Below are positions 1-64,000 of a stretch of DNA of 64,000 nucleotides, piece by piece (the stretch's first letter is position 1; every line of letters begins with the position of its first letter). The DNA comes from Candidatus Hodarchaeota archaeon (GTDB lineage: Archaea; Asgardarchaeota; Lokiarchaeia; Sigyniarchaeales; SOKP01). The stretch covers positions 74,958 to 138,957 of the forward strand of contig JBHLKM010000005.1 in NCBI GenBank assembly GCA_048886685.1, read 5' to 3'. The notes under the pieces are model-generated. The model was not told the DNA's origin. It did not search any database and was given only the letters and a program-made list of their open reading frames with translations. A program made the position numbers and the translations under genes.

Positions 1-236
1 TTATTTTTATCGTTATCTTCCCATAATAATATTCTGTTTCTTTCACTGAGGAGCAATACTTCAATAGCGTCAAAAACTAAAATATTCTGTTTATCATTAT
101 TTTTTTCAATAGTTCCTATATAAGAACCATTATAAAATTCTTCAATTCCTTTACTATCACTTATAATAACTTTATCCTTTTCGATTATTCCCTCTAACTG
201 AATCTTTTCAGTTTTCTCATTTGATTCTTCAGTCAT
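1..236 (-). CDS. endA: tRNA splicing endonuclease, N-terminal part (runs off window)
   Basis: Manual translation from ATG at 236: MTEESNEKTEKIQLEGIIEKDKVIISDSKGIEEFYNGSYIGTIEKNNDKQNILVFDAIEVLLLSERNRILLW. The Y..SYIG...L...EVLLL.E pattern resembles the EndA N-terminal domain. The catalytic domain is outside the window. Confidence 0.65.
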   Translation of the reverse strand, partial: MTEESNEKTEKIQLEGIIEKDKVIISDSKGIEEFYNGSYIGTIEKNNDKQNILVFDAIEVLLLSERNRILLWEDNDKN

Positions 237-459
237 GTAATAATTAATAGGAATTTTTGATGATTAAAGAATTTATCCGTCTGATTTCTCTTTTCTAAAT
301 TATGATAACCTAAAATTAATAACAATATTAGATTCACGTGAATCAAAATAACCCCTCTCTTCTGTTTTATGATGATGCTAGAGAATTAATCTTATTTTAA
401 TTCGGAGTAATTTAAATAACACTACTTATAATTATTAATTTTTAAGAATTTATGTAATT

Positions 460-1029
460 ATGAAAGAAATGTTGGAACAACTATTAACTAGATTAAAAGG
501 AGCCTCAAAACTAGTGTTCATGGGAATTGGGGAAGAAAAGTTAAGTGATGATGGGGTAGGACCTTATATAATCAGTGAACTCTTAGATTATTCAAATGAA
601 AAATTCTTGTTTATTAACGCGGGAATTGATCCTATGGGAAGGCTAGATGAAATTGTCGATTTTCAAGCATCACATCTCATTCTTTTAGATACATGTACGT
701 TAGATAAACCTCCTGGAACCGTTGCTATAATAGAGCGTGAAAATATCCATGAATATGTCCCAATTTCATCTCATACAATTCCAATTCATATTGTAATAGA
801 TTTATTAGCTGAGAAAATATCAGATATAAATATCTTTATGCTAGGATTTGTACCTGAAAGCCTGGAGGGATTTACTCAATTAAATTTATATAAAGAAAAT
901 GAGTTCTCTCTTGAAGAAAGGAGTGAGGATGAGGATTTACCTTTTTTTGATTTCAATCTAACAAACACTATAAAAAAAGCTGCAGAAAATGTAATAAAGA
1001 TTTTGAAGGAAATAATTATGAAATTATAG
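460..1029 (+). CDS. hycI: Hydrogenase maturation protease (HycI family)
   Basis: GIGEEKLSDDGVG, LLD, ISSHTIP motifs. Confidence 0.8.
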   Translation: MKEMLEQLLTRLKGASKLVFMGIGEEKLSDDGVGPYIISELLDYSNEKFLFINAGIDPMGRLDEIVDFQASHLILLDTCTLDKPPGTVAIIERENIHEYVPISSHTIPIHIVIDLLAEKISDINIFMLGFVPESLEGFTQLNLYKENEFSLEERSEDEDLPFFDFNLTNTIKKAAENVIKILKEIIMKL

Positions 1030-1032
1030 AGT

Positions 1033-1230
1033 TTATTTTCCTTTCTCAGATAGCTTTGAAATAAAATTCATAATTATATCTATTACTTTAGTTATGTATA
1101 CGTTTTCATCAGGATTTAGATTATGCTTTAATTTCTCAAGAAATTCAATGACCTCATCAGCCTTTCTTATTTTTCTCAAATAATCAGAACCTTCTTTATT
1201 CAGTGAACCGCCCCATACCATTATACACAC
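1033..1230 (-). CDS. Small hypothetical helical protein (start uncertain)
   Basis: ORF with plausible composition, convergent on hycI. Confidence 0.45.
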   Translation of the reverse strand: MCIMVWGGSLNKEGSDYLRKIRKADEVIEFLEKLKHNLNPDENVYITKVIDIIMNFISKLSEKGK

Positions 1231-1695
1231 CGCATATTAAAAGTAATTAAAACAATATGGAAAATTGACATTATGAATACAAAAAATTCATATTTATTTA
1301 ACTAATTAGTCATTCATTTATTTAAATAACCTTTCATTTATTGTTTTTTAATAATAAATAGTCTAAAACCGAAATTTTAAAGATTCGATAAACCAAATTT
1401 TGTTTGAAAATCTTTATTATGGATCAAATCTGATAAAAATTATGTTGAAATTTAAAATATTTTTATCTTTGAAATTATAGCAATTCTATCTCATAAACGC
1501 CATCTTAACTTAAGAACTTAATAAAAAACTCACGAACTTTTAATAATATCTTTTTAAATTTAATACTTCTGATAGTGTGTTTTCAAGTAAAAATTTTATA
1601 AATGAATTTTTGATAAAAATAACTAATCGTTTAATTTAATAATAAAAGATTTATTTTATTAGATTTTGTACTGTTTTAAAACAGAGTGGTTTACT

Positions 1696-2748
1696 ATGGT
1701 AATAGAAACAAATATTACGAAGATGTTTGGAATTAAACATCCAATTCTGAGTGCTCCGATGGGTCCCTTCTATACTACGAAATTAACTGTGGCTGTTTCA
1801 GAAGCTGGAGGATTAGGTGTTTTAAGTCATGTTACTATACATGGAACGGTGACCTTAGATGAAATGAAAAAAAGCATGGAATATGTTGTTGAACATACTG
1901 ACAAACCTTTTGGATTTAATATTAGGACAGCTAGATTGCAACCAGATGCTATAAAGCTTTGCAGACAACTTCCAAAATTCATTATGGAGAATCCAAAAAT
2001 AAAAGAACAATGTGTTTACTTAATTACAAGCGCGGGTTCACCAAGACTGATGTACAATAAACATTTTGAAAAATTAAAAGAAAGTGGTTCGAATATCAAA
2101 CATTTCCATGTCGCACCTTCATTATACCTTGCTGAAAAACTGATTGACAGTGGTGTTGATGGGCTGGTTATTACTGGTACTGAAGGTGGTGGACATCAGT
2201 CATATGAAAACATAAGTACGTTAGTTTTATTGCAGCAAATACTAAAAAATATGCCAAATATTCCTATTATCGCCTCAGGCGGTTATGCCACTGGTGAAGG
2301 ATTAGCTTCCGCTTTATCTATGGGTGTGGGTGCCATTGCTATGGGTACACGATTTATATCTTCGAAAGAATGTGAATTTCACGAAAATTATAAAAAAATG
2401 GTTGTTGAATCAACAGCCTCAGATACTGAGCTAATAACCAGTATTTTTGGACGCGCTAGGGTTTGGAAAAACAAAATGGCCGAAAAGCATAACCTTGTTG
2501 AAAGTAAAGAAGAAAAACAAGCTGAGGAGACTTCAATGTCAAAAATCGAAAGAGAGTTAGCTGATTTAGAAAAAACTTATGAAGGAAGAATTGAGGAGGG
2601 TATAGCTTATTTAGGCCAAAGTGTCGAACTCATAGACAGTGTGGAAAGTGTGTCAGATATAATAAATACTATTGTACATGATGCAGAAAAATGTTTAACA
2701 GCTGCCTATAACAATATCCGAAAAATGGAGATTGAACAGGTAGTCTAA
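1696..2748 (+). CDS. Nitronate monooxygenase / FabK-like flavin oxidoreductase
   Basis: HPILSAPMG, VSEAGGLG, GTEGGGH, IIASGG, MGTRF; ATG at 1696 preferred over TTG at 1666. Confidence 0.85.
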   Translation: MVIETNITKMFGIKHPILSAPMGPFYTTKLTVAVSEAGGLGVLSHVTIHGTVTLDEMKKSMEYVVEHTDKPFGFNIRTARLQPDAIKLCRQLPKFIMENPKIKEQCVYLITSAGSPRLMYNKHFEKLKESGSNIKHFHVAPSLYLAEKLIDSGVDGLVITGTEGGGHQSYENISTLVLLQQILKNMPNIPIIASGGYATGEGLASALSMGVGAIAMGTRFISSKECEFHENYKKMVVESTASDTELITSIFGRARVWKNKMAEKHNLVESKEEKQAEETSMSKIERELADLEKTYEGRIEEGIAYLGQSVELIDSVESVSDIINTIVHDAEKCLTAAYNNIRKMEIEQVV

Positions 2749-2969
2749 AATCCATTTTTATGGTGTTATTCTCTTTTTTATTTAACTTTTTTATTTAAGG
2801 TAATAAATACCCTATAAGAAGGTTATTTAGAAGTAAATAAATTCTAGAATAAAAGTTTAAAAATCCAACATCCCATAAGTTATGTGAAAATCATTTAGAG
2901 TTAAAGATTTTTGTACTTAATAAGGAAAACCCTAAATTATCTAAATAACAGATTAATAACCGGTTCAAA

Positions 2970-3395
2970 ATGATCCAAGAGTTAATGATTATTAATGAAG
3001 CGGGTATAGCTTTATTTTATCATAATTTTGTAGATGTAAATAACTTTAATGATCAACAATCCTTAGCAAGCTATTTTGATATTATTTGTCGTTTTACAAA
3101 ACATAGTTTTAAAGAAAACTTAAGAATGTTAACCTTAGATAGCTTTATCTTTTTCTTTTATACCCATAAATCTAATTATCATTTAGTTTTCAAATGCTTA
3201 AATAAAGAAATTAACAGTAAATTGCTAGAAGATACTGCTGAAACCATTATTGAAAGTTTTCTTACAAAATATAATGACATATTAGAGAATTTTAGTGGTG
3301 AAATCTCCCATTTCAAATCATTTGGGGAAATTATTCAAGACATTCTTTCAACCAAATTAACTGAATTTGAGGAAGTTCTTACTTTAGAACTCTAA
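2970..3395 (+). CDS. Longin/roadblock-like small protein (Asgard type)
   Basis: MIQELMIINEAGIALF N-terminus and F.GEI..F..F C-terminus typical of Asgard longin-like domains; resembles the C-terminal domain of 54779..55600. Confidence 0.6.
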   Translation: MIQELMIINEAGIALFYHNFVDVNNFNDQQSLASYFDIICRFTKHSFKENLRMLTLDSFIFFFYTHKSNYHLVFKCLNKEINSKLLEDTAETIIESFLTKYNDILENFSGEISHFKSFGEIIQDILSTKLTEFEEVLTLEL

Positions 3396-3507
3396 TGGTT
3401 GTGTTAAATTTTCTGGAAAAAGATGAAGAAATAAAAAGAGAGAAAAATAAGCCGGCTTTTTTCTCTTTAGAACCCCGTGATAAATACATTTCTTTTTAAC
3501 AGATTAC

Positions 3508-3762
3508 CTAAATTCCACCTGCTTGTGTCGCCATTACCGTAATTACATCTTTTTTTGGATGAATTCCTATTTTAGCAAATTTTAATTGATCGGGTAATAC
3601 TTTTCCTTTAAATATAAATTGTATAGCTAGAATAGGGTTCAATTTATACTCCCGTTGTACAGTTTTCTTAATCTCTGCTATTGAATTATTTGGATCAAGT
3701 TCTATCAACTTGATAGCTTGATCTGGGGGCACTCCAGTTAATCTAAACCTATATTGGGTAAT
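3508..3762 (-). CDS. Ubiquitin-like protein ending ...QAGG-I; probable ATT start at 3762
   Basis: Beta-grasp pattern (IAEIKKTVQ, QFIFKGKVL), GG one residue from the C-terminus. Frame extends upstream as (I)TQYRFRLTGVPP, with GGTGG at 3770-3774. Confidence 0.75.
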   Translation of the reverse strand: MTQYRFRLTGVPPDQAIKLIELDPNNSIAEIKKTVQREYKLNPILAIQFIFKGKVLPDQLKFAKIGIHPKKDVITVMATQAGGI

Positions 3763-4033
3763 TTTAATTCCACCTTTAAGATCTTTTTAAAATAATTTAT
3801 ATTAGTTATAAATTATCAAAATGATTAATTAAGGATTTTTGTCTAAATAAGTGAACTTAAGTTTAGATTACTTGATAATAAACTTTATCTCTAGGTTTGT
3901 ATTATTTAAAGGAATTTGAAATTTGAATCCTTTTATATGTGGTCTAAGAGATCTCTGTGGGGGGATTGGTTTAGGTACTGCTAAAAATTTACGGGGGAAT
4001 CAATCTAATCTGTTTTCTTATATTATCTTAACT

Positions 4034-4412
4034 ATGAGTATTGAATTCTTATTGTTGGAACATCTGTTCAAATTAAAGGCCGAGTAATTTAGACATATTA
4101 GATCAATTTATAGATAAATTTATTGAATTAAAGAAATATTCTGAATTATTGAGTGTCTTTAAGAAATTAGTTGAAGAACATCCTAAAATTCCTATATTAT
4201 GGTCGAAGTTAAGCCATGCATATTATTGGATTGGAGAGAGGTACAATGCCCTTCAAGCTTACAAGGAAGGTTTGATTTTATATCGATTTAATTATGAAGC
4301 AATAGATGGGACAAAGAGCATTATTAATGATTCAAGAACTGATTATTTTAGTGTTGTGAAACCATAGTTTGAGGAATTACCGAATTGGATTAAAAAGAAA
4401 ATCGGTTATTAA
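4034..4412 (+). pseudogene. TPR-repeat protein, apparently degraded
   Basis: MSIEFLLLEHLFKLK, +1 shift at about 4079, then PSNLDILDQ...HPKIPILWSKLSHAYYWIGERYNALQAYKEGL (TPR-like); TAG at 4365-4367 followed by open FEELPNWIKKKIGY*. Confidence 0.5.
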
Positions 4413-4480
4413 AATCTTTTTAATAATAACAACAAATTTACTATGCAATTTTAATTGAACTTAAACTCTATAAAAGCTTT

Positions 4481-4678
4481 TTAAATTCGAAAAGGTTCTG
4501 GGGGTGGTCCTGGGGGACCAGGAGGTCTTGGGGGGTGTATCGGACTTGGTCTTGGTGACGGAGGAGATGGAACATGAAGTAATCTGTTTTCCAATCTAGA
4601 AATTCGTTCCTCAATTTGTTCTAACCTTTCTTCAATTTTTTTTATCCTTTTTAATATATTAGGTTCTTCTATTGTCAT
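4481..4678 (-). CDS. Small coiled-coil protein with polyproline tail
   Basis: Heptad IKKIEERLEQIEERISRLENRL followed by PSPPSPRPSPIHPPRPPGPPGPPPEP. Confidence 0.7.
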   Translation of the reverse strand: MTIEEPNILKRIKKIEERLEQIEERISRLENRLLHVPSPPSPRPSPIHPPRPPGPPGPPPEPFRI

Positions 4679-4847
4679 TTTTTTTTAGTTCATTAATTTA
4701 ACTTTAATATTATTCCAATCCCATACATTCAATATTTACTTATTAACTTTTACTTGTTAATAATAACAATATATACTAAAATGAAACATATTTGTATTAT
4801 CATATTTTTTTAGTCTTAGTCCAAAAAAAAAGTATAGGTTTTTATAT

Positions 4848-5975
4848 TTGGAGTATAATTATATTATTATGGAAAGCTGGAGTATTTCAAATAAATTAAA
4901 GAATGACTTATTAAAGAAATCTAGCAATATTGAGGATAATAGTCGGAGAATATTATTTATTCTTAGAAACTTAGGTCCACAAAGGTTTACGAATTTAATA
5001 AAATATTCAAATTTGAGTAGATCTACAGTTTCTAAATATCTTACCAATCATAGAAAAAATAGAAATGTAGAACAAAGATTAATTACTGATAAACAAACAG
5101 GTAAACAATATCGTGGGTATGTAATCACTGAGAAAGGAATAGAAAAGCTTGGTGAAGAACCTTTAAAAGTAAAAGATGAGTTATTTATAGTTAATGAATT
5201 AAAAGAAAATGTCAGAAAACTGGAAGACCTAATAGATTTTTATAAGGAAATAAATGTAGAAGATGCTTTTATAATCCATATAGTAAGAATAATATCTAAA
5301 ATAGGAGATAATTTTTTTAATTTACAGCAAGATAGAGATCTCTATTTATCACTTTTTTACATTTTCTATAACTCAATTCTTGGTCAAGGTGCATTTGCCA
5401 GAAACTATTGGCATCTTGATGAGTCAAGTACTGAAAAATTTGTAGGTTATAAATTAAATTTAGATCAGTTTTGTGAAGTATATAAAGTATCAAGAGAAGC
5501 TATCAATTACTTAGCTAGATCTAAATTAATAAAGTTTGACTTTGGTTTTTATTTGATTAAACGTAAAAAAAATGATTTCTTCTTTCATGAGGAAGATTTA
5601 GTAGGAACAACAACACTTAGGCTCATAAAAGACAAATTAATTGATGAAATTATCAATCTTCAAGAAGGAATCTATGATATGATTTATGATCTGGATATTA
5701 TGGCTGAGGAAATAACTGATCAATTAAAGGAAATGGGCTTAATATGGGATGCAATTCAAGAGCAATTTCAATTGTTAGTACTAAATTTAGTTATTAAGAA
5801 TGCAATAGAAATGGGCTTTCTTGATATAGAGAGAGAAAAGTTAATGGAAGGGGTTACTCAATCAAAAAAATTACCTATGTCTAAAGAAGGTAAAATCCTT
5901 CAAGAAGCCATTTTAGAGGGTTCAGAAATAGAGTTAAACCTAAATATTCTTACTTTAACGTCAAATCATGAATAA
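4848..5975 (+). CDS. Winged-helix (ArsR/MarR-like) domain protein
   Basis: RFTNLIKYSNLSRSTVSKYL...YVITEKG winged HTH; C-terminal region unknown. Confidence 0.65.
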   Translation: MEYNYIIMESWSISNKLKNDLLKKSSNIEDNSRRILFILRNLGPQRFTNLIKYSNLSRSTVSKYLTNHRKNRNVEQRLITDKQTGKQYRGYVITEKGIEKLGEEPLKVKDELFIVNELKENVRKLEDLIDFYKEINVEDAFIIHIVRIISKIGDNFFNLQQDRDLYLSLFYIFYNSILGQGAFARNYWHLDESSTEKFVGYKLNLDQFCEVYKVSREAINYLARSKLIKFDFGFYLIKRKKNDFFFHEEDLVGTTTLRLIKDKLIDEIINLQEGIYDMIYDLDIMAEEITDQLKEMGLIWDAIQEQFQLLVLNLVIKNAIEMGFLDIEREKLMEGVTQSKKLPMSKEGKILQEAILEGSEIELNLNILTLTSNHE

Positions 5976-6201
5976 AAGTATTTCCTCTTAATCTAAACCA
6001 AACTAGATTAAATTTTTCTTATAAGTTAATATTAAGGAGATAATTTTCTTAAAAACCTTTGTACTATATAGTGATTTGATATAATAAATACATCATAACA
6101 TAGAATTTTCTGATTATTCGATTATTACAAAACATTAATATAATATTATTACATTTTTGTTAAATTGAAATTCAATATTTATAAAAATTAATTCTGGTGA
6201 A

Positions 6202-6651
6202 GTGTTGAAAATGAATATAAAAGAAAAATTTTTGGATATTGCCGTTATTTTACTACTGTATACAATTGCAACAATGTTAGTATTTGGATTTCTTGATGCA
6301 ATTTTAGGGACATTTATGCCTTACGAAGTTTCTTACATGGGTGTTGATGAGACTGACATAGAAAGTTTTAATGCTGAATTAATGGAAATGATCAGTGGTT
6401 ATATTCGAATTCTTGGATTTACATTTATAAGTTTTGGCATAGTTCTTATAATTATCTTATTCGTCGGCTTTCGTAAGAAAGAAAAATGGGCTTACATTTT
6501 AACCTTATTAGCAATTTTATCTTTAGATATTCCATATTTGGTGGTTCTTAGTCCATTTATGGATCTTCCCTTTATACTTGTCCTTATTAATCTTATTGTT
6601 CAAGCGGTTGCAATGGTTATATCCTTCAAGGAATTTTTTGGTAAAGAATAG
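6202..6651 (+). CDS. Hypothetical membrane protein (about 4 TM)
   Basis: Four hydrophobic segments. Confidence 0.7.
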   Translation: MLKMNIKEKFLDIAVILLLYTIATMLVFGFLDAILGTFMPYEVSYMGVDETDIESFNAELMEMISGYIRILGFTFISFGIVLIIILFVGFRKKEKWAYILTLLAILSLDIPYLVVLSPFMDLPFILVLINLIVQAVAMVISFKEFFGKE

Positions 6652-6845
6652 ATTTACCAATTCAAACTTTTTTTTTTTGTATTTTGAGTGAATCAATATG
6701 ATTAATTAAGACGATAATTAGATGTAAATTTTTAAAGAATAACTCAACATTTATTTTTAAAATTTTGAAAAAGTTAGGGGGTCTTATTAAACTTAAATAA
6801 ATTTATCATTGAATTTATTAACAAAAATCCTGACTCATTTATAAG

Positions 6846-8369
6846 ATGCTTCAATATCAGATAGTTGGACTGTTAATTAGTTCAATAATAGTTTTTTACA
6901 TCGCAATAAGAGGTCTAAACCATTTAAGTGAATTTAAGATTAACCAATATCTTAAATTAAAACTTGAGGGCGGAAGAACTAATATATATGTAAATAATCG
7001 ACGATTTATACAGTGTATGTACCTGTTATTAAATATTCGAGCGGATATTGTTGAAGAATATGATGAGATTGAATCTATTGATGAAGCAGCTGAAAAATTA
7101 GATCGCTCTATGGAGAGAAATCATCATAAAGTGCCACCAGAAACTGAATTTTGGGGACATTGTTCTAATATACAAGCTTGGGCTGACAATGAATATGATA
7201 CAAGAATTCTTCATCGAAATTTAGCTTTCCCTTTACTAAAAGCACTTGTTGATGCAGGAGATCCTATAGCTAGGCGAAAATTCAAAGAGGAAATTGCCTT
7301 AAGATTCGCAACTGGACACCCTACAGTTATAAGATTTTTAACTCAAAATGGTTATCTACATTACTTAACCGAAGATGAATTTGAAAGTATGCTAATTGAT
7401 ATAGATTTTCCCAGTATTGATGAATATTCAAGAAAAATTTTACCGCTGTTCGATAATTTGAAAGAAACTGAAGCCATTCAACAAATAAAGCAGTATACCA
7501 CAAATTTTGTAAATAGATTCCGTTTTAAATATAAGTATTTAATTTTACTAAAAGCAATAGAAAAGCTCCCAGGCACAATAAGACAAGAATTTATAGAAAT
7601 CATATATAACAAATATAAAAATGTCAGAAGCTTTCCTATATTGAAATTCTTGAATAAAGCTCAAATAAATTACAATGATTTAGATCTCAAAATTATTTCT
7701 TATGATAACAGGTTGGTGGGGATAGTTTTAGATTCAAAAGTTAATTTAAAAAATAAAATGATTGAAAATATAGAAGATATCAAGGGATTAGAAGAATCCT
7801 CAGAAAATATTATGGAACTGGATTTAAGTCATAATAGGATTACTAATTTAAGGGGAATTGAGAAATTAAAAAATTTAAAGAAATTATCCTTGAAAAACAA
7901 CTATATTGAAAAAATTGAATGGTTAGAAGGGCTTGATAATTTGGAATTTTTAGATCTTTCAGGAAATATAAATATTGAAAAGATTCCCGATTCTTTAAAT
8001 AAATTACCCTCACTTAAAATAGTTAAATTAACGGGATGTAGAATCAAACAATTTTCAGAATCAGTATCACACTTCTTCTGGATGGGTCAGAATTTTAGAT
8101 ATTATACAGAATTTACTCAAGAAGATATAAACTTCTATGAGAAAACTCATAAATCAAAAGCAGGTATCAACGGCAGGCTTTACAAAAATTTCGTGAAATG
8201 GTTATTTAAATTAAAGAAAATGATGAGAAAATATAAGTTTATTTATGAGGATCTCAAAAATTTCGAGAAAAAAACTAATTTACAAGCAATCCATTCAGGA
8301 AAACTATTAAAATCTTTCTTAAAGTATCTTGAGAATAAAAAACAAACAAGGATAACAAGATTCTTCTAA
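6846..8369 (+). CDS. Leucine-rich-repeat protein with Lokiarchaeia-type N-terminal domain
   Basis: EFKINQYLKLKLE..RTNIYV, EFWGHCSNIQAW, LHRNLAFPLLKAL; LRRs LDLSHNRI, LSLKNNYI, LDLSGN; start uncertain. Confidence 0.8.
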   Translation: MLQYQIVGLLISSIIVFYIAIRGLNHLSEFKINQYLKLKLEGGRTNIYVNNRRFIQCMYLLLNIRADIVEEYDEIESIDEAAEKLDRSMERNHHKVPPETEFWGHCSNIQAWADNEYDTRILHRNLAFPLLKALVDAGDPIARRKFKEEIALRFATGHPTVIRFLTQNGYLHYLTEDEFESMLIDIDFPSIDEYSRKILPLFDNLKETEAIQQIKQYTTNFVNRFRFKYKYLILLKAIEKLPGTIRQEFIEIIYNKYKNVRSFPILKFLNKAQINYNDLDLKIISYDNRLVGIVLDSKVNLKNKMIENIEDIKGLEESSENIMELDLSHNRITNLRGIEKLKNLKKLSLKNNYIEKIEWLEGLDNLEFLDLSGNINIEKIPDSLNKLPSLKIVKLTGCRIKQFSESVSHFFWMGQNFRYYTEFTQEDINFYEKTHKSKAGINGRLYKNFVKWLFKLKKMMRKYKFIYEDLKNFEKKTNLQAIHSGKLLKSFLKYLENKKQTRITRFF

Positions 8370-8436
8370 AAATGATCATTCGCTACATTTTATGGCATTT
8401 TCATCAATATTTAAAACAAGTATCAAAAGCTTCTTG

Positions 8437-9381
8437 TTAGGAATATTCTAACATTTTCTCAATTGGTTTTATCGCCCGTTTTGCTATATTAGGAGGAACT
8501 TTCACTTCAAATTTATTATCGTTTAAGTTTTCCAAGATGTATTTAATGAGTTCGAGATTGTGTTTCTTCATATTATAGCAAACTAGCTTCTCTTTTGCTA
8601 AATAGAATTTTTTTTGAGGGAAATCCTGAGCCATACGTTCTAAGAGCCCAACCTCTGTTCCAATTATAAATTCATTTATGTCAGGCAGACTTTCTTTAGC
8701 ATAATTGTACATCATAGAAGTAGAACCCACAAAATCAGCTAATTCTCTTACTCGTCTTACACATTCTGGATGAACAAGAAGCTTTGCTTTAGGATAATTT
8801 TCTCTTACAATTTTTATATCATCAATTGTAATTTGAGAGTGAACATAACAATGTCCTTTATCTGGCATTTTTATAGTTTTTATATGTGACATTTGTTCTG
8901 TGTAGTCTGCTAAATTTGCATCTGGTCCGAATAAAACTGCTCGTGTATTAAATTCTTCGCTAATTTTTTCTGTTATTTTCACTGCATTTGAAGATGTACA
9001 GCAGATATCAGATTCTGCTTTTACGGCAGCAGTAGAGTTGACATAAACTACCGCGGGTAATCCCGGATGTCTTTCTTTAAACTCTTTAACCATTTTTGGG
9101 TTAAGAAATGCGGCCATCGGACAACATGATTCATAATTCGGAATCATTATATGCTTATCTTGGTTTATAATTGACGCTGTCTCAGCCATGAAATCAACAC
9201 CGGCAAATATAATATAATCTGTATTTGCTTTTTCTTTAGCTGTTCGAGATAATCCGAGAGAGTCTCCTAAATAATCAGCAATTTCTTGAATTTCAATTGG
9301 TTGATAATAATGAGCTAAAATTATTACATTATTTTGCTTTTTTAGTGTTAAAATTTCTTCTTGAAGTTGTTTGATAGTCAT
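8437..9381 (-). CDS. nadA: Quinolinate synthase
   Basis: ILAHYYQ, GDSLGL, FMAETA, CPMA, YVNS, CYVH, HPEC, GST motifs. Confidence 0.95.
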   Translation of the reverse strand: MTIKQLQEEILTLKKQNNVIILAHYYQPIEIQEIADYLGDSLGLSRTAKEKANTDYIIFAGVDFMAETASIINQDKHIMIPNYESCCPMAAFLNPKMVKEFKERHPGLPAVVYVNSTAAVKAESDICCTSSNAVKITEKISEEFNTRAVLFGPDANLADYTEQMSHIKTIKMPDKGHCYVHSQITIDDIKIVRENYPKAKLLVHPECVRRVRELADFVGSTSMMYNYAKESLPDINEFIIGTEVGLLERMAQDFPQKKFYLAKEKLVCYNMKKHNLELIKYILENLNDNKFEVKVPPNIAKRAIKPIEKMLEYS

Positions 9382-9565
9382 TTTTTCAAAAAGGAATCAA
9401 TATTTATTATAATACTTAAGGATTTAAGAAAAGATAAGTTGTTTGATTATAAAAAATTTGAATTATGTAATTTTAGAGACTTTAATTAGGAAGTTTGTTA
9501 ATTCGTAAAATTATTATTTCTGGGAAATATAATTGAAATTAACATTATAATGGGGTAGTTTCATT

Positions 9566-11239
9566 ATGGATTTTATTTATAAGGAAGAATATTGGTATAT
9601 AAGTTCATTTATAAACACTAATCTTGTAGATGGTAATGTGAAAAGTGAAGAAATTAGGATAAAAATTAAAGAATGTCTAAATAATCTAAAAAAAGAAGAT
9701 CTTTATTATAAAATACGAGATGAAATTGGCGATGATATAATAGACATGGCGAAAAATATTTCATTGTCTTGTAAATGGGAACCTTATCTGGAGAGTTTTC
9801 CCTATGAGGATGAAAACAGCCAAAAAGAATATGATACCTTAGGATTTTTTCAGTTTGATGTAGAATATTATAAAGAAAATCCCTCAAAAAAACAAAATAT
9901 TAGATCGAACTATATTCAACAGATCCCACAAATAATAAATACTTTTTTAATGGATTATTCTGCAAAGGAGGAAGCCAAAGGGATTCTTTTTGATTTAGAG
10001 AGCCCTATGTATATTTTTATTACTTCAGATAAAGTAGAGCCTCAAGAAATCTCTTGGACACAAGAAAATATTGAAAAGTACAAAAAAATTATTGGTTATT
10101 GGACAGAGGTATATTCAGGGCAATGGGAAGATTATTCAGAGGTCCTATACGATAAACGTATTGAAAATAATTTATCTAATCGTTTGTCAGAACTACATTT
10201 TATTCGTAGAAATTCTGGATTCATATATATGGCAGAAGATAATTATACGAATTTCTTTAACTCTTATATGAAAGAATATGTTTTAACTCCTACTCCAAAA
10301 ATGAGAGCAGTTCTATTTGCACTACGATCTATAAATGAGTCATTAGATTTACTATTCTTGAAGACTGAATCAGAAGAATTCAAGGATGTTGAAACTATTG
10401 AAAGAAAAATTCGAAATCTTAGATTTTTAAGGGGTTTAATTCAAACTAAATTAAGCTTGGTATATAATGAATTGGATTATAATAGAAGACAACATTTTAC
10501 GAATGTATTAAAACATTTACTTAATGAGTTTGAAATTGATAGAATAGTTTCCCGAATCAATGAAAAATTTGATATTATTTATGATTCAATGCAAGGATTA
10601 TATGTCAAAAAAAATGAAGAAATTCAAAAAAGAACTGAAAAAGGTCTTAATCTCCTAAATCTACTTTTTGGAGCGGGAATTTTAGCAGACCTTGGAAGTG
10701 TTATTATGATTGCATTAAGTTTACAAGAAGGGGATCTTAGTTCAATAGTGTTAAATAGTATAATTGCAATAATAATTAGTGGAATTTTAATTACTACAAT
10801 TATATTCAACGTTTATATGAGAGTTCAAGTTAATAAGGCAGAAATTTTACATGCTGTGGATGCCGTTATTGAAGATGGAAAAGGAAATGTGGTTTTAATC
10901 AAGCGGAAATATCCTCCTTATCAAGGTTTTTATGCATTACCAGGCGGTTCTGTTGAAAAGGGTGAAAAACTAAAAGAAGCATTGGTAAGAGAAGTTAGAG
11001 AAGAAACTAATTTAAATGTGGATGTAACAGAGAAAATTGGAATTTACGATAAGGAGGGAAGGGATCCTCGAGGTAATGTTCATAGTACTGCTTATAAGTG
11101 TATTGTTCTTGGAAATATTTCTGAGATGCAAAATGGTGAAGAAACGGTAGAAGTAAAACTTTTTTCAAAAGAACAGGTAAAAGATATGGAATTAGCGTTT
11201 GATCATAAGGAAATGCTAAGAGACGCTAAATTCATATGA
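9566..11239 (+). CDS. CorA-like helical/2-TM membrane protein fused to a C-terminal Nudix hydrolase
   Basis: Nudix box GGSVEKGEKLKEALVREVREET, RDPRG and LAFDH; two hydrophobic helices after a long helical stalk. Nudix call is firm; CorA-like call is tentative. Confidence 0.65.
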   Translation: MDFIYKEEYWYISSFINTNLVDGNVKSEEIRIKIKECLNNLKKEDLYYKIRDEIGDDIIDMAKNISLSCKWEPYLESFPYEDENSQKEYDTLGFFQFDVEYYKENPSKKQNIRSNYIQQIPQIINTFLMDYSAKEEAKGILFDLESPMYIFITSDKVEPQEISWTQENIEKYKKIIGYWTEVYSGQWEDYSEVLYDKRIENNLSNRLSELHFIRRNSGFIYMAEDNYTNFFNSYMKEYVLTPTPKMRAVLFALRSINESLDLLFLKTESEEFKDVETIERKIRNLRFLRGLIQTKLSLVYNELDYNRRQHFTNVLKHLLNEFEIDRIVSRINEKFDIIYDSMQGLYVKKNEEIQKRTEKGLNLLNLLFGAGILADLGSVIMIALSLQEGDLSSIVLNSIIAIIISGILITTIIFNVYMRVQVNKAEILHAVDAVIEDGKGNVVLIKRKYPPYQGFYALPGGSVEKGEKLKEALVREVREETNLNVDVTEKIGIYDKEGRDPRGNVHSTAYKCIVLGNISEMQNGEETVEVKLFSKEQVKDMELAFDHKEMLRDAKFI

Positions 11240-11333
11240 TAATATAATAACATCATTAGTTTTTTATACAATTATCAAAACTTTATTATTTTTAGTTAAA
11301 TTCTTCAAATTCAAACTCAGAAATTGAAGAAAA

Positions 11334-11898
11334 ATGATAATTATACCAAGTCCGGAAACCGGAAAAGAACCTCAAATTCACGATTCTGCTTACATTGCTC
11401 CCACAGCTGTCATCATCGGAGACGTAATAATCGGAGAAAATTCAAATGTTTGGTTTGGTGCAACTATTCGAGGAGATTGGGGCTCAATTAAAATTGGAAA
11501 AAATACTAGCATTCAAGAAAATGTTACCATTCATATTGAAGCAGGAAGTTCTGTAACTATAGGGGATGATTGTATTATAGGTCATCATGCAAAGATGTGA
11601 AGGTCTTACTTTACTCTGCAGAATGATTCATGGACCTTGTACAATAGAAAATGGCTGTGTTGTCGGAATTGCATCAAATGTATTACACCAGTCAAAACTT
11701 TGTGAAGGTTCTGTCCTTGCGGCAGGAGCAGTGCTCTTAGGCAAAGAGATCCCTCCTAGAAGCCTGGCTGTTGGAATTCCCGCCTCGGTTAAAAAAGAAG
11801 GAATTTATAAGGGGAAACTTGAAGGAACTAAAATATCCAAACTCTATACAAAAAAAGGTCAGACTTTTAAACAGTATTTTAACCAAAATTCATCATAG
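11334..11898 (+). CDS. Gamma carbonic anhydrase family (YrdA/CaiE-like), interrupted by a 31-nt insertion; joined product 177 aa
   Basis: Joining 11334-11592 to 11624-11898 (534 nt) gives ...NVTIH...CIIGHHAMIHGPC..., with hexapeptide repeats and three Zn-ligand His in canonical spacing. Confidence 0.85.
11593..11623 (+). other. Putative BHB-type intron in a protein-coding gene
   Basis: Relaxed BHB fold; removal restores the frame and the GHxAxIHG motif; contains the in-frame TGA. Confidence 0.7.
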
Positions 11899-11932
11899 GA
11901 AAAATTAAATTTTCCTATTTCTTTTCTTTTTA

Positions 11933-12673
11933 CTATTTTGAGCAAAAACAACTTTCATTCTTAACTATATCTATAATATTAAACCTTAAATCTATTAAAT
12001 TCACCATTAAAACTTTATTTTCAAGATTAGGGAGACCTAAGGCTGTTTTTATTACTTCTAAAGCTTCTAATGTGCCTAAAATACCAGGAGTTACGCCAAT
12101 TACCGGTAATGGTCCTTCTTCTGGAGGAACTTCTGGAGGTTCTGAAAATACACATTGATAACAAGCAGTCTTTCTTGGATTAATTGTGATAATTTGTCCA
12201 TAAAAATCTTTGATCCCTGCAATAACACATCTTAAATTATTTTCAATAGCTATCTTGTTAACTAGGAATTTTGTTTTAAAATTGTCACTACAGTCAACCA
12301 CAAAATCATAATCTTTTTCTTTTAGATATTTCTTAATCGATTCTTCATCAATATAATCTTTATAAACGTTAATTTGAACATCTGAATTAAGTTTTGATAA
12401 TACATCTTTGGCAGAATTTACCTTATCTTTACCAATTTGAGATTCATTATAGAGAATTTGCCTTTGTAGATTTGAAATATCCAAAATATCATTATCTATT
12501 ATTGTTAATTGATTAATCCCTGCAGCTGTTAAATACAGTGAAAAAGGCGATCCTAAGCCTCCGCAACCTATCTGAAGGATTTTCAGCTCAGAAATCTTTT
12601 CTTGACCTTTTTCCCCTATTACGGGAGATATAATTTGACGCGAATATCTCTCCTTTTGCCTTTCAGTTAGAAT
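11933..12673 (-). CDS. ThiF/MoeB/E1-like adenylyltransferase (probable ATT start at 12673)
   Basis: Frame extends upstream of the called ORF: ILTERQKERYSRQI...QIGCGGLGS...DNDILDISNLQRQ; DCSDN, CYQC. Confidence 0.85.
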   Translation of the reverse strand: MLTERQKERYSRQIISPVIGEKGQEKISELKILQIGCGGLGSPFSLYLTAAGINQLTIIDNDILDISNLQRQILYNESQIGKDKVNSAKDVLSKLNSDVQINVYKDYIDEESIKKYLKEKDYDFVVDCSDNFKTKFLVNKIAIENNLRCVIAGIKDFYGQIITINPRKTACYQCVFSEPPEVPPEEGPLPVIGVTPGILGTLEALEVIKTALGLPNLENKVLMVNLIDLRFNIIDIVKNESCFCSK

Positions 12674-12679
12674 AAAATA

Positions 12680-13054
12680 TCACCTATCTAGCATTTTTTT
12701 TACTTTTTTAATTGTTTCTTCAATTTCTATGAAAATTAAACCTAGATTAGTATTTAAATTTAATAATGAAACCATAATTAATTGCTCATCAGCCCCCATA
12801 ATAATTAATTGAAAATCATTAAATTCAACAGTTAAATTATCAACAAACTTGCTTCCTATTGCTGAAGCGGCTGTTTCAATAGCACCAAACATAGTCGCAG
12901 CCATAGCACAAAATTTCCGATCATCGATATCTCTCGGTAATCTTGAAACAATCAATAGACCATTGCGGTTAACAAGAGCAGTGCCTATTATATCGCTTAT
13001 AGTTTCAAGCTTTTCTAATTCTTTATGGAGATTTTGAACTTTTAAACTATTCAT
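12680..13054 (-). CDS. Roadblock/LAMTOR2 domain protein
   Basis: IIGTALVNRNGLLIVSRLP, AMAATMFGAIE, NLGLIFIEI. Confidence 0.9.
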   Translation of the reverse strand: MNSLKVQNLHKELEKLETISDIIGTALVNRNGLLIVSRLPRDIDDRKFCAMAATMFGAIETAASAIGSKFVDNLTVEFNDFQLIIMGADEQLIMVSLLNLNTNLGLIFIEIEETIKKVKKMLDR

Positions 13055-13187
13055 TTCTATACAAAAGTTGGCTTCATGTTAATTTGAATTATATATGAAT
13101 TATATAAAAATATCTATTTGAAGATTAAATAATTAATAATATCGCTTTATACTTTTAGAATGAGGTTTTTAGATTAAATGCAGAAAA

Positions 13188-13409
13188 CTATGCTAATGCT
13201 TTTTTCCTATTGCGATAAAATGATTTTTGACCATTAAAGGGACGAGTTCTATTTCTCCATCCTGGTTGACGTAATTTCGCAGATTTTCCAAAACCACAAC
13301 TGGCACAAAATCTCTTTCTTCTATGATATGAATGTTTTCCACAACGACGACATGCTTTATGGGTAGCTGCCTTATTTTTCTTTCCTTTACTTGGTGTACC
13401 TTTTCCCAT
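13188..13409 (-). CDS. rpl37e: 50S ribosomal protein L37e
   Basis: [25 protein letters not shown]. Confidence 0.97.
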
Positions 13410-13414
13410 TTACC

Positions 13415-13723
13415 TTATACCTCTTCAGTTTCTTCTCGATGCATCAATTTCTCTTCTGCATCGCCGGCAAAGACTAATCTTTCACGGTCCTGGCCTATAA
13501 AGATTACGCTCGCACCCCTAATCATCACAGTCCCTAAATCTTTGCTTCTTTTTCCACCACGACCAAAATATATTTCTTTAGCGTCTTTAACGATTAAATT
13601 CATATAGTTATCAAATTTTACAAGTTTCCCAGTTAAATATGTGTTCCAAATCTTTAATTTAATATTTACTTCTGGCTTTAAAATTGCCTTACTAAGTGTT
13701 CTTGAAATTGTGTGTTGTGACAT
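13415..13723 (-). CDS. Sm-like (SmAP/Lsm) protein with acidic C-terminal extension
   Basis: Sm1 GKLVKFDNYMNLIVKDAKE, Sm2 LGTVMIRGASVIFI; classic linkage to rpl37e. Confidence 0.9.
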   Translation of the reverse strand: MSQHTISRTLSKAILKPEVNIKLKIWNTYLTGKLVKFDNYMNLIVKDAKEIYFGRGGKRSKDLGTVMIRGASVIFIGQDRERLVFAGDAEEKLMHREETEEV

Positions 13724-13838
13724 CGAAATAAAATCTCTTGAAAATTATTCTACGTTATGTTTTTAATTACGTAATCAAATAAATATTTTTTTAAATATTT
13801 AAGAATTTAAATGAAATATTATTAGATAAGGGATATAA

Positions 13839-14876
13839 ATGAAAAAAATCGCATATTTTGATGCATGTGTTGAAACTCCTGAAGAGATTATCCTTGCTGC
13901 TGATATGATCCCTGTTAGACTATTTGGAAATCCAACAATTGGAATAGATAAAGCGAATGAGCATGTACCTCCAACTCATTGTGTTTGGGCAAGAAATATT
14001 CTTGAACAAGCTATTAATGGGCTGGATGATGATATTAAAGGAGTTATAACAACACACGGATGTGATTGTACTAATAGAGAATTTGATATTTGGTTAGAGT
14101 GTGTGAATACAGAATTTCTTTTTTTTCTTAATGCTCCTTTAAAGCGTAATGAGACAGCATTACATTTCTTTATAAATGATATTAAAGAACTTATTATCCA
14201 ATTGGAAGAAAAATTCAATATCAAAATAACCTCTGAAAAAATTAAGGAAGCTATTAAAAAAATGAATAGAATTAGGACACTTTTAAGAGAAATATCAAAC
14301 TTCCGGGTCGATATGAAATTAAAAGGTTCTGAATTCCATGCATTAGTTAAAGAAGTTCAACTATCAGATAAGGATGAAGTGGTTAAAAAACTTGAATCAA
14401 AAGTAGCTGAATATGAAGGAAGAGAGCCATTTTCAAAAAACAACCTCAAAAATGTACTATTAACAGGATCAGTAATAGATGATACAGAATTTATTAATTT
14501 TCTCGAAGATGTTGGTTTTCACATCATAATTGATGATATATGCATCGGAACTAAATATTTTTGGAATAATGTTGATGAAAACGGAGATCCTATAGAAGCC
14601 ATAGCGGAATTTCATCTTAATAAGCCAATTTATTCTACAAAATTTCCTTCATATGAGCGATTTAAAGTCTTAAAAAATTTAGCAGAAAAATATAAGGTGG
14701 ATGGTATAATCAATATTGCACAGAAATTCTGTGAGCCTGTTCTGTATGGGCATCCATATTTTAATAAAAAATTTAAGGAATTAGATATTCCATATCTTTT
14801 TGTCGAAATGGAATACAATAGAGAGTCATATAAGCAATTAATAACTAGATTCGAAGCATTTAAAGAAATAATATAA
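13839..14876 (+). CDS. 2-hydroxyacyl-CoA dehydratase / benzoyl-CoA reductase family subunit
   Basis: PEEIILAAD, HC, GCD, DDICIG, QKFCEP, TRFEAF. Confidence 0.85.
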   Translation: MKKIAYFDACVETPEEIILAADMIPVRLFGNPTIGIDKANEHVPPTHCVWARNILEQAINGLDDDIKGVITTHGCDCTNREFDIWLECVNTEFLFFLNAPLKRNETALHFFINDIKELIIQLEEKFNIKITSEKIKEAIKKMNRIRTLLREISNFRVDMKLKGSEFHALVKEVQLSDKDEVVKKLESKVAEYEGREPFSKNNLKNVLLTGSVIDDTEFINFLEDVGFHIIIDDICIGTKYFWNNVDENGDPIEAIAEFHLNKPIYSTKFPSYERFKVLKNLAEKYKVDGIINIAQKFCEPVLYGHPYFNKKFKELDIPYLFVEMEYNRESYKQLITRFEAFKEII

Positions 14877-14892
14877 ACAAGGTTTTATAACA

Positions 14893-16155
14893 ATGTCAAA
14901 AATGAAGAAAACTGGAAAGATGTTAAATGCAACCAATAAATTAAGGAATGAAATGGGAAGACATTTTTTAGCTATTGAACAAGCATATCGAGAGGGAAAG
15001 CCAACCGCTTGGGCAACTGCAGGAACTCCCGTTGAACTTTTATATTCTATGGGTGTACAACCGATGCTTCCTGAAAATTCAGCAACAATTTCGGCAGCGC
15101 TTAAGAAATCCCAAAATTTTATTGAACTTGCTGAAGATCAAGGATACTCCTATGATTTATGTTCTTATTTCAAAACAAATGTTGGTGCTGTATTAAGCAA
15201 TGCTGAAATGAGTGATGGTGGTACAAGAAAACCAACATTCATGCTTTCAAGTGATGTGATATGTGATACTCATGTGAATTGGTTTCAAGTACAATCTGAA
15301 AGAATGGGTGGTGTGCCCCACTTTACAATTGATATTCCACATGTAGTTAGTAACATAAACAATAGACAGCGAGAATATTTTATAAAATATATTAAAGAAC
15401 AACTCTGGGAGCTATTAGATTTTATAACAGAAATCACTGGAAACGAATATAATGAAGAAAAAGCTCGAGAGATAGCTCAAAATTCGTATGAGATGGGAAA
15501 GATATGGCAAGAAGTTTTTGAGTTAAGAAAAAACATACCATGCCCAGTTTCAACAAGAGACACTTTTGGGGGACTTTTTCCCTTATTTACAATGACAGGG
15601 TTAAGATCACCTATAAAATTGTATAAAAGAATGTATAGAGAAGCCAAAGAACGTGTTGATAATGGAATTGGTGCATTAGAAAAGGAAGAATTTAGATTAA
15701 TGTTTGAAGGAATTCCCTTCTGGTATAACTTGAAATTTTTTGCTAACTTAGAGCGATGGAATGCAATTATTGTCTATGAACCTTATGTATATGCTTTTAC
15801 CAAATATACAAATCCAAAGATTACAAAAGAAGATGTATTAAATAACCCCGTAGAGTCAATGGCGGAATTAATTCTCAGTTTTTGGTATATTTATGACTTG
15901 GAGACTCGTGTTCAAAAATTCAAGGAAACAGTAAGAGATTGGAAAGTTGATGGCGTAATCTTACATAATAATATGTCATGTCGTCCAAATGCATGTGGGA
16001 TGTATGATTTAAAACGTAGATTAATGGAGGAAGCTGATATTCCCACACTTGTGATTGATGCGGATATGAATGACCCACGTAAGCTGAATGAGACTCAGGT
16101 TCTAAACCAAATCGAAAGTTTCATAGAAATTCTCAGAAAAAGGAAGAAGAAGTAA
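14893..16155 (+). CDS. 2-hydroxyacyl-CoA dehydratase / benzoyl-CoA reductase family subunit (HgdA/BcrB-like)
   Basis: LPEN, DLCSY, ICD, VDGVILH..SCRP, DMNDPR. Confidence 0.85.
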   Translation: MSKMKKTGKMLNATNKLRNEMGRHFLAIEQAYREGKPTAWATAGTPVELLYSMGVQPMLPENSATISAALKKSQNFIELAEDQGYSYDLCSYFKTNVGAVLSNAEMSDGGTRKPTFMLSSDVICDTHVNWFQVQSERMGGVPHFTIDIPHVVSNINNRQREYFIKYIKEQLWELLDFITEITGNEYNEEKAREIAQNSYEMGKIWQEVFELRKNIPCPVSTRDTFGGLFPLFTMTGLRSPIKLYKRMYREAKERVDNGIGALEKEEFRLMFEGIPFWYNLKFFANLERWNAIIVYEPYVYAFTKYTNPKITKEDVLNNPVESMAELILSFWYIYDLETRVQKFKETVRDWKVDGVILHNNMSCRPNACGMYDLKRRLMEEADIPTLVIDADMNDPRKLNETQVLNQIESFIEILRKRKKK

Positions 16156-16158
16156 TTT

Positions 16159-17829
16159 CTACTTGATTATAACTCCTTCAAGAGGAGCCAATTTGAAATA
16201 ATCACCAAGGTCATCTAAATCTAACTTTCTGTTAGATTTTGTCGAAAAAAGCAATTCTAAGCTTATTTCTGGAGTTTTTACTATTATCTTTTTTCCTGAA
16301 AAATTTAAGTAGATATACAGTTCTTGTTCTTCATGAATCCGTTTAAAAGCGATACATTTATTATTTAATTTTCCAAGGTTAATAATTTCAAACAATCCCT
16401 CCTGTAAAGAAATGTTTTCCCCTCTAACCTTTAATAATTGTCTATAGCAATTTAATAAAGAATTTGGATTTTTTTCTTCATTAGAAACATTTATTTGTTT
16501 ATAATTATCGGAAATCCTTAACCAAGTCTTAGCTTCGGGATTAGGTGTAAATCCAGCATGAAATGCGGCATTCCATTGCATTGGAGTCCTGCATCTATCT
16601 CTTGTTAAAGAAAACCCGAGAACTTTGGAAATTAATAGGAAAGGAAACTTCGAAAATTTGCGCCCAATCGGGTCTTCACTTGTTTTAAGCATAAATTTAA
16701 CGTTTGACATTCCAATTTCCTCCCCATAATATATGTAAGGAACACCTCTTAATGTTAATTGAAGAGTAGCAAGAATTTTTGTTTTCTGGACACTATTATC
16801 TAAGAGGGATATGTATCTATCTCTATCATGGTTTCCATAAACATAAGTAGGTGTATAAGGTGATGGTAAAATTTGCTCAATTTTAGAAATAACACGTGCG
16901 ATTTTTTTGGGTTTAAATGACAATGCCTTAGAAGTAAATTCAAATAAAAAACTCATATGTAAACCATTATTCTCTGGTCCATAATATTTTTTTAAATTTT
17001 TCAGAGATGTACAGACTTCTCCTACTAAGAATCTCTCAGATTCGTATTCATCCATTAATTTTCTTAATTCTAATACAAAATTAAATGTCTCAGGAAGGTT
17101 TGCATCGTATCTGTGATGTTGAAAAAATGAAGCTGTTTTTTTATCCGATAATGTTAATGACCAAGAAAAAGGATTATTTTTTAATCCTAAATCTTCAAAA
17201 ATTGTATGCAATATGTCTAATCTGAATCCATCAACTCCTTTATCCAACCAAAATCGCATTATGTTAAACATTGCTTCTTTCACTTCTGGATTTCGATAGT
17301 TTAAATCAGGTTGAAAAGGTAAAAAATGGAAATAATACCATTGTCCTGTATTTTCATAGTATCTCCATGCTGAACCTCCAGGAATTGCTTTCCAGTTGTT
17401 AGGTGGTTTCTTTCCTTCTGGTTTTTTCCCATCTCTCCAGATATACCAATCTCTCTTTGGATTGTCCTTGCTCGATGCAGATTCTCTGAACCATGGATGC
17501 TCAATTGAAGTATGATTAAGGACGAGATCTAATACTAATTTCATATGTTTATCATGTATTTCATTTAACAATTTTTCAAAACTACTCATTGTTCCGTAAA
17601 CAGGATCAATCTCACGAAAATTCACAATATCATATCCATGATCTTGCTGCGGAGATTTAAAAAATGGGCTAATCCATATAGTCTCTATTCCTAAATTCTT
17701 TAAATAATCTAACTTTTCAATAATACCTTGAATATCTCCGATTCCATTGCCAGTACTATCTTTAAATGAGCGTGGATAAATTTGATATACCACTGTCTTT
17801 TGCCACCATTTATATTTACCAACATTCAT
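16159..17829 (-). CDS. GH13 alpha-glucosidase / oligo-1,6-glucosidase
   Basis: YQIYPRSFKDS, DLVLNHTS, DGFRLD, VGE, NHD. Confidence 0.93.
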   Translation of the reverse strand: MNVGKYKWWQKTVVYQIYPRSFKDSTGNGIGDIQGIIEKLDYLKNLGIETIWISPFFKSPQQDHGYDIVNFREIDPVYGTMSSFEKLLNEIHDKHMKLVLDLVLNHTSIEHPWFRESASSKDNPKRDWYIWRDGKKPEGKKPPNNWKAIPGGSAWRYYENTGQWYYFHFLPFQPDLNYRNPEVKEAMFNIMRFWLDKGVDGFRLDILHTIFEDLGLKNNPFSWSLTLSDKKTASFFQHHRYDANLPETFNFVLELRKLMDEYESERFLVGEVCTSLKNLKKYYGPENNGLHMSFLFEFTSKALSFKPKKIARVISKIEQILPSPYTPTYVYGNHDRDRYISLLDNSVQKTKILATLQLTLRGVPYIYYGEEIGMSNVKFMLKTSEDPIGRKFSKFPFLLISKVLGFSLTRDRCRTPMQWNAAFHAGFTPNPEAKTWLRISDNYKQINVSNEEKNPNSLLNCYRQLLKVRGENISLQEGLFEIINLGKLNNKCIAFKRIHEEQELYIYLNFSGKKIIVKTPEISLELLFSTKSNRKLDLDDLGDYFKLAPLEGVIIK

Positions 17830-17969
17830 AAATTATTCAATTCATTATTTCCTAAATTCTTTTTTAATTCTAGTTCGACTATATCAAACGACAAAAAAGA
17901 ATGATAAAATATCTATCTATTTAAATACAAGTTTAATTATAATAATATTAGAGACAAAATAGTAAAGTT

Positions 17970-19505
17970 ATGGCTGATACAACTAAAAAGAACAATATCA
18001 GTAATAAATTATCTATTCGGAAGTTAAAAGAATCCGAGGAAAATTACAGGCTTATTTTTGATAATGCAAACGACTTAATCGCCGTCTTTAATGATAAATT
18101 TGAATGTGAATTTATCAATGAAAAAGTTTTGAAAAAAATTTTAGGATATACTTTTGAAGATATTAAGGGAGATAAAGCATTTAAGTTGATACATCCCGAT
18201 CATATCGAGGAAGCTAAAAATATCTTTACTAAGACCTTTGTAGAAGGCAAAGGTTTTGGAGAAACAAGAATTCGATGTAAGGATGGTATTTATAAATGGT
18301 TACAGTGTAAGGGAAGAATTTTTGTGAAAAATGGAGAAAAGAGACTCATTCTTATTTCTAGGGATATAACTGATATAAAAGAAACTGAAAAAAAATTGTA
18401 TGAAGCTGAAGCAAAATACAAACTGATTTTAGAAAACGTTAATGATTTAATTACCATAATCAATGAAAACTTTCAGCACGAGTATTTTAATGAAAAGACT
18501 TACAAAAAATTATTAGGTTATTCAAAAGAAGAGATAATTGGGAGAACTCCAATGACTCCATTGCATCCAGAAGATCAAGAAAGAGCAATAAAAAGTTTGA
18601 TGAATGGTTTTAAGTATGGTGAAGGAAAAAATGAAATGAGAGTTAAGCATAAAGATGGTCATTATCTCTGGTTGGAAAATAAAGGCAAAACGTTTAGAGA
18701 TACTGATGGGAAAAAGAAAGCAGTAATTATTTCAAGAGATATTAGTGAACATAAGAAAATCCAAAAAGAATTAATTGATCAAAAAATCGAATTAGAAAAA
18801 TTAAACGAACTTAAATCTGAATTTTTAAGAAGAACTACTCATGAATTAAAAATTCCTCTAACAGCAATTAAAGGATATGCAGATCTTTTATTAAAAGTAA
18901 AAAGTAATCAGTTAAGTGCTGAAATAATTTCTAATTTAGAAAATATTCATAAAGGGTGTATGCGTCTTGAACATATCATTAAAAACATCATAGAAAGCTC
19001 AAAATTAAAAACAAGTACAATAATGCTAAGAACCTCGAGAGAAAACTTGTATAAGTTTATTAAATCCTGTGTAGAAGAATTAAGAGAATTATCTGAAGCT
19101 AAAAACCATATAATCAAGTTAAATATACCAGAAAACCTTATTATTCCTTTTGATAAAGAACAGATCCATGAAGTAATTATCAATCTAGTGGGTAATGCAA
19201 TAAAATACACTCCGCCACACGGATCTATAACTATAAAAGCAAACCTTAAAAATGAATCTGTTATTGTATCTATAGCAGATAATGGTATTGGTTTTACAAA
19301 AGAAGAGAAAAAGCAAATTTTTAAACAGTTTGGAAAAATTAACCACTCCGACTTAAACCTCGATTTAGGAATTGAAGGATCAGGTTTAGGATTATTTATC
19401 TCAAAACAGATTATAGAATTACATGATGGGGAGATTTGGGTCGAATCAGAAGGCAGAAATAAAGGATCGACTTTTTATTTCTCATTACCTAGAAAAAGAA
19501 AGTAA
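17970..19505 (+). CDS. Cytoplasmic PAS-PAS sensor histidine kinase
   Basis: Two PAS/PAC (IHPD, LHPED), H-box HELKIPL, N-box NAIKY, DNGIG, GSGLGL. Confidence 0.93.
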   Translation: MADTTKKNNISNKLSIRKLKESEENYRLIFDNANDLIAVFNDKFECEFINEKVLKKILGYTFEDIKGDKAFKLIHPDHIEEAKNIFTKTFVEGKGFGETRIRCKDGIYKWLQCKGRIFVKNGEKRLILISRDITDIKETEKKLYEAEAKYKLILENVNDLITIINENFQHEYFNEKTYKKLLGYSKEEIIGRTPMTPLHPEDQERAIKSLMNGFKYGEGKNEMRVKHKDGHYLWLENKGKTFRDTDGKKKAVIISRDISEHKKIQKELIDQKIELEKLNELKSEFLRRTTHELKIPLTAIKGYADLLLKVKSNQLSAEIISNLENIHKGCMRLEHIIKNIIESSKLKTSTIMLRTSRENLYKFIKSCVEELRELSEAKNHIIKLNIPENLIIPFDKEQIHEVIINLVGNAIKYTPPHGSITIKANLKNESVIVSIADNGIGFTKEEKKQIFKQFGKINHSDLNLDLGIEGSGLGLFISKQIIELHDGEIWVESEGRNKGSTFYFSLPRKRK

Positions 19506-19534
19506 GCTGTCTTTAAGAAAATATATTCTATAAA

Positions 19535-19876
19535 CTAATTTGCGATTTTTATGTGATTATTAGGTGTTAATATTAGGTAATGATCCCCAAGACGCCCCAT
19601 TGAACCACCATTTTCCCTTAAAAAAGCCTTTAGTTCTTCTATACTTCTCTTAAGCTCAGAGACTTCTACATTTTCTAAAATTTCTTTTGCATTGATTAGT
19701 AATATTTTGCGACCAAGTAATTGTTTCTTTATATCTTCCACTTGGTTAAGATTGGAGAAATCATATTTCCGAATCACAAAGTTATAAAGAAGTGAGGAAT
19801 ACTCTTTAGAAAAACCCATGGTTTCTTGAGGTGAACCTAAAAGCTCATCATCCTTACGGTTACGAAACTTACCCAT
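19535..19876 (-). CDS. sepF: Archaeal SepF-like cell-division protein
   Basis: DIKKQL..RKILLIN, LKRSIEELK....GGSMGRLG..YLILTP. Confidence 0.75.
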   Translation of the reverse strand: MGKFRNRKDDELLGSPQETMGFSKEYSSLLYNFVIRKYDFSNLNQVEDIKKQLLGRKILLINAKEILENVEVSELKRSIEELKAFLRENGGSMGRLGDHYLILTPNNHIKIAN

Positions 19877-20193
19877 ATATTAAAATCAACCTCTTTTTAA
19901 AATTAAAAATCAAATAACACTATTTTCACTTATATAAAGACTCTAAATGGTTTTAAATAGAAGAAATATTGTGATATATATTCACATGTTTTGTAGATAT
20001 TATTCAAAGAATATGGAAAACAAGTTTACTAGACTAGAAATTAAAATTATGTTTGAACTAGTTCTTAAGTTAAATTCTCACAATATATTGGTTAATAACT
20101 TATGAATCTAATAGAGCTTTATAGACGTAAACAAACCTTATATAACTCTAAAAAATCATAAATTTAAATTATTTAAAAAACAATGTTTAAAAT

Positions 20194-20730
20194 ATGGATC
20201 TAATGAAGAACGATTTTATAGAATTCATAAAAGGAAGAAAAAGCGTAAGGAGCTTTATATATAAAAAGATTAGCAAGGAGACTATACTTGAAATTATTGA
20301 AGCTGGCCGTTGGGCTCCTTCTGGAAATAATAGTCAGCCCTGGCGAGTTTGTATCGTTATCCATCCTACTGTGAAGAGAATGCTCTCTGAACTCACTAAA
20401 TATGGAGGAATTATTGAGGACGCTTATGTAAATCTTGTAATATTCTTGGATTTAGAAAGAGGTTATGATAGAACAAAAGATATACAAGCAATTGGAGCTT
20501 TTATACAAAATATCCTTTTAGGTGTTCATGCTCAAGAAGATCTTGGTGCGGTGTGGATAGGTGAAATTTTGAATCGAAAAGAAGAGGTCAATCAAATTTT
20601 TAAATTTCCCGTAGAAAAGTTTGAATTAATGGGGCTTGTAGCAATAGGTATGATCGATGATGCACGAGAAAAAGCACGAAAGGAATCAAGAGAACGACGC
20701 CCAGTAGATGAGTTTGTTGATTGGTATTAG
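20194..20730 (+). CDS. Nitroreductase family
   Basis: RKSVRSF, WAPSGNNSQPW. Confidence 0.9.
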   Translation: MDLMKNDFIEFIKGRKSVRSFIYKKISKETILEIIEAGRWAPSGNNSQPWRVCIVIHPTVKRMLSELTKYGGIIEDAYVNLVIFLDLERGYDRTKDIQAIGAFIQNILLGVHAQEDLGAVWIGEILNRKEEVNQIFKFPVEKFELMGLVAIGMIDDAREKARKESRERRPVDEFVDWY

Positions 20731-20761
20731 GGATTTCAATTTAAATATTAACACTTTTTTA

Positions 20762-22081
20762 TTAACTTTTCTTATCTTCAAGTGTTTCAACCACTTGCGG
20801 GTTTAAAATCCATATCCCAAAGACGAAAAATGGAATTAAAGCCCATTCAACTAATATTGAAATGATAAATGGTGAAGTTTTACTTATTTGATAAACCAAA
20901 CCTCCTAAAATTGGACCAATTATCATACCTATAGAATCAAAAGATGTAATTAAACCGAAGATTTTTCCCCTATGTTTCACTGAAACACGGCTAAGGAAGT
21001 TTATAAAAACAAAACCCGCTGTAAGCATAATTGTATTATCGATTACGAGCAAAAGAGAAAAAACCCATATATTTCTCGTAAAAAAAACAATAATCCACGT
21101 TACGATACCTCCTATAATGCTCGTTATCGACAATGTAAGATAAGGATTAATTTTATCAGCAATAGTACCCAATTTAGGGGCAATTAAAGTTCCTACTACT
21201 GTTGCTGGAAGATAAAACCAACTAATTAGAGGTGCGGGTTCATTTAAATTGGTGAAAACAATTGGTAATATAAAGGGTCTATAGATACCGACATTAATTG
21301 CTCCTAGAATAAGAGCTAAGAACAATAAAACTATGCCTAGGATGTAAAAAAGTGATGAACCTTCGGATTGAATATTAACATTGATTTCTGGTTCAGCAAA
21401 ATTCTCAATTTCATTACTTGATCTATCTGGATATTGAAATTTCTTATCCTCATCAACATTTAGGAAAAATCTAATTCCTGCATAAAAATTTGCTATCCCA
21501 AATATAGGGATAGCACTAAAGATAAGAAAGAAATTATCAGGAGCAAAATAACTAGCTAAACCAAAAATCGAAAAGCCAACTATTGTCCCTATTACTTGAC
21601 CAATGCCTAACGCAAATCTTCTGCGTCCAAAGGCAGAAGAACGGTGGTGTTTAGAGGATTTTTCGGAGATGAGAGTGTCTAAGGGAACCCAAAAAAGCAT
21701 CGCTCCAAGACCCAGTAGAAATGAACTTAAATAGATTCCTGGCAGAGATTCCAGAATAATAGAAGTATAAAGTCCAAAGTATGATGAACCACGGCCGAAT
21801 GATCCAATCATAACTAACTTCTGTTTTGAGACGCGATCTGTTAAATATCCTATAAATAAAGAACTAATCAACCCACCAAAAGTTAAAAATGCAGGAAAAA
21901 GACCAATTGCCAAACCAGGGCCTTCCCAAACCTGACTTATCATATATATCATAATGAAATCTACAAAAAAGAATCCAAGTGAATTCCAGATAACGATGAA
22001 AATGACAGAATCGAAATCTGAAGTAAATTTATGACTTTGGGGTACAGATTGCTTTTTATGTTTTTTCAAGGGAGATTGCAT
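20762..22081 (-). CDS. MFS transporter
   Basis: About 12 TM, GYLTDRVS, RGKIFG. Confidence 0.88.
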   Translation of the reverse strand: MQSPLKKHKKQSVPQSHKFTSDFDSVIFIVIWNSLGFFFVDFIMIYMISQVWEGPGLAIGLFPAFLTFGGLISSLFIGYLTDRVSKQKLVMIGSFGRGSSYFGLYTSIILESLPGIYLSSFLLGLGAMLFWVPLDTLISEKSSKHHRSSAFGRRRFALGIGQVIGTIVGFSIFGLASYFAPDNFFLIFSAIPIFGIANFYAGIRFFLNVDEDKKFQYPDRSSNEIENFAEPEINVNIQSEGSSLFYILGIVLLFLALILGAINVGIYRPFILPIVFTNLNEPAPLISWFYLPATVVGTLIAPKLGTIADKINPYLTLSITSIIGGIVTWIIVFFTRNIWVFSLLLVIDNTIMLTAGFVFINFLSRVSVKHRGKIFGLITSFDSIGMIIGPILGGLVYQISKTSPFIISILVEWALIPFFVFGIWILNPQVVETLEDKKS

Positions 22082-22193
22082 GATAACTAATGAATAAATG
22101 GGGTAAACAAAAAAAATTTTTTGTTAGTCTGTGATTTAACTTTTTGTCTATTAGAGTTAGATATTTGGATTATTTATATCTTTCTGATATTTT

Positions 22194-22841
22194 CTATAAC
22201 CAAAAGTGGAAAATCTCTGAAAAAATTGGTCCTATCCAGTAATAGAATTTGATCCAATATATGTAAGTAACTCCTAGATACAGTAAAGAATACAAAATAC
22301 CAAAAATAAAGCCAAAAATTACATCAATTGGAAAATGCACTCCTAAAATAAGTCTTGAAATACCAATAACTATGTCCAAAATGATAAAAATAGTTAAAGT
22401 AATCCAACTTTGAAAATGAAAGGCAAAAATGATTCCAAAAAGGAGAAAGAAAGCAACGTGTCCGCTTGGGAAGGACTGTTTTTCTGAATCTCGCATAAGG
22501 TACGGAATTTTTAGAAAATCATCATGTTTCTTTACCCCATCTTTCTTCAACTTGATATATGGTCGATTTCTCCGAATTATCTTATATCTAATCAAACTAT
22601 GAATAATAATAGATTGTTCAAATCCACTTGTAAATAAGACCAAAAGGTAATAATCTTTTGTTATATAACCATAAATAAACCAGATTAACCATATTAATCC
22701 CCAAAAGTATAGAGACCCAAGAAAACTAATCACTATTGAAAATTTCTTTGCCCTCTTACTAAAATCACTTTGATAGATATTTAGGAATGCTCTATGATCC
22801 CATTCTTCAATTTTTTCAAGATATTCTGACAATAACGACAT
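22194..22841 (-). CDS. PAP2 family phosphatase
   Basis: RNRP, SFPSGH, SRLILGVHFPIDV. Confidence 0.92.
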   Translation of the reverse strand: MSLLSEYLEKIEEWDHRAFLNIYQSDFSKRAKKFSIVISFLGSLYFWGLIWLIWFIYGYITKDYYLLVLFTSGFEQSIIIHSLIRYKIIRRNRPYIKLKKDGVKKHDDFLKIPYLMRDSEKQSFPSGHVAFFLLFGIIFAFHFQSWITLTIFIILDIVIGISRLILGVHFPIDVIFGFIFGILYSLLYLGVTYIYWIKFYYWIGPIFSEIFHFWL

Positions 22842-23083
22842 GAAGTTAACAATATGTGGATTTGAGTTAATGCGTTAAAATAGGTATTTATAGTTTTTCC
22901 TACTTATAATCATCTTGATTGATTCTATTGATAAGAATATAATTAGTATTAAGATTAAGGAATTGGTGAATTCAAGCCATTTCACAGCTATGTAGATACA
23001 ACAAATATTATTAAATAATATTAAATATTATTAAATTAAAAACTACGTTTCATTTTCTGAATATACGTCCTTATATATTCATC

Positions 23084-23599
23084 GTGATAATTATGAGTGA
23101 AAATTCAGGATTTTCAGAAGAAAGTTTAAGAAAAATAGCAGCACAGAAAGTTAGTTTTAGGTTCTCTGTAAAGATTCATTTAGCTATTTTTATTGTTGTA
23201 AATGTATTACTCTTTATAGTTAATTTCATATATACACCAAAACTTTATTGGGTTGCATTTCCCTTTTTTTCATGGTTAATAGGAGTAAATATGCATACAT
23301 TATCTTATATTTTATATGCACGAGGAGTTTATCCAATGGCTAAACGTGGAATGATTTATCATTTAGATTCTTATATCTTTGTAATGCTTTTTTTGTTTAT
23401 CATTAATTTAATAACACTTTCAGGGATTTATTGGGTAATTTTGCCAGCACTTTTTTGGGGTACAGGGGTTGTTGTACATATAGTAATTTACTTTTTATAT
23501 TATAGTGGTAAGAATAAAAAATATGGCAAATTTGAATCAAGGAAGGAGCGAGCAATCGAAAAAGAAATGAATAAAATGAGAAAAAAACAGAATAAGTAA
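23084..23599 (+). CDS. Membrane protein with tandem 2TM domains
   Basis: Two repeats of H...Y/FI.V...LF.IN.....YW...P...W..G...H. Confidence 0.75.
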   Translation: MIIMSENSGFSEESLRKIAAQKVSFRFSVKIHLAIFIVVNVLLFIVNFIYTPKLYWVAFPFFSWLIGVNMHTLSYILYARGVYPMAKRGMIYHLDSYIFVMLFLFIINLITLSGIYWVILPALFWGTGVVVHIVIYFLYYSGKNKKYGKFESRKERAIEKEMNKMRKKQNK

Positions 23600-23621
23600 A
23601 AATTTAAAAGGTATCAAATTA

Positions 23622-24248
23622 ATGTGGTTAGGAAAATTCTTAGATCTTGAAGATGATATAAATGAACTAAGATCTAAGATTAAAAGAGAACTATTAAGTA
23701 GTCTTCAAAAGAATAAATTAACACCTCTTGAGTTTACTATTATAGAAAGCATTTTTAATAGTAAACAGCTTTCTGGATATGATTTAATAAAAAATTTGAA
23801 TAGGCATTTTGCTGGAACTTGGGAAGCTCATTCTGGTACGATTTATCCAATATTATCAAAACTAGAGAAAGATGGTTTTTTAAGTGCCAAAAAAGTTAAA
23901 AGTCCAATAGGCCCACTGAGAAAAGTATATTCCTTAACTGAAGCTGGCGAGGAGATATTAAAATATAAGGTAAATAAAAATTATCTTGATGAAATTAAAT
24001 TTATTGAAAATTTCTTGGTAGAACTCTCTTCAATTTATATACATTCTTTTCCTGAAGAAGAAAGGGAGAAAAGAATTGAAGAAATACGAGAAATCTTGCA
24101 ATTAATCCTAAAAAATGTTATGAATAACATTCCGCCAACTCTCGAATTTAAAACAATGTGTAATCAATGTGGATCTGAAATTGGACGAGAAGTAGCATAT
24201 TGTCCTAATTGTGGAGCATCTTTATTCGACAGTATAACAAATAGATAA
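23622..24248 (+). CDS. PadR-family regulator with C-terminal zinc ribbon
   Basis: GYDLIK, SGTIYPILSKLEKDG, RKVYSLTEAG; CNQCG...CPNCG. Confidence 0.9.
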   Translation: MWLGKFLDLEDDINELRSKIKRELLSSLQKNKLTPLEFTIIESIFNSKQLSGYDLIKNLNRHFAGTWEAHSGTIYPILSKLEKDGFLSAKKVKSPIGPLRKVYSLTEAGEEILKYKVNKNYLDEIKFIENFLVELSSIYIHSFPEEEREKRIEEIREILQLILKNVMNNIPPTLEFKTMCNQCGSEIGREVAYCPNCGASLFDSITNR

Positions 24249-24288
24249 GAACTTAGAAAAAAAATAAGTGAAATTTTTTTAAAGCATT

Positions 24289-25548
24289 TTATTCAATTTC
24301 AATGTTAAATTTTTTGAAAATTTTTTCGAGCTCATCACTGGCTAAATGCTTCAAAATATCTTCTAAAGGAGCTAAAACTTCATCCTGCTTTGTTTTTCTA
24401 TTTTGGCTAATTCTTCCTTCTTTTACTTCAAAACTCGATTGTGCCCAGCTATGCTCATCATTAAAAGTGAACCAAATTTCTTTATATGCTCCTTCTTGCC
24501 CTCCATCCCTTGCTAATGGTTTCTTATCGACAGGTACTTCAGGATCTTGTAAATAACACCAATCTAATATTATCCATTCGAGTTTCCTTGAAGATTCAGG
24601 TCTATCTGCTAAATAAATACAATAAGCATGACCACCTTCCTCAGATGAGGGAAATAATGGATTAGTCATGACCTGAGCTGCTACCACTTTTACTCTCCAT
24701 GATGGAATTCCCGCATTGATCAATAAACCAGCAATTAAAATAGCACCATCTTCACAATCTCCAATTTCTGATTGGATTGACTCAAAAGGAAATTGCCAAA
24801 ACTCAGGACATTCTACCGATTCGTCATCTCCGATATATTTAAGGAAATCACACACAAACTTCTGAATTACCCATGCCGTTTCGTTAGCAGTTTCTCGTCT
24901 TAGTCCTACTTGACTTATAACATGCCAAAGAATTGCATCATTATCTTTTATAAAAGATTTCACATCAGCATCAATTTGCTTTTTATATGATTCACCCCTT
25001 AAGGCTCTAGCAGTATAAATAATTGGAGCTTTTTCCCATTTATTATTCCAGTATTCAGGACCATATTTCCCATAATCACCTTCAAATGGTGTAATTTCAA
25101 TTAATTCTGGATGTGTAATGATTTCTTCTTCCCTCTTTTCTCTTTTTTTTGGGACTCCTGAAAGAGATTTAGCATTGTTTATCCATTTTTTTACTTCACT
25201 CTCTGTTGGAACCTTTGTAAGAATTTTTGGATTTTCTTTTTTCAAATCCCTCAATTTAGTTATTATACTTTTTGGATTTCTATGTGCAAATTCTTTTACA
25301 GAATCAATTCCAATTAAATTTAGAGCATTCGCGATCTTTGGATCAACCCCATCAATTCTCATTAAATCTGCATGCTCTTGCCATGTATCAAGAAGTTCGG
25401 CGGATACGCCAATTTTTTTTGCCAATTTCTTTATTTGACTTATTGTAAGAGGTAATAAATCTTCAACATTCCCAAATCCTTCTTTTTCTAAAAGGGTGGC
25501 ATGTTTCTCATCAATTCCTATAATTTCTATAATTTTCATGATTAACAC
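24289..25548 (-). CDS. DUF4332-like HhH repeats fused to a transglutaminase-like Cys-His-Asp domain
   Basis: WQEHADLMRIDGV...GIDSVKE; GDCEDGAIL, GHAY, WIILD. Confidence 0.75.
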   Translation of the reverse strand: MLIMKIIEIIGIDEKHATLLEKEGFGNVEDLLPLTISQIKKLAKKIGVSAELLDTWQEHADLMRIDGVDPKIANALNLIGIDSVKEFAHRNPKSIITKLRDLKKENPKILTKVPTESEVKKWINNAKSLSGVPKKREKREEEIITHPELIEITPFEGDYGKYGPEYWNNKWEKAPIIYTARALRGESYKKQIDADVKSFIKDNDAILWHVISQVGLRRETANETAWVIQKFVCDFLKYIGDDESVECPEFWQFPFESIQSEIGDCEDGAILIAGLLINAGIPSWRVKVVAAQVMTNPLFPSSEEGGHAYCIYLADRPESSRKLEWIILDWCYLQDPEVPVDKKPLARDGGQEGAYKEIWFTFNDEHSWAQSSFEVKEGRISQNRKTKQDEVLAPLEDILKHLASDELEKIFKKFNIEIE

Positions 25549-25755
25549 TCTATATTTTTAATCTAATGAAAATAAATCAGCATAACTATAAAAAGTAGAC
25601 ATTAAAATTCTATAAAAAAAATTGTGATTAAAAATGAATAATAAATTTGAAAAGTGTGAAAGCAACTTTACCTTCCACTCTGATTTCTTATGTATATTGA
25701 AATTTGAATTTAATCATATTCGAATAAGAATATATTTAAAAAAGGGAAATAAGTG

Positions 25756-25933
25756 TGGAGGGGGTGAGAATTTCTACTGCCTTCGAGGAGACAAGCAATA
25801 TTCGAACTCACGAATTAAGGCTCTTTATGGTAACCTTAAAGAGTGGCCTTTGCCACTGGATCTTAAGTCCAGCACCTATAGTCTTGACCCATTTTGGTGT
25901 AAAATGGCTTTGACCAAACTCGGTAACCCCTCC
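25756..25933 (-). tRNA. tRNA-Leu(UAA) with three introns (25878-25909, 25815-25844, 25770-25800)
   Basis: Spliced: GGAGGGGTTACCGAGTTTGGTCAAAGGTGCTGGACTTAAGATCCAGTGGCAAAGGCCTTCGTGAGTTCGAATCTCACCCCCTCCA (85 nt); full cloverleaf with long variable arm. Confidence 0.92.
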
Positions 25934-26167
25934 GATGCGAAGAAACAACTTATTTTCTTTAGTGGGTAACAATAATTCAAAGTTATAATTTTAATTTAAA
26001 TTTTACTTAACCTTACAATATTAATGGTTAGATAAGGTTTAAAGAAAAAATAAAAAGAAATAAATAAATGTAATTTATTAAAATAATATTATATTTAGAA
26101 TTTATCAACTTGTACTTATAGATTTATATTATTATCTTAAAATAGTTAAAATATTTGGTTAAATATC

Positions 26168-26545
26168 ATGCCTGTAGGTATTCTTGTAATTAGGTGGGAT
26201 AACGAGATAGGGCCTATCAATGAAGGCTTCTACCCAGAGACATTGAAGATTACGAATAATCTGCTCACCCAAGTCTACAGTTCTCACCGCTACCAATCGC
26301 TCAAGCCGGGTTTCGCCTCTATCGCCCTTAAGAATAATAAAGTAGTGTCATTTTTCTCTGGAGTAGGGCAGGATTTTATCTCTGTTGAGAATTATGTAGT
26401 AGCTCTTATACTTCGACGAGATGAAAAACCAGGAAAATATCGAGATGTATTAAAAACAATAGCCGCCGAAATACTTGAAAAAATCCCTGATGATTCATTT
26501 CGGGAGGTTTTACCTGGACTTTATGACCAATTAGCCAAGGTATAA
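26168..26545 (+). CDS. uDENN/longin-like small protein
   Basis: GILVIRWDNEIGP....YP resembles the uDENN-type (F/W)D...GP motif. Confidence 0.6.
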   Translation: MPVGILVIRWDNEIGPINEGFYPETLKITNNLLTQVYSSHRYQSLKPGFASIALKNNKVVSFFSGVGQDFISVENYVVALILRRDEKPGKYRDVLKTIAAEILEKIPDDSFREVLPGLYDQLAKV

Positions 26546-26643
26546 AGATCTTTTATTATTTTATTATCCTTTTTTTAAATTAAAATTTGAAATTTACAGG
26601 TTTAAAACTTAAAATAACGTAAAATAAATTAAGATAACTTAAA

Positions 26644-27648
26644 TTAACTATCATCTATTTGTTTAACAACAATTTTACCTTGATCATTAATCTCAAGGAG
26701 TCCTGCTTGTTCTAGTTCTTGAACATATCTTTTCACTAATACTATAGGAGAACCAATTGCTGCCCGGAGATCTTCTAGACTGATTGCTCCCACTTCCTCC
26801 GCTATGAGAAACGTCTTGAAAAGTATCTCTTTTTCCATTAATGGCTTTAATTTATCAAAAAAGTGGATCTTTTCAATATTGTCTTTTTGAAACTCTTGGA
26901 TTTCCTCGAGTTTTTTCTGTAAGCTTTCTATTTCAGCATTAGCCTCTCTGTTTTTATCACTTAGTTCCCCAACTTTATTTATTAATTCTTCATGTTTATT
27001 TCTCATTTGTTCAAATCTAGAAACTGCATCTTTCGCTTCAGAATCTTTTTCTGTAGAAATTAGTTTGCTATCCAATAATATTTGATCTAGCTTATTAATT
27101 TGATCTTTTAGATCTTGTGTCTCTATCCGGTGTTTCTCTTCCATTTGCGAGATTATTTTCACTTGTTCTTCTTTAAACTTGTCTGTAAATGCTTGAAGTT
27201 CTTGGATTTTATTTTCTAGACCTTTCATTGATTCTTTATTTAGAATTAATTCAGAATTTTTTTCTGCGATTTCAGCTCTCAAATTACCAATAGTTTCATA
27301 TGATTCATCTAATTTCTTTTGCGTAGGAACAATTTGTTTTTTCACTAGTTCAAGTTCCTTTTGAGATTGAGCGATTTCTCCTTTCGCATATTCTAATTCT
27401 AACTCCTTCTCATTAAGTTGCTGTCTTTGTGCGCCAATTAATTCTTTTAATTCTAATATATCTTCAGGAATATCGCTCATTTTAGAGAGTCTGACTTTTT
27501 GTTGCTCAATTATGGCCTCTTGTTCACTAACGACTCTTTTTTGGCGTTCTACTAGCGCAGTTAATTTATCTACTTTTGATTGCAAAATAGCAGTTTGTTT
27601 TTCGCTAGATTCAATACCATCTAGTACATCTCTAAGATCTTTTGACAC
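26644..27648 (-). CDS. Long coiled-coil protein with C-terminal winged helix
   Basis: About 260 aa of heptads, then ISLEDLRAAIGSPIVLVKRYVQELEQAGLLEI. Confidence 0.75.
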   Translation of the reverse strand: MSKDLRDVLDGIESSEKQTAILQSKVDKLTALVERQKRVVSEQEAIIEQQKVRLSKMSDIPEDILELKELIGAQRQQLNEKELELEYAKGEIAQSQKELELVKKQIVPTQKKLDESYETIGNLRAEIAEKNSELILNKESMKGLENKIQELQAFTDKFKEEQVKIISQMEEKHRIETQDLKDQINKLDQILLDSKLISTEKDSEAKDAVSRFEQMRNKHEELINKVGELSDKNREANAEIESLQKKLEEIQEFQKDNIEKIHFFDKLKPLMEKEILFKTFLIAEEVGAISLEDLRAAIGSPIVLVKRYVQELEQAGLLEINDQGKIVVKQIDDS

Positions 27649-27941
27649 TGTTAATTAACCCTCAAATTTTAATTTAAAATAGAATAGTATAAAATGTTAA
27701 TGTAGCAGATATATTTATTTTTTTTTTAATAGAAACTTATAACTATTAAGCGGATCTTCTAATGTTTGAATTTTAAATTTCCAAAATTCTGATAAAATAA
27801 AAATAAATTTAGTTCTTAATAATTTTTTGTTTTCAGAAGTAAGAGAAACAATTTATTTATTATTTAATTTTCAAAATATCATTTATCTTCTCCAAATATG
27901 GTAGAAAATTTATATATTTATTCTTCAATATTCAATAAAGT

Positions 27942-28769
27942 ATGTCGGAGGTTTTAGATCCTGATAATAAAAACTTAGTTTTATTTTTAATAATTACATT
28001 CTTATTCTCATGGATTCTATGGCTGCCTAGCTTATTAACTTCCATAATTTCATCCAAATCTATTATATTATTTGAAGGATTGAAATTTATTGGTTCATTT
28101 GGACCATTTGTGGCTGCATTCTCCCTTACTTATTTTAATGAAGGTTTAGACGGTATAATATATTTATGGAAACGGGGATGGCATTATAATAATAGAATTT
28201 ATTTGTTAATATCCATTTTTTTAATTCCTTTGTTAAGTGGGATTTCTTTTCTTTTCTTAGTAATTTTCAAATGGCATAGACCATCCCAATTAATAACTTG
28301 GGACACAATCAGATATGCTATAATGGAATTTATAGTAATTTTTTTCTTAGCTGGTCCATTCCAAGAAGAATTTGGATGGAGGGGATATATGCTTGATCGT
28401 CTTCAAATACAATTCGATGCCGTTAGTTCAAGTCTAATTCTTGGGTTCTTTTGGAGTGGTTGGCATTTACCATTGTTTTTCATGATTGGAACTCCTCAAT
28501 ATAATCAAGCTTTCCTTAGTTTTTTTTTTCAAGTAATTATCATATCAGTTTTATTTACTTGGTTACATAATAATACTAAAAGAAGCATTTTCATTGCTAT
28601 GATTTTTCATACAACAACTAATATGGTTAATAGCATATTCCCGGTAAATAATACAGTTTTAGGTAGTACTTTATTTACGACACTATTAAATACTGTTATG
28701 GTGATTGTAATCATCATATATGGCCCAGAAAAATTAAAACGTAATTTGAAAAAAGAAAGAAAAAGATGA
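27942..28769 (+). CDS. CPBP (Abi/CAAX) intramembrane metalloprotease
   Basis: EEFGWRG, WHLP, FHTTTN. Confidence 0.92.
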   Translation: MSEVLDPDNKNLVLFLIITFLFSWILWLPSLLTSIISSKSIILFEGLKFIGSFGPFVAAFSLTYFNEGLDGIIYLWKRGWHYNNRIYLLISIFLIPLLSGISFLFLVIFKWHRPSQLITWDTIRYAIMEFIVIFFLAGPFQEEFGWRGYMLDRLQIQFDAVSSSLILGFFWSGWHLPLFFMIGTPQYNQAFLSFFFQVIIISVLFTWLHNNTKRSIFIAMIFHTTTNMVNSIFPVNNTVLGSTLFTTLLNTVMVIVIIIYGPEKLKRNLKKERKR

Positions 28770-28857
28770 GAATCTTTGAAATTCAAATATAGAAGTATTT
28801 ATAATAAAATCGAATCTAGATAAATAAATAATAAAAAAGTTTAACCTTTCTTATATT

Positions 28858-29448
28858 TTGTCTCAAATGGTGAATATAATTTTTTCAATTTATTTTAAAT
28901 CTAATCATTTAGATGCTATAATTCTGATATCCTACGAATATTTAGAAAAAGAAAAGAGGATAAAATTAGAGGAAATCAAATTCTTTGAAAATGCTGCGGA
29001 TGCCGTTACCTATATAAAAACAGAAGATTTCGCATTAATAGAAGAAGATGCGATGATCCATGATAGAATTCAAGATTTAAGAAATTTACTTACTAGTTAT
29101 TTATCTGGTAAAAATGTTGATTTATACAATATGATTCAAGGATTAAATATCAAGCTAAGTTTAAAGGAAAAATTTCCAACTAAGTTTTCACAGGAAGTCA
29201 TTAAAACTGTTATAAATTTAAATCAAGGTGAACTTACTACGTATTTTGAAATTGGTGACAAAATAAAATCAAGGGCTTATAGAGCAATAGGAAATGTATT
29301 AAAACATAATCCATTACCTTTAGTTATTCCTTGTCACCGCGTTCTAAGAAAAAACGGAGAAATCGGGGGTTATATGGGAAAAATAGATAAAACTTGGGAA
29401 ACTAATCTGAAAAAACAATTATTAAAATTAGAAGGACATCCAATATAG
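28858..29448 (+). CDS. ogt: Methylated-DNA-protein-cysteine methyltransferase
   Basis: RAIG, NPLPLVIPCHRV. Confidence 0.9.
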   Translation: MSQMVNIIFSIYFKSNHLDAIILISYEYLEKEKRIKLEEIKFFENAADAVTYIKTEDFALIEEDAMIHDRIQDLRNLLTSYLSGKNVDLYNMIQGLNIKLSLKEKFPTKFSQEVIKTVINLNQGELTTYFEIGDKIKSRAYRAIGNVLKHNPLPLVIPCHRVLRKNGEIGGYMGKIDKTWETNLKKQLLKLEGHPI

Positions 29449-29507
29449 AAATCTATATTTCCAACAATCGAAATGAATATAAAAGCTTATGACTTTTATT
29501 TAATATT

Positions 29508-30710
29508 ATGGTGCTTGTATCTCCACTTAAACCTTTTATTCCTATTAATCCAGAAGAATTTTGTACTAATCCTTATGATATAATTAGTAAGGAAGAGGAA
29601 CAAAAATTAAAGAGGAATTCTAATTCATTGATACATCTTATATTACCTGATGGAGAAGGTAATGAAATTTATGAAAACGCTGCTAAAGCATACAATGATT
29701 TTAAAGAAAAAAAAATAATCGAACAAGAAAAAACTCCAAGTGTATTTGTATATCAACAAGAATCTGCTCATTTTAGTCATCAAGGATTAATTATTGGAGT
29801 TGCTCTTAAAGATTATGAAGAAGGAAATATTGTAAAACATGAGCATACTCGAGACAAACCACTTAAAGATAGAACAAATCATATAGTTACAACCGAAGTA
29901 GCAGCAGGGTTAGTTTGGACAGTTTTCAAAGCAAATTTCAAGATAAATCAGATGATTGAACAAATTAAAAATAAGAAACCTATGTTCAAATTCAAAAAAT
30001 ATGGCTATGAGCATATACTCTGGCAAGAAACTAATTCTACTTTTATTAACAAACTAAAAGATTTATTTCAAAAAGAAAAAATCTATATTGCTGATGGACA
30101 CCATAGAGCAGCAAGTGCTGCTGAATATCGTAAATTAAGATTAAAAGAATCTACTACAGATGAAAACTCTGACGACCCTTGGCAATATTTATTAACCTAT
30201 ATAGCTTCTGATGATCAAATTCGCATATTACCATATAATCGAGTTGTTAGAAAACTCCCAATTTCAGAAGCAGAATTTTTAAAGAATTTAGAAGAGATAT
30301 TTAATATGGAATTAATAGAAAATGCTTTTAATCCTGAAAAGAAAAATGAGATTGCCATGTGTTTAAATGGGAAATGGTATAAACTAACAATTAAAAGAAA
30401 AAAATTTAAGTCTAAGCGAGAATCTTTAGATGTTGCCATTCTTCAAGAAAAAGTATTAGAACCTATCCTAGGTATCAGTGATCCGCGTGCTGATGAAAAT
30501 ATCTCTTTCATAGGGGGCATAAGAGATCCTAAAGAAATGGAAAAATATGTATTGGAAAAAGGAAATGCTCTATTGTTTAATTTATATCCGGTAGATATTA
30601 AAGATCTAGAGACGATTGCCGATAAAGGAGGTGTAATGCCACCAAAATCTACTTGGTTTGACCCAAAAGTTCTCTCAGGATTAGTTCTACATGATTTAAA
30701 AGAATATTAA
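29508..30710 (+). CDS. DUF1015 family protein (serA/serC-associated)
   Basis: PYDII, KHEHT, YIADGHHR, MPPKSTWFDPK. Confidence 0.9.
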   Translation: MVLVSPLKPFIPINPEEFCTNPYDIISKEEEQKLKRNSNSLIHLILPDGEGNEIYENAAKAYNDFKEKKIIEQEKTPSVFVYQQESAHFSHQGLIIGVALKDYEEGNIVKHEHTRDKPLKDRTNHIVTTEVAAGLVWTVFKANFKINQMIEQIKNKKPMFKFKKYGYEHILWQETNSTFINKLKDLFQKEKIYIADGHHRAASAAEYRKLRLKESTTDENSDDPWQYLLTYIASDDQIRILPYNRVVRKLPISEAEFLKNLEEIFNMELIENAFNPEKKNEIAMCLNGKWYKLTIKRKKFKSKRESLDVAILQEKVLEPILGISDPRADENISFIGGIRDPKEMEKYVLEKGNALLFNLYPVDIKDLETIADKGGVMPPKSTWFDPKVLSGLVLHDLKEY

Positions 30711-30721
30711 AAAAATAAATA

Positions 30722-31663
30722 TTAAATTTCTTTTAGAAATTTTGACATTTTATCTGCAATCATAGTAGCAGCGGCAATTTGATTTTCTATACTTTGGCTC
30801 CCGATATGAGGTGTAAGTATTAAATTTTCTTCACATTTTATCAATTCTGGATCCTTAAGAGGTTCTTCACGATAAACATCAAGAGCAGCACCTGAGATAT
30901 TTTTGTTCTCTAATGCTTTTACTAAAGCCGTATCGTCAATCAAAGTTCCTCTGGCAGTATTAATAATTATTGCATCTTTTCTCATAAGCTTAATAAGGTT
31001 TCCATTGACTATATTCTCAGTTTGGGGTGTTGCAGGAAGATGCAATGATATTATTTGGGCATCTTTCACCAAATCCTCAATTGAATTATAAATTGAGCAT
31101 CCTATTTCTTTAGCTTCATCTATAGCTTTCTGACCTTTACTGAACCGGGAATAAACTCCAACGCTCATTCCCATAACAAGTGTGATTTTTGCTAAATGCT
31201 TTGCTATATTTCCAAATCCAATTAACCCGAGTTTTTTTCCATTTAATGTATAACCTAAATATTGACTTTTATTCCATTTTCCCTGATGAGTTGTACGATC
31301 AGCATGAGAAATTTTCCTTGCTAGGGATAACATTAAACCTAAAGCTAATTCTGCCACTGATACTGCTGGAGCTTCAGGAGTATTTAAAACTTCTATATTC
31401 ATTTCAGCTGCTTTTTCCCTATCTACATTATCTAATCCAACTCCTGCTCTACCAATGGCTTTTAAAATCTTGGCATTTTCTAATACATCAGCAGTTAACT
31501 TTGTTCTCGAACGAATTACAATTCCATCGTATTCTCCTATTTCCTTTTTAAGATCTTCATGAGTTATAGAAAATTTTTTTATAACCTCAAACCCATTATC
31601 TTCAAATATTTTGATACCTTCATCTTGAAGCTCATCGCTAATTAATACTTTCATGCATATCAC
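30722..31663 (-). CDS. serA: D-3-phosphoglycerate dehydrogenase (short type)
   Basis: RAGVGLDNVD, GFGNIA, INTARG, LDVY..EP, TPHIG. Confidence 0.85.
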   Translation of the reverse strand: MICMKVLISDELQDEGIKIFEDNGFEVIKKFSITHEDLKKEIGEYDGIVIRSRTKLTADVLENAKILKAIGRAGVGLDNVDREKAAEMNIEVLNTPEAPAVSVAELALGLMLSLARKISHADRTTHQGKWNKSQYLGYTLNGKKLGLIGFGNIAKHLAKITLVMGMSVGVYSRFSKGQKAIDEAKEIGCSIYNSIEDLVKDAQIISLHLPATPQTENIVNGNLIKLMRKDAIIINTARGTLIDDTALVKALENKNISGAALDVYREEPLKDPELIKCEENLILTPHIGSQSIENQIAAATMIADKMSKFLKEI

Positions 31664-31798
31664 TTGGATTTAATTTATGTAAATTGAATAATTTTTCTAA
31701 TCTATCGAGTTTTAAAGAGTTTATGATAATAAATTAATCTTTTCTTTATTTAAAGAGTTATTAAAAAAATATGATAATTTAATGAAAGCCTTAAAGAA

Positions 31799-32911
31799 TT
31801 ATTTTATCTCGTTTATTATTTCTGTAAGGACTTTTAACATTTTATCAAGGTTGGTAAGATATATTTCTCCCATATGGCCAATTCGGAACGTTTTATTTAC
31901 AAGATTTCCATATCCATTAACAATTCGATAACCTTTTTCCAAAAGCATTGAAATCATCTTTTGAATATCAAGGTTTAATGAATTGCTTATAGTTGAGACA
32001 GTATTCGATTCATATCCCTTCTCAGAAAACATTTTTAGATTCATTTCATGAACCCATTCACGTGTTCGTTTGCCAAGTTGTTCGTGTCTTTTAAATCTTT
32101 TCTCCAAACCTTCTTCATTTAATATATAATCTAATTGAGTAGCTAAACCTCTTATTTGTGGGATAGGTGGGGTCGTTGGAGTTTGATGCTTAGCATTCCT
32201 TTTTTTCAAATCAATAAAATCGAAATAAAATCCTCTATTTTTCACTTTTTCTGCTTTTTCGAAAGCTGCATCTGATACAGAACATACCGCAAGTCCAGGT
32301 GGTAAGGCAAAACACTTCTGAACTGAAGCTAAACAAACGTCGATTCCTAATTTATCAACTTCAACTTTAACACCTGCCATTGAAGAAGTAGCATCTACAC
32401 ACACCAATGCACCATAATCTTTTAAAATGGGTACCACTTTATCAATAGGGTTATATACTCCTGTAGAAGTTTCATTTGCTTGAATGAATACTACGGAATA
32501 ATTATCTCTATCCATTACTTCTTTAGCAAATTCACCAGTAATAGCATGCCCCCATTCAACACCTTCTTTTATGGCATTTTTACCATTTGATATACCAATA
32601 TCATGCCATCTATCACCAAAGGCTCCAATTGATAAAAATAACGCTTTCTCGTCATCGTTAATTAAATTCCTGACACAAGCTTCCATAACACCCGTAGCAC
32701 TTGATGTTGATATCAAACACTCCTTTTCAGTATATAATAATTTTTTAAGTCCTTCAGTGACAGTTTGATGCATTTCTGAATAAGGTTTTGATCTATGAGT
32801 ATCATTTGGTTTTGCTAATTCCTTTAGAACTCTTTCTGGAACATAAACAGGTCCAGGAGTAAATAATGTTAACTGAGAACCTTTCTTTTTATTAAAATGA
32901 ACATCAGTCAT
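31799..32911 (-). CDS. Class V PLP aminotransferase (serine-pyruvate / phosphoserine type)
   Basis: TPGP, NETSTG, VDATSS, SVQKCF, FRIGHMG. Confidence 0.88.
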   Translation of the reverse strand: MTDVHFNKKKGSQLTLFTPGPVYVPERVLKELAKPNDTHRSKPYSEMHQTVTEGLKKLLYTEKECLISTSSATGVMEACVRNLINDDEKALFLSIGAFGDRWHDIGISNGKNAIKEGVEWGHAITGEFAKEVMDRDNYSVVFIQANETSTGVYNPIDKVVPILKDYGALVCVDATSSMAGVKVEVDKLGIDVCLASVQKCFALPPGLAVCSVSDAAFEKAEKVKNRGFYFDFIDLKKRNAKHQTPTTPPIPQIRGLATQLDYILNEEGLEKRFKRHEQLGKRTREWVHEMNLKMFSEKGYESNTVSTISNSLNLDIQKMISMLLEKGYRIVNGYGNLVNKTFRIGHMGEIYLTNLDKMLKVLTEIINEIK

Positions 32912-33088
32912 ATTGAATCAGTTTTGTGTTTATTGAGATTTTTTTATTATGATACAGTAAATTAAGTAGTATGATTAGATATAATTTTTATTATTTTCCA
33001 TTTATAAATTTGAATAATGTGAAATATGATGATTTTAAATAAGAACCATGCTTGAAATTCAAGATCTTTATTTTGTTTCATGTTAGAA

Positions 33089-33754
33089 TTACATTTTTTC
33101 TAGAATAAGATTTCCTTCATGGTTAACAAATATAAAATAATCTGAGATTATATAAAAAAAGAGTCTAAAATTTCTTATATGTGTTAGTGATAAACCATAC
33201 TCACTTAAATATAAAGCAGCTCTCCCTAGAATATTGACAAAGAGTGTAATCGAAAGCGAAATAGTGTGAATTAAGAAAAAATTTTGTGGATTAATAATAG
33301 GAGAGAGAAATGCTAAGATTGAGATTATTATGGTTATTATACCTATTATAATATTAATGATACAATATCTTATTGAATAAATTTTAATGAGAGATCCTTT
33401 GATGATAGAAGCAAATCCCACTATTATTAAAGGGAAGGCGATTAAATTAATTATTACTTGAAGTGTAACATTAGGATGCCTTATAAAATAGCCTAACATT
33501 AGTAATGAAAATATTATTGAAAGAACTCCATGTAGAATTTTATTTAGATTTCTATTATTTCCCATATTTCTTCTATCATAACCTTTAATAATTTTTATAA
33601 TACCATGAAAAAATAAGGCTACAAGAGGATAAAATACCAATAACATCAATGATTCTAATCTAAAAAACAATAGAAAAGTAGCATAAGAAAATAACATAAG
33701 AATCGTGATATAATTATCCGCTCGAATTTTATCCTTATGTATTAATTTCATCAT
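33089..33754 (-). CDS. Hypothetical membrane protein (HdeD-like repeats)
   Basis: About 6 TM in two similar halves. Confidence 0.55.
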   Translation of the reverse strand: MMKLIHKDKIRADNYITILMLFSYATFLLFFRLESLMLLVFYPLVALFFHGIIKIIKGYDRRNMGNNRNLNKILHGVLSIIFSLLMLGYFIRHPNVTLQVIINLIAFPLIIVGFASIIKGSLIKIYSIRYCIINIIIGIITIIISILAFLSPIINPQNFFLIHTISLSITLFVNILGRAALYLSEYGLSLTHIRNFRLFFYIISDYFIFVNHEGNLILEKM

Positions 33755-33890
33755 AAAATTTCCACTTAAAAATTTAAAAGATTAATTATTACATTATTAA
33801 ATGATTTATTTCCTTTTTATTTATTATCATTTATATTCTAAGTCTTCAATATATTGAATAATTAAGGTTTAATAGCAACTTTCTCTTCAT

Positions 33891-34826
33891 TTAGAAGAAA
33901 AGTACAAAATAATTACCTAGAATTATTAAGCATACAGCAATAAAAAATCTTTTTCGAAATTTTTCTTTTAAAAATATAATTGAGAAGATCTGCTGAACCA
34001 TTGGTGTGTTAACAGTTAAGGCTGAAGTTAATATTAAGCCATTAATTTCTGCTGCCTTATAATACAATGTATCGGCAAATCCCAATGAGAGAATTCCTGC
34101 AATTCCGATAAAGACAAATGATTTTAAATGTTTTCGATTTTTTTTTTTAAAGCCTGAATAATAAACAGGATAAAATAAACCTAACGGGGAAAAAATTATA
34201 CAAGCCATAGTTACTCTCAAAAAATTAGTAACAAAAACATCATCAGAAAGAATTCTTGCTTGGTTAAATGAAAGAATTGCACCAGCCCATAAAAATGCGG
34301 CAGCAAGAGCCAATAAAACACCGATAATAACATCTTCAGATTTCTTATTGTCTAAAATTTCTTTAGATTCATATCGTTCGATTTTATCTTTAGAACTTAG
34401 GATAAATACGCTTAGTAGAAATAAAATTCCCCCAATAATGATTGAAATCCTTAATTCTTCACCAAATAAAAATACACTAAACGGAAAAATAAAAATCAGT
34501 GAAAGTTGAACTAAAGGATATGCTCGAGAAGCATCTATTTTCTTCAATGACATATAATATAATAAATCTCCAACTGTGACACTCAATCCAGAAACAAGAG
34601 AATTTATTAAATAAAAAACTAATTCTGTTTTATTAAAGCTATTAAAAAAAAGATAGTTTCCAAATATCAAGGAAAATATTAACGTACCAAAAGAAACGCA
34701 ACATAATCTGAAAAACAAGTTAGCTTTAGGTTCAGTTTTCTCTAATCCAGCCTTGTAAACAAGTGAGGCTAATGCCCATGTAAATACGGCGTAAAAAGTA
34801 AACAGTAAACCAATTAAGTCAACCAT
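33891..34826 (-). CDS. DMT/EamA transporter
   Basis: Two EamA repeats, LFGEEL and FLKEK ends. Confidence 0.88.
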   Translation of the reverse strand: MVDLIGLLFTFYAVFTWALASLVYKAGLEKTEPKANLFFRLCCVSFGTLIFSLIFGNYLFFNSFNKTELVFYLINSLVSGLSVTVGDLLYYMSLKKIDASRAYPLVQLSLIFIFPFSVFLFGEELRISIIIGGILFLLSVFILSSKDKIERYESKEILDNKKSEDVIIGVLLALAAAFLWAGAILSFNQARILSDDVFVTNFLRVTMACIIFSPLGLFYPVYYSGFKKKNRKHLKSFVFIGIAGILSLGFADTLYYKAAEINGLILTSALTVNTPMVQQIFSIIFLKEKFRKRFFIAVCLIILGNYFVLFF

Positions 34827-34857
34827 TTAAAAAATATTATTTAAAATTATTTTAAAA

Positions 34858-36045
34858 CTATTGTTTTTTACGCATTGATTTTATTCTTAAGAGGAATTCT
34901 TTAGATGGAGGTTGGTTGAATAAGAACATGTTAATTGCCATTTCATTAAGATCTTTATCTGCTTTGGCTAGTGAAAACATATTAGAAAGATTTTTACCTT
35001 TATCTTCATAGAAGAAATTTACCATCGAAGCAGTCAACTTAAAATTTCTTCTAATTTTCTTGATATTTGGATGGGACTTATATTTCTTTAGAGTTTGATC
35101 TGAAATATTATCACTTTCCAGAGCATGTACGGCAGTTTCTCCAGCAGCTTGACCAGATACTATACTTGCATGTATCCCTTCACCACTAATAGGTGATACA
35201 AATCCTGCAGCATCCCCTATCATCAAGATATTATCTTTGAAAAGACTTTTCTCTTTCACACCTAAAGCAGGTAATGGATAAGATCCACACCAAATTTCCT
35301 TAAAGTCTCTATTTGGAAAGAATTTTTTTAGATATTGATCATTTAGAAAATCCTTATATACTTGGTTGACATTATATATTCGATTTGCCTCCAACCAAGT
35401 TCCGCATCCAATATTAAAGCGCTTTTCATCTAAAGGAAAGATCCAGCCGTATCCTTTATATTTTCTAAAGAAAATCGAGATTGAAGACTTGTCTAAATAA
35501 TTTTTTCCTTCCAATATAGCACATTTACATAGTCCTATTTCATCAATTTTCCATTTTTCTCTCATTTTAGATTTGAGAGCTAGCTTAGAGCCCATGCCAT
35601 CAGCAATTACTATAATCCTACCTAAAAATTCTTTAGTTTCATTATCTTGTTTAGTTCTTATACCAGTTTTACGATTTTGTCTATATAAAAAATCAAAAGA
35701 CAAATTCTTATCAAATAATTCGGCTCCAGCATCAACAGCTATATTTCTTATAAGATTATCAAATTCTAATCTATCAACTGTAAAAGAGGATTCTCTTATA
35801 TCTTTCCATGAATATTCTAATTTATAATAATCTCCCGAATACATACTTATTCCAGTAATAGGGAGTAAATTTAAATTCCGTAATTGAGGGTAATATTTTA
35901 AGACTCTTGAGCTTACGGCTCCTCCGCAAGGCTTTCTCCACAGAGAATTTCTTTCAATTAATGCAACTTTGTATCCATTTTTAGCAATGATTTCAGCACA
36001 TTTAGAACCAGCAGGTCCTGCGCCTGAAATTAGAACATCGTACAT
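34858..36045 (-). CDS. Geranylgeranyl reductase family FAD oxidoreductase
   Basis: GAGPAG, KPCGG, ADG, YGWIFP, GDAAG..SPISGEGI. Confidence 0.9.
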   Translation of the reverse strand: MYDVLISGAGPAGSKCAEIIAKNGYKVALIERNSLWRKPCGGAVSSRVLKYYPQLRNLNLLPITGISMYSGDYYKLEYSWKDIRESSFTVDRLEFDNLIRNIAVDAGAELFDKNLSFDFLYRQNRKTGIRTKQDNETKEFLGRIIVIADGMGSKLALKSKMREKWKIDEIGLCKCAILEGKNYLDKSSISIFFRKYKGYGWIFPLDEKRFNIGCGTWLEANRIYNVNQVYKDFLNDQYLKKFFPNRDFKEIWCGSYPLPALGVKEKSLFKDNILMIGDAAGFVSPISGEGIHASIVSGQAAGETAVHALESDNISDQTLKKYKSHPNIKKIRRNFKLTASMVNFFYEDKGKNLSNMFSLAKADKDLNEMAINMFLFNQPPSKEFLLRIKSMRKKQ

Positions 36046-36139
36046 ATTGAGAAATCACAATTTCATGATTGATATTCCCTACTAATATTTATATTAAATT
36101 AGAGGAAATTTATTAAGTTATAAGTTATTTAATGAAATT

Positions 36140-36835
36140 ATGAGGAATGAAGAAAAATTAAATTCTGAGTTTTTTAAGAAGTATGGATTTGAAATTAATA
36201 GGACATCTTATTCTGAAGAAAAAGATAGCTCGAAAATTTTAAAAACTGGGACTACTACAGTTGGTTTGATTTGCAAAGATGCTATTATTTTAGGAACGGA
36301 TAAAAGAGCTTCGATGGCTTATTTTGTAGCCAGTAAAACTTCAGAAAAATTATATAAAATTCAAGATCACCTTTGGATGACCACAGCTGGTGGTGTTGCT
36401 GATGCTCAATATCTTGTAGATGTATTACGTGCAGAAACTACTATATATCAACTAGCACATGATGGTAAATCTATAATGATAAATTCTGCAGGAAAATTAT
36501 TATCAAATATATTATATGCTAATAAAATGTTTCCTTTTGAGGTTGGACTTATATTAGGTGGAGTTACCGAAGAAGAAGGACCAACACTTTTAAATATAGG
36601 GGCTTATGGTTCAATACTAACTGAAAAATTTTGTGCTGTGGGTAGTGGTCAAAATTTTTCTTATGGTGTTTTAGAGGCGAGGTATAAAGAAAATCTAACC
36701 ATAGAAGAGGGTAAGGAGATCATAAAAAAAGCAGTTAGCTCCAGCATCATTCGAGATATGGCATCCGGAAATGGAATAGACATCGCAGTTATCAAAAAAG
36801 AAGGTCCAGCTGAGCGTGAGTTTATACCCATATAA
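36140..36835 (+). CDS. psmB: Proteasome beta subunit
   Basis: Propeptide then KTG|TTTVG, DKRAS, AGGVADAQ, GSG, RDMASG. Confidence 0.95.
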   Translation: MRNEEKLNSEFFKKYGFEINRTSYSEEKDSSKILKTGTTTVGLICKDAIILGTDKRASMAYFVASKTSEKLYKIQDHLWMTTAGGVADAQYLVDVLRAETTIYQLAHDGKSIMINSAGKLLSNILYANKMFPFEVGLILGGVTEEEGPTLLNIGAYGSILTEKFCAVGSGQNFSYGVLEARYKENLTIEEGKEIIKKAVSSSIIRDMASGNGIDIAVIKKEGPAEREFIPI

Positions 36836-37092
36836 AATTGTTGTTTATATGATGCAACCTTATTAAGTAGCTCTCCTTATATTTAAATTTTATCTTCTAT
36901 ATTCTTTTTTAATAAAATTTAAAAGAGAAAATTAAGAATTAGTAATATAATATACAAAGTTATAATTATTACATACGTTTATAAAAGTTAATTACTTTAT
37001 CATAAGATAGTAAAACCTCGTGTAGGATTAAAGAATAAACGACTAAAACTAGTGTTAGCAGAAATGAAATTGAGGCTAGGGGTGACGTTAAA

Positions 37093-37824
37093 TTGAGCTA
37101 TAAAATTTTAGTAGATTTATCCCACAAAGAAAAGATAGAAGAATTTCCTGAATTTTCTCTGACTGAAGATGATTATGAAGTAGATTATATTGATAAAAAT
37201 GAAGGACCTATAGATTTCGATATGCTCGAAGATTTTGATGTACTTTTCATAGGAAATATTCAACATTCTCAAAATGGAAAGGATGATAAATTTACGCAAG
37301 ATGAATTAAAAGCTATTAAAAGATTCATTGGAGAGGGAGGAGGTCTTTTTTTAACAAGTGGTGATGGTGGAGATAGAGATATTCCTATGAAACAGGGATC
37401 TATTAGAGTTCTTTATAAGATAACTGGTGTTCGAAGGTTTTGGAATGGAATCATTCAAGAAGCTCCATCCAACTTTTTAGTGAAAAAAAGAAATTTATTA
37501 GTAACTGAATTATTTAACCATCCTATTACAGAAGGAATTACAGAATTAGTATTACCAAACTGTACATTCTTCACAATTTCTGAAGAAGATGTAGATGACA
37601 TAATTATAACATCTGAAAAAGCAGAATTTAAATATTACATTGATGATGATGTAGGAGCACTTGGTCCTGTACCTGTTTGTGCTGTTTCTGAATTTTATGA
37701 AGGTAGATGTGTAACAATAGGATCCTCCGATTGGCTTACGGAAGATGGTGATTTTGGGCTTGATGCTGGCGATAACTTAAAGTTCTTGACCAATATTATT
37801 GAATGGCTTTCTTTTGAGGTTTAG
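37093..37824 (+). CDS. GIFT/IFT52-N-like (class I glutamine-amidotransferase-like fold) protein
   Basis: ILVDLSHKE, FDVLFIG, FTQDELKAIKRFIGEGGGL, HPITEGI, GRCVTIG, DNLKFLTNIIEWL. Confidence 0.65.
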   Translation: MSYKILVDLSHKEKIEEFPEFSLTEDDYEVDYIDKNEGPIDFDMLEDFDVLFIGNIQHSQNGKDDKFTQDELKAIKRFIGEGGGLFLTSGDGGDRDIPMKQGSIRVLYKITGVRRFWNGIIQEAPSNFLVKKRNLLVTELFNHPITEGITELVLPNCTFFTISEEDVDDIIITSEKAEFKYYIDDDVGALGPVPVCAVSEFYEGRCVTIGSSDWLTEDGDFGLDAGDNLKFLTNIIEWLSFEV

Positions 37825-37849
37825 TTAATTAATCAAATCTTATTATATT

Positions 37850-38962
37850 ATGGTTTTTAGAGTCTTGAGACCCGATTCTGTTCAAGTTTGGCAAAATAAA
37901 GAGATACTTAAACGATTTTCAAGATATAAAGGCATAATTGATGGAACAAAATTATCAAGGTATTTGATTGCAAAAACAGTACAATGTAATTTTAACCTAA
38001 ATGATTCTATTGAAAGTTTGGAAGATTTATTAGAAGAAAAATCACTTTTATTTAATGAACTTCTTTACAATTCCACTGAAGATTTAGAAAACCGTGTGAT
38101 TCAGAAAGACAACTATATAACCTTAACGGAAACTATCGCAAATAAGTATTTAAAAAATTGTATTTTTTGCGAAAGACAGTGTGAAGCAAATCGAATAGAT
38201 GGAGAAAAGGGATTCTGTTTAATTTCAACAGATTCTTATGTTTCTTCTGCCTTTCTTCACATGGGAGAAGAAAGTGTATTAATCCCTAGTGGAACAATTT
38301 TTTTTCAGGGATGTAATTTTGGATGTGTATTTTGTCAAAATTATGATATTTCTCAGGCATGGAAAGGCAAAAAGGATATTGAAGATGTGTCTCGAAAAGT
38401 TAATACTTACGAATTAGCGACTATTGCTGAAAAATTAGTTGATAGAGGAGCAATAAATATTAATTATGTAGGAGGAGATCCAATTCCAAATATTCATACA
38501 ATCGTTGGAAGTCTTAACTATCAACAATCTAATATTTGTCAGTTATGGAATTCTAACTTTTTTTTAACTGAAAAATCTCTCTCTCTAATAATAGATCTTA
38601 TGGATTTTTGGTTGCCTGATTTTAAATATGGTAATAATAATTGTGCGAAAAAATATTCCGGTATAGATAATTACTATGATATTTTAACAAGGAACCTTAA
38701 AAGAATCCATGATAAAGGTAGTGGAGAAATTTGTATAAGACACTTGGTAATGCCTGATCATGTTGAATGTTGTTCAAAGCCAATATTGAACTACGTAGCT
38801 CAAGAACTTCCTCAAGCTGTCGTGAATATAATGGCTCAATATCGTCCTCAGTACAAAGCTTATCAATACTCTGAAATAAATAGAAGGCCTACCTCCCAAG
38901 AAATATTAGAAGTAAAAAGACATGCTGATTCATTAGGAATTCTATACAAACCAGTATCATAA
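37850..38962 (+). CDS. pflX: Radical SAM protein, PflX family
   Basis: CIFCERQC, GCNFGCVFCQN, PDFKYG, RHLVMP. Confidence 0.88.
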   Translation: MVFRVLRPDSVQVWQNKEILKRFSRYKGIIDGTKLSRYLIAKTVQCNFNLNDSIESLEDLLEEKSLLFNELLYNSTEDLENRVIQKDNYITLTETIANKYLKNCIFCERQCEANRIDGEKGFCLISTDSYVSSAFLHMGEESVLIPSGTIFFQGCNFGCVFCQNYDISQAWKGKKDIEDVSRKVNTYELATIAEKLVDRGAININYVGGDPIPNIHTIVGSLNYQQSNICQLWNSNFFLTEKSLSLIIDLMDFWLPDFKYGNNNCAKKYSGIDNYYDILTRNLKRIHDKGSGEICIRHLVMPDHVECCSKPILNYVAQELPQAVVNIMAQYRPQYKAYQYSEINRRPTSQEILEVKRHADSLGILYKPVS

Positions 38963-39054
38963 TATCGGATTTAAAATTAGAAAAATCTAAAAGTAATCGA
39001 ATATTTAAAAGTCTAACTGTTTATTCTTAATCTTATTGATTTTAATATTATGGG

Positions 39055-40170
39055 TTGATTATGAGTTTTAATTTAAGTGACATAAAAGGTTTAGGCAAGA
39101 AAGAAGATACATTAAAAGAAGCGGGAATAGATTCTGTTGAAAAACTTGCTAATGCAAGTATCAACGATTTAACTACACTTAAGGGTATTGGGAAGACAAC
39201 TGCTGAAAAGTTAGTTGAAAATGCTAAAAATCTACTAAATAAATCTATTAAAGATGATTCAGCGAAACCAATTAAGGAAGATACTATAGAAAAAAAAGAG
39301 GAAGAAAAAGCACTAGAGGAAATAAAAAAATTGGAAGAAAAGAAAACTGAATTACAAGGTAAAAAAGTCGAAGAAGGAGATTTTGTTTTAGTCAAAATAA
39401 CCGGACGCACTCAAAAAGGCACTATTTTTAGGGTTTCTTCTGAAGAAGATGCGAAAAAGGCGGGAATTTATGATGAAAATAAAGCTAAACAAGGAATGTA
39501 TACTCCCGAATTTGTTATTGTGGGTAAATCTGGGTTTTTAAACGAAGGATTAACTGAAACTATTAAAGAGATGAATTTTTTTGAGAAAAAGTCTGTTAGA
39601 ATTCCTCCTACTAAAGCATATGGAAAAAGAGATCCTCAAAAAATCGAAAGAATAGGCATAGCAAAATTTAGAAGGTTAAATGAAGGCAAAAATCCTGAAA
39701 TCGGGCAAGAATTTGTTAAACAATCTCAAGGTCAGGTGCAAAGAGGCACTGTAACAAATGTTGTGCAAGGAAGAGTTATTGTTGATTATAATCATCCCTT
39801 AGCAGGACAAAGTGTAGATTACAATTTAGAAATTATTGATAAAATCGAAGACTTCAATGAAAAAGTAGAATATTTTATGATTAACAAGGGAATTCCAACT
39901 GAGAGCATTTCTGATTTTCAAGTTAATTATATTCCTAAGAATAAAACTCTTGAAATTACTATTCCGAAGATGTTTTTATTTCAAAATCTCACATATGTTA
40001 AATTCGGACTAGCCATGGATCTACAAACCCATATGGCTGATGAAATTGACGATGTTAAATTTATTGAAGTTTATGAAAAGATACCACTGCCGACAACACC
40101 ATCGGAATCGGTGATGCAAAAAGTTGAGGAATTTAATAAAGAACAAGAAGATAAAGAAGATCAAAATTAA
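39055..40170 (+). CDS. Long-type FKBP/SlyD peptidyl-prolyl isomerase with N-terminal HhH domain
   Basis: IKGLG...LKGIGKTTAEKL; IPPTKAYGKRD, VDYNHPLAG. Confidence 0.88.
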   Translation: MIMSFNLSDIKGLGKKEDTLKEAGIDSVEKLANASINDLTTLKGIGKTTAEKLVENAKNLLNKSIKDDSAKPIKEDTIEKKEEEKALEEIKKLEEKKTELQGKKVEEGDFVLVKITGRTQKGTIFRVSSEEDAKKAGIYDENKAKQGMYTPEFVIVGKSGFLNEGLTETIKEMNFFEKKSVRIPPTKAYGKRDPQKIERIGIAKFRRLNEGKNPEIGQEFVKQSQGQVQRGTVTNVVQGRVIVDYNHPLAGQSVDYNLEIIDKIEDFNEKVEYFMINKGIPTESISDFQVNYIPKNKTLEITIPKMFLFQNLTYVKFGLAMDLQTHMADEIDDVKFIEVYEKIPLPTTPSESVMQKVEEFNKEQEDKEDQN

Positions 40171-40185
40171 ATTTTTTAAAGATGT

Positions 40186-41154
40186 TCATTTAACCTTTAT
40201 TTTGGTTATTAGTTCTTCTTTTTTCATTTCCCGTTCCCTCTTATATTTAGATTTTATTTTCTGATACTGAGCTCTTTTTCGTTGAAATTCTATCCTTCTT
40301 TTAAGAGATTTTCCTTTCTTTTTTAAATACTCTTTCTTAGCCTTTTTATACTCCTTTTTCGCCTTTTTATACTCCTTTTTTATCTTTTTATATTTTTTAT
40401 ATTTCCGCCTTATTTCATGTCTGAGGTCTTTGCTTATATCTCCTATTCCTAATTCACTTAAAGTTTCTTTAAATTTTTCAAATGACTCAAACCTAATTAC
40501 AATGATACCCAATTCTCTAGCAGGAACTAAATTTTTGATTTTATCATCTATAAATACACATTTTTTTGGTGAAGTATCTAGTTTCTTCATTACATATTTA
40601 TATTTCTCCAGATCAGGTTTAATTAATCCGATTTCATTCGAAAGAAAAACATTATCAAAAATATCATAAAAGCCTTTCAACATGTTAGATTTAGCATGAA
40701 TATCGTGAGTATTGGACATCAAACTGACTGTATATCCTGCTTGATGTAATCTTTCAATTATTTCTGCCATATCCGAGGAGACATGTGTGACTTGTGAGTA
40801 CAGATCAAACCACAATTCCACATAATACTCCGTATTTACTCTTTTTGGAGGTAAAGCTCCATTAGTTTTCTGAAATGGATAATAAAATTTATCTAATATT
40901 TTGTCTAAAAATTCTTTTGAAGAACTTCTCCCAGAACTTAAACTACGCTTAATTTTTCTAATATAGGAATTTTCTAATCGAGGAATGGTAACATTTAAAT
41001 CAGCCTCAACCATGTCAAGTAAATTTTTTAATACAAAGGTTTTTTCAATTAATACTCCACCAAAATCGAAAATAAAATGTTTTATCTTATACAATCTAAC
41101 CTTCTGTTTTTCCCCATAAATCTTAGATTTTTTAATCTCTTTTTGAGAATTCAT
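40186..41154 (-). CDS. HAD-superfamily phosphatase (YihX-like) with lysine-rich C-terminal tail
   Basis: FDFGGV, MSNT, KPD, FIDD. Confidence 0.88.
   Translation of the reverse strand: MNSQKEIKKSKIYGEKQKVRLYKIKHFIFDFGGVLIEKTFVLKNLLDMVEADLNVTIPRLENSYIRKIKRSLSSGRSSSKEFLDKILDKFYYPFQKTNGALPPKRVNTEYYVELWFDLYSQVTHVSSDMAEIIERLHQAGYTVSLMSNTHDIHAKSNMLKGFYDIFDNVFLSNEIGLIKPDLEKYKYVMKKLDTSPKKCVFIDDKIKNLVPARELGIIVIRFESFEKFKETLSELGIGDISKDLRHEIRRKYKKYKKIKKEYKKAKKEYKKAKKEYLKKKGKSLKRRIEFQRKRAQYQKIKSKYKREREMKKEELITKIKVK
40327..40400 (-). repeat. Imperfect 21-nt coding tandem repeat (KKAKKEY heptads)
   Basis: gcctttttatactccttttt repeated, with degenerate copies on both sides. Confidence 0.8.
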
Positions 41155-41173
41155 CTTTAATTTTAACTAATTA

Positions 41174-41965
41174 TTAATTATTATACTTTCTGATTACCTC
41201 AATTTGATCTAATATTATATTGCAGACTTTTTCAACCGGGGAACCATCACACTTCCAGTTTGTGAATTCAGGAAATGAACCTGGATCTACTACATATAAT
41301 TTGTTAGTAAGGTCTTCTCTGACAATATCTAAATGCCCAAATAGAACATCCCCATTGAAATGAGCTTTCCATTTGTTAATTATTTCTTGAATATCATTAG
41401 GAGTGTCAATTTTTTTCATATCAACATGTTCATCGGATAATGGAGGTTTTATCAAAGTACAAATTTTATCACCTATAAAATAAATATTATAATGAACACC
41501 TTTAATATATTTCTCTAGGTATAATATTTTATCATTATCTATCTCTAAATCCTCAATAGATCTAATTATCTTAACACCCTTACTCCCTGATCCCATGATT
41601 GGTTTTAAAATATAAGGATATTCGCTTAATTCATTTCTAAATGTATCTACTGTGCCTAAATAGATTTCTGGAGTCAATATGCCTATTTTCTTCATTAAAA
41701 AATTTGAATGGATTCGATTTTTTTGTATAAAAGAGACTTCGGGTTTTGGTATAACTTGAATATTATTTGCTTCTAAATAATAACCTGCATAAAGAAAAAA
41801 AAGGTTTTTAGACTTTAAAATGTAGAAATCATTATTTAAAAGATTTTCATTTATGATAAGGTTTTCCAATGTATAAATTGTAACTGCAAATCCTCTACTC
41901 TCTAAGTAGTTTCTTAGTTTGCCTGTGAACATTGTTTTTCTTTTTGATAAAATTCCTATCTTCAT
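41174..41965 (-). CDS. ATP-grasp protein (RimK/ITPK1-like)
   Basis: ILKPIMGSGSKG, LEKYI, LDIV, YVVDPGSFPEF. Confidence 0.75.
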   Translation of the reverse strand: MKIGILSKRKTMFTGKLRNYLESRGFAVTIYTLENLIINENLLNNDFYILKSKNLFFLYAGYYLEANNIQVIPKPEVSFIQKNRIHSNFLMKKIGILTPEIYLGTVDTFRNELSEYPYILKPIMGSGSKGVKIIRSIEDLEIDNDKILYLEKYIKGVHYNIYFIGDKICTLIKPPLSDEHVDMKKIDTPNDIQEIINKWKAHFNGDVLFGHLDIVREDLTNKLYVVDPGSFPEFTNWKCDGSPVEKVCNIILDQIEVIRKYNN

Positions 41966-41979
41966 ATTTACTAAAATTA

Positions 41980-42795
41980 TTATATTTTTGCTTGTTTTAA
42001 TAGAAAATCGGCTACAATCTTATGGCCTTCTTTAATGTAATTGAAATTGGGAGTACAATTAATATCTGTCAAAAAGAATTGGTCTTGTGATTTTAAAAAA
42101 TCTAGTGATGCTAATTTTAAATCCATTTCTTCCATCGCTTTATAACAATATTCTTCTAATTCAGGATCCCTATCAATCTCCCTTCTTGATTCCGTTTTAT
42201 TGGGATTAACTAAAATAGGTATCTGTTTATAGAAGTATATTTTTTCACCGATTCCATAAACCTTATATTCCCATTTGCTTTTAATAAATTTCTGATAATA
42301 AAGATAATTATATCTTGGATCAACTTTATCAACTTCATTCAAGGCTCTCTCATCAGCTACTTTCAATCGTCCATTCTCTTTATGAACTATAGGTTTAAAT
42401 TTATAATTTTTCTGGTCAATGATATTTTTTATAATATAATCCCTGAATGGTGGGATACTTCCTTTAGGATTCAATGAGAAGTCTGGTATTGGAATACCTA
42501 TCCTTCTTAAAACCACACTATTTAGAAACCTATTAATTGCTAACCAGTTTCCCCTATAAGAATTTACAACTGGGATATCAGTTACGGTTTCTATTAATTT
42601 TAGATAGGCTAATATCAGATCTCCTTTTCCTTTAACAAAAAATAAACTTTCATCAAAATCTATTTTAGAACCTTCTAAAAGAAATGTTTCTTCAGTGTAT
42701 AATTTTATTTTCGCTTTACTTTTTAAATATTTCAAAAATTCAGATACTTTATATTTTAAATGATATTTATCAATAATTATTCCTATTTTTTTCAA
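41980..42795 (-). CDS. ATP-grasp protein (ITPK1-like)
   Basis: YQKFI, EYKVYGIG, LDFL, LTDINCTPNF. Confidence 0.75.
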   Translation of the reverse strand: MKKIGIIIDKYHLKYKVSEFLKYLKSKAKIKLYTEETFLLEGSKIDFDESLFFVKGKGDLILAYLKLIETVTDIPVVNSYRGNWLAINRFLNSVVLRRIGIPIPDFSLNPKGSIPPFRDYIIKNIIDQKNYKFKPIVHKENGRLKVADERALNEVDKVDPRYNYLYYQKFIKSKWEYKVYGIGEKIYFYKQIPILVNPNKTESRREIDRDPELEEYCYKAMEEMDLKLASLDFLKSQDQFFLTDINCTPNFNYIKEGHKIVADFLLKQAKI

Positions 42796-43036
42796 GAAGT
42801 TAACCTTTGAAGCTTTACTTAAGAAATAATCTATACTTTAATAAGTTATAAAATAAAAAAACAATATAAATTCGATTGATATTATTGATTATTCAATACA
42901 AACTTGAAAAAAATTCACTGTAATATGAAATTCAAATATATAAAGTAGAATTATGATATTAAAACTCCAGTTTTCAATCAATATATTTAAATACCATAAT
43001 TTATTCATAAAATATCAAAATAATAGGGTTTTTATT

Positions 43037-43945
43037 ATGTCAAATAAGCTCAATAGAAGTTATATTGGCGCAATTTGTAATCGTGATCTTGAAATTCTAC
43101 AAGAGATCAAGAAATTTTGTAATAAAAACTATAATATTTCTATAGTAAACCTTATTAAGCCGGGTTCTGATAATTTTAATGTTAAATATTTTAAGAAAAA
43201 GTTAAAGAAATATCCTATTTCATTAATTATTTTAAAATTATTGTCTGAAGCATCAAATCAAGTAATTTATGAAGCCATAAACAAATTTGCTCCCGATATT
43301 CCTTTATTAAATAGCCAAAATTCAGTTAAAACTTGTGAAAGCAGAATTGAAACTTTTGATTATATCAATCAAAAATGTAAAAAGTTGAATATTCCGCAAA
43401 TTTATCATACTTTTAATGAAGCATATAAAGCATGCGATCAAGGAAAAGACATTATTATTAAATTAGATACCCATAATATACCTTCTCTTCCTAAAAATGA
43501 TAGAATCCTTGGAGTTGCTAGAAACTTGGACCAATTTAAGAAGATAACAGCAGAATTCAAAAGTAATAACTTATTTTTTCAAGAATACCTAGGTGAATTT
43601 GATATAATATACAAAATATATGTAATTGATCGATGGGCTGTTTCTATAACTTCTTATAATCGTTTACATGATATATCAGACTTATCTCCTCTAGAGCTTA
43701 TACATATCAGAGTACCAATAGAAAAACAACTGAAACGAAGGTTATTAAGATTAGGTAGAAAATTAGGTATGGCAATTTTTGGTATAGATTACATTTTAAC
43801 TGAAGAAGGAATACCCTATATAGTGGATGTAAATGATTTTCCAAGTTTTAGAAGTATCCCTGAAGCAGTGAGTCTAATTTCAGATTATATATATAACATG
43901 GTTAATCTTAGACAGCAATATCTTAAAGCTCCAGTTAAGGTTTAG
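43037..43945 (+). CDS. ATP-grasp protein, inositol-phosphate kinase (ITPK1)-like
   Basis: FQEYL, IYKIYVI, FGIDYI, IVDVNDFPSF; ATG at 43037 preferred. Confidence 0.78.
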   Translation: MSNKLNRSYIGAICNRDLEILQEIKKFCNKNYNISIVNLIKPGSDNFNVKYFKKKLKKYPISLIILKLLSEASNQVIYEAINKFAPDIPLLNSQNSVKTCESRIETFDYINQKCKKLNIPQIYHTFNEAYKACDQGKDIIIKLDTHNIPSLPKNDRILGVARNLDQFKKITAEFKSNNLFFQEYLGEFDIIYKIYVIDRWAVSITSYNRLHDISDLSPLELIHIRVPIEKQLKRRLLRLGRKLGMAIFGIDYILTEEGIPYIVDVNDFPSFRSIPEAVSLISDYIYNMVNLRQQYLKAPVKV

Positions 43946-43974
43946 AATCAAAGAAATTATTTTCTTTCTTTAGA

Positions 43975-45069
43975 TTACTGATTCCTTTTATTTTCGATAA
44001 ATTCAATAAGTCTTTTTTTCGCAATATAATCATCTAGTTGTTCTGGAGGATGTTTCGTAAAAAAAGAGCAAGCTGAATGAAGTATCCCCCCGATTTTTCT
44101 GTCTTTAGCAATTTTGCTAATCCTGATACAGTCAGCTATTATTCCTGCTGAATTGTTACCATCTTCTACAAACATCGTTACATCTATCCGTACAGGAGCA
44201 CCGCCAAAGATTCTGCCCTCAAGTCTCATATATGCTTCTTTTTGATTTTTTAAAAATGGAATGTAATCAACAGCAGAGATTTTACATTCCACATCATCTT
44301 TATTTTGGAGGTTTGCTATTACTGCCTCTGTTTTTGATTGTCTTTTTCCTTGTTCGTATCTTAGTTCCCCATTGGGCATAGGAGAAAGCAAATTACAGAA
44401 ATCACTACATCCCCCCCAGTCTAATTGGATTGTTCTATCTAATATTGCCCCTCTCATTGGAAATAGATTAGCTAAGGACCTATGGATTATTGTTGCTCCA
44501 ATCTGAGATTTTACATCATCTCCAATTAAAGATAAATTTAATTCTTCTGCTTTTTTTACAATATCAGGATCTTTAGCAACGAGAGAAGGCATTCCATTTA
44601 CCACACATGATCCTGCTTCAAGTGCACTCATAGCATAAAATTTAACTGCCTTATGTGCTCCTGTAGGAAGCAAAATAATGGTAACATCAACATTTTTATT
44701 CTGTATTTCTTTAGCAATATCTGCGGGTTTCTGATTTTCATCAATTGGTATTATATTTTTAATGTTGCTATCTAATCCATCCATTACAGGGCCTTTAATC
44801 ACAGGAGCATTCATGAATTCTGGTTCAAAAAGTTTCATATTACAGTTAGGGCTAATAAAAATCGCTTCACTTAAATCTTTTCCAACCTTATTAGCATTCA
44901 CGTCTATCCCAAGGACAAAATTAATATCATTGATGCTATACTGGGTAATTTCTGGTAATATCCCGATAATTTTTGCGGAGTTATTTTTGTAGTTTTGAAT
45001 TCCTTGCACAAGAGCCGACGAAACATCACCCAATCCTACTATGGCAACATTGATTATTTTATCCTCCAT
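43975..45069 (-). CDS. ino1: myo-inositol-1-phosphate synthase
   Basis: VAIVGLG..SSALVQG, GDDVKSQIGAT, SKT, ED..NSAG, F.KHPP. Confidence 0.9.
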   Translation of the reverse strand: MEDKIINVAIVGLGDVSSALVQGIQNYKNNSAKIIGILPEITQYSINDINFVLGIDVNANKVGKDLSEAIFISPNCNMKLFEPEFMNAPVIKGPVMDGLDSNIKNIIPIDENQKPADIAKEIQNKNVDVTIILLPTGAHKAVKFYAMSALEAGSCVVNGMPSLVAKDPDIVKKAEELNLSLIGDDVKSQIGATIIHRSLANLFPMRGAILDRTIQLDWGGCSDFCNLLSPMPNGELRYEQGKRQSKTEAVIANLQNKDDVECKISAVDYIPFLKNQKEAYMRLEGRIFGGAPVRIDVTMFVEDGNNSAGIIADCIRISKIAKDRKIGGILHSACSFFTKHPPEQLDDYIAKKRLIEFIENKRNQ

Positions 45070-45319
45070 ATTATTGATTATATAAAATTATTATATTTAA
45101 ATCATTTTAATATAATATGTTGGATTTTCGTAAGAATTCTTCTTAAAACTTACATTTAAGTGATTTAGATGAAAATAAAAAGCAATATCTTGAACATATT
45201 CCTCTTATTTAATGTCAACTTTATGCTGGCCTTAGTAATTAGATATTTGTAATTACCTTAGTTTTAATTTTTGCAATCCAATTATATTTTTTCTAATCAG
45301 CAGAAAATTTGCAAACTAG

Positions 45320-46260
45320 TTATTCCTTTTTTGATGTCTCTTTTACTCTAAGAAAAATAGGAATGGAACCCATGAAAAAAATGGGTGCAAAGATAAATAT
45401 GAAAGACTCTGGTATGAATCCCGCGATTATAAAATATGTTGCTACAAAACCCCCTATAAAAGCCCCAATAATCTGTGGTAATGTATATATTATATTCAAC
45501 AGACCAAAAAATTTACCCCGTGAATCCTCAGGAATTAAGTCCTGAGACCAAGTATTCATAGGAGTATCAAGGCCTAAAATTATGATGAGTAAAAAGGGTA
45601 ATATTACGTAGAATAAAATTAAATTTATCTGATCGTTTACTTTTATGAAAGGTATTAGAAATAACATTGTTGAAGTTATCATAATTGAAATAGGTATGAA
45701 CTTTTTGCGCCCATGTTTGTCAGAAAGTCTTCCTAATAAATTAATAACAATTATTAGGACTGGAAATGAAATGACTATTCCAATAAGCAATTCTACCGTG
45801 GATAAACCTAAAGCAAATATGTAAATAAAAAGAAAAGGCATAATAATTCCAGAACCTGTCTTATAAATCGTAAGAGCTAAAACAATTTTAAAGAAATCTT
45901 TATGAGTTTTTAATTGTTCTAAATTGACAATTTCTTTTATTTCAACTATAAATTTCTTCTTCGGTGGTAACTCTAAAGCTTTTTTTTCTTTAATGAAAAA
46001 AAACCTAATAATCCTGTGATTAAAAAAGCTGTTCCTCCTATTGTATGAATAAATATATGACCTTCTTTTCCGATAACTGTTTCACCTCCACTTTCTTGTC
46101 CAAAAATGAGATCAGCAACTAAGAAGGCTGCAATAGCAAGCAATTAACCAACGTTTAAAATTGAATTTACGATGCCATTTGCAAGACCTCTTCTTTCTAA
46201 TTCTACTGTATCAGGTATTAGAGATCTCTAAGATACATAATAAACATTAGAAGTAAAACT
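45320..46260 (-). pseudogene. MFS transporter pseudogene
   Basis: Upstream frame SLIPDTVELERRGLANG... has TAG (46228-30) and TAA (46144-46), a frameshift in the A8 run at 45996-46003, and no 5' end; 3' part carries GRLSDKHGRK. Confidence 0.8.
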
Positions 46261-46394
46261 TAATCAAATTCACTACAATTTATTTTGAAATGCTATATTT
46301 GATATTATTTCAATTTTATACTATTTAAGTTTAGAATTTCTCTTTTTTGTAAATATTAATGTTTAAAACAAATAGGTAATTTTTTATTGAATAT

Positions 46395-47288
46395 ATGGTT
46401 AAAAAAATAGTTTTTTCTGCAAGACAAGATCACGAAGTTATTTCGTACTTAATTTATAATTTAAAACAAATAGAAGATTTTGAAATAATACTTCATGATC
46501 CACAAAAAGAATTCTTTTGTCTTTCTGAAATGCCAACTTCATTCAAAGAAGCAGACTTAATCATAGTAAAAGTAAGGAATGAATGCTCCATTGACTTACT
46601 GCATTTCGCTAAGCTTTATAATATCCCAACTCTTCATGACATTGACACAATTTTAATGTGTAAAAATAAAATTGCTCTTGATTACGCCTTAAGGAAAGTA
46701 TTGGAAATGTATTCTGAAGAACTAGATAAATTCTTATTACCTAAATCTTGGAGCAATTCTTTAAAGGATATAAATAAATTTAAGAAATGGGCATCACCTA
46801 AATTACCAATAGTTATTAAAAGTCATTATCAACATGACAAATATAACCGTTTTAATTTCTTAGTTCAAAAAGTAAAGGAAATAGATAAGTTTTGTGAAAT
46901 GTATAACCAATTCCTATATTATGATGTGTACATCCAAGAATTCATCGAATGTGACGGTTTTGAGCGAAAAGTATATGTAATTGGTGATGAGGTGTTTGGC
47001 ATTAAAAGAGAAAATCCTATTTATATCTACTTAAGAGAAAAACCAAATAGTATTGACGTAGATTTGATTGAACGTGAAGAATTTAAAATTACAGAACATA
47101 TAAGAAATCTCTCGAAAATATTATCAAGGGAATTAAAGCTTAAAATTTTTGGTTTTGACTTAGTTAAGCCTGTTGATCAAGATAAATTATACCTTATTGA
47201 TTTGAATGATTTTCCGAGTTTTAAAGGGGTTCCTAATATCGAAAATACGTTAAGCAAATTTATAAAAGACTATATTCTAGCTCTCTAA
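46395..47288 (+). CDS. ATP-grasp protein, ITPK1-like
   Basis: IQEFI, ERKVYVIG, FGFDLV, LIDLNDFPSF. Confidence 0.78.
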   Translation: MVKKIVFSARQDHEVISYLIYNLKQIEDFEIILHDPQKEFFCLSEMPTSFKEADLIIVKVRNECSIDLLHFAKLYNIPTLHDIDTILMCKNKIALDYALRKVLEMYSEELDKFLLPKSWSNSLKDINKFKKWASPKLPIVIKSHYQHDKYNRFNFLVQKVKEIDKFCEMYNQFLYYDVYIQEFIECDGFERKVYVIGDEVFGIKRENPIYIYLREKPNSIDVDLIEREEFKITEHIRNLSKILSRELKLKIFGFDLVKPVDQDKLYLIDLNDFPSFKGVPNIENTLSKFIKDYILAL

Positions 47289-48130
47289 GAGAATATTATA
47301 AAAGGAATGATAATAATGTAAGCAACCAACCCATATGCAACACAAAAATATCCAAAATTAATTTTTTTGGCTATTCTAAGTAATAATTCTATTGTCAGAT
47401 ATCCTATAATAAAACTAATTGAAGTCGCTATAATAATAGTAATTAAAGCTAAAGAACCAAATATTGAGCCTTCGCCAAATAAAATGTCTACAATAATAGA
47501 AGCGATAACAACTGGAACAGACATTAAGAAACTTAACCTAAGAGCATCATTTTGTTCATGTTTTTCTATCAGTATCGTTGAAACAGTAACTCCTGAACGA
47601 GAAATTCCTGGTAATATTGAAAAACCTTGAACAAGCCCTGATATAAAACTCTCTTTTCTTACTTTATCTCGAGAGACATTTGTTATTTGTTTGTTGCCAT
47701 AAATCTTCCTAGTCTTAATTAATATTATGCCAGTTAATAATAATAATCCTGAGATAAAAAGAGTAATTAAGTCTCCTTGAATGGCTTTAAAAGCATCTAA
47801 AAATATAAGTTTGAAAATAAAATAAAGAGGTAGAGCGGTAATAGCAGTTCCAATCGTTGCATAAATTATCCAATTCCTGTTCTTAATATCACTCTCCTCT
47901 ACATCAGACTCCTTCTGAATTATTGTTTTAATTATTCTAACATAATCTCCTCTAAATTTTATTAGAACTGCTATAGCTGTACCAAAATGTAACCATATCG
48001 CAAGACTGAAAGCATTCTTATCAGAAATCCCAAAAAAATTAGTGGATACAATCATAACTTGACCTGATGACGAAATAGGAAGCCATTCGAATATTCCTTG
48101 GATTAAAGCAATGATGATATATTCAATCAT
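47285..48130 (-). CDS. uppP: Undecaprenyl/polyprenyl-diphosphate phosphatase (BacA)
   Basis: QGIFEWLPISSSG, PGISRSG, SFLMS. Confidence 0.92.
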   Translation of the reverse strand: MIEYIIIALIQGIFEWLPISSSGQVMIVSTNFFGISDKNAFSLAIWLHFGTAIAVLIKFRGDYVRIIKTIIQKESDVEESDIKNRNWIIYATIGTAITALPLYFIFKLIFLDAFKAIQGDLITLFISGLLLLTGIILIKTRKIYGNKQITNVSRDKVRKESFISGLVQGFSILPGISRSGVTVSTILIEKHEQNDALRLSFLMSVPVVIASIIVDILFGEGSIFGSLALITIIIATSISFIIGYLTIELLLRIAKKINFGYFCVAYGLVAYIIIIPFIIFS

Positions 48131-48133
48131 TTT

Positions 48134-48634
48134 CTAAAACGAATATTTTTTTAATCCATCCATTAAGCACTCAATAATTTCATCTCTAACCTTCTTAAAG
48201 ATCTCTTCTTTCATACTTGGATCTTCAATATCTCCAGATTTTCCACCGAATTCTTTAATTGTATAGATTTCCTTATGATCAATACCAATAAATTCATGAA
48301 TTTCTTTTTTGTGTTTTTCTGTTAACGTTAGAATAAGATCTGCTTTCTTTATTAACTCTGGACGCTTTTTCAAGTCAATAGATACTGAAATATCTGAAAG
48401 TTTAATTCCAATTTCTTCCATAACTAATTTTGCATCCATCGAGATAAGCATTCCGTCTCTAGCATGAGAAGAAATTCCTCCTGAATAAACTTCGATATCA
48501 AGATTATTTTTTGAGAAGAAATCTTTTAAATAACCCTCAGCTATCCTACTTCTAGCAGTATTAACACTACATACGAGTAAAATTGATTTATAAGGAAATT
48601 TTAGTACCATTAATAGAACTAAAAGTAAGATCAA
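48134..48634 (-). CDS. Low-molecular-weight protein tyrosine phosphatase / ArsC family
   Basis: VCSVNTARS (CX5R), DIEDP; true start probably downstream. Confidence 0.85.
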   Translation of the reverse strand: MILLLVLLMVLKFPYKSILLVCSVNTARSRIAEGYLKDFFSKNNLDIEVYSGGISSHARDGMLISMDAKLVMEEIGIKLSDISVSIDLKKRPELIKKADLILTLTEKHKKEIHEFIGIDHKEIYTIKEFGGKSGDIEDPSMKEEIFKKVRDEIIECLMDGLKKYSF

Positions 48635-48650
48635 AAATAATCTTTATTAT

Positions 48651-49337
48651 TTATATGAGACTCTCTTTGGATACAAATTTAATACCCCTCTTTATCATGT
48701 TTTCTAAGGCTCTTTTTATGCTCCCTTCCGGCAAATCAACACCTCTCGTCAATTTAACTAATAAATAAACGTCAAAACCAAAATCCAATCCATCCATTGC
48801 TGTAAAATAACAACAATAATCTAATGCTAATCCACATATGAAAATCCGATTAATGTTTTCTGAATTCAAATACTCTCTTAGACCTGTTTCTGATCTTCTA
48901 TCGTTATCTTGAAAACCAGAATAACTATCTACATTTGGATTCATTCCTTTTCTAATTATTTTATTTCCCAAACTTATTTTTAAATCTTTATGGAATTCAG
49001 CACCTTTAGTATTTTGAACACAATGATCTGGCCATAATACAGGGCCAATAGCACCATCTTCAGATGTGAATTCATCGCCAGGATTCTTACCTTGATGATT
49101 ACTTGCGAAAGATTTATGATTCTGTGGATGCCAGTCTTGAGTAAAGACAACTAACCCTTTATTTTTTTTAAATTTTTTGCCAACTTTGTTTATATCTTTT
49201 GTAATAAGATCTCCTTCTTCGACTGCTAATGATCCGCCAGGGATAAAATCGTTTTGCATATCAACAATTATGAGTGCATCTTTCTCGTCAATACTTATAT
49301 TTTTTTCATATTTTAGATTTTCCATCGAGTTAATCAC
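48651..49337 (-). CDS. pncA: Nicotinamidase
   Basis: VDMQNDF, QDWHP, WPDHC, RKG, GLALDYC. Confidence 0.93.
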   Translation of the reverse strand: MINSMENLKYEKNISIDEKDALIIVDMQNDFIPGGSLAVEEGDLITKDINKVGKKFKKNKGLVVFTQDWHPQNHKSFASNHQGKNPGDEFTSEDGAIGPVLWPDHCVQNTKGAEFHKDLKISLGNKIIRKGMNPNVDSYSGFQDNDRRSETGLREYLNSENINRIFICGLALDYCCYFTAMDGLDFGFDVYLLVKLTRGVDLPEGSIKRALENMIKRGIKFVSKESLI

Positions 49338-49361
49338 TAATTTTATTAATATTAATGTAAA

Positions 49362-50033
49362 TTATATCTTTTTACGTAATATATAAATCGAAATAAATAA
49401 AAACCAAATGAGGATTGAAAACATGACAACCCATTCATATAAAGGCATGATAGTATATACACTTCTCCCAAATGAGCCACAAATTTCTGGAAAAGCCTGA
49501 CAAAAATTGGTGATGAAAAATGGTATAAGGAAAGAGCCAAATATACCAGCTATCACAAAACTAAAATTAGATACTGATTTAGTATATTTTGAACTTTTTA
49601 ACATTAAAAAACCAAAAAGTATACAATCTACAAGTCCCCCAATCCAACTTAAAAGAGCGAATAAACCATGCAAATCACTAAATTTTCCTCCCGATACAGC
49701 TCCAGTTAATACAGCGATTACTGAAGTTATAATTCCAGCACCTATTGCAATTTTTCTCACGTTTTCATTCACAATTTCGTCTTTTAAAGATCTCCCAACA
49801 TAGACAATAAAAGGTATTGCAATTGTATTCGAAATTATTAATCCACTTCTTGAAAATATTCCTCCAGGATGGTGTCCTAACACACTTATTGATTTCTTCC
49901 ACATCACATAATCTGGAGATAACAAAAGGGCTATAATAAAACCAAAAAAGCCAACTATAAATGTTATCAACCCAAAGACATAACTTGGTATAACCTTGAA
50001 TAGATTGTCGAAGAATTCATTTATACTTTTCAT
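49362..50033 (-). CDS. DUF998-like membrane protein
   Basis: PDY....ISVLG, LHG, YEW; paralogous to the next gene. Confidence 0.65.
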   Translation of the reverse strand: MKSINEFFDNLFKVIPSYVFGLITFIVGFFGFIIALLLSPDYVMWKKSISVLGHHPGGIFSRSGLIISNTIAIPFIVYVGRSLKDEIVNENVRKIAIGAGIITSVIAVLTGAVSGGKFSDLHGLFALLSWIGGLVDCILFGFLMLKSSKYTKSVSNFSFVIAGIFGSFLIPFFITNFCQAFPEICGSFGRSVYTIMPLYEWVVMFSILIWFLFISIYILRKKI

Positions 50034-50118
50034 AATATTCTGTCAACCTTTTATTCTTAATAAAAATTTCCATATTTAATTAAAAATCAAACTCAAAAAG
50101 AATATCATCTTTTTAGAT

Positions 50119-50769
50119 TTAGATTTTATTATATATCATATAAAGAGAAACGATTAAATACCAGAGGATCACTAAAATTGTATTTATCCATTCAAGTGAG
50201 GGTAGGATTATCATTAGATACCTCAAAGTTGGTAAAAGGTGTAAATAAAATAGAATCATTAATAAAATTAGAGTAAATGAGACCAAAAAACCGAAATATG
50301 CGAGGATTTTTTGATATTTGGAATCTTTAAGGAGTAGAATATTGAAAAATGTGATATAAAATAATCCTGTTTGCCAACTTATCATAGCAAAGACACCATG
50401 TATTAGGGCAATAATAGGATTGGATCCACAAAATGCTCCTAAAATGATAAAACTTATACATGAAATAGACGCTAAAATTACAGTACTTTTTCTCATTTTT
50501 TCACTGATTTCTTCCTTATTAAAGGTACCCCCTAAATAGATTATAAATAAGAGAGCAAATGTTCCAGAAAAAACATTACCAATTTGAAAAAACAAGCCTC
50601 CAGGTCCCTTACACAATGAGCTTACTGCTTTTCTAGTAAAATTATATCCGGGATACATTAAATATGAGATTAAATCTCCTAAAAAACCAAATGTTATGGA
50701 TAATAATCCATAGAACGCTCCTGGAATGACACGATTAATTTTTTTGGCAATTAAATCAAATTTCTCCAT
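50119..50769 (-). CDS. DUF998-like membrane protein (tandem paralog)
   Basis: PGY....VSSL, IHG, LEW. Confidence 0.65.
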   Translation of the reverse strand: MEKFDLIAKKINRVIPGAFYGLLSITFGFLGDLISYLMYPGYNFTRKAVSSLCKGPGGLFFQIGNVFSGTFALLFIIYLGGTFNKEEISEKMRKSTVILASISCISFIILGAFCGSNPIIALIHGVFAMISWQTGLFYITFFNILLLKDSKYQKILAYFGFLVSFTLILLMILFYLHLLPTLRYLMIILPSLEWINTILVILWYLIVSLYMIYNKI

Positions 50770-50923
50770 AATTGTCTATTTGAAATTGATACAGGAGGCT
50801 TTGTAATAATTTATTGGAATAATAATTATAAATTTAATTGCTATAATATAAAAACCATTTTATACTTCAGAGATTACAATTTTAAATCAATCAGAAAAAA
50901 TTAGGATTTTAGAATCGAAGAAA

Positions 50924-52465
50924 TTAAGGTTTAGGTAATTTCACTATAAAAGTCGAACCTTTATTTCGTCCACCTGATTCAACCAAAATCTTTCCATCAT
51001 GGAGTTCCACAATTTCTTTTGAAATATATAATCCAAGACCCGATCCCTCACTTTCAACATCAACACCCTTACCATAACGTTCGATTTGGCCAAACTTTTG
51101 AAATAAACTCTTCATTTCTTTTTTAGTTAACCCAATACCATTATCCTCTATAGAAATCTTTACCCAAGGATCGTTTTCATCTAGAATGATATGGATCTTG
51201 CCTTTAGGAGGAGTGTATTTAATAGCGTTTGAAAGTAGATTAGTAATTACTTGTTCAATCTTAATTCGATCAATTAATACATTCAATTCTTTAGGGTGTT
51301 CATAATCAATACTAATATCGCGTTTATCAGCCCAATATTGTAAATCGCCAATACATTCACCTATAATATTAACAATATTTTCATTTTGTAGATGTAAGTT
51401 TAATTTATTAGCTTCAATGTTTGATGCATCAAGCAGATTTTCGATTAATATCTTTAATTTTTGTCCTCCTCTATGAATCATCTCAACAAATTTTAAAGCA
51501 TCTTCTCCAATTTGTCCCTTTAAATTATTTAGAAGAAATTGAGAAGCAGCAGCTACAGAATTTAAGGGTGTTTTTAACTCATGTGAAGTTGTTGTTAGTA
51601 ATTCACTTTTAATTTGATTTATTTCTAGTAGTTTCTTATTCTCATCAATAATTAGTCTTTCTGCATTTTTGCGTTCTGTAATATCTCTTGAAATTGTAAG
51701 GACTTTTTGTTTACCCTCTTTATCAATAAACATTTTACCATTAGATTCTATAAGAATATAATGACCTAGTTTGTGTTTAATTCTTGCTTCAACAGAGCCT
51801 TCATCCTGTTCAAAACCATCTTTATATGGTTTTATAACTTTTTCACGATCATCCGGGTGTACAAATTCTATTCCATTTTTTCCAATTACTTCTTCAACAG
51901 TATAGCCTAGTAAATTCAAGAGAGGTTTTCTATTGGCATATTCAAACTGAAATTTATCGTTAAAAATTAGAATTAAATCATTAGCATTTTCCGCAATTAA
52001 ACTATGCATTTCTTCGGAATGTTTTAATTCTTTCTCGATTTTTATCTGGGCTGTAATATCTCTTATTGCTACAATAAACCTATCGTTCCCATTAGTTTTA
52101 AAATGTTTACCATTGGCTGATGCGAAAATTACATTTCCATTTTTATGTAATAACCTATATAATGGAACCGAAATCATTTTCTTAGTTTTATATGCGTTCT
52201 TTATTGCTTCTGCTATTTTTAAAACATCTTCATGATAAATATAATCAAGTGAGCTTTTGCCAACTAGTTCAGCAGGATGATAACCCATGATATCATAACA
52301 CTGAGGGCTAACATAAGTTACAATGGCTTTTAAATCAACTTCTAGTATGATGTCTGTAAGATTATTAATTAAGGTTCGATACTTTTCTTCCGATTCTTTT
52401 AACTTTTCTTCAGCTTCCTTTCGTTCATCCATTTTCATTGATTTAATTTCATCTTTTCGTGGCAT
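50924..52465 (-). CDS. Cytoplasmic PAS-PAS sensor histidine kinase
   Basis: SHELKTPL, NAIKY, DNGIG, GSGLGL; paralog of 17970..19505. Confidence 0.93.
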   Translation of the reverse strand: MPRKDEIKSMKMDERKEAEEKLKESEEKYRTLINNLTDIILEVDLKAIVTYVSPQCYDIMGYHPAELVGKSSLDYIYHEDVLKIAEAIKNAYKTKKMISVPLYRLLHKNGNVIFASANGKHFKTNGNDRFIVAIRDITAQIKIEKELKHSEEMHSLIAENANDLILIFNDKFQFEYANRKPLLNLLGYTVEEVIGKNGIEFVHPDDREKVIKPYKDGFEQDEGSVEARIKHKLGHYILIESNGKMFIDKEGKQKVLTISRDITERKNAERLIIDENKKLLEINQIKSELLTTTSHELKTPLNSVAAASQFLLNNLKGQIGEDALKFVEMIHRGGQKLKILIENLLDASNIEANKLNLHLQNENIVNIIGECIGDLQYWADKRDISIDYEHPKELNVLIDRIKIEQVITNLLSNAIKYTPPKGKIHIILDENDPWVKISIEDNGIGLTKKEMKSLFQKFGQIERYGKGVDVESEGSGLGLYISKEIVELHDGKILVESGGRNKGSTFIVKLPKP

Positions 52466-52896
52466 AAAATCACTTTTTTTTCCTAAAATAGAGATTTTCT
52501 TTTAGATTTAATTAACTATTTTCCTAGGATCTTTGATTGGTGTGGATGAGGTAATTTAGAAGCTGTTTTATATGGTTTCTAAAGAACTTTAGAATGATTG
52601 TTTTCTTATTACACTCCTACATTTTTAATAGTTTTATTCGTTTTAATCTTGATGAGAATGATATTTGTTCTATGATTTGAAACGTACTTACTTTTTTTCT
52701 AAGTCTAATTGACATTTTTTTAAGAATTTTTTCAATGGGAAAGAGGTGGGAGAGGGATTAAGGTTTTAAATCAAATAGTTATTTGGAAATACTTTGAAAT
52801 ACCACAATGTTCTGAATAGTTATTTATTTCTGTCATATCAAAAAGATTTAATTAATAATTCTAATTATAATAAAATATGCTTATAGTATAATTTTA

Positions 52897-52967
52897 GCGC
52901 TCGTAGTATAGTGGTAATATGCTAGCTTCCCAAGCCAGCGTCCCGGGTTCAATTCCCGGCGGGCGCA
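52897..52967 (+). tRNA. tRNA-Gly(CCC), intronless
   Basis: GCGCTCG/CGGGCGC acceptor, TTCCCAA anticodon loop, GGTTCAATTCC T-arm. Confidence 0.95.
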
Positions 52968-53088
52968 TTTTAAATATTAATGCTTTGAATAGAAAAAACC
53001 GAAAATTCTTGAACTAATTCTTATGTAATGGAATTAATATTGCAAAAAACAGATTTAGAATAGTGATAATTATCTTTAATCTAACCTT

Positions 53089-53352
53089 CTAGTTTCCCAG
53101 ATTGTCCAGAAATAAGTTAAGCGAAGGTGAATCGTTTTCTATTTCTTTACAAAATACAGAAATTTCACCAAATAGAGAAGCTGCTTTTTGAAAAACTCCA
53201 TTTTTCTTATATTTTTCTGCTTCTTCCATATCTAACATTAATTCTATTAACGGTTTAAATAATTCTAGAATCTCATAAACATTTTTTAAGATATTTTTTA
53301 CAAGATGAATTTTTCTATTAATCTTATCATCCATAGTTGACATACAATTCAC
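53089..53352 (-). CDS. Small hypothetical helical protein
   Basis: ORF only. Confidence 0.55.
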   Translation of the reverse strand: MNCMSTMDDKINRKIHLVKNILKNVYEILELFKPLIELMLDMEEAEKYKKNGVFQKAASLFGEISVFCKEIENDSPSLNLFLDNLGN

Positions 53353-53641
53353 AACTTATTTTTTTACTTAAATCCATTTTTGAATAATAATTATATTTTA
53401 TTTATTAAATGTTTTCGTTTTTATTTTGCTAATATTGTGTTTGTATACAAAAAGATCTTACAATTTAAGTTGAAATTATATTTGTGGGAAAATTCTCAAT
53501 CAAAACATATTTTTGAGGTATTTTATTGAAAAAGAAATATTTCAATTTTTTACATATTTCTATGAATTTATCACATTAAAGGAACTCTACATTCATTTGG
53601 GGGAAAAATGATGAATAAAAAGAGGAATATTTATGTAAAGA

Positions 53642-54310
53642 TTAGTTTAATTTTTCTACCTTTCGTATTAAATCTCTAAGATGTAAATTTCCCATCCCGA
53701 ATTTTACCCGAAATGAAAACATCAAAACCAAATTGAATTTTATGCCATTTATCTCCATAAATTTAGAAATGAATTTCTCACTGTTTTCCAATTCCAAATA
53801 CATTTTCTTCACACTCACTAAGTTCCTTTCACTTCTAACCTCAAATTCTTTCATCGTGTTAAATAAAGTGTTTTGAGGTAATGAAGAATACAAGACTTTC
53901 CCTTCTTCATTGAATATGCCACTACCGATTATCTCTTTATCATCAACACAATCTCTTAATAGTTGAATGATGTTTTGAAATATCGCCATAGATGTGAAAT
54001 CATTTTCTTCGATATCAGTATCTTCCTTTTTTTCTAATACATTTACGCTGCTCTCATAAAGTTCCATTTTTGAAAATTCGAAATCTACTGTTTGATAACC
54101 TCTGACGACAAAATTTTTATCAACAAAAGCCTGAAAACTATGTTCACAATTCAATCCTGAAGGTATTGATACAGTAGTTAATTGTTTACTTTGGTTTATA
54201 ATTTTACCCGGTAACCTCAATTTTCGACTTTCTTTACAAATGGGGCATCTTGTAAGGATTTCTTCAAAAAATCTGTCAGAATTAGTTCTTATTCCATTTG
54301 GTAATGTCAT
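53642..54310 (-). CDS. Zinc-ribbon plus roadblock/profilin-like fold protein (Lokiarchaeia family)
   Basis: CPIC...CEHSFQAFVDKNFVVRGYQ; IIGSGIFNEEGKVLYSSLP. Confidence 0.65.
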   Translation of the reverse strand: MTLPNGIRTNSDRFFEEILTRCPICKESRKLRLPGKIINQSKQLTTVSIPSGLNCEHSFQAFVDKNFVVRGYQTVDFEFSKMELYESSVNVLEKKEDTDIEENDFTSMAIFQNIIQLLRDCVDDKEIIGSGIFNEEGKVLYSSLPQNTLFNTMKEFEVRSERNLVSVKKMYLELENSEKFISKFMEINGIKFNLVLMFSFRVKFGMGNLHLRDLIRKVEKLN

Positions 54311-54778
54311 TATTAGGTCCTTTCCTTATTTATTAAAGATATAACAGATTTAGGGATTTTAAGTTTGAAAATCCTAATGATTAAAAATCTCTTTTGTGTT
54401 CAAAATTAACTTTATTATGTAATCTTTTTTAGTAATTTAAATTTTTGTCTTAACAATCACATACGAATGGTAGTAATTAGTAATTTATATATAAATAATG
54501 TGCTCAAAAATTTAAAACGATCAAAAGCACGAAATAGTCTTACAACAAAAAGATTTAAATACAGATTCTATTATAATTCTTCTACTATACCAAGTATAAA
54601 GACACAAAAAAATAGAAAATTTACCACAAATAATCATTCAAAAGGAATATAAAAATGAAATTTTTAAAAAAAATACAGAAAAATGTCAGGGTGGTTTGAA
54701 TTCCACTCATCTTTTTTATTATTTTGTGTTGGTAGGAAATAGAAGTGAGAAAAGTTAGCAATATAGACAAGTTTAGGA

Positions 54779-55600
54779 ATGAAGTTAATGATAATCATGG
54801 AAAATTATCAAAATTCTAAGGAAAACCCGCTAGCAATGGAAATACTAGGAATTGGTTTAGTTAAAATTTCACAAATAAATATAGCAGCTAAATTTGATGT
54901 ACTCTTCCAGAAAGGAATAGGAGTACCACTTATTCAAAATGTTATTGAATTATATAAAAAAGAAATTATTCATAAAAAGAAGGGAAATTCAATAATTCCC
55001 TTAGAAAAGTTCACAATTTTTATTCACTATTTTGAAAATCACAATCATGATATATTAGTTATAATTTATATGGAAGAGAAAGATAGTTCAGTAAATTTTT
55101 CTAAATTATATTTTTTATCCAGAAATATAAATAGGAAATTTCAGTTAAATGAACCAGTATCAAGAATAATAGATGAATTTGATACAGCTGTGGAAATTCC
55201 CAGAACAGATGGGATCATAGCGATTTTTGTTATAGGTTCAGCAGGAAGTCCATACATATCTAAAATTAATAAGGGTAGATCTGAAATTGCAGATCATGAA
55301 GTTCACATAGGGGGCTTCATTTCCGCCTTATTATCATTTTCAAACACTATTATTGGAGAAGAAACAGGAGCTAAATTAAAAGAAATTAACTTTGGTAATC
55401 AACAATTCTATGTTATATCGAAGAGCAATGTGATATTTGCTTTTTTGGTAGAAAATATGAACTCATTAATTCAAAGATACATGTATTTACTTGCTGATGA
55501 ATTCCTCTACCAATTTAAAAATCTTATAAAAGATTTTAACGGGGATATAACCCCATTCAACTGTTTTGAAGAAAAAATAAATCAATATTTTATAATATAA
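54779..55600 (+). CDS. Longin-like domain protein (possibly tandem), first gene of the che cluster
   Basis: IIAIFVIGSAG, GGFISALLSFS, LKEINFG, FNGDITPF. Confidence 0.65.
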   Translation: MKLMIIMENYQNSKENPLAMEILGIGLVKISQINIAAKFDVLFQKGIGVPLIQNVIELYKKEIIHKKKGNSIIPLEKFTIFIHYFENHNHDILVIIYMEEKDSSVNFSKLYFLSRNINRKFQLNEPVSRIIDEFDTAVEIPRTDGIIAIFVIGSAGSPYISKINKGRSEIADHEVHIGGFISALLSFSNTIIGEETGAKLKEINFGNQQFYVISKSNVIFAFLVENMNSLIQRYMYLLADEFLYQFKNLIKDFNGDITPFNCFEEKINQYFII

Positions 55601-55618
55601 AAACGAGGTATAAAGAAA

Positions 55619-56155
55619 ATGATTCAAGACCAGGAATATAAAGGTATAAACCAAGTTTCCATCCTTATATTTCAAATTGGATGGGAGCAGTTCGTTATTG
55701 ACCTTCTTGATGTTAAAGAAATAATTCAAGCAGGGCAAATAAGAAAATTGCCAAAAAGCTTAGATTACATAGATGGAATTTATAATTACAGAGGAGAGAT
55801 AATACACGTTGTTAATTTAAAAAAAAAGTTAAACCTGAATGAGTATATGCTATATCGTTCTAAATACTCCTCTACAGAAGAAGAAAATTATAGTAACACA
55901 AAGAGATACATAATTATTTTAAAAGTGGATAATAACCTTATTGGATTTTATGTTGATCGCATTGTAAACATCGATCACATCGACATCAACGAAATTGTAG
56001 AACTTAGTCCTATTTTTCAAACAAGTGTAGCTATGGAATACATTAAAGGAGTTATAAATTTTAAGGAAAGACCAAGAATTATGCTTGATTTAGGCAAGAT
56101 TCTTAACGAAGTTGAGAAATTTAAAATCCAACAAGATCTGTCATCTTTGACATAA
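55619..56155 (+). CDS. cheW: Chemotaxis coupling protein CheW
   Basis: VKEII, LPKS..YIDGIYNYRGEIIHVVNL, GFYVD, YIKGV. Confidence 0.92.
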   Translation: MIQDQEYKGINQVSILIFQIGWEQFVIDLLDVKEIIQAGQIRKLPKSLDYIDGIYNYRGEIIHVVNLKKKLNLNEYMLYRSKYSSTEEENYSNTKRYIIILKVDNNLIGFYVDRIVNIDHIDINEIVELSPIFQTSVAMEYIKGVINFKERPRIMLDLGKILNEVEKFKIQQDLSSLT

Positions 56156-56189
56156 AAATAAATTTAAAATAAAAAATGGAGTTGATTAA

Positions 56190-56585
56190 ATGACAAACGA
56201 AAAGAAAAAGGTTTTGATTGTGGATGACGCCCAATTTACTCGGAACATGCTAAAAAGTATCATTAGTAAGATTCAACTAATCGAAGTTATTGGTGAAGCT
56301 GCTAATGGTGTTGAAGCTATCGCCTTGTATAAAAAATTAAATCCTGATTTGGTTACTATGGATTTAGTTATGCCAGAAAAAGGGGGTATTGAAGCAACAG
56401 AAGAGATCTTAAAAATTAATCCGAAAGCGTTAATCGTTGTTGTATCAGCGTTGGGACAAGAAGCTCTAGTCCTTGAAGCAGCAAAGAAGGGAGCAAAAGA
56501 TTTTATACAAAAACCTTTCAAGACTGAACAAATACTTGAGGTAATGGATCGCATACTAAAAAATAAGAAAGAAGTTAAAAATTAA
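56190..56585 (+). CDS. cheY: Chemotaxis response regulator CheY
   Basis: VDDAQFTR, TMDLVMP, VSALGQ, QKPF (Firmicutes/archaeal type). Confidence 0.93.
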   Translation: MTNEKKKVLIVDDAQFTRNMLKSIISKIQLIEVIGEAANGVEAIALYKKLNPDLVTMDLVMPEKGGIEATEEILKINPKALIVVVSALGQEALVLEAAKKGAKDFIQKPFKTEQILEVMDRILKNKKEVKN

Positions 56586-56613
56586 ATTGTAAATTAAATA
56601 ATAGGGTGATTAA

Positions 56614-58698
56614 GTGGCAACTAACGACGATATTAAGCTTTTCATTAGTGAAGCAGAAGATCTTATTCAGAAGACTGAGGATGAGATTCTAAAACTAGAA
56701 GAGAATCCAAAAAATCCTAAACCAATTCAGGAACTTTTTTTTACATTTCACACACTTAAGGGCCTTACAGCCATGGCTGGATTTGAAAACCTTTCAAAAT
56801 TTTGTCATCACTTTGAAACCTTTTTAGAAAATACTAAAGATAAAGAGGTATCAACGAAAAAGCGAACAGATTTTATTGATATGTTATTTGAAAGTTTAGA
56901 TGTACTTCGTAATGTCTTAAAAAAAGTAAAAAAGGGAGATTTATCAGATATTGATGCCAAATTTGTAGAAGAGATAAAAGGAAGTTTTGATAATTTTGAA
57001 GCAGAATACGATATAACTTTTATCCAACCAATTTCTACAGATGAAATTACGAAAATTTTAAATGACACGCAGAAAAAACCTTATAAGATATATATCCGTT
57101 TAGAAGATACATGCGTTTTCAAAAAAGTAAGATTGTTTATCATCTTTCGAGCATTAAATGGAATTGGACGGATTTGTTGGACAAATCCTGCTCCAGAATC
57201 TTTAGAGAAAGCAATTTTAAAGAATGAATTTGAAATCTTTTATATCAGTCAAAAAAATAAAACTGAAATTTCTCATGTTTTAGACGAAATATTAGAGATT
57301 GAAAATATTGTTATTTCAACTTTAAAACCTAAAGAATTTCATGATATAATAGCAAATCTTAAGGAAAAATGGGAGAATGAACAATCAGTACCAGCAGACC
57401 ATGAAATTGAGGAGGAAAGCATCTATGAAGAGGAAGTAATAGATGAAGAACTTGAACGAGTTAGTAATATTTTAGAGGATTACTCAGACGATAGCATTAA
57501 AATTACTAGTGTAAAGGTAAATATAGAAAATTTAGAGGAATTAATGAATTATTTTGGAGAACTAGTTATAATGAAGAATCACATCAGCCAACTTCTAAAA
57601 GATAAACAAGATAGAGCCATAAATAGACTATTTGATAAAATGGACAAACCCTTTTTGGATATCCAAGAGATACTTTTTAAATTAAAGCTAATAAGAGTTG
57701 AATCAACTTTTCGAAAGTATAAAAGACTTGTTCGAGATGTAGCAAATGAAACAAGTAAAAAATTAAGATTAATTTTACAAGGGACAAATGTAGAGATTGA
57801 CCGAAAGATATTGGAAGAACTAAATTCTCCTTTAGTTCATCTCATACGAAATGCTATATATCATGGAATTGAATTACCAGCTGAAAGAAAAAAAAAGGGT
57901 AAGACCGATCTAGGAATTTTAAGGTTAAAAACATATAGAAAAGCAGGTTCTATTTATATTGAGATACAAGATGATGGGGCAGGTTTAGATTATGTCAAAA
58001 TCAAAGAGAAAATTGTTGCAAAAGGTTATTATGATCGTGAAGAAGTTAAAGAATTAACTGACGAAATCCTAAATAAATTTATTCTAATGCCAGGATTTTC
58101 GACTTTATCTGATGCTGACATAATTTCAGGAAGAGGAATGGGGCTAGCTATAGTTGCTGAGAAGATAAAAGAACTAGGAGGGGATTTTCTTATTGAATCG
58201 CAAAAAGATATTGGAACTAGATTTACTTTGGTAGTACCTTTTACACGGGCAATACTGAGGGCACAATTATTACAAGTTTCAAAGGATTTATTCGCAATCC
58301 CCACTGAGAATATTAAGCAAATTTATTTCTTCGATCAGAATAAGGTAGAATATATAGAAGGTAAGCAATATTATAAGATAGATTCGAGATTAATACCCGT
58401 CATCCATTTAGACCAGCACTTACGAATGGTAGACCTAATTGAAACAAACTCACATAAAAAAATAGCTGTTTGGTGTCAAAAAGATGAGGAAAATTCTGCT
58501 ATACTAGTTGCGGATAAACAACTTCAACAATTAGATGTGGTTGTAAAACCCTTTACATCCAGCTATTCTGATTCTCGTGATATTTTAGGATCTACAATTA
58601 CAGGAGAGGGTTCGATTTGTCTCATTCTAGATGCTTTGAGTATCATATCAAGACAGTCATCTGAATATGAAGTATCTTTAATAAATAAATTAAATTAA
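56614..58698 (+). CDS. cheA: Chemotaxis histidine kinase CheA
   Basis: HPt FHTLKG, P2, dimerisation domain, HLIRNAIYHG, DDGAG, PGFST, SGRGMG, C-terminal CheW-like P5. Confidence 0.95.
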   Translation: MATNDDIKLFISEAEDLIQKTEDEILKLEENPKNPKPIQELFFTFHTLKGLTAMAGFENLSKFCHHFETFLENTKDKEVSTKKRTDFIDMLFESLDVLRNVLKKVKKGDLSDIDAKFVEEIKGSFDNFEAEYDITFIQPISTDEITKILNDTQKKPYKIYIRLEDTCVFKKVRLFIIFRALNGIGRICWTNPAPESLEKAILKNEFEIFYISQKNKTEISHVLDEILEIENIVISTLKPKEFHDIIANLKEKWENEQSVPADHEIEEESIYEEEVIDEELERVSNILEDYSDDSIKITSVKVNIENLEELMNYFGELVIMKNHISQLLKDKQDRAINRLFDKMDKPFLDIQEILFKLKLIRVESTFRKYKRLVRDVANETSKKLRLILQGTNVEIDRKILEELNSPLVHLIRNAIYHGIELPAERKKKGKTDLGILRLKTYRKAGSIYIEIQDDGAGLDYVKIKEKIVAKGYYDREEVKELTDEILNKFILMPGFSTLSDADIISGRGMGLAIVAEKIKELGGDFLIESQKDIGTRFTLVVPFTRAILRAQLLQVSKDLFAIPTENIKQIYFFDQNKVEYIEGKQYYKIDSRLIPVIHLDQHLRMVDLIETNSHKKIAVWCQKDEENSAILVADKQLQQLDVVVKPFTSSYSDSRDILGSTITGEGSICLILDALSIISRQSSEYEVSLINKLN

Positions 58699-58759
58699 AT
58701 TTTTTTTAAAAACAAATAATAAGTTTCACTGAATTAATAAAAATTTGGAGGAAAAAGAA

Positions 58760-60769
58760 ATGGGTTTTAAGAAAGTTAGTCAAGACGAATTAAAGACAAA
58801 TAGTGGTCCAGGATTTCTCGGTATGCCTATAAGAGAAGTAGGAAAAATTGTACAAACTAAAAAAAGAGAGAAAAAAATAGATTCAAATTCACTTGGCTCA
58901 ATCTCAGAGATACTGATTCTAAATGAAGAATTTTTAGAATATAAATATCAAAACACTGGGAAAAGGAACGCTTTAGCGGGTAATGGAAATATAGTAGTTT
59001 TCAACAACTCACTTAAAGATAGAATATGGGATGCTTTTTTAAAATTTACAGGAACTCAATTTGATAATCAAGATTCAGAAAAAGGTATGCATTTGGGAAT
59101 TTTTGAACCTAATTCAAACAAAATTTTGAAATATGAAATTGTTAATTCAGAAATATTACCAGATTTAGTGTCTGTAAATGAAAGCATAGAAAATCTGAGC
59201 CAAGATATTAAAAATGTAGGAAATGACTATAATGACGAAGAAGACAAAATAAGTAATAACCAAAAAAATCATATGTTGTTATTAGGAAAAGAAAATAAAG
59301 TAAAGTTTTCTATACTTGTAGAAAATAAATCTTCTTCTGTCTTAGAAAATATTAGACTTAAAAAACAATTCTCAAATAATTTCTATGATATAGACTTTAA
59401 AGGTTCAGTAAGTAAAAACATTGAAATCACTAGTAATTACATTGAATGTCCTATTAAGAATCTAAATCCAGGAGAGAAAATTGAAGTGATTCTTCATGCA
59501 AATATATTTCCAAAAAGGAAAGAAAATATTAGTACTGGAAGAATAGAGGTTTCATTTAATTTAAAGAATCAAATCATCTCAGAAGTGGAAATCAACCATT
59601 TCTCTGCATATTCTCATGCTATGCATGCTATTCGAAAAGTAGAGAAAGATCATGCTCCAAATCACTGGGATTGTTCTTTAATATTCGGAAATCGTAGTGA
59701 TTTCAAGATGAAATTAAACTCAATCTTGATTTTAGATAAATCTAAAAAGAATAAAATATTAGAACTTGATTTTAGTGACAAAATGGTAATAACAGTCCCA
59801 GGAGAGAGCTATAAAACGGAACATTTTGATTATCAAGATGAAAAAGAACCAACCTTTTCAAGAAAAGTAGATTATTCTGTCGATTATAAAGTTGAGAAAA
59901 ATTCTATGATTACAGTTCAAGTTGAAAATAGTTTATTTAAAGTAGCTAATGCATTGATCAAAAAGAAAATTGAAGAGCAGGAAATTAAGTCATTTGAAGA
60001 ATCAAAAGTTAACACTGAATTTATTGTGAGGAATCGAGGGACTATGCCAATAAAAGGGATTATAGCTCAAGAAAAAATACCTCAAGACTTTTTACCACCT
60101 AGGGATGTCTCAAATTTTCAATTTTTAAATTCTGCAGGAGAATTAAAACTTGATGATATAGCTTTAAAAATTAGTCCTGATGATGACGATCCAACACACG
60201 AACACGTTTTAGAATTGAATGTTAACTTAGAAACTAATCATAGAAGTAATTTAATAGGAGTAGATGACTTTTTAGAGGTTAAATACCCTTTAACTGCCGT
60301 AACTCCTAATTATGAAAAAGATTATGACTTTCTATTGGAGATACAATCCTATTATTCAAAATTCTTAGAGTCTGAACAAAATGAATATTATGTAATCACA
60401 GATAATATCTCTGGTATGGATAAATCCGCGTTACAAATTACTCACAAACGTCGTAAATTAATGATAGGAAAAGAAATCTTTCCTGGAAGGGACAGCAATG
60501 AATTTGCTATTTATATAACTGCAAAAAATGGTTCAAACATAAAATTATCAGATGTAAATGTTACTGACACATTCCCAGATTCGTTTGAATTAGTTTCTGC
60601 AAATATTGACCACAAACTTAGCAAAGTTGATAAGTCGGGTGAACGTAAAATATCTTTCAATTTAGATCTTTTACAACCATATCAAGAGAGAGAAATAATG
60701 TACTATTTAAAAAACATTACAGGAAAAGAGATTAAATTTTCAGAATTAGAATCATTTTTTATTGGTTAA
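58760..60769 (+). CDS. Uncharacterised beta-rich protein with DUF11/Ig-like repeats, no signal peptide or TM
   Basis: VRNRGTMPIKGIIAQEKIPQDF and AKNGSNIKLSDVNVTDTFPDSFELV; GGAGG upstream of ATG at 58760. Confidence 0.6.
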   Translation: MGFKKVSQDELKTNSGPGFLGMPIREVGKIVQTKKREKKIDSNSLGSISEILILNEEFLEYKYQNTGKRNALAGNGNIVVFNNSLKDRIWDAFLKFTGTQFDNQDSEKGMHLGIFEPNSNKILKYEIVNSEILPDLVSVNESIENLSQDIKNVGNDYNDEEDKISNNQKNHMLLLGKENKVKFSILVENKSSSVLENIRLKKQFSNNFYDIDFKGSVSKNIEITSNYIECPIKNLNPGEKIEVILHANIFPKRKENISTGRIEVSFNLKNQIISEVEINHFSAYSHAMHAIRKVEKDHAPNHWDCSLIFGNRSDFKMKLNSILILDKSKKNKILELDFSDKMVITVPGESYKTEHFDYQDEKEPTFSRKVDYSVDYKVEKNSMITVQVENSLFKVANALIKKKIEEQEIKSFEESKVNTEFIVRNRGTMPIKGIIAQEKIPQDFLPPRDVSNFQFLNSAGELKLDDIALKISPDDDDPTHEHVLELNVNLETNHRSNLIGVDDFLEVKYPLTAVTPNYEKDYDFLLEIQSYYSKFLESEQNEYYVITDNISGMDKSALQITHKRRKLMIGKEIFPGRDSNEFAIYITAKNGSNIKLSDVNVTDTFPDSFELVSANIDHKLSKVDKSGERKISFNLDLLQPYQEREIMYYLKNITGKEIKFSELESFFIG

Positions 60770-60813
60770 ATCAAATTATTTAAAAAAAAAGAAGAAAAAC
60801 TGGAGGAAAAATA

Positions 60814-61665
60814 ATGAATTTACAGTTTTATGAAACAATACAAGATAAGTCAAAAAAATATTTGACATATTTAATTGACCAGATATTGCCAAAATTCACA
60901 ATCAGTGAATTTAAATATTTTTTAGAAGATGTAACAGAGAATACTAGTAAAACCAGTAAGGGAAGAAAGGGAACAAATGAAGAACAAACAGTAGAATTTA
61001 TCAAAACTGGTGATGACAATGAAAAATTTGCAGATTTATCAAAATTAGATGAAAATCAAATAAAGACTCTATTTCAAATTTTCATCAGTAGGGAAATTAA
61101 TGACAAAATGGCAGTGAGATGGCGATTTTATCAATATATAAAATATCACCGAGGTCTAAATATAAAAGTTATAAAACTTAATAGAACATCTGAGCATTTC
61201 ATTGATTTCATTATTGAAACAGAAGAAAATGAAAAATTAATTGTTTCATGCCATGATATTCTGGAATTAAATAGCTTTAAGGAGGTTTTAAATAAAACTC
61301 CGGAGTTTGCCAAAAATCAAAAATTGAACCCTGATAGGATGATTTTTTCTGTTTACAAATCATTTCGAAACATACCAATTGAAGAGCCGTTCAAAATCGA
61401 AAACAAAGAGATAACTCCAGAGTTATGGATCGAATGGATTGAAGAAAATCTTCCTTTTAATAAAGAAGATCTTTTAATAGTCAATAATTCAGAATTAAAA
61501 CTAGCAGGATTTAACTTTACTAGTACGGAGGATTTGCTTAATTACGTATACTATAATTCGAAGGGTGGTCAAATTTCAATTTTTAAACAATCAGATTTTT
61601 TTACTGAAGCCTCTGATAATGAAGCTGAAATAGAATTACTTTGGAAAGGAATTATGATTAAATAA
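60814..61665 (+). CDS. Hypothetical protein in che cluster (possible degenerate PD-(D/E)xK fold)
   Basis: GGAGG SD; HFIDFIIETEENEKLIVSC. Confidence 0.55.
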   Translation: MNLQFYETIQDKSKKYLTYLIDQILPKFTISEFKYFLEDVTENTSKTSKGRKGTNEEQTVEFIKTGDDNEKFADLSKLDENQIKTLFQIFISREINDKMAVRWRFYQYIKYHRGLNIKVIKLNRTSEHFIDFIIETEENEKLIVSCHDILELNSFKEVLNKTPEFAKNQKLNPDRMIFSVYKSFRNIPIEEPFKIENKEITPELWIEWIEENLPFNKEDLLIVNNSELKLAGFNFTSTEDLLNYVYYNSKGGQISIFKQSDFFTEASDNEAEIELLWKGIMIK

Positions 61666-61697
61666 TATACAAAATAAGAAGGTAAAAGGTAATAAAA

Positions 61698-63677
61698 ATG
61701 ATAAAAAGTGAATATGAAAAAATTGAATATGGAGAAAATATAACTGCTGTTATTATAGAAGTTCAACATGAGAAATATCTAATTGAAGTTGAGAATGTCA
61801 AAGAGATATATCCACCTGGAGAATCTATAATTCCAGTGCCATTATCAGAAAAATCAATTGTCGGTGTCATTAACATCAGAGGAGAGATTTATTCCATTAT
61901 ATCATTACGGCATAATATTTTTGAAGATAGTGTAGATTATGGTTTAAATGAGCATTCAAGGATTTTACTTTTGGAATGGGAAGATTTAAATATTGCCTTA
62001 CTAGTGGACTCAGTAATCGGTGTTAGAGAATTTCCAATTTCAATTTTTAAACAGCAAGGTACAATTGTAAAAACCAATATAGATTTTAAATTTATAAAAT
62101 TAACAGGTGTTTTTCAAGATGAACCATTTATTCTTTTAGATTTGGATGCTTTAATCCAACCTTACACTAAGGCTTCCGAAAGAAGAATTGAAAAGAAAAC
62201 TAACGTAATCCCTATAGTACCGGAAAAACCAGAAGTTATACCTAAAAAAGCTAAAAAAGTTATAGAACCTGAAATAAGTTATACGGAATCTACCGTCATT
62301 CTCCCACAATCATCTAAAATGCCAAAATTAACAAAGATCCCTAATGTTGAAAAAATTGAATTGTCAGCTGATCAAAAAGATATCCTGAGAGAAATGGGGA
62401 ATATAGGAACTGGAAATGCAGTTACAGCATTATCACGACTCATCAAAAAGAAAATTGATGTAACTCTTACAGATGTAGGAATTATCTCTTTTGATCAATT
62501 ATCAGATCAGTTTGGTGGACCTAAGGAGAGGGTATGTGGAATTTTTTGTCATTTAGATGAACCTTCCCAATCTACTATATTGAATATTTTTGAGATGAAA
62601 CCTTTAATGAGTTTAATCGCAACTTTAGCTGGAAAAAAATCAAAAATTGATCCTAATAAAGTGAAAACTAAAAAAGATCTTGATGAATTCGCAATTTCAA
62701 CAATTACGGAAATGGGAAACATTATGGCGGGACACTATGCATCAGCATTAGCAGATTTATTGGAAACTAAATTAATGATCGATATACCAGAATTTGCAAT
62801 GAGTAATGCAGGTGAATTGGGGGAATTTCTCTCTCAAGAGCTTAATTCGATTGCTGACTTTATAATTATTATTAAAACATCTGTAAAGGTTTCTGATTTA
62901 AAATTAAAAGGTATTTTCTTTTTAATCCCAGGCATTAGAACTTTAAATATGTTTTTCAATAAACTTGGAATTGAACAGGAAATATCTGTTGGAAATTTAA
63001 AGGATAGCCAAGAATCAAAACAATTAGATGTTAACAAGTTGAAACTCACAGAACTTCAGAGAGATGCCCTACAAGAAGTTGGAAATATAGGTGCTGGAAA
63101 TGCTGCAAACGCTTTAGCTCAAATGATTAATAAAAGAGTTGACATTAATATTCCATTAGTAGAAATGGTTGAACTGGATGACTATGCAAATAAAATTAGT
63201 AAAAAAGATGAAAAACTTCTAGTTGCTTGGAGTAATATTATTGGAAAAACGAGAGCAACTGTTCTTACAATGTTTAATGTTAAAGATGCAATTGATATAA
63301 CCTCGATAATCGTTGATGATCCCGGTAAAAAGAAAATTGATTTAAGAAAAACTATTTCCAAGGCAGATGATTTTCCAGAACTATATAAAAGCGCTATTTC
63401 AGAATTGGGGCATATTTTAGGAAGTCATTATGTTAGTGCTATAGGAGATCTTTTAGGTATACGTTTAATGACCGAACCCCCTGATATGAGTGTGGATACT
63501 GGTCAACAACTATTTAGTATATTGAAAGAAGAAATAGGGCTCTTAAAGAAATTATCTCTGGTAATTACCACAAGTGTTATTATTAAAGATATTGAAATTG
63601 TAGGTACATTCTTATTTATTCCAAGTCTCGATACTTTACAAGATCTTTTAGACGCTTTACTAAATTTCTACTCTTAA
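61698..63677 (+). CDS. CheW-CheC-CheC fusion protein
   Basis: N-terminal CheW (VPLS..SIVGVINIRGEI, LLVDSV), Pro/Lys linker, CheC motifs EMGNIG, EMGNIM, EVGNIG, ELGHIL. Confidence 0.9.
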   Translation: MIKSEYEKIEYGENITAVIIEVQHEKYLIEVENVKEIYPPGESIIPVPLSEKSIVGVINIRGEIYSIISLRHNIFEDSVDYGLNEHSRILLLEWEDLNIALLVDSVIGVREFPISIFKQQGTIVKTNIDFKFIKLTGVFQDEPFILLDLDALIQPYTKASERRIEKKTNVIPIVPEKPEVIPKKAKKVIEPEISYTESTVILPQSSKMPKLTKIPNVEKIELSADQKDILREMGNIGTGNAVTALSRLIKKKIDVTLTDVGIISFDQLSDQFGGPKERVCGIFCHLDEPSQSTILNIFEMKPLMSLIATLAGKKSKIDPNKVKTKKDLDEFAISTITEMGNIMAGHYASALADLLETKLMIDIPEFAMSNAGELGEFLSQELNSIADFIIIIKTSVKVSDLKLKGIFFLIPGIRTLNMFFNKLGIEQEISVGNLKDSQESKQLDVNKLKLTELQRDALQEVGNIGAGNAANALAQMINKRVDINIPLVEMVELDDYANKISKKDEKLLVAWSNIIGKTRATVLTMFNVKDAIDITSIIVDDPGKKKIDLRKTISKADDFPELYKSAISELGHILGSHYVSAIGDLLGIRLMTEPPDMSVDTGQQLFSILKEEIGLLKKLSLVITTSVIIKDIEIVGTFLFIPSLDTLQDLLDALLNFYS

Positions 63678-63785
63678 ATTTATTCTTTTCTAAAAATATA
63701 TTTAATATATTTTTTTTTTCAATTTTAAGAAAAGTTTTTGAAACTTAAAACAAGTATTTTGAGCCCAAAAAAAGATGAACGAATT

Positions 63786-64000
63786 ATGTTAAGAACTGGT
63801 TATTACGATTATATATATAAGGTAGATGGAGAAACAATAAAATTAAAACCAGAAAAAATTTTTGATCCTTCAGGAGTATATTTAATCGTAGATAAAGAGT
63901 TAAAACTCATATGGATTTGGGCAGGTAGCCATTCTCGTTTATTTCATAGGTATATGGCTGCGAACTGGGCTGGGAAATTAAAAACTAAAAAAAAATTCTA
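63786..64000 (+). CDS. Gelsolin/villin-like domain protein (partial, runs off window)
   Basis: Manual translation MLRTGYYDYIYKVDGETIKLKPEKIFDPSGVYLIVDKELKLIWIWAGSHSRLFHRYMAANWAGKLK...; matches the gelsolin-domain pattern V(Y/F)L.D....IWIW.G..S. Confidence 0.72.
   Translation, partial: MLRTGYYDYIYKVDGETIKLKPEKIFDPSGVYLIVDKELKLIWIWAGSHSRLFHRYMAANWAGKLKTKKKF

What the first reader, a model, noticed from the sequence alone, without database searches (positions are those of the whole stretch)
11569..11645. Candidate EndA-spliced BHB intron inside a protein-coding gene (gamma-carbonic anhydrase)
Seen: the two ORF fragments are separated by exactly 31 extra nt. Removing 11593-11623 gives ...GGT CAT CAT GCA ATG ATT CAT GGA, which restores the frame and the Zn-ligand GHxAxIHG spacing. 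The gene has no other lesion. The junctions fold as a relaxed BHB: exon helix ATC(11584-86)/GAT(11625-27), bulge AA|T, central helix ATGC/GCAG (3 bp plus A.G), bulge AA|A, and an intron stem GA-GTGAAG/CTTTAC-TC. Exon-exon pairing extends further (AGGTC/GACCT, ATTGTA/TACAAT). Cutting after the 2nd nt of each bulge gives the in-frame mRNA. The tRNA-Leu introns in this window are 30-32 nt, and one also has a G.A mismatch in its central helix. Established: archaeal EndA splices BHB introns, and mRNA cases such as crenarchaeal cbf5 are rare. Inference: this lineage splices mRNA with its tRNA machinery. A register shifted by one (perfect TGCA/TGCA helix) would remove 29 nt and give a premature stop. 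That is either a caveat or a possible regulatory alternative.
Basis: partly seen in the sequence, partly recalled or inferred. Interest (0 to 1): 0.9.

Follow-up and report, generated by a model that had tools for sequence, protein, structure and literature searches.

The report
Mini-intron splits Asgard carbonic anhydrase gene
A carbonic anhydrase gene of an Asgard archaeon is interrupted by a conserved 31-base hairpin shaped like a tRNA intron, so its message very probably has to be cut and rejoined by the tRNA-splicing enzymes, which the papers I could search document for the coding part of only one other archaeal gene.

Summary
Confirmed. Removing window 11593-11623 (31 nt) joins two fragments into an intact 177-aa gamma-carbonic anhydrase. 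The same-site insert occurs in 28 loci from independent assemblies (15 distinct sequences: 13 of 31 nt, 2 of 30 nt). They form one clade; 70 other orthologs lack it. Both exons are under strong purifying selection (dN/dS 0.06-0.08, dS 1-2), so it is no pseudogene. The intron stem covaries, the A.G mismatch of the central helix became A-U in two separate branches, and variants at the last intron base pin the junction to the bulge-helix-bulge cut sites. The genome encodes a two-subunit EndA with the broad-specificity loop, plus RtcB. Best reading (0.9): an EndA/RtcB-spliced mRNA intron, one of many in this lineage. Caveats: no spliced RNA was seen for this gene; the motif is relaxed; the folding model prefers a non-productive register; regulation is unsupported. 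This scan found the same class before on other genes and genomes.

The parts
11334..11592 (+). Exon 1 of the gamma-carbonic anhydrase gene (codons 1-86 plus the A of the Met87 codon); carries His67 and His84
   Evidence: Pfam Hexapep; spliced translation; dN/dS 0.06-0.12
11593..11623 (+). 31-nt insert, predicted intron; in-frame TGA at 11598-11600; hairpin 11597-11602 with 11609-11614, first pair 11594-11617
   Evidence: Absent in 70 orthologs, present in 28 loci; covariation
11624..11898 (+). Exon 2 (TG of Met87 to the stop); carries His89
   Evidence: Pfam Hexapep; dN/dS 0.03-0.08 although out of frame without splicing
11587..11621 (+). Central helix 11587-11590 with 11618-11621 (A.G, U-A, G-C, C-G)
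   Evidence: Three pairs kept in 15 of 15 variants; outer A.G is A-U in L035, L266 and L261
11591..11624 (+). Two 3-nt bulges, 11591-11593 and 11622-11624; predicted cuts after 11592 and after 11623
   Evidence: Only this register keeps the invariant Met in L037, L257, L258, L261
11569..11645 (+). Exon-exon duplex closing the motif: 11584-86 with 11625-27, 11579-83 with 11633-37, 11569-75 with 11639-45
   Evidence: 98-100% of cells paired in 9 carriers; synonymous codons frozen, 7 of 12 near the junction against 9 of 108 elsewhere
25756..25933 (-). tRNA-Leu(TAA) with three BHB introns (25909-25878, 32 nt; 25844-25815, 30 nt; 25800-25770, 31 nt): same size class, internal yardstick
   Evidence: In-silico spliced product is called tRNA-Leu(TAA) by ARAGORN
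1..236 (-). 5' part of the gene for the second (structural-type, no catalytic His) EndA subunit; the rest lies left of the window
   Evidence: PF01974 match at G000:C5:74654-74902 and its reading frame

Best explanation
The insert is a tRNA-type intron in a messenger RNA, gained once in the ancestor of one clade of a Lokiarchaeia-type (Promethearchaeota) genus. The transcript folds into a long exon-exon hairpin that closes a relaxed bulge-helix-bulge. The two-subunit EndA cuts after the second base of each bulge (after 11592 and 11623), RtcB joins the exons, and the message then encodes a full-length gamma-carbonic anhydrase with His67, His84 and His89. Unspliced message stops at a TGA inside the intron. 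Shown here: the insert, its conservation, selection on both exons and on the RNA fold, the junction register, the enzymes' genes. Inferred from known archaeal biochemistry: cleavage, ligation, and that EndA selects this register over competing folds.
For: 28 loci, 15 distinct inserts, one clade 100/99; 70 intronless orthologs and 120 full-length homologs all have H-H-x-M-[IV]-H-G with no insertion. dN/dS 0.06-0.08 at dS 1-2.3 over the whole gene, in both exons. Three intron pairs with changes on both sides; covariation score 0.119 against 0.069, 0 of 500 shuffles; slid controls 32-41% paired against 95%. A.G to A-U in two separate branches. Last intron base A to T in four loci leaves only the BHB register giving Met. 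30-nt and 31-nt versions are both fixed by one excision. EndA alpha aligns without gaps to A. pernix EndA over the specificity loop, with the Lys44 equivalent (PMC5829648); second subunit and RtcB present. Same class in uL11 (the only copy found), purA, uvrB, PFK, thioredoxin.
Against: No spliced transcript, excised circle or peptide was seen for this gene. The central helix is 3 of 4 in this genome, and relaxed motifs are common by chance (10.64898/2026.10.13.758758). ViennaRNA scores the productive register 4.2 kcal/mol above the minimum fold and 2.1 above the shifted register; the shifted register is lower in 14 of 15 variants. The tRNA-Leu T-loop intron, which must be spliced, shows a similar 4.4 kcal/mol gap. 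Carriers are kin, so the shuffle and Fisher figures overstate significance.
Confidence: 0.9

Rival explanations
1. Split gene: the insert supplies a stop and the second half restarts at its own ATG (11623), giving two chains that assemble.
For: Exon 2 begins with an in-frame ATG in most carriers; the in-frame TGA is invariant in 15 of 15 variants; gene callers annotate two genes.
Against: Four loci have TTG there, though TTG can start translation. The break falls between two zinc-ligand histidines inside the beta-helix. The two residues before the stop vary freely. It does not explain RNA covariation or frozen synonymous codons, nor the inserts in uL11, purA and PFK that break codons and motifs with no restart codon.
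Confidence: 0.03
2. Translational recoding: the ribosome frameshifts, hops or reads through at the TGA.
For: The +1 frame is open through all 31-nt inserts (read); a stop inside a hairpin recalls the T4 gene 60 hop (own knowledge).
Against: The 31-nt version needs a +1 shift and the 30-nt version needs stop read-through. The codon before the stop varies widely and no matched take-off and landing codon exists 31 nt apart. The product would carry about 10 extra residues where 120 of 120 homologs have none.
Confidence: 0.02
3. The insert is removed from RNA, but by another nuclease or pathway, or it is excised at the DNA level like a tiny mobile element.
For: The productive fold is not the predicted minimum; cleavage by EndA is not shown.
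Against: Junctions sit exactly at EndA geometry here and in five other genes. No conserved target duplication (L037 removes the 2-nt slide). No second copy in the genome. No intronless allele inside the carrier clade: best full-length homolog is 81% identical and lies outside it.
Confidence: 0.03
4. Pseudogene or assembly artefact.
For: Three paralogs exist in the genome, so loss could be tolerated.
Against: 28 loci from independent assemblies; no further stop or frameshift in any carrier; dN/dS no higher than in intronless pairs (0.13-0.22). A truly decayed copy in G016 looks different: nonsense change plus truncation.
Confidence: 0.01

Closest known systems
cbf5 pre-mRNA intron of Desulfurococcales and Sulfolobales (Watanabe 2002; Yoshinari 2006; Yokobori 2009, PMC2738675)
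   Same: Short intron inside a coding sequence at a catalytic motif, relaxed BHB, cuts between the second and third bulge bases, two-subunit EndA, variable interior, patchy presence among relatives.
   Different: Other phylum, other gene, independent gain. cbf5 is reported as a lone case; here at least seven genes of one genome carry such inserts. cbf5 splicing was shown by cDNA and in vitro; this one was not.
Haloferax volcanii HVO_1309 5' UTR intron (PMC7714728)
   Same: EndA-cut BHB intron in an mRNA, seen as a circle.
   Different: Lies in the untranslated leader (46 nt), so the reading frame does not depend on it; different EndA type.
Non-canonical tRNA introns of Asgard archaea (bioRxiv 10.64898/2026.10.13.758758) and this window's tRNA-Leu
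   Same: Size about 30 nt, BHB boundaries, repeated gains, same enzymes.
   Different: Host is a tRNA; that preprint does not mention mRNA introns. No tRNA donor for this insert was found.
HAC1/XBP1 non-spliceosomal mRNA splicing in eukaryotes (own knowledge, not checked here)
   Same: A short frame-shifting intron removed by endonuclease cuts and a tRNA ligase (RtcB in animals).
   Different: Cut by IRE1 at two separate stem-loops and stress-regulated; no regulation is shown here. An analogy, not homology.

Membership tests
Archaeal EndA-spliced BHB intron (relaxed class) | Two 3-nt bulges on opposite strands around a 4-nt central helix with at least three pairs | tested here: met
   3 of 4 pairs here, 3-4 of 4 in all 15 variants
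Archaeal BHB intron (canonical class) | All four central pairs plus a flanking helix | tested here: not met
   Outer pair is A.G in this genome; met only in L035, L266, L261. Filed as relaxed, not canonical.
Archaeal EndA-spliced BHB intron (relaxed class) | Exon-intron borders fall after the second base of each bulge | tested here: met
   Only this register keeps Met87 in L037, L257, L258, L261; Met is invariant in 70 of 70 and 120 of 120 homologs
Archaeal EndA-spliced BHB intron (relaxed class) | Flanking exon helix and intron helix under selection | tested here: met
   Compensatory changes in three intron pairs; exon helices 98-100% paired; synonymous constraint
Archaeal EndA-spliced BHB intron (relaxed class) | Host encodes a broad-specificity EndA and a ligase | tested here: met
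   Two EndA paralogs, alpha with Tyr/His/Lys motifs and the CSL/L1 loop lysine; RtcB (PMC5829648)
Archaeal EndA-spliced BHB intron (relaxed class) | Cleavage by EndA at the predicted sites | not testable with these tools
   Needs an in vitro assay
Archaeal EndA-spliced BHB intron (relaxed class) | Spliced message or excised circular intron exists in cells | not testable with these tools
   No run was listed, so no reads could be laid
Gamma-carbonic anhydrase family | Hexapeptide beta-helix with three histidines spaced as His65, His82, His87 | tested here: met
   His67, His84, His89 after splicing; an intronless ortholog matches solved gamma-CAs at E 1e-38; ligand numbering from PMC9389205
Gamma-carbonic anhydrase family | CO2 hydration activity | not testable with these tools
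   Not assayed

The most novel reading that the evidence does not exclude
Beyond routine removal, splicing of this and similar messages is a regulated gate on expression in Lokiarchaeia: unspliced message is stopped by the conserved TGA, and the balance between productive and shifted folds or EndA supply sets enzyme output, an archaeal counterpart of XBP1/HAC1-type control in the closest relatives of eukaryotes. (The less bold claim, that this lineage routinely splices many mRNAs with EndA and RtcB, I put at about 0.85.)
Probability: 0.12. Interest if true: 0.95.

Novelty: new variant of a known kind. Interest (0 to 1): 0.8.

Why it matters
Papers I could search report EndA splicing inside an archaeal coding sequence for cbf5 only (PMC2738675, PMC7714728). 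If this reading holds, a lineage of Asgard archaea gains and keeps small introns in many protein genes and removes them with its tRNA machinery. That gives a living prokaryotic system in which to test how introns arise in messages and coexist with translation, close to the origin of eukaryotes. It also means many 'split' or 'pseudo' genes in these genomes are misannotated. This site is a good test substrate: natural variants include relaxed and canonical helices and two lengths.

Tried and rejected
RNA evidence: no RNA holder listed for window 7000-16900, so no reads were laid; this says nothing about expression. No full-length protein from the carrier clade, which could have come from a transcript assembly, turned up among 120 best longer homologs. 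Source of the insert: no copy or tRNA donor in this genome or in 1.6 Mb of G005; the best hit (C14:83761) is an unremarkable palindrome. Shifted 29-nt register as a conserved alternative: rejected. The neighbouring E1-like gene looked truncated but has no insert. I first concluded that no tRNA-Leu lay in the window; a profile scan overturned this. My first genome comparison missed split genes through a scoring bug and was redone. My brute-force search did not resolve the two thiolase junctions. Other apparent breaks in orthologs were a 1-nt frameshift (L099) and a decayed copy (G016). Literature searches combining Asgard, Lokiarchaea or Promethearchaea with mRNA splicing found no report; the library lacks most subscription journals. 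No structure was predicted, because the joined protein has no reference.

Full report
Observation. Two hexapeptide-repeat frames lie at 11334-11600 and 11587-11898. Removing 11593-11623 joins them into a 177-aa protein reading GHHAMIHG with no other lesion; the unspliced frame stops at a TGA inside the insert, and a 29-nt removal also stops at once. An intronless ortholog matches solved gamma-carbonic anhydrases, and His67, His84, His89 have the spacing of the zinc ligands His65, His82, His87 (PMC9389205). The 77-nt region folds better than shuffles (z -3.11). A relaxed central helix is not evidence by itself: 42% of random coding sites give one, whereas 0.1% match all the features of this site, by criteria set afterwards.

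Orthologs. Among 30 same-genus loci, four carry a 31-nt insert at this site and 26 lack it. Metagenome, genome and assembly searches raised this to 28 loci with 15 distinct inserts, 13 of 31 nt and 2 of 30 nt. Titled records name Promethearchaeota. Carriers form one side of a branch with support 100/99, nested among intronless genes, which fits a single gain. The insert is therefore no assembly error.

Selection. Among four carrier species dS is 1.0-2.3 and dN/dS 0.06-0.08; exon 2, out of frame unless the insert is removed, gives 0.03-0.08. No carrier has another stop or frameshift. All 120 full-length homologs have H-H-x-M-[IV]-H-G without insertion. A full-length protein is thus still being selected.

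RNA structure. The shifted register scores lower on covariation (27 of 500 shuffles). Synonymous codons in the exon-exon duplex are frozen, 7 of 12 against 9 of 108 elsewhere, while His89, whose third base is unpaired, varies. Carriers are kin, so these figures overstate significance.

Junction. In this genome the excision can slide by two bases. In L037, L257, L258 and L261 the last intron base is T, and only excision after the second base of each bulge keeps the Met that is invariant in 70 of 70 intronless genes. That is the EndA rule as described for cbf5 (PMC2738675). It also weakens re-initiation at the ATG that overlaps the junction. The 30-nt version is in frame with a stop and the 31-nt version is out of frame, so recoding would need two different events while one excision explains both.

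Machinery. The genome has two EndA paralogs. One has the catalytic Tyr/His/Lys motifs and aligns without gaps to A. pernix EndA across the loop whose Lys44 gives broad specificity (PMC5829648). The other lacks the His and begins in this window (1-236, minus strand). RtcB is present. The tRNA-Leu(TAA) at 25933-25756 has three introns of 32, 30 and 31 nt; the T-loop one has a G.A mismatch, so the cell must process relaxed motifs of this size.

A genome-wide class. Comparing 962 genes with intact orthologs in a half sample of G005 gave 29-31-nt disrupting inserts in this gene, uvrB, PFK and thioredoxin, a 71-nt excess in thiolase, and one 30-nt insert without a clear motif. Following earlier notes I confirmed uL11 (35 nt, the only copy found) and purA (30 nt), and a second PFK insert (31 nt). 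In uL11, purA, uvrB, the 30-nt PFK insert and thioredoxin the motif-restoring junction coincides with BHB geometry, with 3-4 central pairs. uL11 is split at a second site in eight relatives. About 0.5-0.6% of compared genes are affected, a lower bound because genes broken in both genomes are missed.

Caveats. The energy model places the productive register 4.2 kcal/mol above the minimum fold and 2.1 above the shifted one; the shifted one is lower in 14 of 15 variants. A.G is not scored as a pair, and the obligatory tRNA-Leu intron shows a similar gap. How EndA chooses the register, and how splicing outruns coupled translation, is inferred, not shown. The invariant in-frame TGA may be stem conservation or selection for stopping unspliced message; I cannot separate these. 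Regulation through the 29-nt register is unsupported: it is never productive and its helix is complete in only 7 of 15 variants. No RNA could be examined.

Comparison and novelty. It works like, and by all sequence-testable features belongs to, the relaxed BHB intron class; it fails the canonical test in this genome. The published coding-sequence precedent is cbf5, plus a 5' UTR case in Haloferax. A 2026 preprint on Asgard tRNA introns does not mention mRNAs, and targeted searches found no report for Asgard messages. Earlier notes of this scan describe the same class on other genes and genomes; they are leads, not support, and one claims spliced RNA for a dnaG gene, which I could not check. 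Verdict: real; very probably an EndA/RtcB-spliced mRNA intron (0.9); new variant of a known kind; interest 0.8.

Noticed in passing
window 25933-25756 (-): tRNA-Leu(TAA) with three introns (D-loop, variable arm, T-loop) that ARAGORN and Rfam both miss; a similar multi-intron tRNA-Leu lies at G000:C15:44876 (-).
   Followed up: yes
window 1-236 (-); G000:C5:74594-75220: Gene for the structural-type EndA subunit lies 11 kb from the intron-bearing gene.
   Followed up: partly
window 12673-11933 (-): The E1/ThiF-like gene is intact and seems to start at ATT (12673), just after an AGGTGA motif; L002 and L061 have Met at that position.
   Followed up: partly
G000 C1:204867-204901, C2:178230-178201, C3:215413-215441, C16:51445-51416, C1:288858-288829: BHB-shaped inserts of 35, 30, 29, 30 and 30 nt in uL11, purA, uvrB, PFK and thioredoxin; PFK has a second 31-nt insert and thiolase (C3, about 76487-76560) a 71-nt excess.
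   Followed up: partly
G000:C40:3425-3454 (+): A 30-nt stop-containing insert in an AMP-binding acyl-CoA synthetase-like gene has no BHB at its best-scoring junction; unexplained.
   Followed up: no
G002, G004, G005, G006, G012, G014, G019, G020 (uL11); L272: uL11 is split at a second site in these relatives, about 28 nt in G005, different from the site in G000 and G003.
   Followed up: partly
L152:7287-7838: Record titled Thorarchaeota, but the gene nests inside the Promethearchaeota carrier clade; probably a labelling or binning issue.
   Followed up: no
window 11598-11600 and all carriers: The in-frame TGA and the three pairs around it are invariant without covariation in nearly all variants, unlike the rest of the intron stem.
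   Followed up: partly
L271 (G016:C24) and L099:1062-1582: A decayed gamma-CA fragment in G016 and a 1-nt frameshift in L099; neither is an intron.
   Followed up: yes
window 45900-46260: Stretch without a long ORF that looks by eye like a remnant of a transporter gene on the minus strand; not tested.
   Followed up: no

Follow-up and report, generated by a model that had tools for sequence, protein, structure and literature searches.

In Euryarchaeota, phosphorylated CheY (CheY-P) acts through CheF on the ArlCDE proteins of the archaellum. Among Asgard archaea, putative chemoreceptor arrays have been described in Candidatus Lokiarchaeum ossiferum, which carries cheA, cheB, cheC, cheD, cheR, cheW and cheY together with MCPs (Rodrigues-Oliveira et al. 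2022, PMC9834061); P. syntrophicum has no che genes, and their occurrence in Asgard MAGs is patchy (PMC9834061). Ca. L. ossiferum is also reported to encode an archaellum in an ordered locus, and approximately 100 Asgard genomes to contain scattered archaellum components (2026, PMC13705601). In Myxococcus xanthus, the Che-like Frz pathway inverts cell polarity via the GTPase MglA and the Roadblock GAP MglB (PMC9481161). No paper describing the operon reported below as it is read here was found in the literature.

The operon lies in a Lokiarchaeial MAG (G000; a Loki-type Asgard archaeon) with an estimated completeness of 100%, and begins near the end of the window, as the whole analysed stretch of 64,000 nucleotides is called here. 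The part within the window makes up the first half of a chemosensory operon of 14 genes and 15.4 kb, with the order longinX, CheW, CheY, CheA, IgX, unk283, CheW-CheC-CheC, Gel, CheR, CheB, CheD, CheC, a Roadblock-Ras GTPase (Robl-Ras) and CheB2, those of its genes that lie in the window all being on the forward strand. From longinX to Gel the intergenic gaps are 18, 34, 28, 61, 44, 32 and then 108 nt, that between CheA and IgX shrinking from 61 to 46 nt if IgX uses a TTG start; every gap in the whole operon is at most 108 nt, and within the interleaved part they span 6-61 nt. These recomputed values reproduce the gene order, strands and spacing (18-61 nt, with 108 nt before Gel) of the initial annotation, and its suggestion that the operon may continue past the window edge is borne out by a further 7 kb running from Gel through CheR, CheB, CheD, CheC and Robl-Ras to CheB2. 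The 108-nt gap contains a conserved T-run, which may mark the end of one transcript and the start of another; this is counted against the cytoskeletal reading set out below.

The signalling genes share with archaeal and Bacillus-type chemotaxis the same core and adaptation set, the MCP, the domain order of CheA, the CheY site and the CheC phosphatase motifs. CheW (55619-56155; Pfam CheW, E 1.1e-26) is followed by CheY (56190-56585), a single receiver domain (Response_reg, E 6.5e-26) with an intact phospho-acceptor pocket of D12, D13, D58, S86 and K108, and by CheA (56614-58698), in which the Pfam domains Hpt, P2, H-kinase_dim, HATPase_c and CheW are all found above the cut-off, giving the order Hpt-P2-dimerisation-HATPase-CheW. 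Unlike in archaeal and Bacillus-type systems, CheW is also found fused to two CheC domains (61698-63677; Pfam CheW, three stretches of CheC, and CheX), and there are two CheB genes. In the fusion protein the E-x2-N...P sites at residues 338 and 460 are intact, and that at 232 lacks the proline. The identities of those of these genes that lie in the window, as well as that of the Ig-like gene, had been assigned correctly from the sequence.

Immediately past the window edge, the operon also contains the adaptation genes, comprising CheR, two CheB, CheD and CheC. It is correct that no MCP, CheB, CheR, CheD, CheF or archaellum gene is present within 50000-64000, and whole-genome searches placed no MCPsignal, CheF, archaellin or T2SSF match elsewhere in the window, but the lack of CheB, CheR and CheD is an effect of the window edge only, as these genes are found directly 3' of Gel, and not a biological feature. 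The premise that eukaryote-like genes stand in place of receptor genes fails too, because a full adaptation set follows and the genome contains one dedicated MCP (contig C1:9697-10527; MCPsignal, 113.5 bits). This small membrane protein of 276 aa has N-terminal hydrophobic segments and EE/QQ methylation-type motifs, with no ligand-binding domain. In other genera, an MCP homologue is found within the operon, directly upstream of longinX; in this genus, a longin paralogue stands 3' of the relocated MCP. Judging by these sequences, the operon and the MCP make up a complete Bacillus/archaeal-type phosphorelay, in which the MCP would drive CheA via CheW and adaptation would proceed through CheR, CheB, CheD and CheC. 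Ca. L. ossiferum is alike at the level of the gene set, and differs in having 15 MCPs rather than one; its description is silent on accessory genes in the cluster, such as those for a gelsolin, a longin or a GTPase (PMC9834061). The patchiness reported there agrees with our count of CheA orthologues, which 49 of the 149 genomes of the class possess.

Further differences from archaeal and Bacillus-type chemotaxis are the five lineage-specific genes interleaved with the che genes, which encode a tandem longin, a DUF11 Ig-like protein, a PD-(D/E)XK-like orphan, a gelsolin and the Roadblock-Ras GTPase. The first gene of the operon, longinX (54779-55600; 273 aa), has no Pfam or PDB match at the sequence level. 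Its AlphaFold2 model (pLDDT 83.7, pTM 0.80) contains two tandem beta-beta-alpha-beta-beta-beta-alpha domains, for which the best Foldseek matches are Mon1-Ccz1 (E 2.5e-4), TRAPP, AP2 sigma/mu, LAMTOR and Roadblock/LC7; the Foldseek probability is 1.0 to Mon1-Ccz1, TRAPP, LAMTOR, AP2 sigma and LC7, with per-domain TM of 0.45-0.65. By its predicted fold, longinX is a member of the longin/Roadblock superfamily, and the earlier label of 'longin-like' gains support at the fold level, with the addition that the domain is present twice. Most genomes of the class contain a group of longinX paralogues, and paralogues of both longinX and Robl-Ras are present in che-negative genomes, which is counted against our main reading.

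IgX (58760-60769, or from 58745 with the TTG start; approximately 670 aa) matches Pfam DUF11 (E 1.3e-7), and an atlas feature search (score 0.97) leads to DUF11 clusters of archaea. It contains no hydrophobic segment, has an invariant N-terminal peptide, MGFK, and is predicted from its sequence to be cytoplasmic; it always stands directly 3' of CheA. The adjacent unk283 (60814-61665; 283 aa) was rightly listed as an unknown gene, having no Pfam match. Its AlphaFold2 model (pLDDT 86.9) has a PD-(D/E)XK nuclease-like core, with a VIA Z of 6-7.4 to proteins of the restriction-endonuclease fold, and the orthologue alignment contains no conserved (D/E)xK or other catalytic motif. The family is small, with just 67 cluster representatives among 1.84 billion proteins, and is confined to CheA-positive Lokiarchaeia: among 300 genomes sampled across the phylum, it is present in exactly the 15 CheA-positive genomes of family f1, and in none of the 23 CheA-positive genomes of other families or the 262 CheA-negative genomes. 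A second type of Lokiarchaeial che cluster, distant from this one (L049), contains weak homologues of IgX and unk283.

Gel (63786-64000 in the window, its end corresponding to window position 64340; 184 aa) consists of a single gelsolin domain followed by a conserved C-terminal helix. As a single sequence it falls below the Pfam Gelsolin threshold (E 0.16), and the designation as a gelsolin-domain gene is upheld by a profile of 17 orthologues, which matches the PDB chains of the Asgard gelsolin-like protein 7c2f (E 1.8e-7), 2DGel3 (1.4e-5), villin (5.5e-5), CapG (6e-5) and Loki 2DGel (2.5e-4). By profile search, Gel is a member of the gelsolin-repeat family. Its N-terminal 95 residues match the described Asgard gelsolins (ProGel, 1DGel and 2DGel; PDB 7c2f, 7c2h, 7whf and 7whg) and the domains of eukaryotic villin and CapG, but Gel differs from the Asgard proteins in missing the Pfam threshold, in its own invariant YPGxSR motif and C-terminal helix, and in forming a separate orthologous group seen only with CheA. 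Of the 44 genomes with this CheA type, 39 have a Gel orthologue; genomes lacking this CheA type have none. To our knowledge, the sole role of gelsolin-family proteins is in the regulation of actin, and G000 contains four actin-family genes. Against an actin-directed output, it must be counted that Gel is divergent and that a gelsolin fold would not in itself prove actin binding.

Robl-Ras has a conserved roadblock domain at its N-terminus and a Ras/Rab-like GTPase domain (Pfam Ras, E 3.3e-39). Motifs G1-G5 are conserved in 11 orthologues (GxxxxGK[ST], T187, DxxG, NKxD and ETSA), in which the residue after DxxG, the position of the catalytic Gln, is L, I, K or F and never Q. The gene is usually retained among the relatives, but its loss from the operon in two genomes (G052 and G059) means that the output cannot depend on it in every case. 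On the other side of longinX, a divergent gene, ZnRobl (53642-54310, reverse strand; 222 aa), had been annotated as Zn-ribbon/roadblock-like. The Zn-ribbon is plausible, because C22, C25, C55 and H57 are invariant in an alignment of nine orthologues and form a CxxC...CxH site at the N-terminus; the roadblock assignment finds no support in hhalign or PDB profile searches, leaving a C-terminal domain with no assigned fold. ZnRobl is kept divergently upstream of the operon in eight of the 20 fetched loci (L034, L035, L036, L039, L043, L050, L051 and L052).

The synteny of the operon was studied in these 20 loci, nearly all of which have the core order. The sequence of genes from longinX through CheW, CheY, CheA, IgX, unk283 and CheW-CheC-CheC to Gel is kept across at least eight genera and three families, at identities down to approximately 40%, so that the longin and gelsolin neighbours of the che genes are conserved across families, although these genomes are related and the counts overstate their independence. 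In 17 of the 20 loci, CheW adjoins a longinX orthologue. In three loci of genus g5, CheW-CheC-CheC is followed directly by Gel and Robl-Ras and the cluster lacks CheR, CheB, CheD and CheC, so the accessory genes vary less than the adaptation genes do. In congeners without che genes, the flanking genes are the same but the entire block between them is gone; remnants of longinX and CheW persist in one genome. None of the accessory genes was found in the five che clusters retrieved from two further Asgard families (f19 and f27). A Helarchaeales cluster (G009) has IgX and unk283 without longinX and Gel, which is counted against our main reading. Conservation and co-occurrence together argue that longinX, IgX, unk283, Gel and Robl-Ras, all lineage-specific and by sequence cytoplasmic, are integral parts of a non-archaellar chemosensory system.

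That the output is not archaellar follows from the lack of any detectable archaellum, type-IV-filament platform or CheF. Genome-wide Pfam searches of G000 found no CheF (CheF-arch), archaellin (Arch_flagellin), ArlD/E (Arch_fla_DE) or T2SSF platform protein; the T2SSE matches comprise one partial match (62 bits), a PIN-ATPase and HerA, none of which is ArlI-like. The expectation that archaellum, CheF and receptor genes would all be missing was hence correct for the motor genes and CheF, but not for the receptor. These absences extend to the relatives carrying the cluster: none of the 44 with this cluster has CheF, the single occurrence of which among the 149 genomes of the class is in a genome with a different CheA type; T2SSF is present in four of the 149, of which one, G008, is che-positive and the match marginal; and archaellin was found in none of five near-complete che-positive genomes. 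The motor and its adaptor might nevertheless be present in a form too divergent for Pfam, or be missing from the assemblies, leaving an ordinary archaeal chemotaxis system. The scattered Asgard archaellum components and the ordered locus of Ca. L. ossiferum (PMC13705601), the latter counted against our main reading, are in keeping with this, as are the marginal match in G008 and the fact that all genomes compared are MAGs, in which the Pfam models could miss divergent forms. We consider it improbable, since the same models do match in control genomes of four archaea, G000 lacks the genes despite its estimated completeness, and such genes are unlikely to be missing systematically from dozens of MAGs.

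Instead of a motor, the target that the operon steers may be the cell skeleton. We give an even chance to the reading that it encodes a complete, non-archaellar phosphorelay with integral accessory proteins, the most likely output of which would be a GTPase polarity switch and actin turnover. CheY-P would act on the longin/Roadblock-GTPase proteins and on the gelsolin-domain protein, biasing the polarity switch and actin turnover and resulting in directional protrusion growth or shape change, in a scheme analogous to Frz acting on MglA/MglB. An output of the Frz-MglAB kind is plausible on this analogy, as a Ras-like GTPase and Roadblock-fold proteins accompany a Che-like pathway in both; homology to MglA/MglB is not claimed. 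The Lokiarchaeial GTPase differs in being Ras/Rab-like and fused to its roadblock domain, with Leu, Ile, Lys or Phe at the catalytic Gln position, and is not present in every cluster; a single operon contains the genes, including that for a gelsolin-domain protein, and gliding and T4P machinery were not detected. Every protein-protein contact in this scheme, like actin binding by Gel, regulation of the GTPase and the phenotype, is something we infer, and the rewiring to actin or membrane remodelling is read from gene content.

It is highly improbable that the eukaryote-like genes take no part in chemosensing and adjoin the che genes only through chance or common regulation. Longin, gelsolin and small-GTPase paralogues abound in Asgard genomes, such that chance adjacency would not be rare, and the T-run in the larger gap before Gel would fit such an arrangement, but the interleaved order persists across families despite the low identity, its gaps are short, Gel and unk283 are seen only with CheA, and the block is gained and lost as one unit. 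A more serious alternative, if still an unlikely one, is that the accessory proteins are structural or input components of the array, such as adaptors, scaffolds or sensors feeding CheA, the output of CheY-P lying elsewhere and controlling neither actin nor the GTPase. The position of longinX beside the MCP in many genera, and the movement of a longin paralogue with the relocated MCP, suggest a function close to the receptor; IgX and unk283 are placed between CheA and CheW-CheC-CheC and have weak homologues in the second cluster type; Robl-Ras is dispensable in some lineages; and the MCP has no ligand-binding domain, so that cytoplasmic partners may supply the input. This would, however, leave no candidate output in genomes that lack archaellum, pili and CheF, and it sits poorly with a family known only for regulating actin; the strict co-occurrence of Gel with CheA is equally expected of an output. 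The most specific version of the cytoskeletal reading, proposed here tentatively, is that the bacterial-type MCP-CheA-CheY relay may signal directly to proteins of the eukaryote-signature kind, namely a gelsolin-domain actin regulator and a Roadblock-Ras GTPase with its longin-fold partners, thereby steering actin-based protrusions. If this is true, it would represent chemotaxis with a prokaryotic input and a eukaryote-like output in the closest relatives of eukaryotes.

The source genome (4.42 Mb in 47 contigs, 30% G+C, with an estimated completeness of 100% and contamination of 8.4%) encodes a complete phosphorelay with adaptation, and a conserved set of cytoplasmic accessory proteins is inherited together with it. 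The window corresponds to C5:74958-138957 of this genome. The description of the source as a Loki-type archaeon is correct, since its close protein relatives carry the labels Promethearchaeota, Lokiarchaeota or Helarchaeota MAGs. ORF coordinates reproduce the gene order and gaps of the initial annotation, and Pfam bears out the identities of CheW (55619-56155), CheY (56190-56585), CheA (56614-58698, with all five domains present), the 674-aa DUF11/Ig-like protein IgX (58745-60769, with a C-terminal DUF11 repeat and a true start that is probably the ATG at 58760) and the CheW-CheC-CheC fusion CheWCC (61698-63677). The CheY pocket residues D12, D13, D58, S86 and K108 are all retained. No Pfam match was found for the longin-like gene longinX (54779-55600), the 283-aa orphan unk283, the divergent gene or the gelsolin stub at the window edge, and no accessory protein contains a hydrophobic stretch of membrane-span length.

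The reported lack of CheB, CheR and CheD is an artefact of the window edge. The contig continues, and the gelsolin-domain gene Gel is followed directly by CheR, the start of which overlaps the Gel stop, then by CheB (381 aa, after a gap of 18 nt), CheD (18 nt), CheC (32 nt), the 319-aa Roadblock and Ras-family GTPase gene Robl-Ras (6 nt) and a second, longer CheB of 454 aa (CheB2; L001:15804-17168, equivalent to C5:143803-145167; 70 nt). The unit thus comprises 14 co-directional genes over 15.4 kb. CheB2 differs from the first CheB in having approximately 80 additional residues between its receiver and methylesterase domains. After it lies a convergent aEF-2 gene (L001:17207-19402, equivalent to C5:145206-147401, minus strand), one of two EF-2 paralogues, the second of which is approximately 35% identical and was found in 5/5 congeners checked. 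A scan for sigma-70 promoters and terminators revealed no enrichment, the sigma-70 model not being meaningful for an archaeon. A run of T8-10 followed by AATTTT, in the gap of approximately 110 nt before Gel (63678-63785), is conserved in 7/7 genus genomes (the source and six relatives), and may serve as an oligo-T terminator of archaeal type, as a TATA-like promoter within the cluster, or as both.

Of 149 genomes sampled from the class, 49 have a CheA orthologue, including 22 of the 47 in the source's own genus, and the distribution is therefore patchy. The CheA type seen in the source (identity of at least 48%) accounts for 44 of the 49 positive genomes, the source included. Onto 20 loci, from at least eight genera of families f1, f2, f3 and f7, 16 proteins of the source genome were mapped; being related to one another, these genomes do not count as independent samples. 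Almost all of the loci share the order longinX-CheW-CheY-CheA-IgX-unk283-CheWCC-Gel, at identities down to approximately 40%, and the divergent Zn-ribbon gene upstream is conserved in eight. At three loci from genus g5, CheWCC is followed directly by Gel and Robl-Ras, with CheR, CheB, CheD and CheC outside the cluster; hence the accessory genes are more constant than the adaptation genes.

Of the 44 genomes with this CheA type, 39 have a Gel orthologue (E < 1e-25). Among the other five, four are fragmentary or truncated at the end of a contig, and the fifth, G009 of the Helarchaeales, has a cluster without longinX and Gel. Gel orthologues are missing from all CheA-negative genomes; the one-domain gelsolin paralogues found elsewhere are weaker matches. 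A phylum-wide search of 300 genomes with an unk283 profile matched exactly those 15 genomes of family f1 that are also CheA-positive, and none of the 23 CheA-positive genomes of six other families or the 262 CheA-negative genomes. The protein families of longinX and Robl-Ras are wider Lokiarchaeial ones, each comprising a che-linked orthologue group as well as paralogues in che-negative genomes. Robl-Ras is dispensable in some lineages: the operon has lost it in G059 and in G052, which retains a remnant. The accessory genes were not found by tblastn in five che clusters of families f19 and f27, in which CheA is 24-28% identical. A distant Lokiarchaeial che cluster of family f2 (L049, G133:C67:2500-22499; CheA 26% identical) has weak homologues of IgX (23%) and unk283 (28%) between CheD and the CheW-CheC gene, and no longinX, Gel or Robl-Ras, a pattern suggesting that IgX and unk283 may be the older accessory pair. 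Four genomes (G045, G093, G116 and G128) encode a second protein, of 550-580 aa, matching the Hpt-P2 part of CheA only (39-44% identity).

These genes appear to be inherited as one block, which in the source genome lies between DUF998 genes upstream and aEF-2 and formyltransferase genes downstream. In the che-negative congeners G055 and G040, two DUF998 genes directly adjoin the aEF-2 and formyltransferase genes, and the block is missing whole: a PAS histidine kinase, the Zn-ribbon gene and the 14 operon genes. G042 retains pieces of two of the genes at this site, longinX (residues 4-78 and 239-273) and CheW (residues 3-88), a sign that the block has decayed in situ. The closed genome G092 carries the cluster in two parts, broken between unk283 and CheWCC. 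The kinase within the block, on its divergent side (50924-52465, minus strand), is a cytoplasmic PAS-PAS-HisKA-HATPase sensor; PAS kinases also flank the che cluster at three other loci (L034, L038 and L041) and the MCP module on contig C1.

A whole-genome inventory identified one MCPsignal gene in the source (C1:9697-10527, 276 aa). Its product has N-terminal hydrophobic segments, with residues 22-92 weakly matching a 7TM family in Pfam, and methylation-type EE/QQ motifs, and is without a ligand-binding domain. A gene for a conserved 105-aa membrane protein lies ahead of the MCP and abuts it in frame; the possibility that the MCP is a pseudogene was nevertheless rejected, because other genera also have the pair, conserved as two distinct ORFs. 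In genera g4, g5 and g12, as well as in families f3 and f7, homologues of the pair directly precede longinX. In the source's own genus the pair has been relocated to a site at which the next genes encode a HisKA-REC protein and a single-domain paralogue of the C-domain of longinX, in that order. Longin-fold proteins thus accompany both the receptor and the kinase, which argues that they are part of the signalling complex, on either its input or its output side. The relocated locus (C1:9379-13349; L057:5380-9350) constitutes a second conserved module around the only MCP of the genome, in which the 153-aa longinX paralogue is followed by a 141-aa unknown and, in the source and G059, a Zn-ribbon protein (160 aa, the ribbon being C-terminal). 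The order is the same in G059 minus the HisKA-REC gene, and in G102, which has no CheA match, minus the Zn-ribbon gene.

The assignment of longinX as longin-like is supported by its predicted structure. An alignment of 27 homologues was made, and an AlphaFold2 model (pLDDT 83.7, pTM 0.80) has two tandem beta-beta-alpha-beta-beta-beta-alpha domains of longin/roadblock type (residues 24-137 and 146-270). With few exceptions, its Foldseek matches are longin/roadblock subunits from coat adaptors and from regulators of small GTPases: Mon1-Ccz1 (E = 2.5e-4), TRAPP Bet5/Trs23, a bacterial Roadblock/LC7 domain, LAMTOR, AP2 sigma and AP2 mu. Gel, 184 aa at full length from the ATG at 63786, matches an Asgard gelsolin-like chain as a single sequence (E = 5.6e-4). 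A profile of 17 orthologues matches gelsolin-family chains, namely 7c2f (E = 1.8e-7), 2DGel3, villin, CapG, Heimdall 2DGel and Loki 2DGel, which favours its annotation as a gelsolin-domain protein; C-terminal to this domain are an invariant YPGxSR motif and a conserved helix. Gel is divergent, and its actin binding is putative. Robl-Ras has a highly conserved N-terminal roadblock domain, and across 11 orthologues its G1-G5 motifs are conserved and the residue following DxxG is Leu, Ile, Lys or Phe, never Gln; without the catalytic Gln, the GTPase is predicted to depend on a GAP. The divergent gene has an invariant CxxC...CxH motif, but the roadblock-like part ascribed to it is unsupported, as hhalign against the Robl-Ras and longinX profiles gave probabilities below 1% and a PDB profile search was empty.

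An IgX profile found no match among PDB sequences. At the extreme N-terminus of IgX (58760-58830), 12 orthologues of 33-85% identity show little or no variation at MGFK, L11 and F(L/I)G-x-P; this conserved peptide is positioned like the CheY-binding peptides of FliM/FliY, although it has no clear sequence match to them. For unk283, middling fold matches (Foldseek E of approximately 7e-3, VIA Z of at most 7.4) support a predicted PD-(D/E)XK-like core and indicate no function; these match lists include no CheF-like entry. Among 1.84 billion proteins, the family numbers just 67 cluster representatives.

Genes for an archaellum, a pilus or CheF could not be detected in the source genome; here, as in its relatives, the absence is judged from Pfam models and MAGs. 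There is no match in the whole genome to CheF-arch, Arch_flagellin, Arch_fla_DE or T2SSF, and the three T2SSE matches are a PIN-ATPase, HerA and a partial 62-bit match within a 720-aa protein whose gene is not accompanied by a platform gene. Among the 149 genomes of the class, CheF occurs in one (G107, whose CheA type differs) and T2SSF in four, of which only G008 is che-positive, with a match at the cut-off; five near-complete che-positive genomes have no archaellin. L. ossiferum is said to encode an archaellum, and CheF to occur in some Asgard genomes (PMC13705601); putative chemoreceptor arrays and actin-filled protrusions are described in Ca. L. ossiferum (PMC9834061). The source genome has four actin-family genes and, away from the che operon, at least six Pfam-recognisable gelsolin genes.

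In line with the rewiring to actin initially proposed, CheY-P, or CheA, would signal to the longin/Roadblock-GTPase proteins and to Gel, and would thereby alter the state of the GTPase and the turnover of actin. Functionally, the nearest precedent for such an output is Frz acting on MglA/MglB in Myxococcus (PMC9481161). The Lokiarchaeial che gene set has already been published (PMC9834061). A search of the Asgard chemotaxis literature found no paper on che linkage with gelsolin, longin, Ig-like, orphan, GTPase, roadblock or MglA genes.

Steering in eukaryotic cells depends on small GTPases and actin; in prokaryotes it depends on a rotary motor controlled by a CheA-CheY phosphorelay. This cluster joins the two toolkits genetically in the archaea most closely related to eukaryotes, and the organisms concerned apparently have no rotary or pilus motor, yet possess an actin cytoskeleton. 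Even on a weaker reading, the cluster represents a Che class that is new, with four to five core components not described before, including the unk283 orphan family, and enrichment cultures of Lokiarchaeia would offer the accessory proteins as clear targets for pull-downs and cryo-ET. Should CheY-P indeed act on the GTPase or gelsolin proteins, the Asgard cytoskeleton would have its first known signalling input, and the system would provide a concrete model for the origin of directional actin-based behaviour before eukaryotes.
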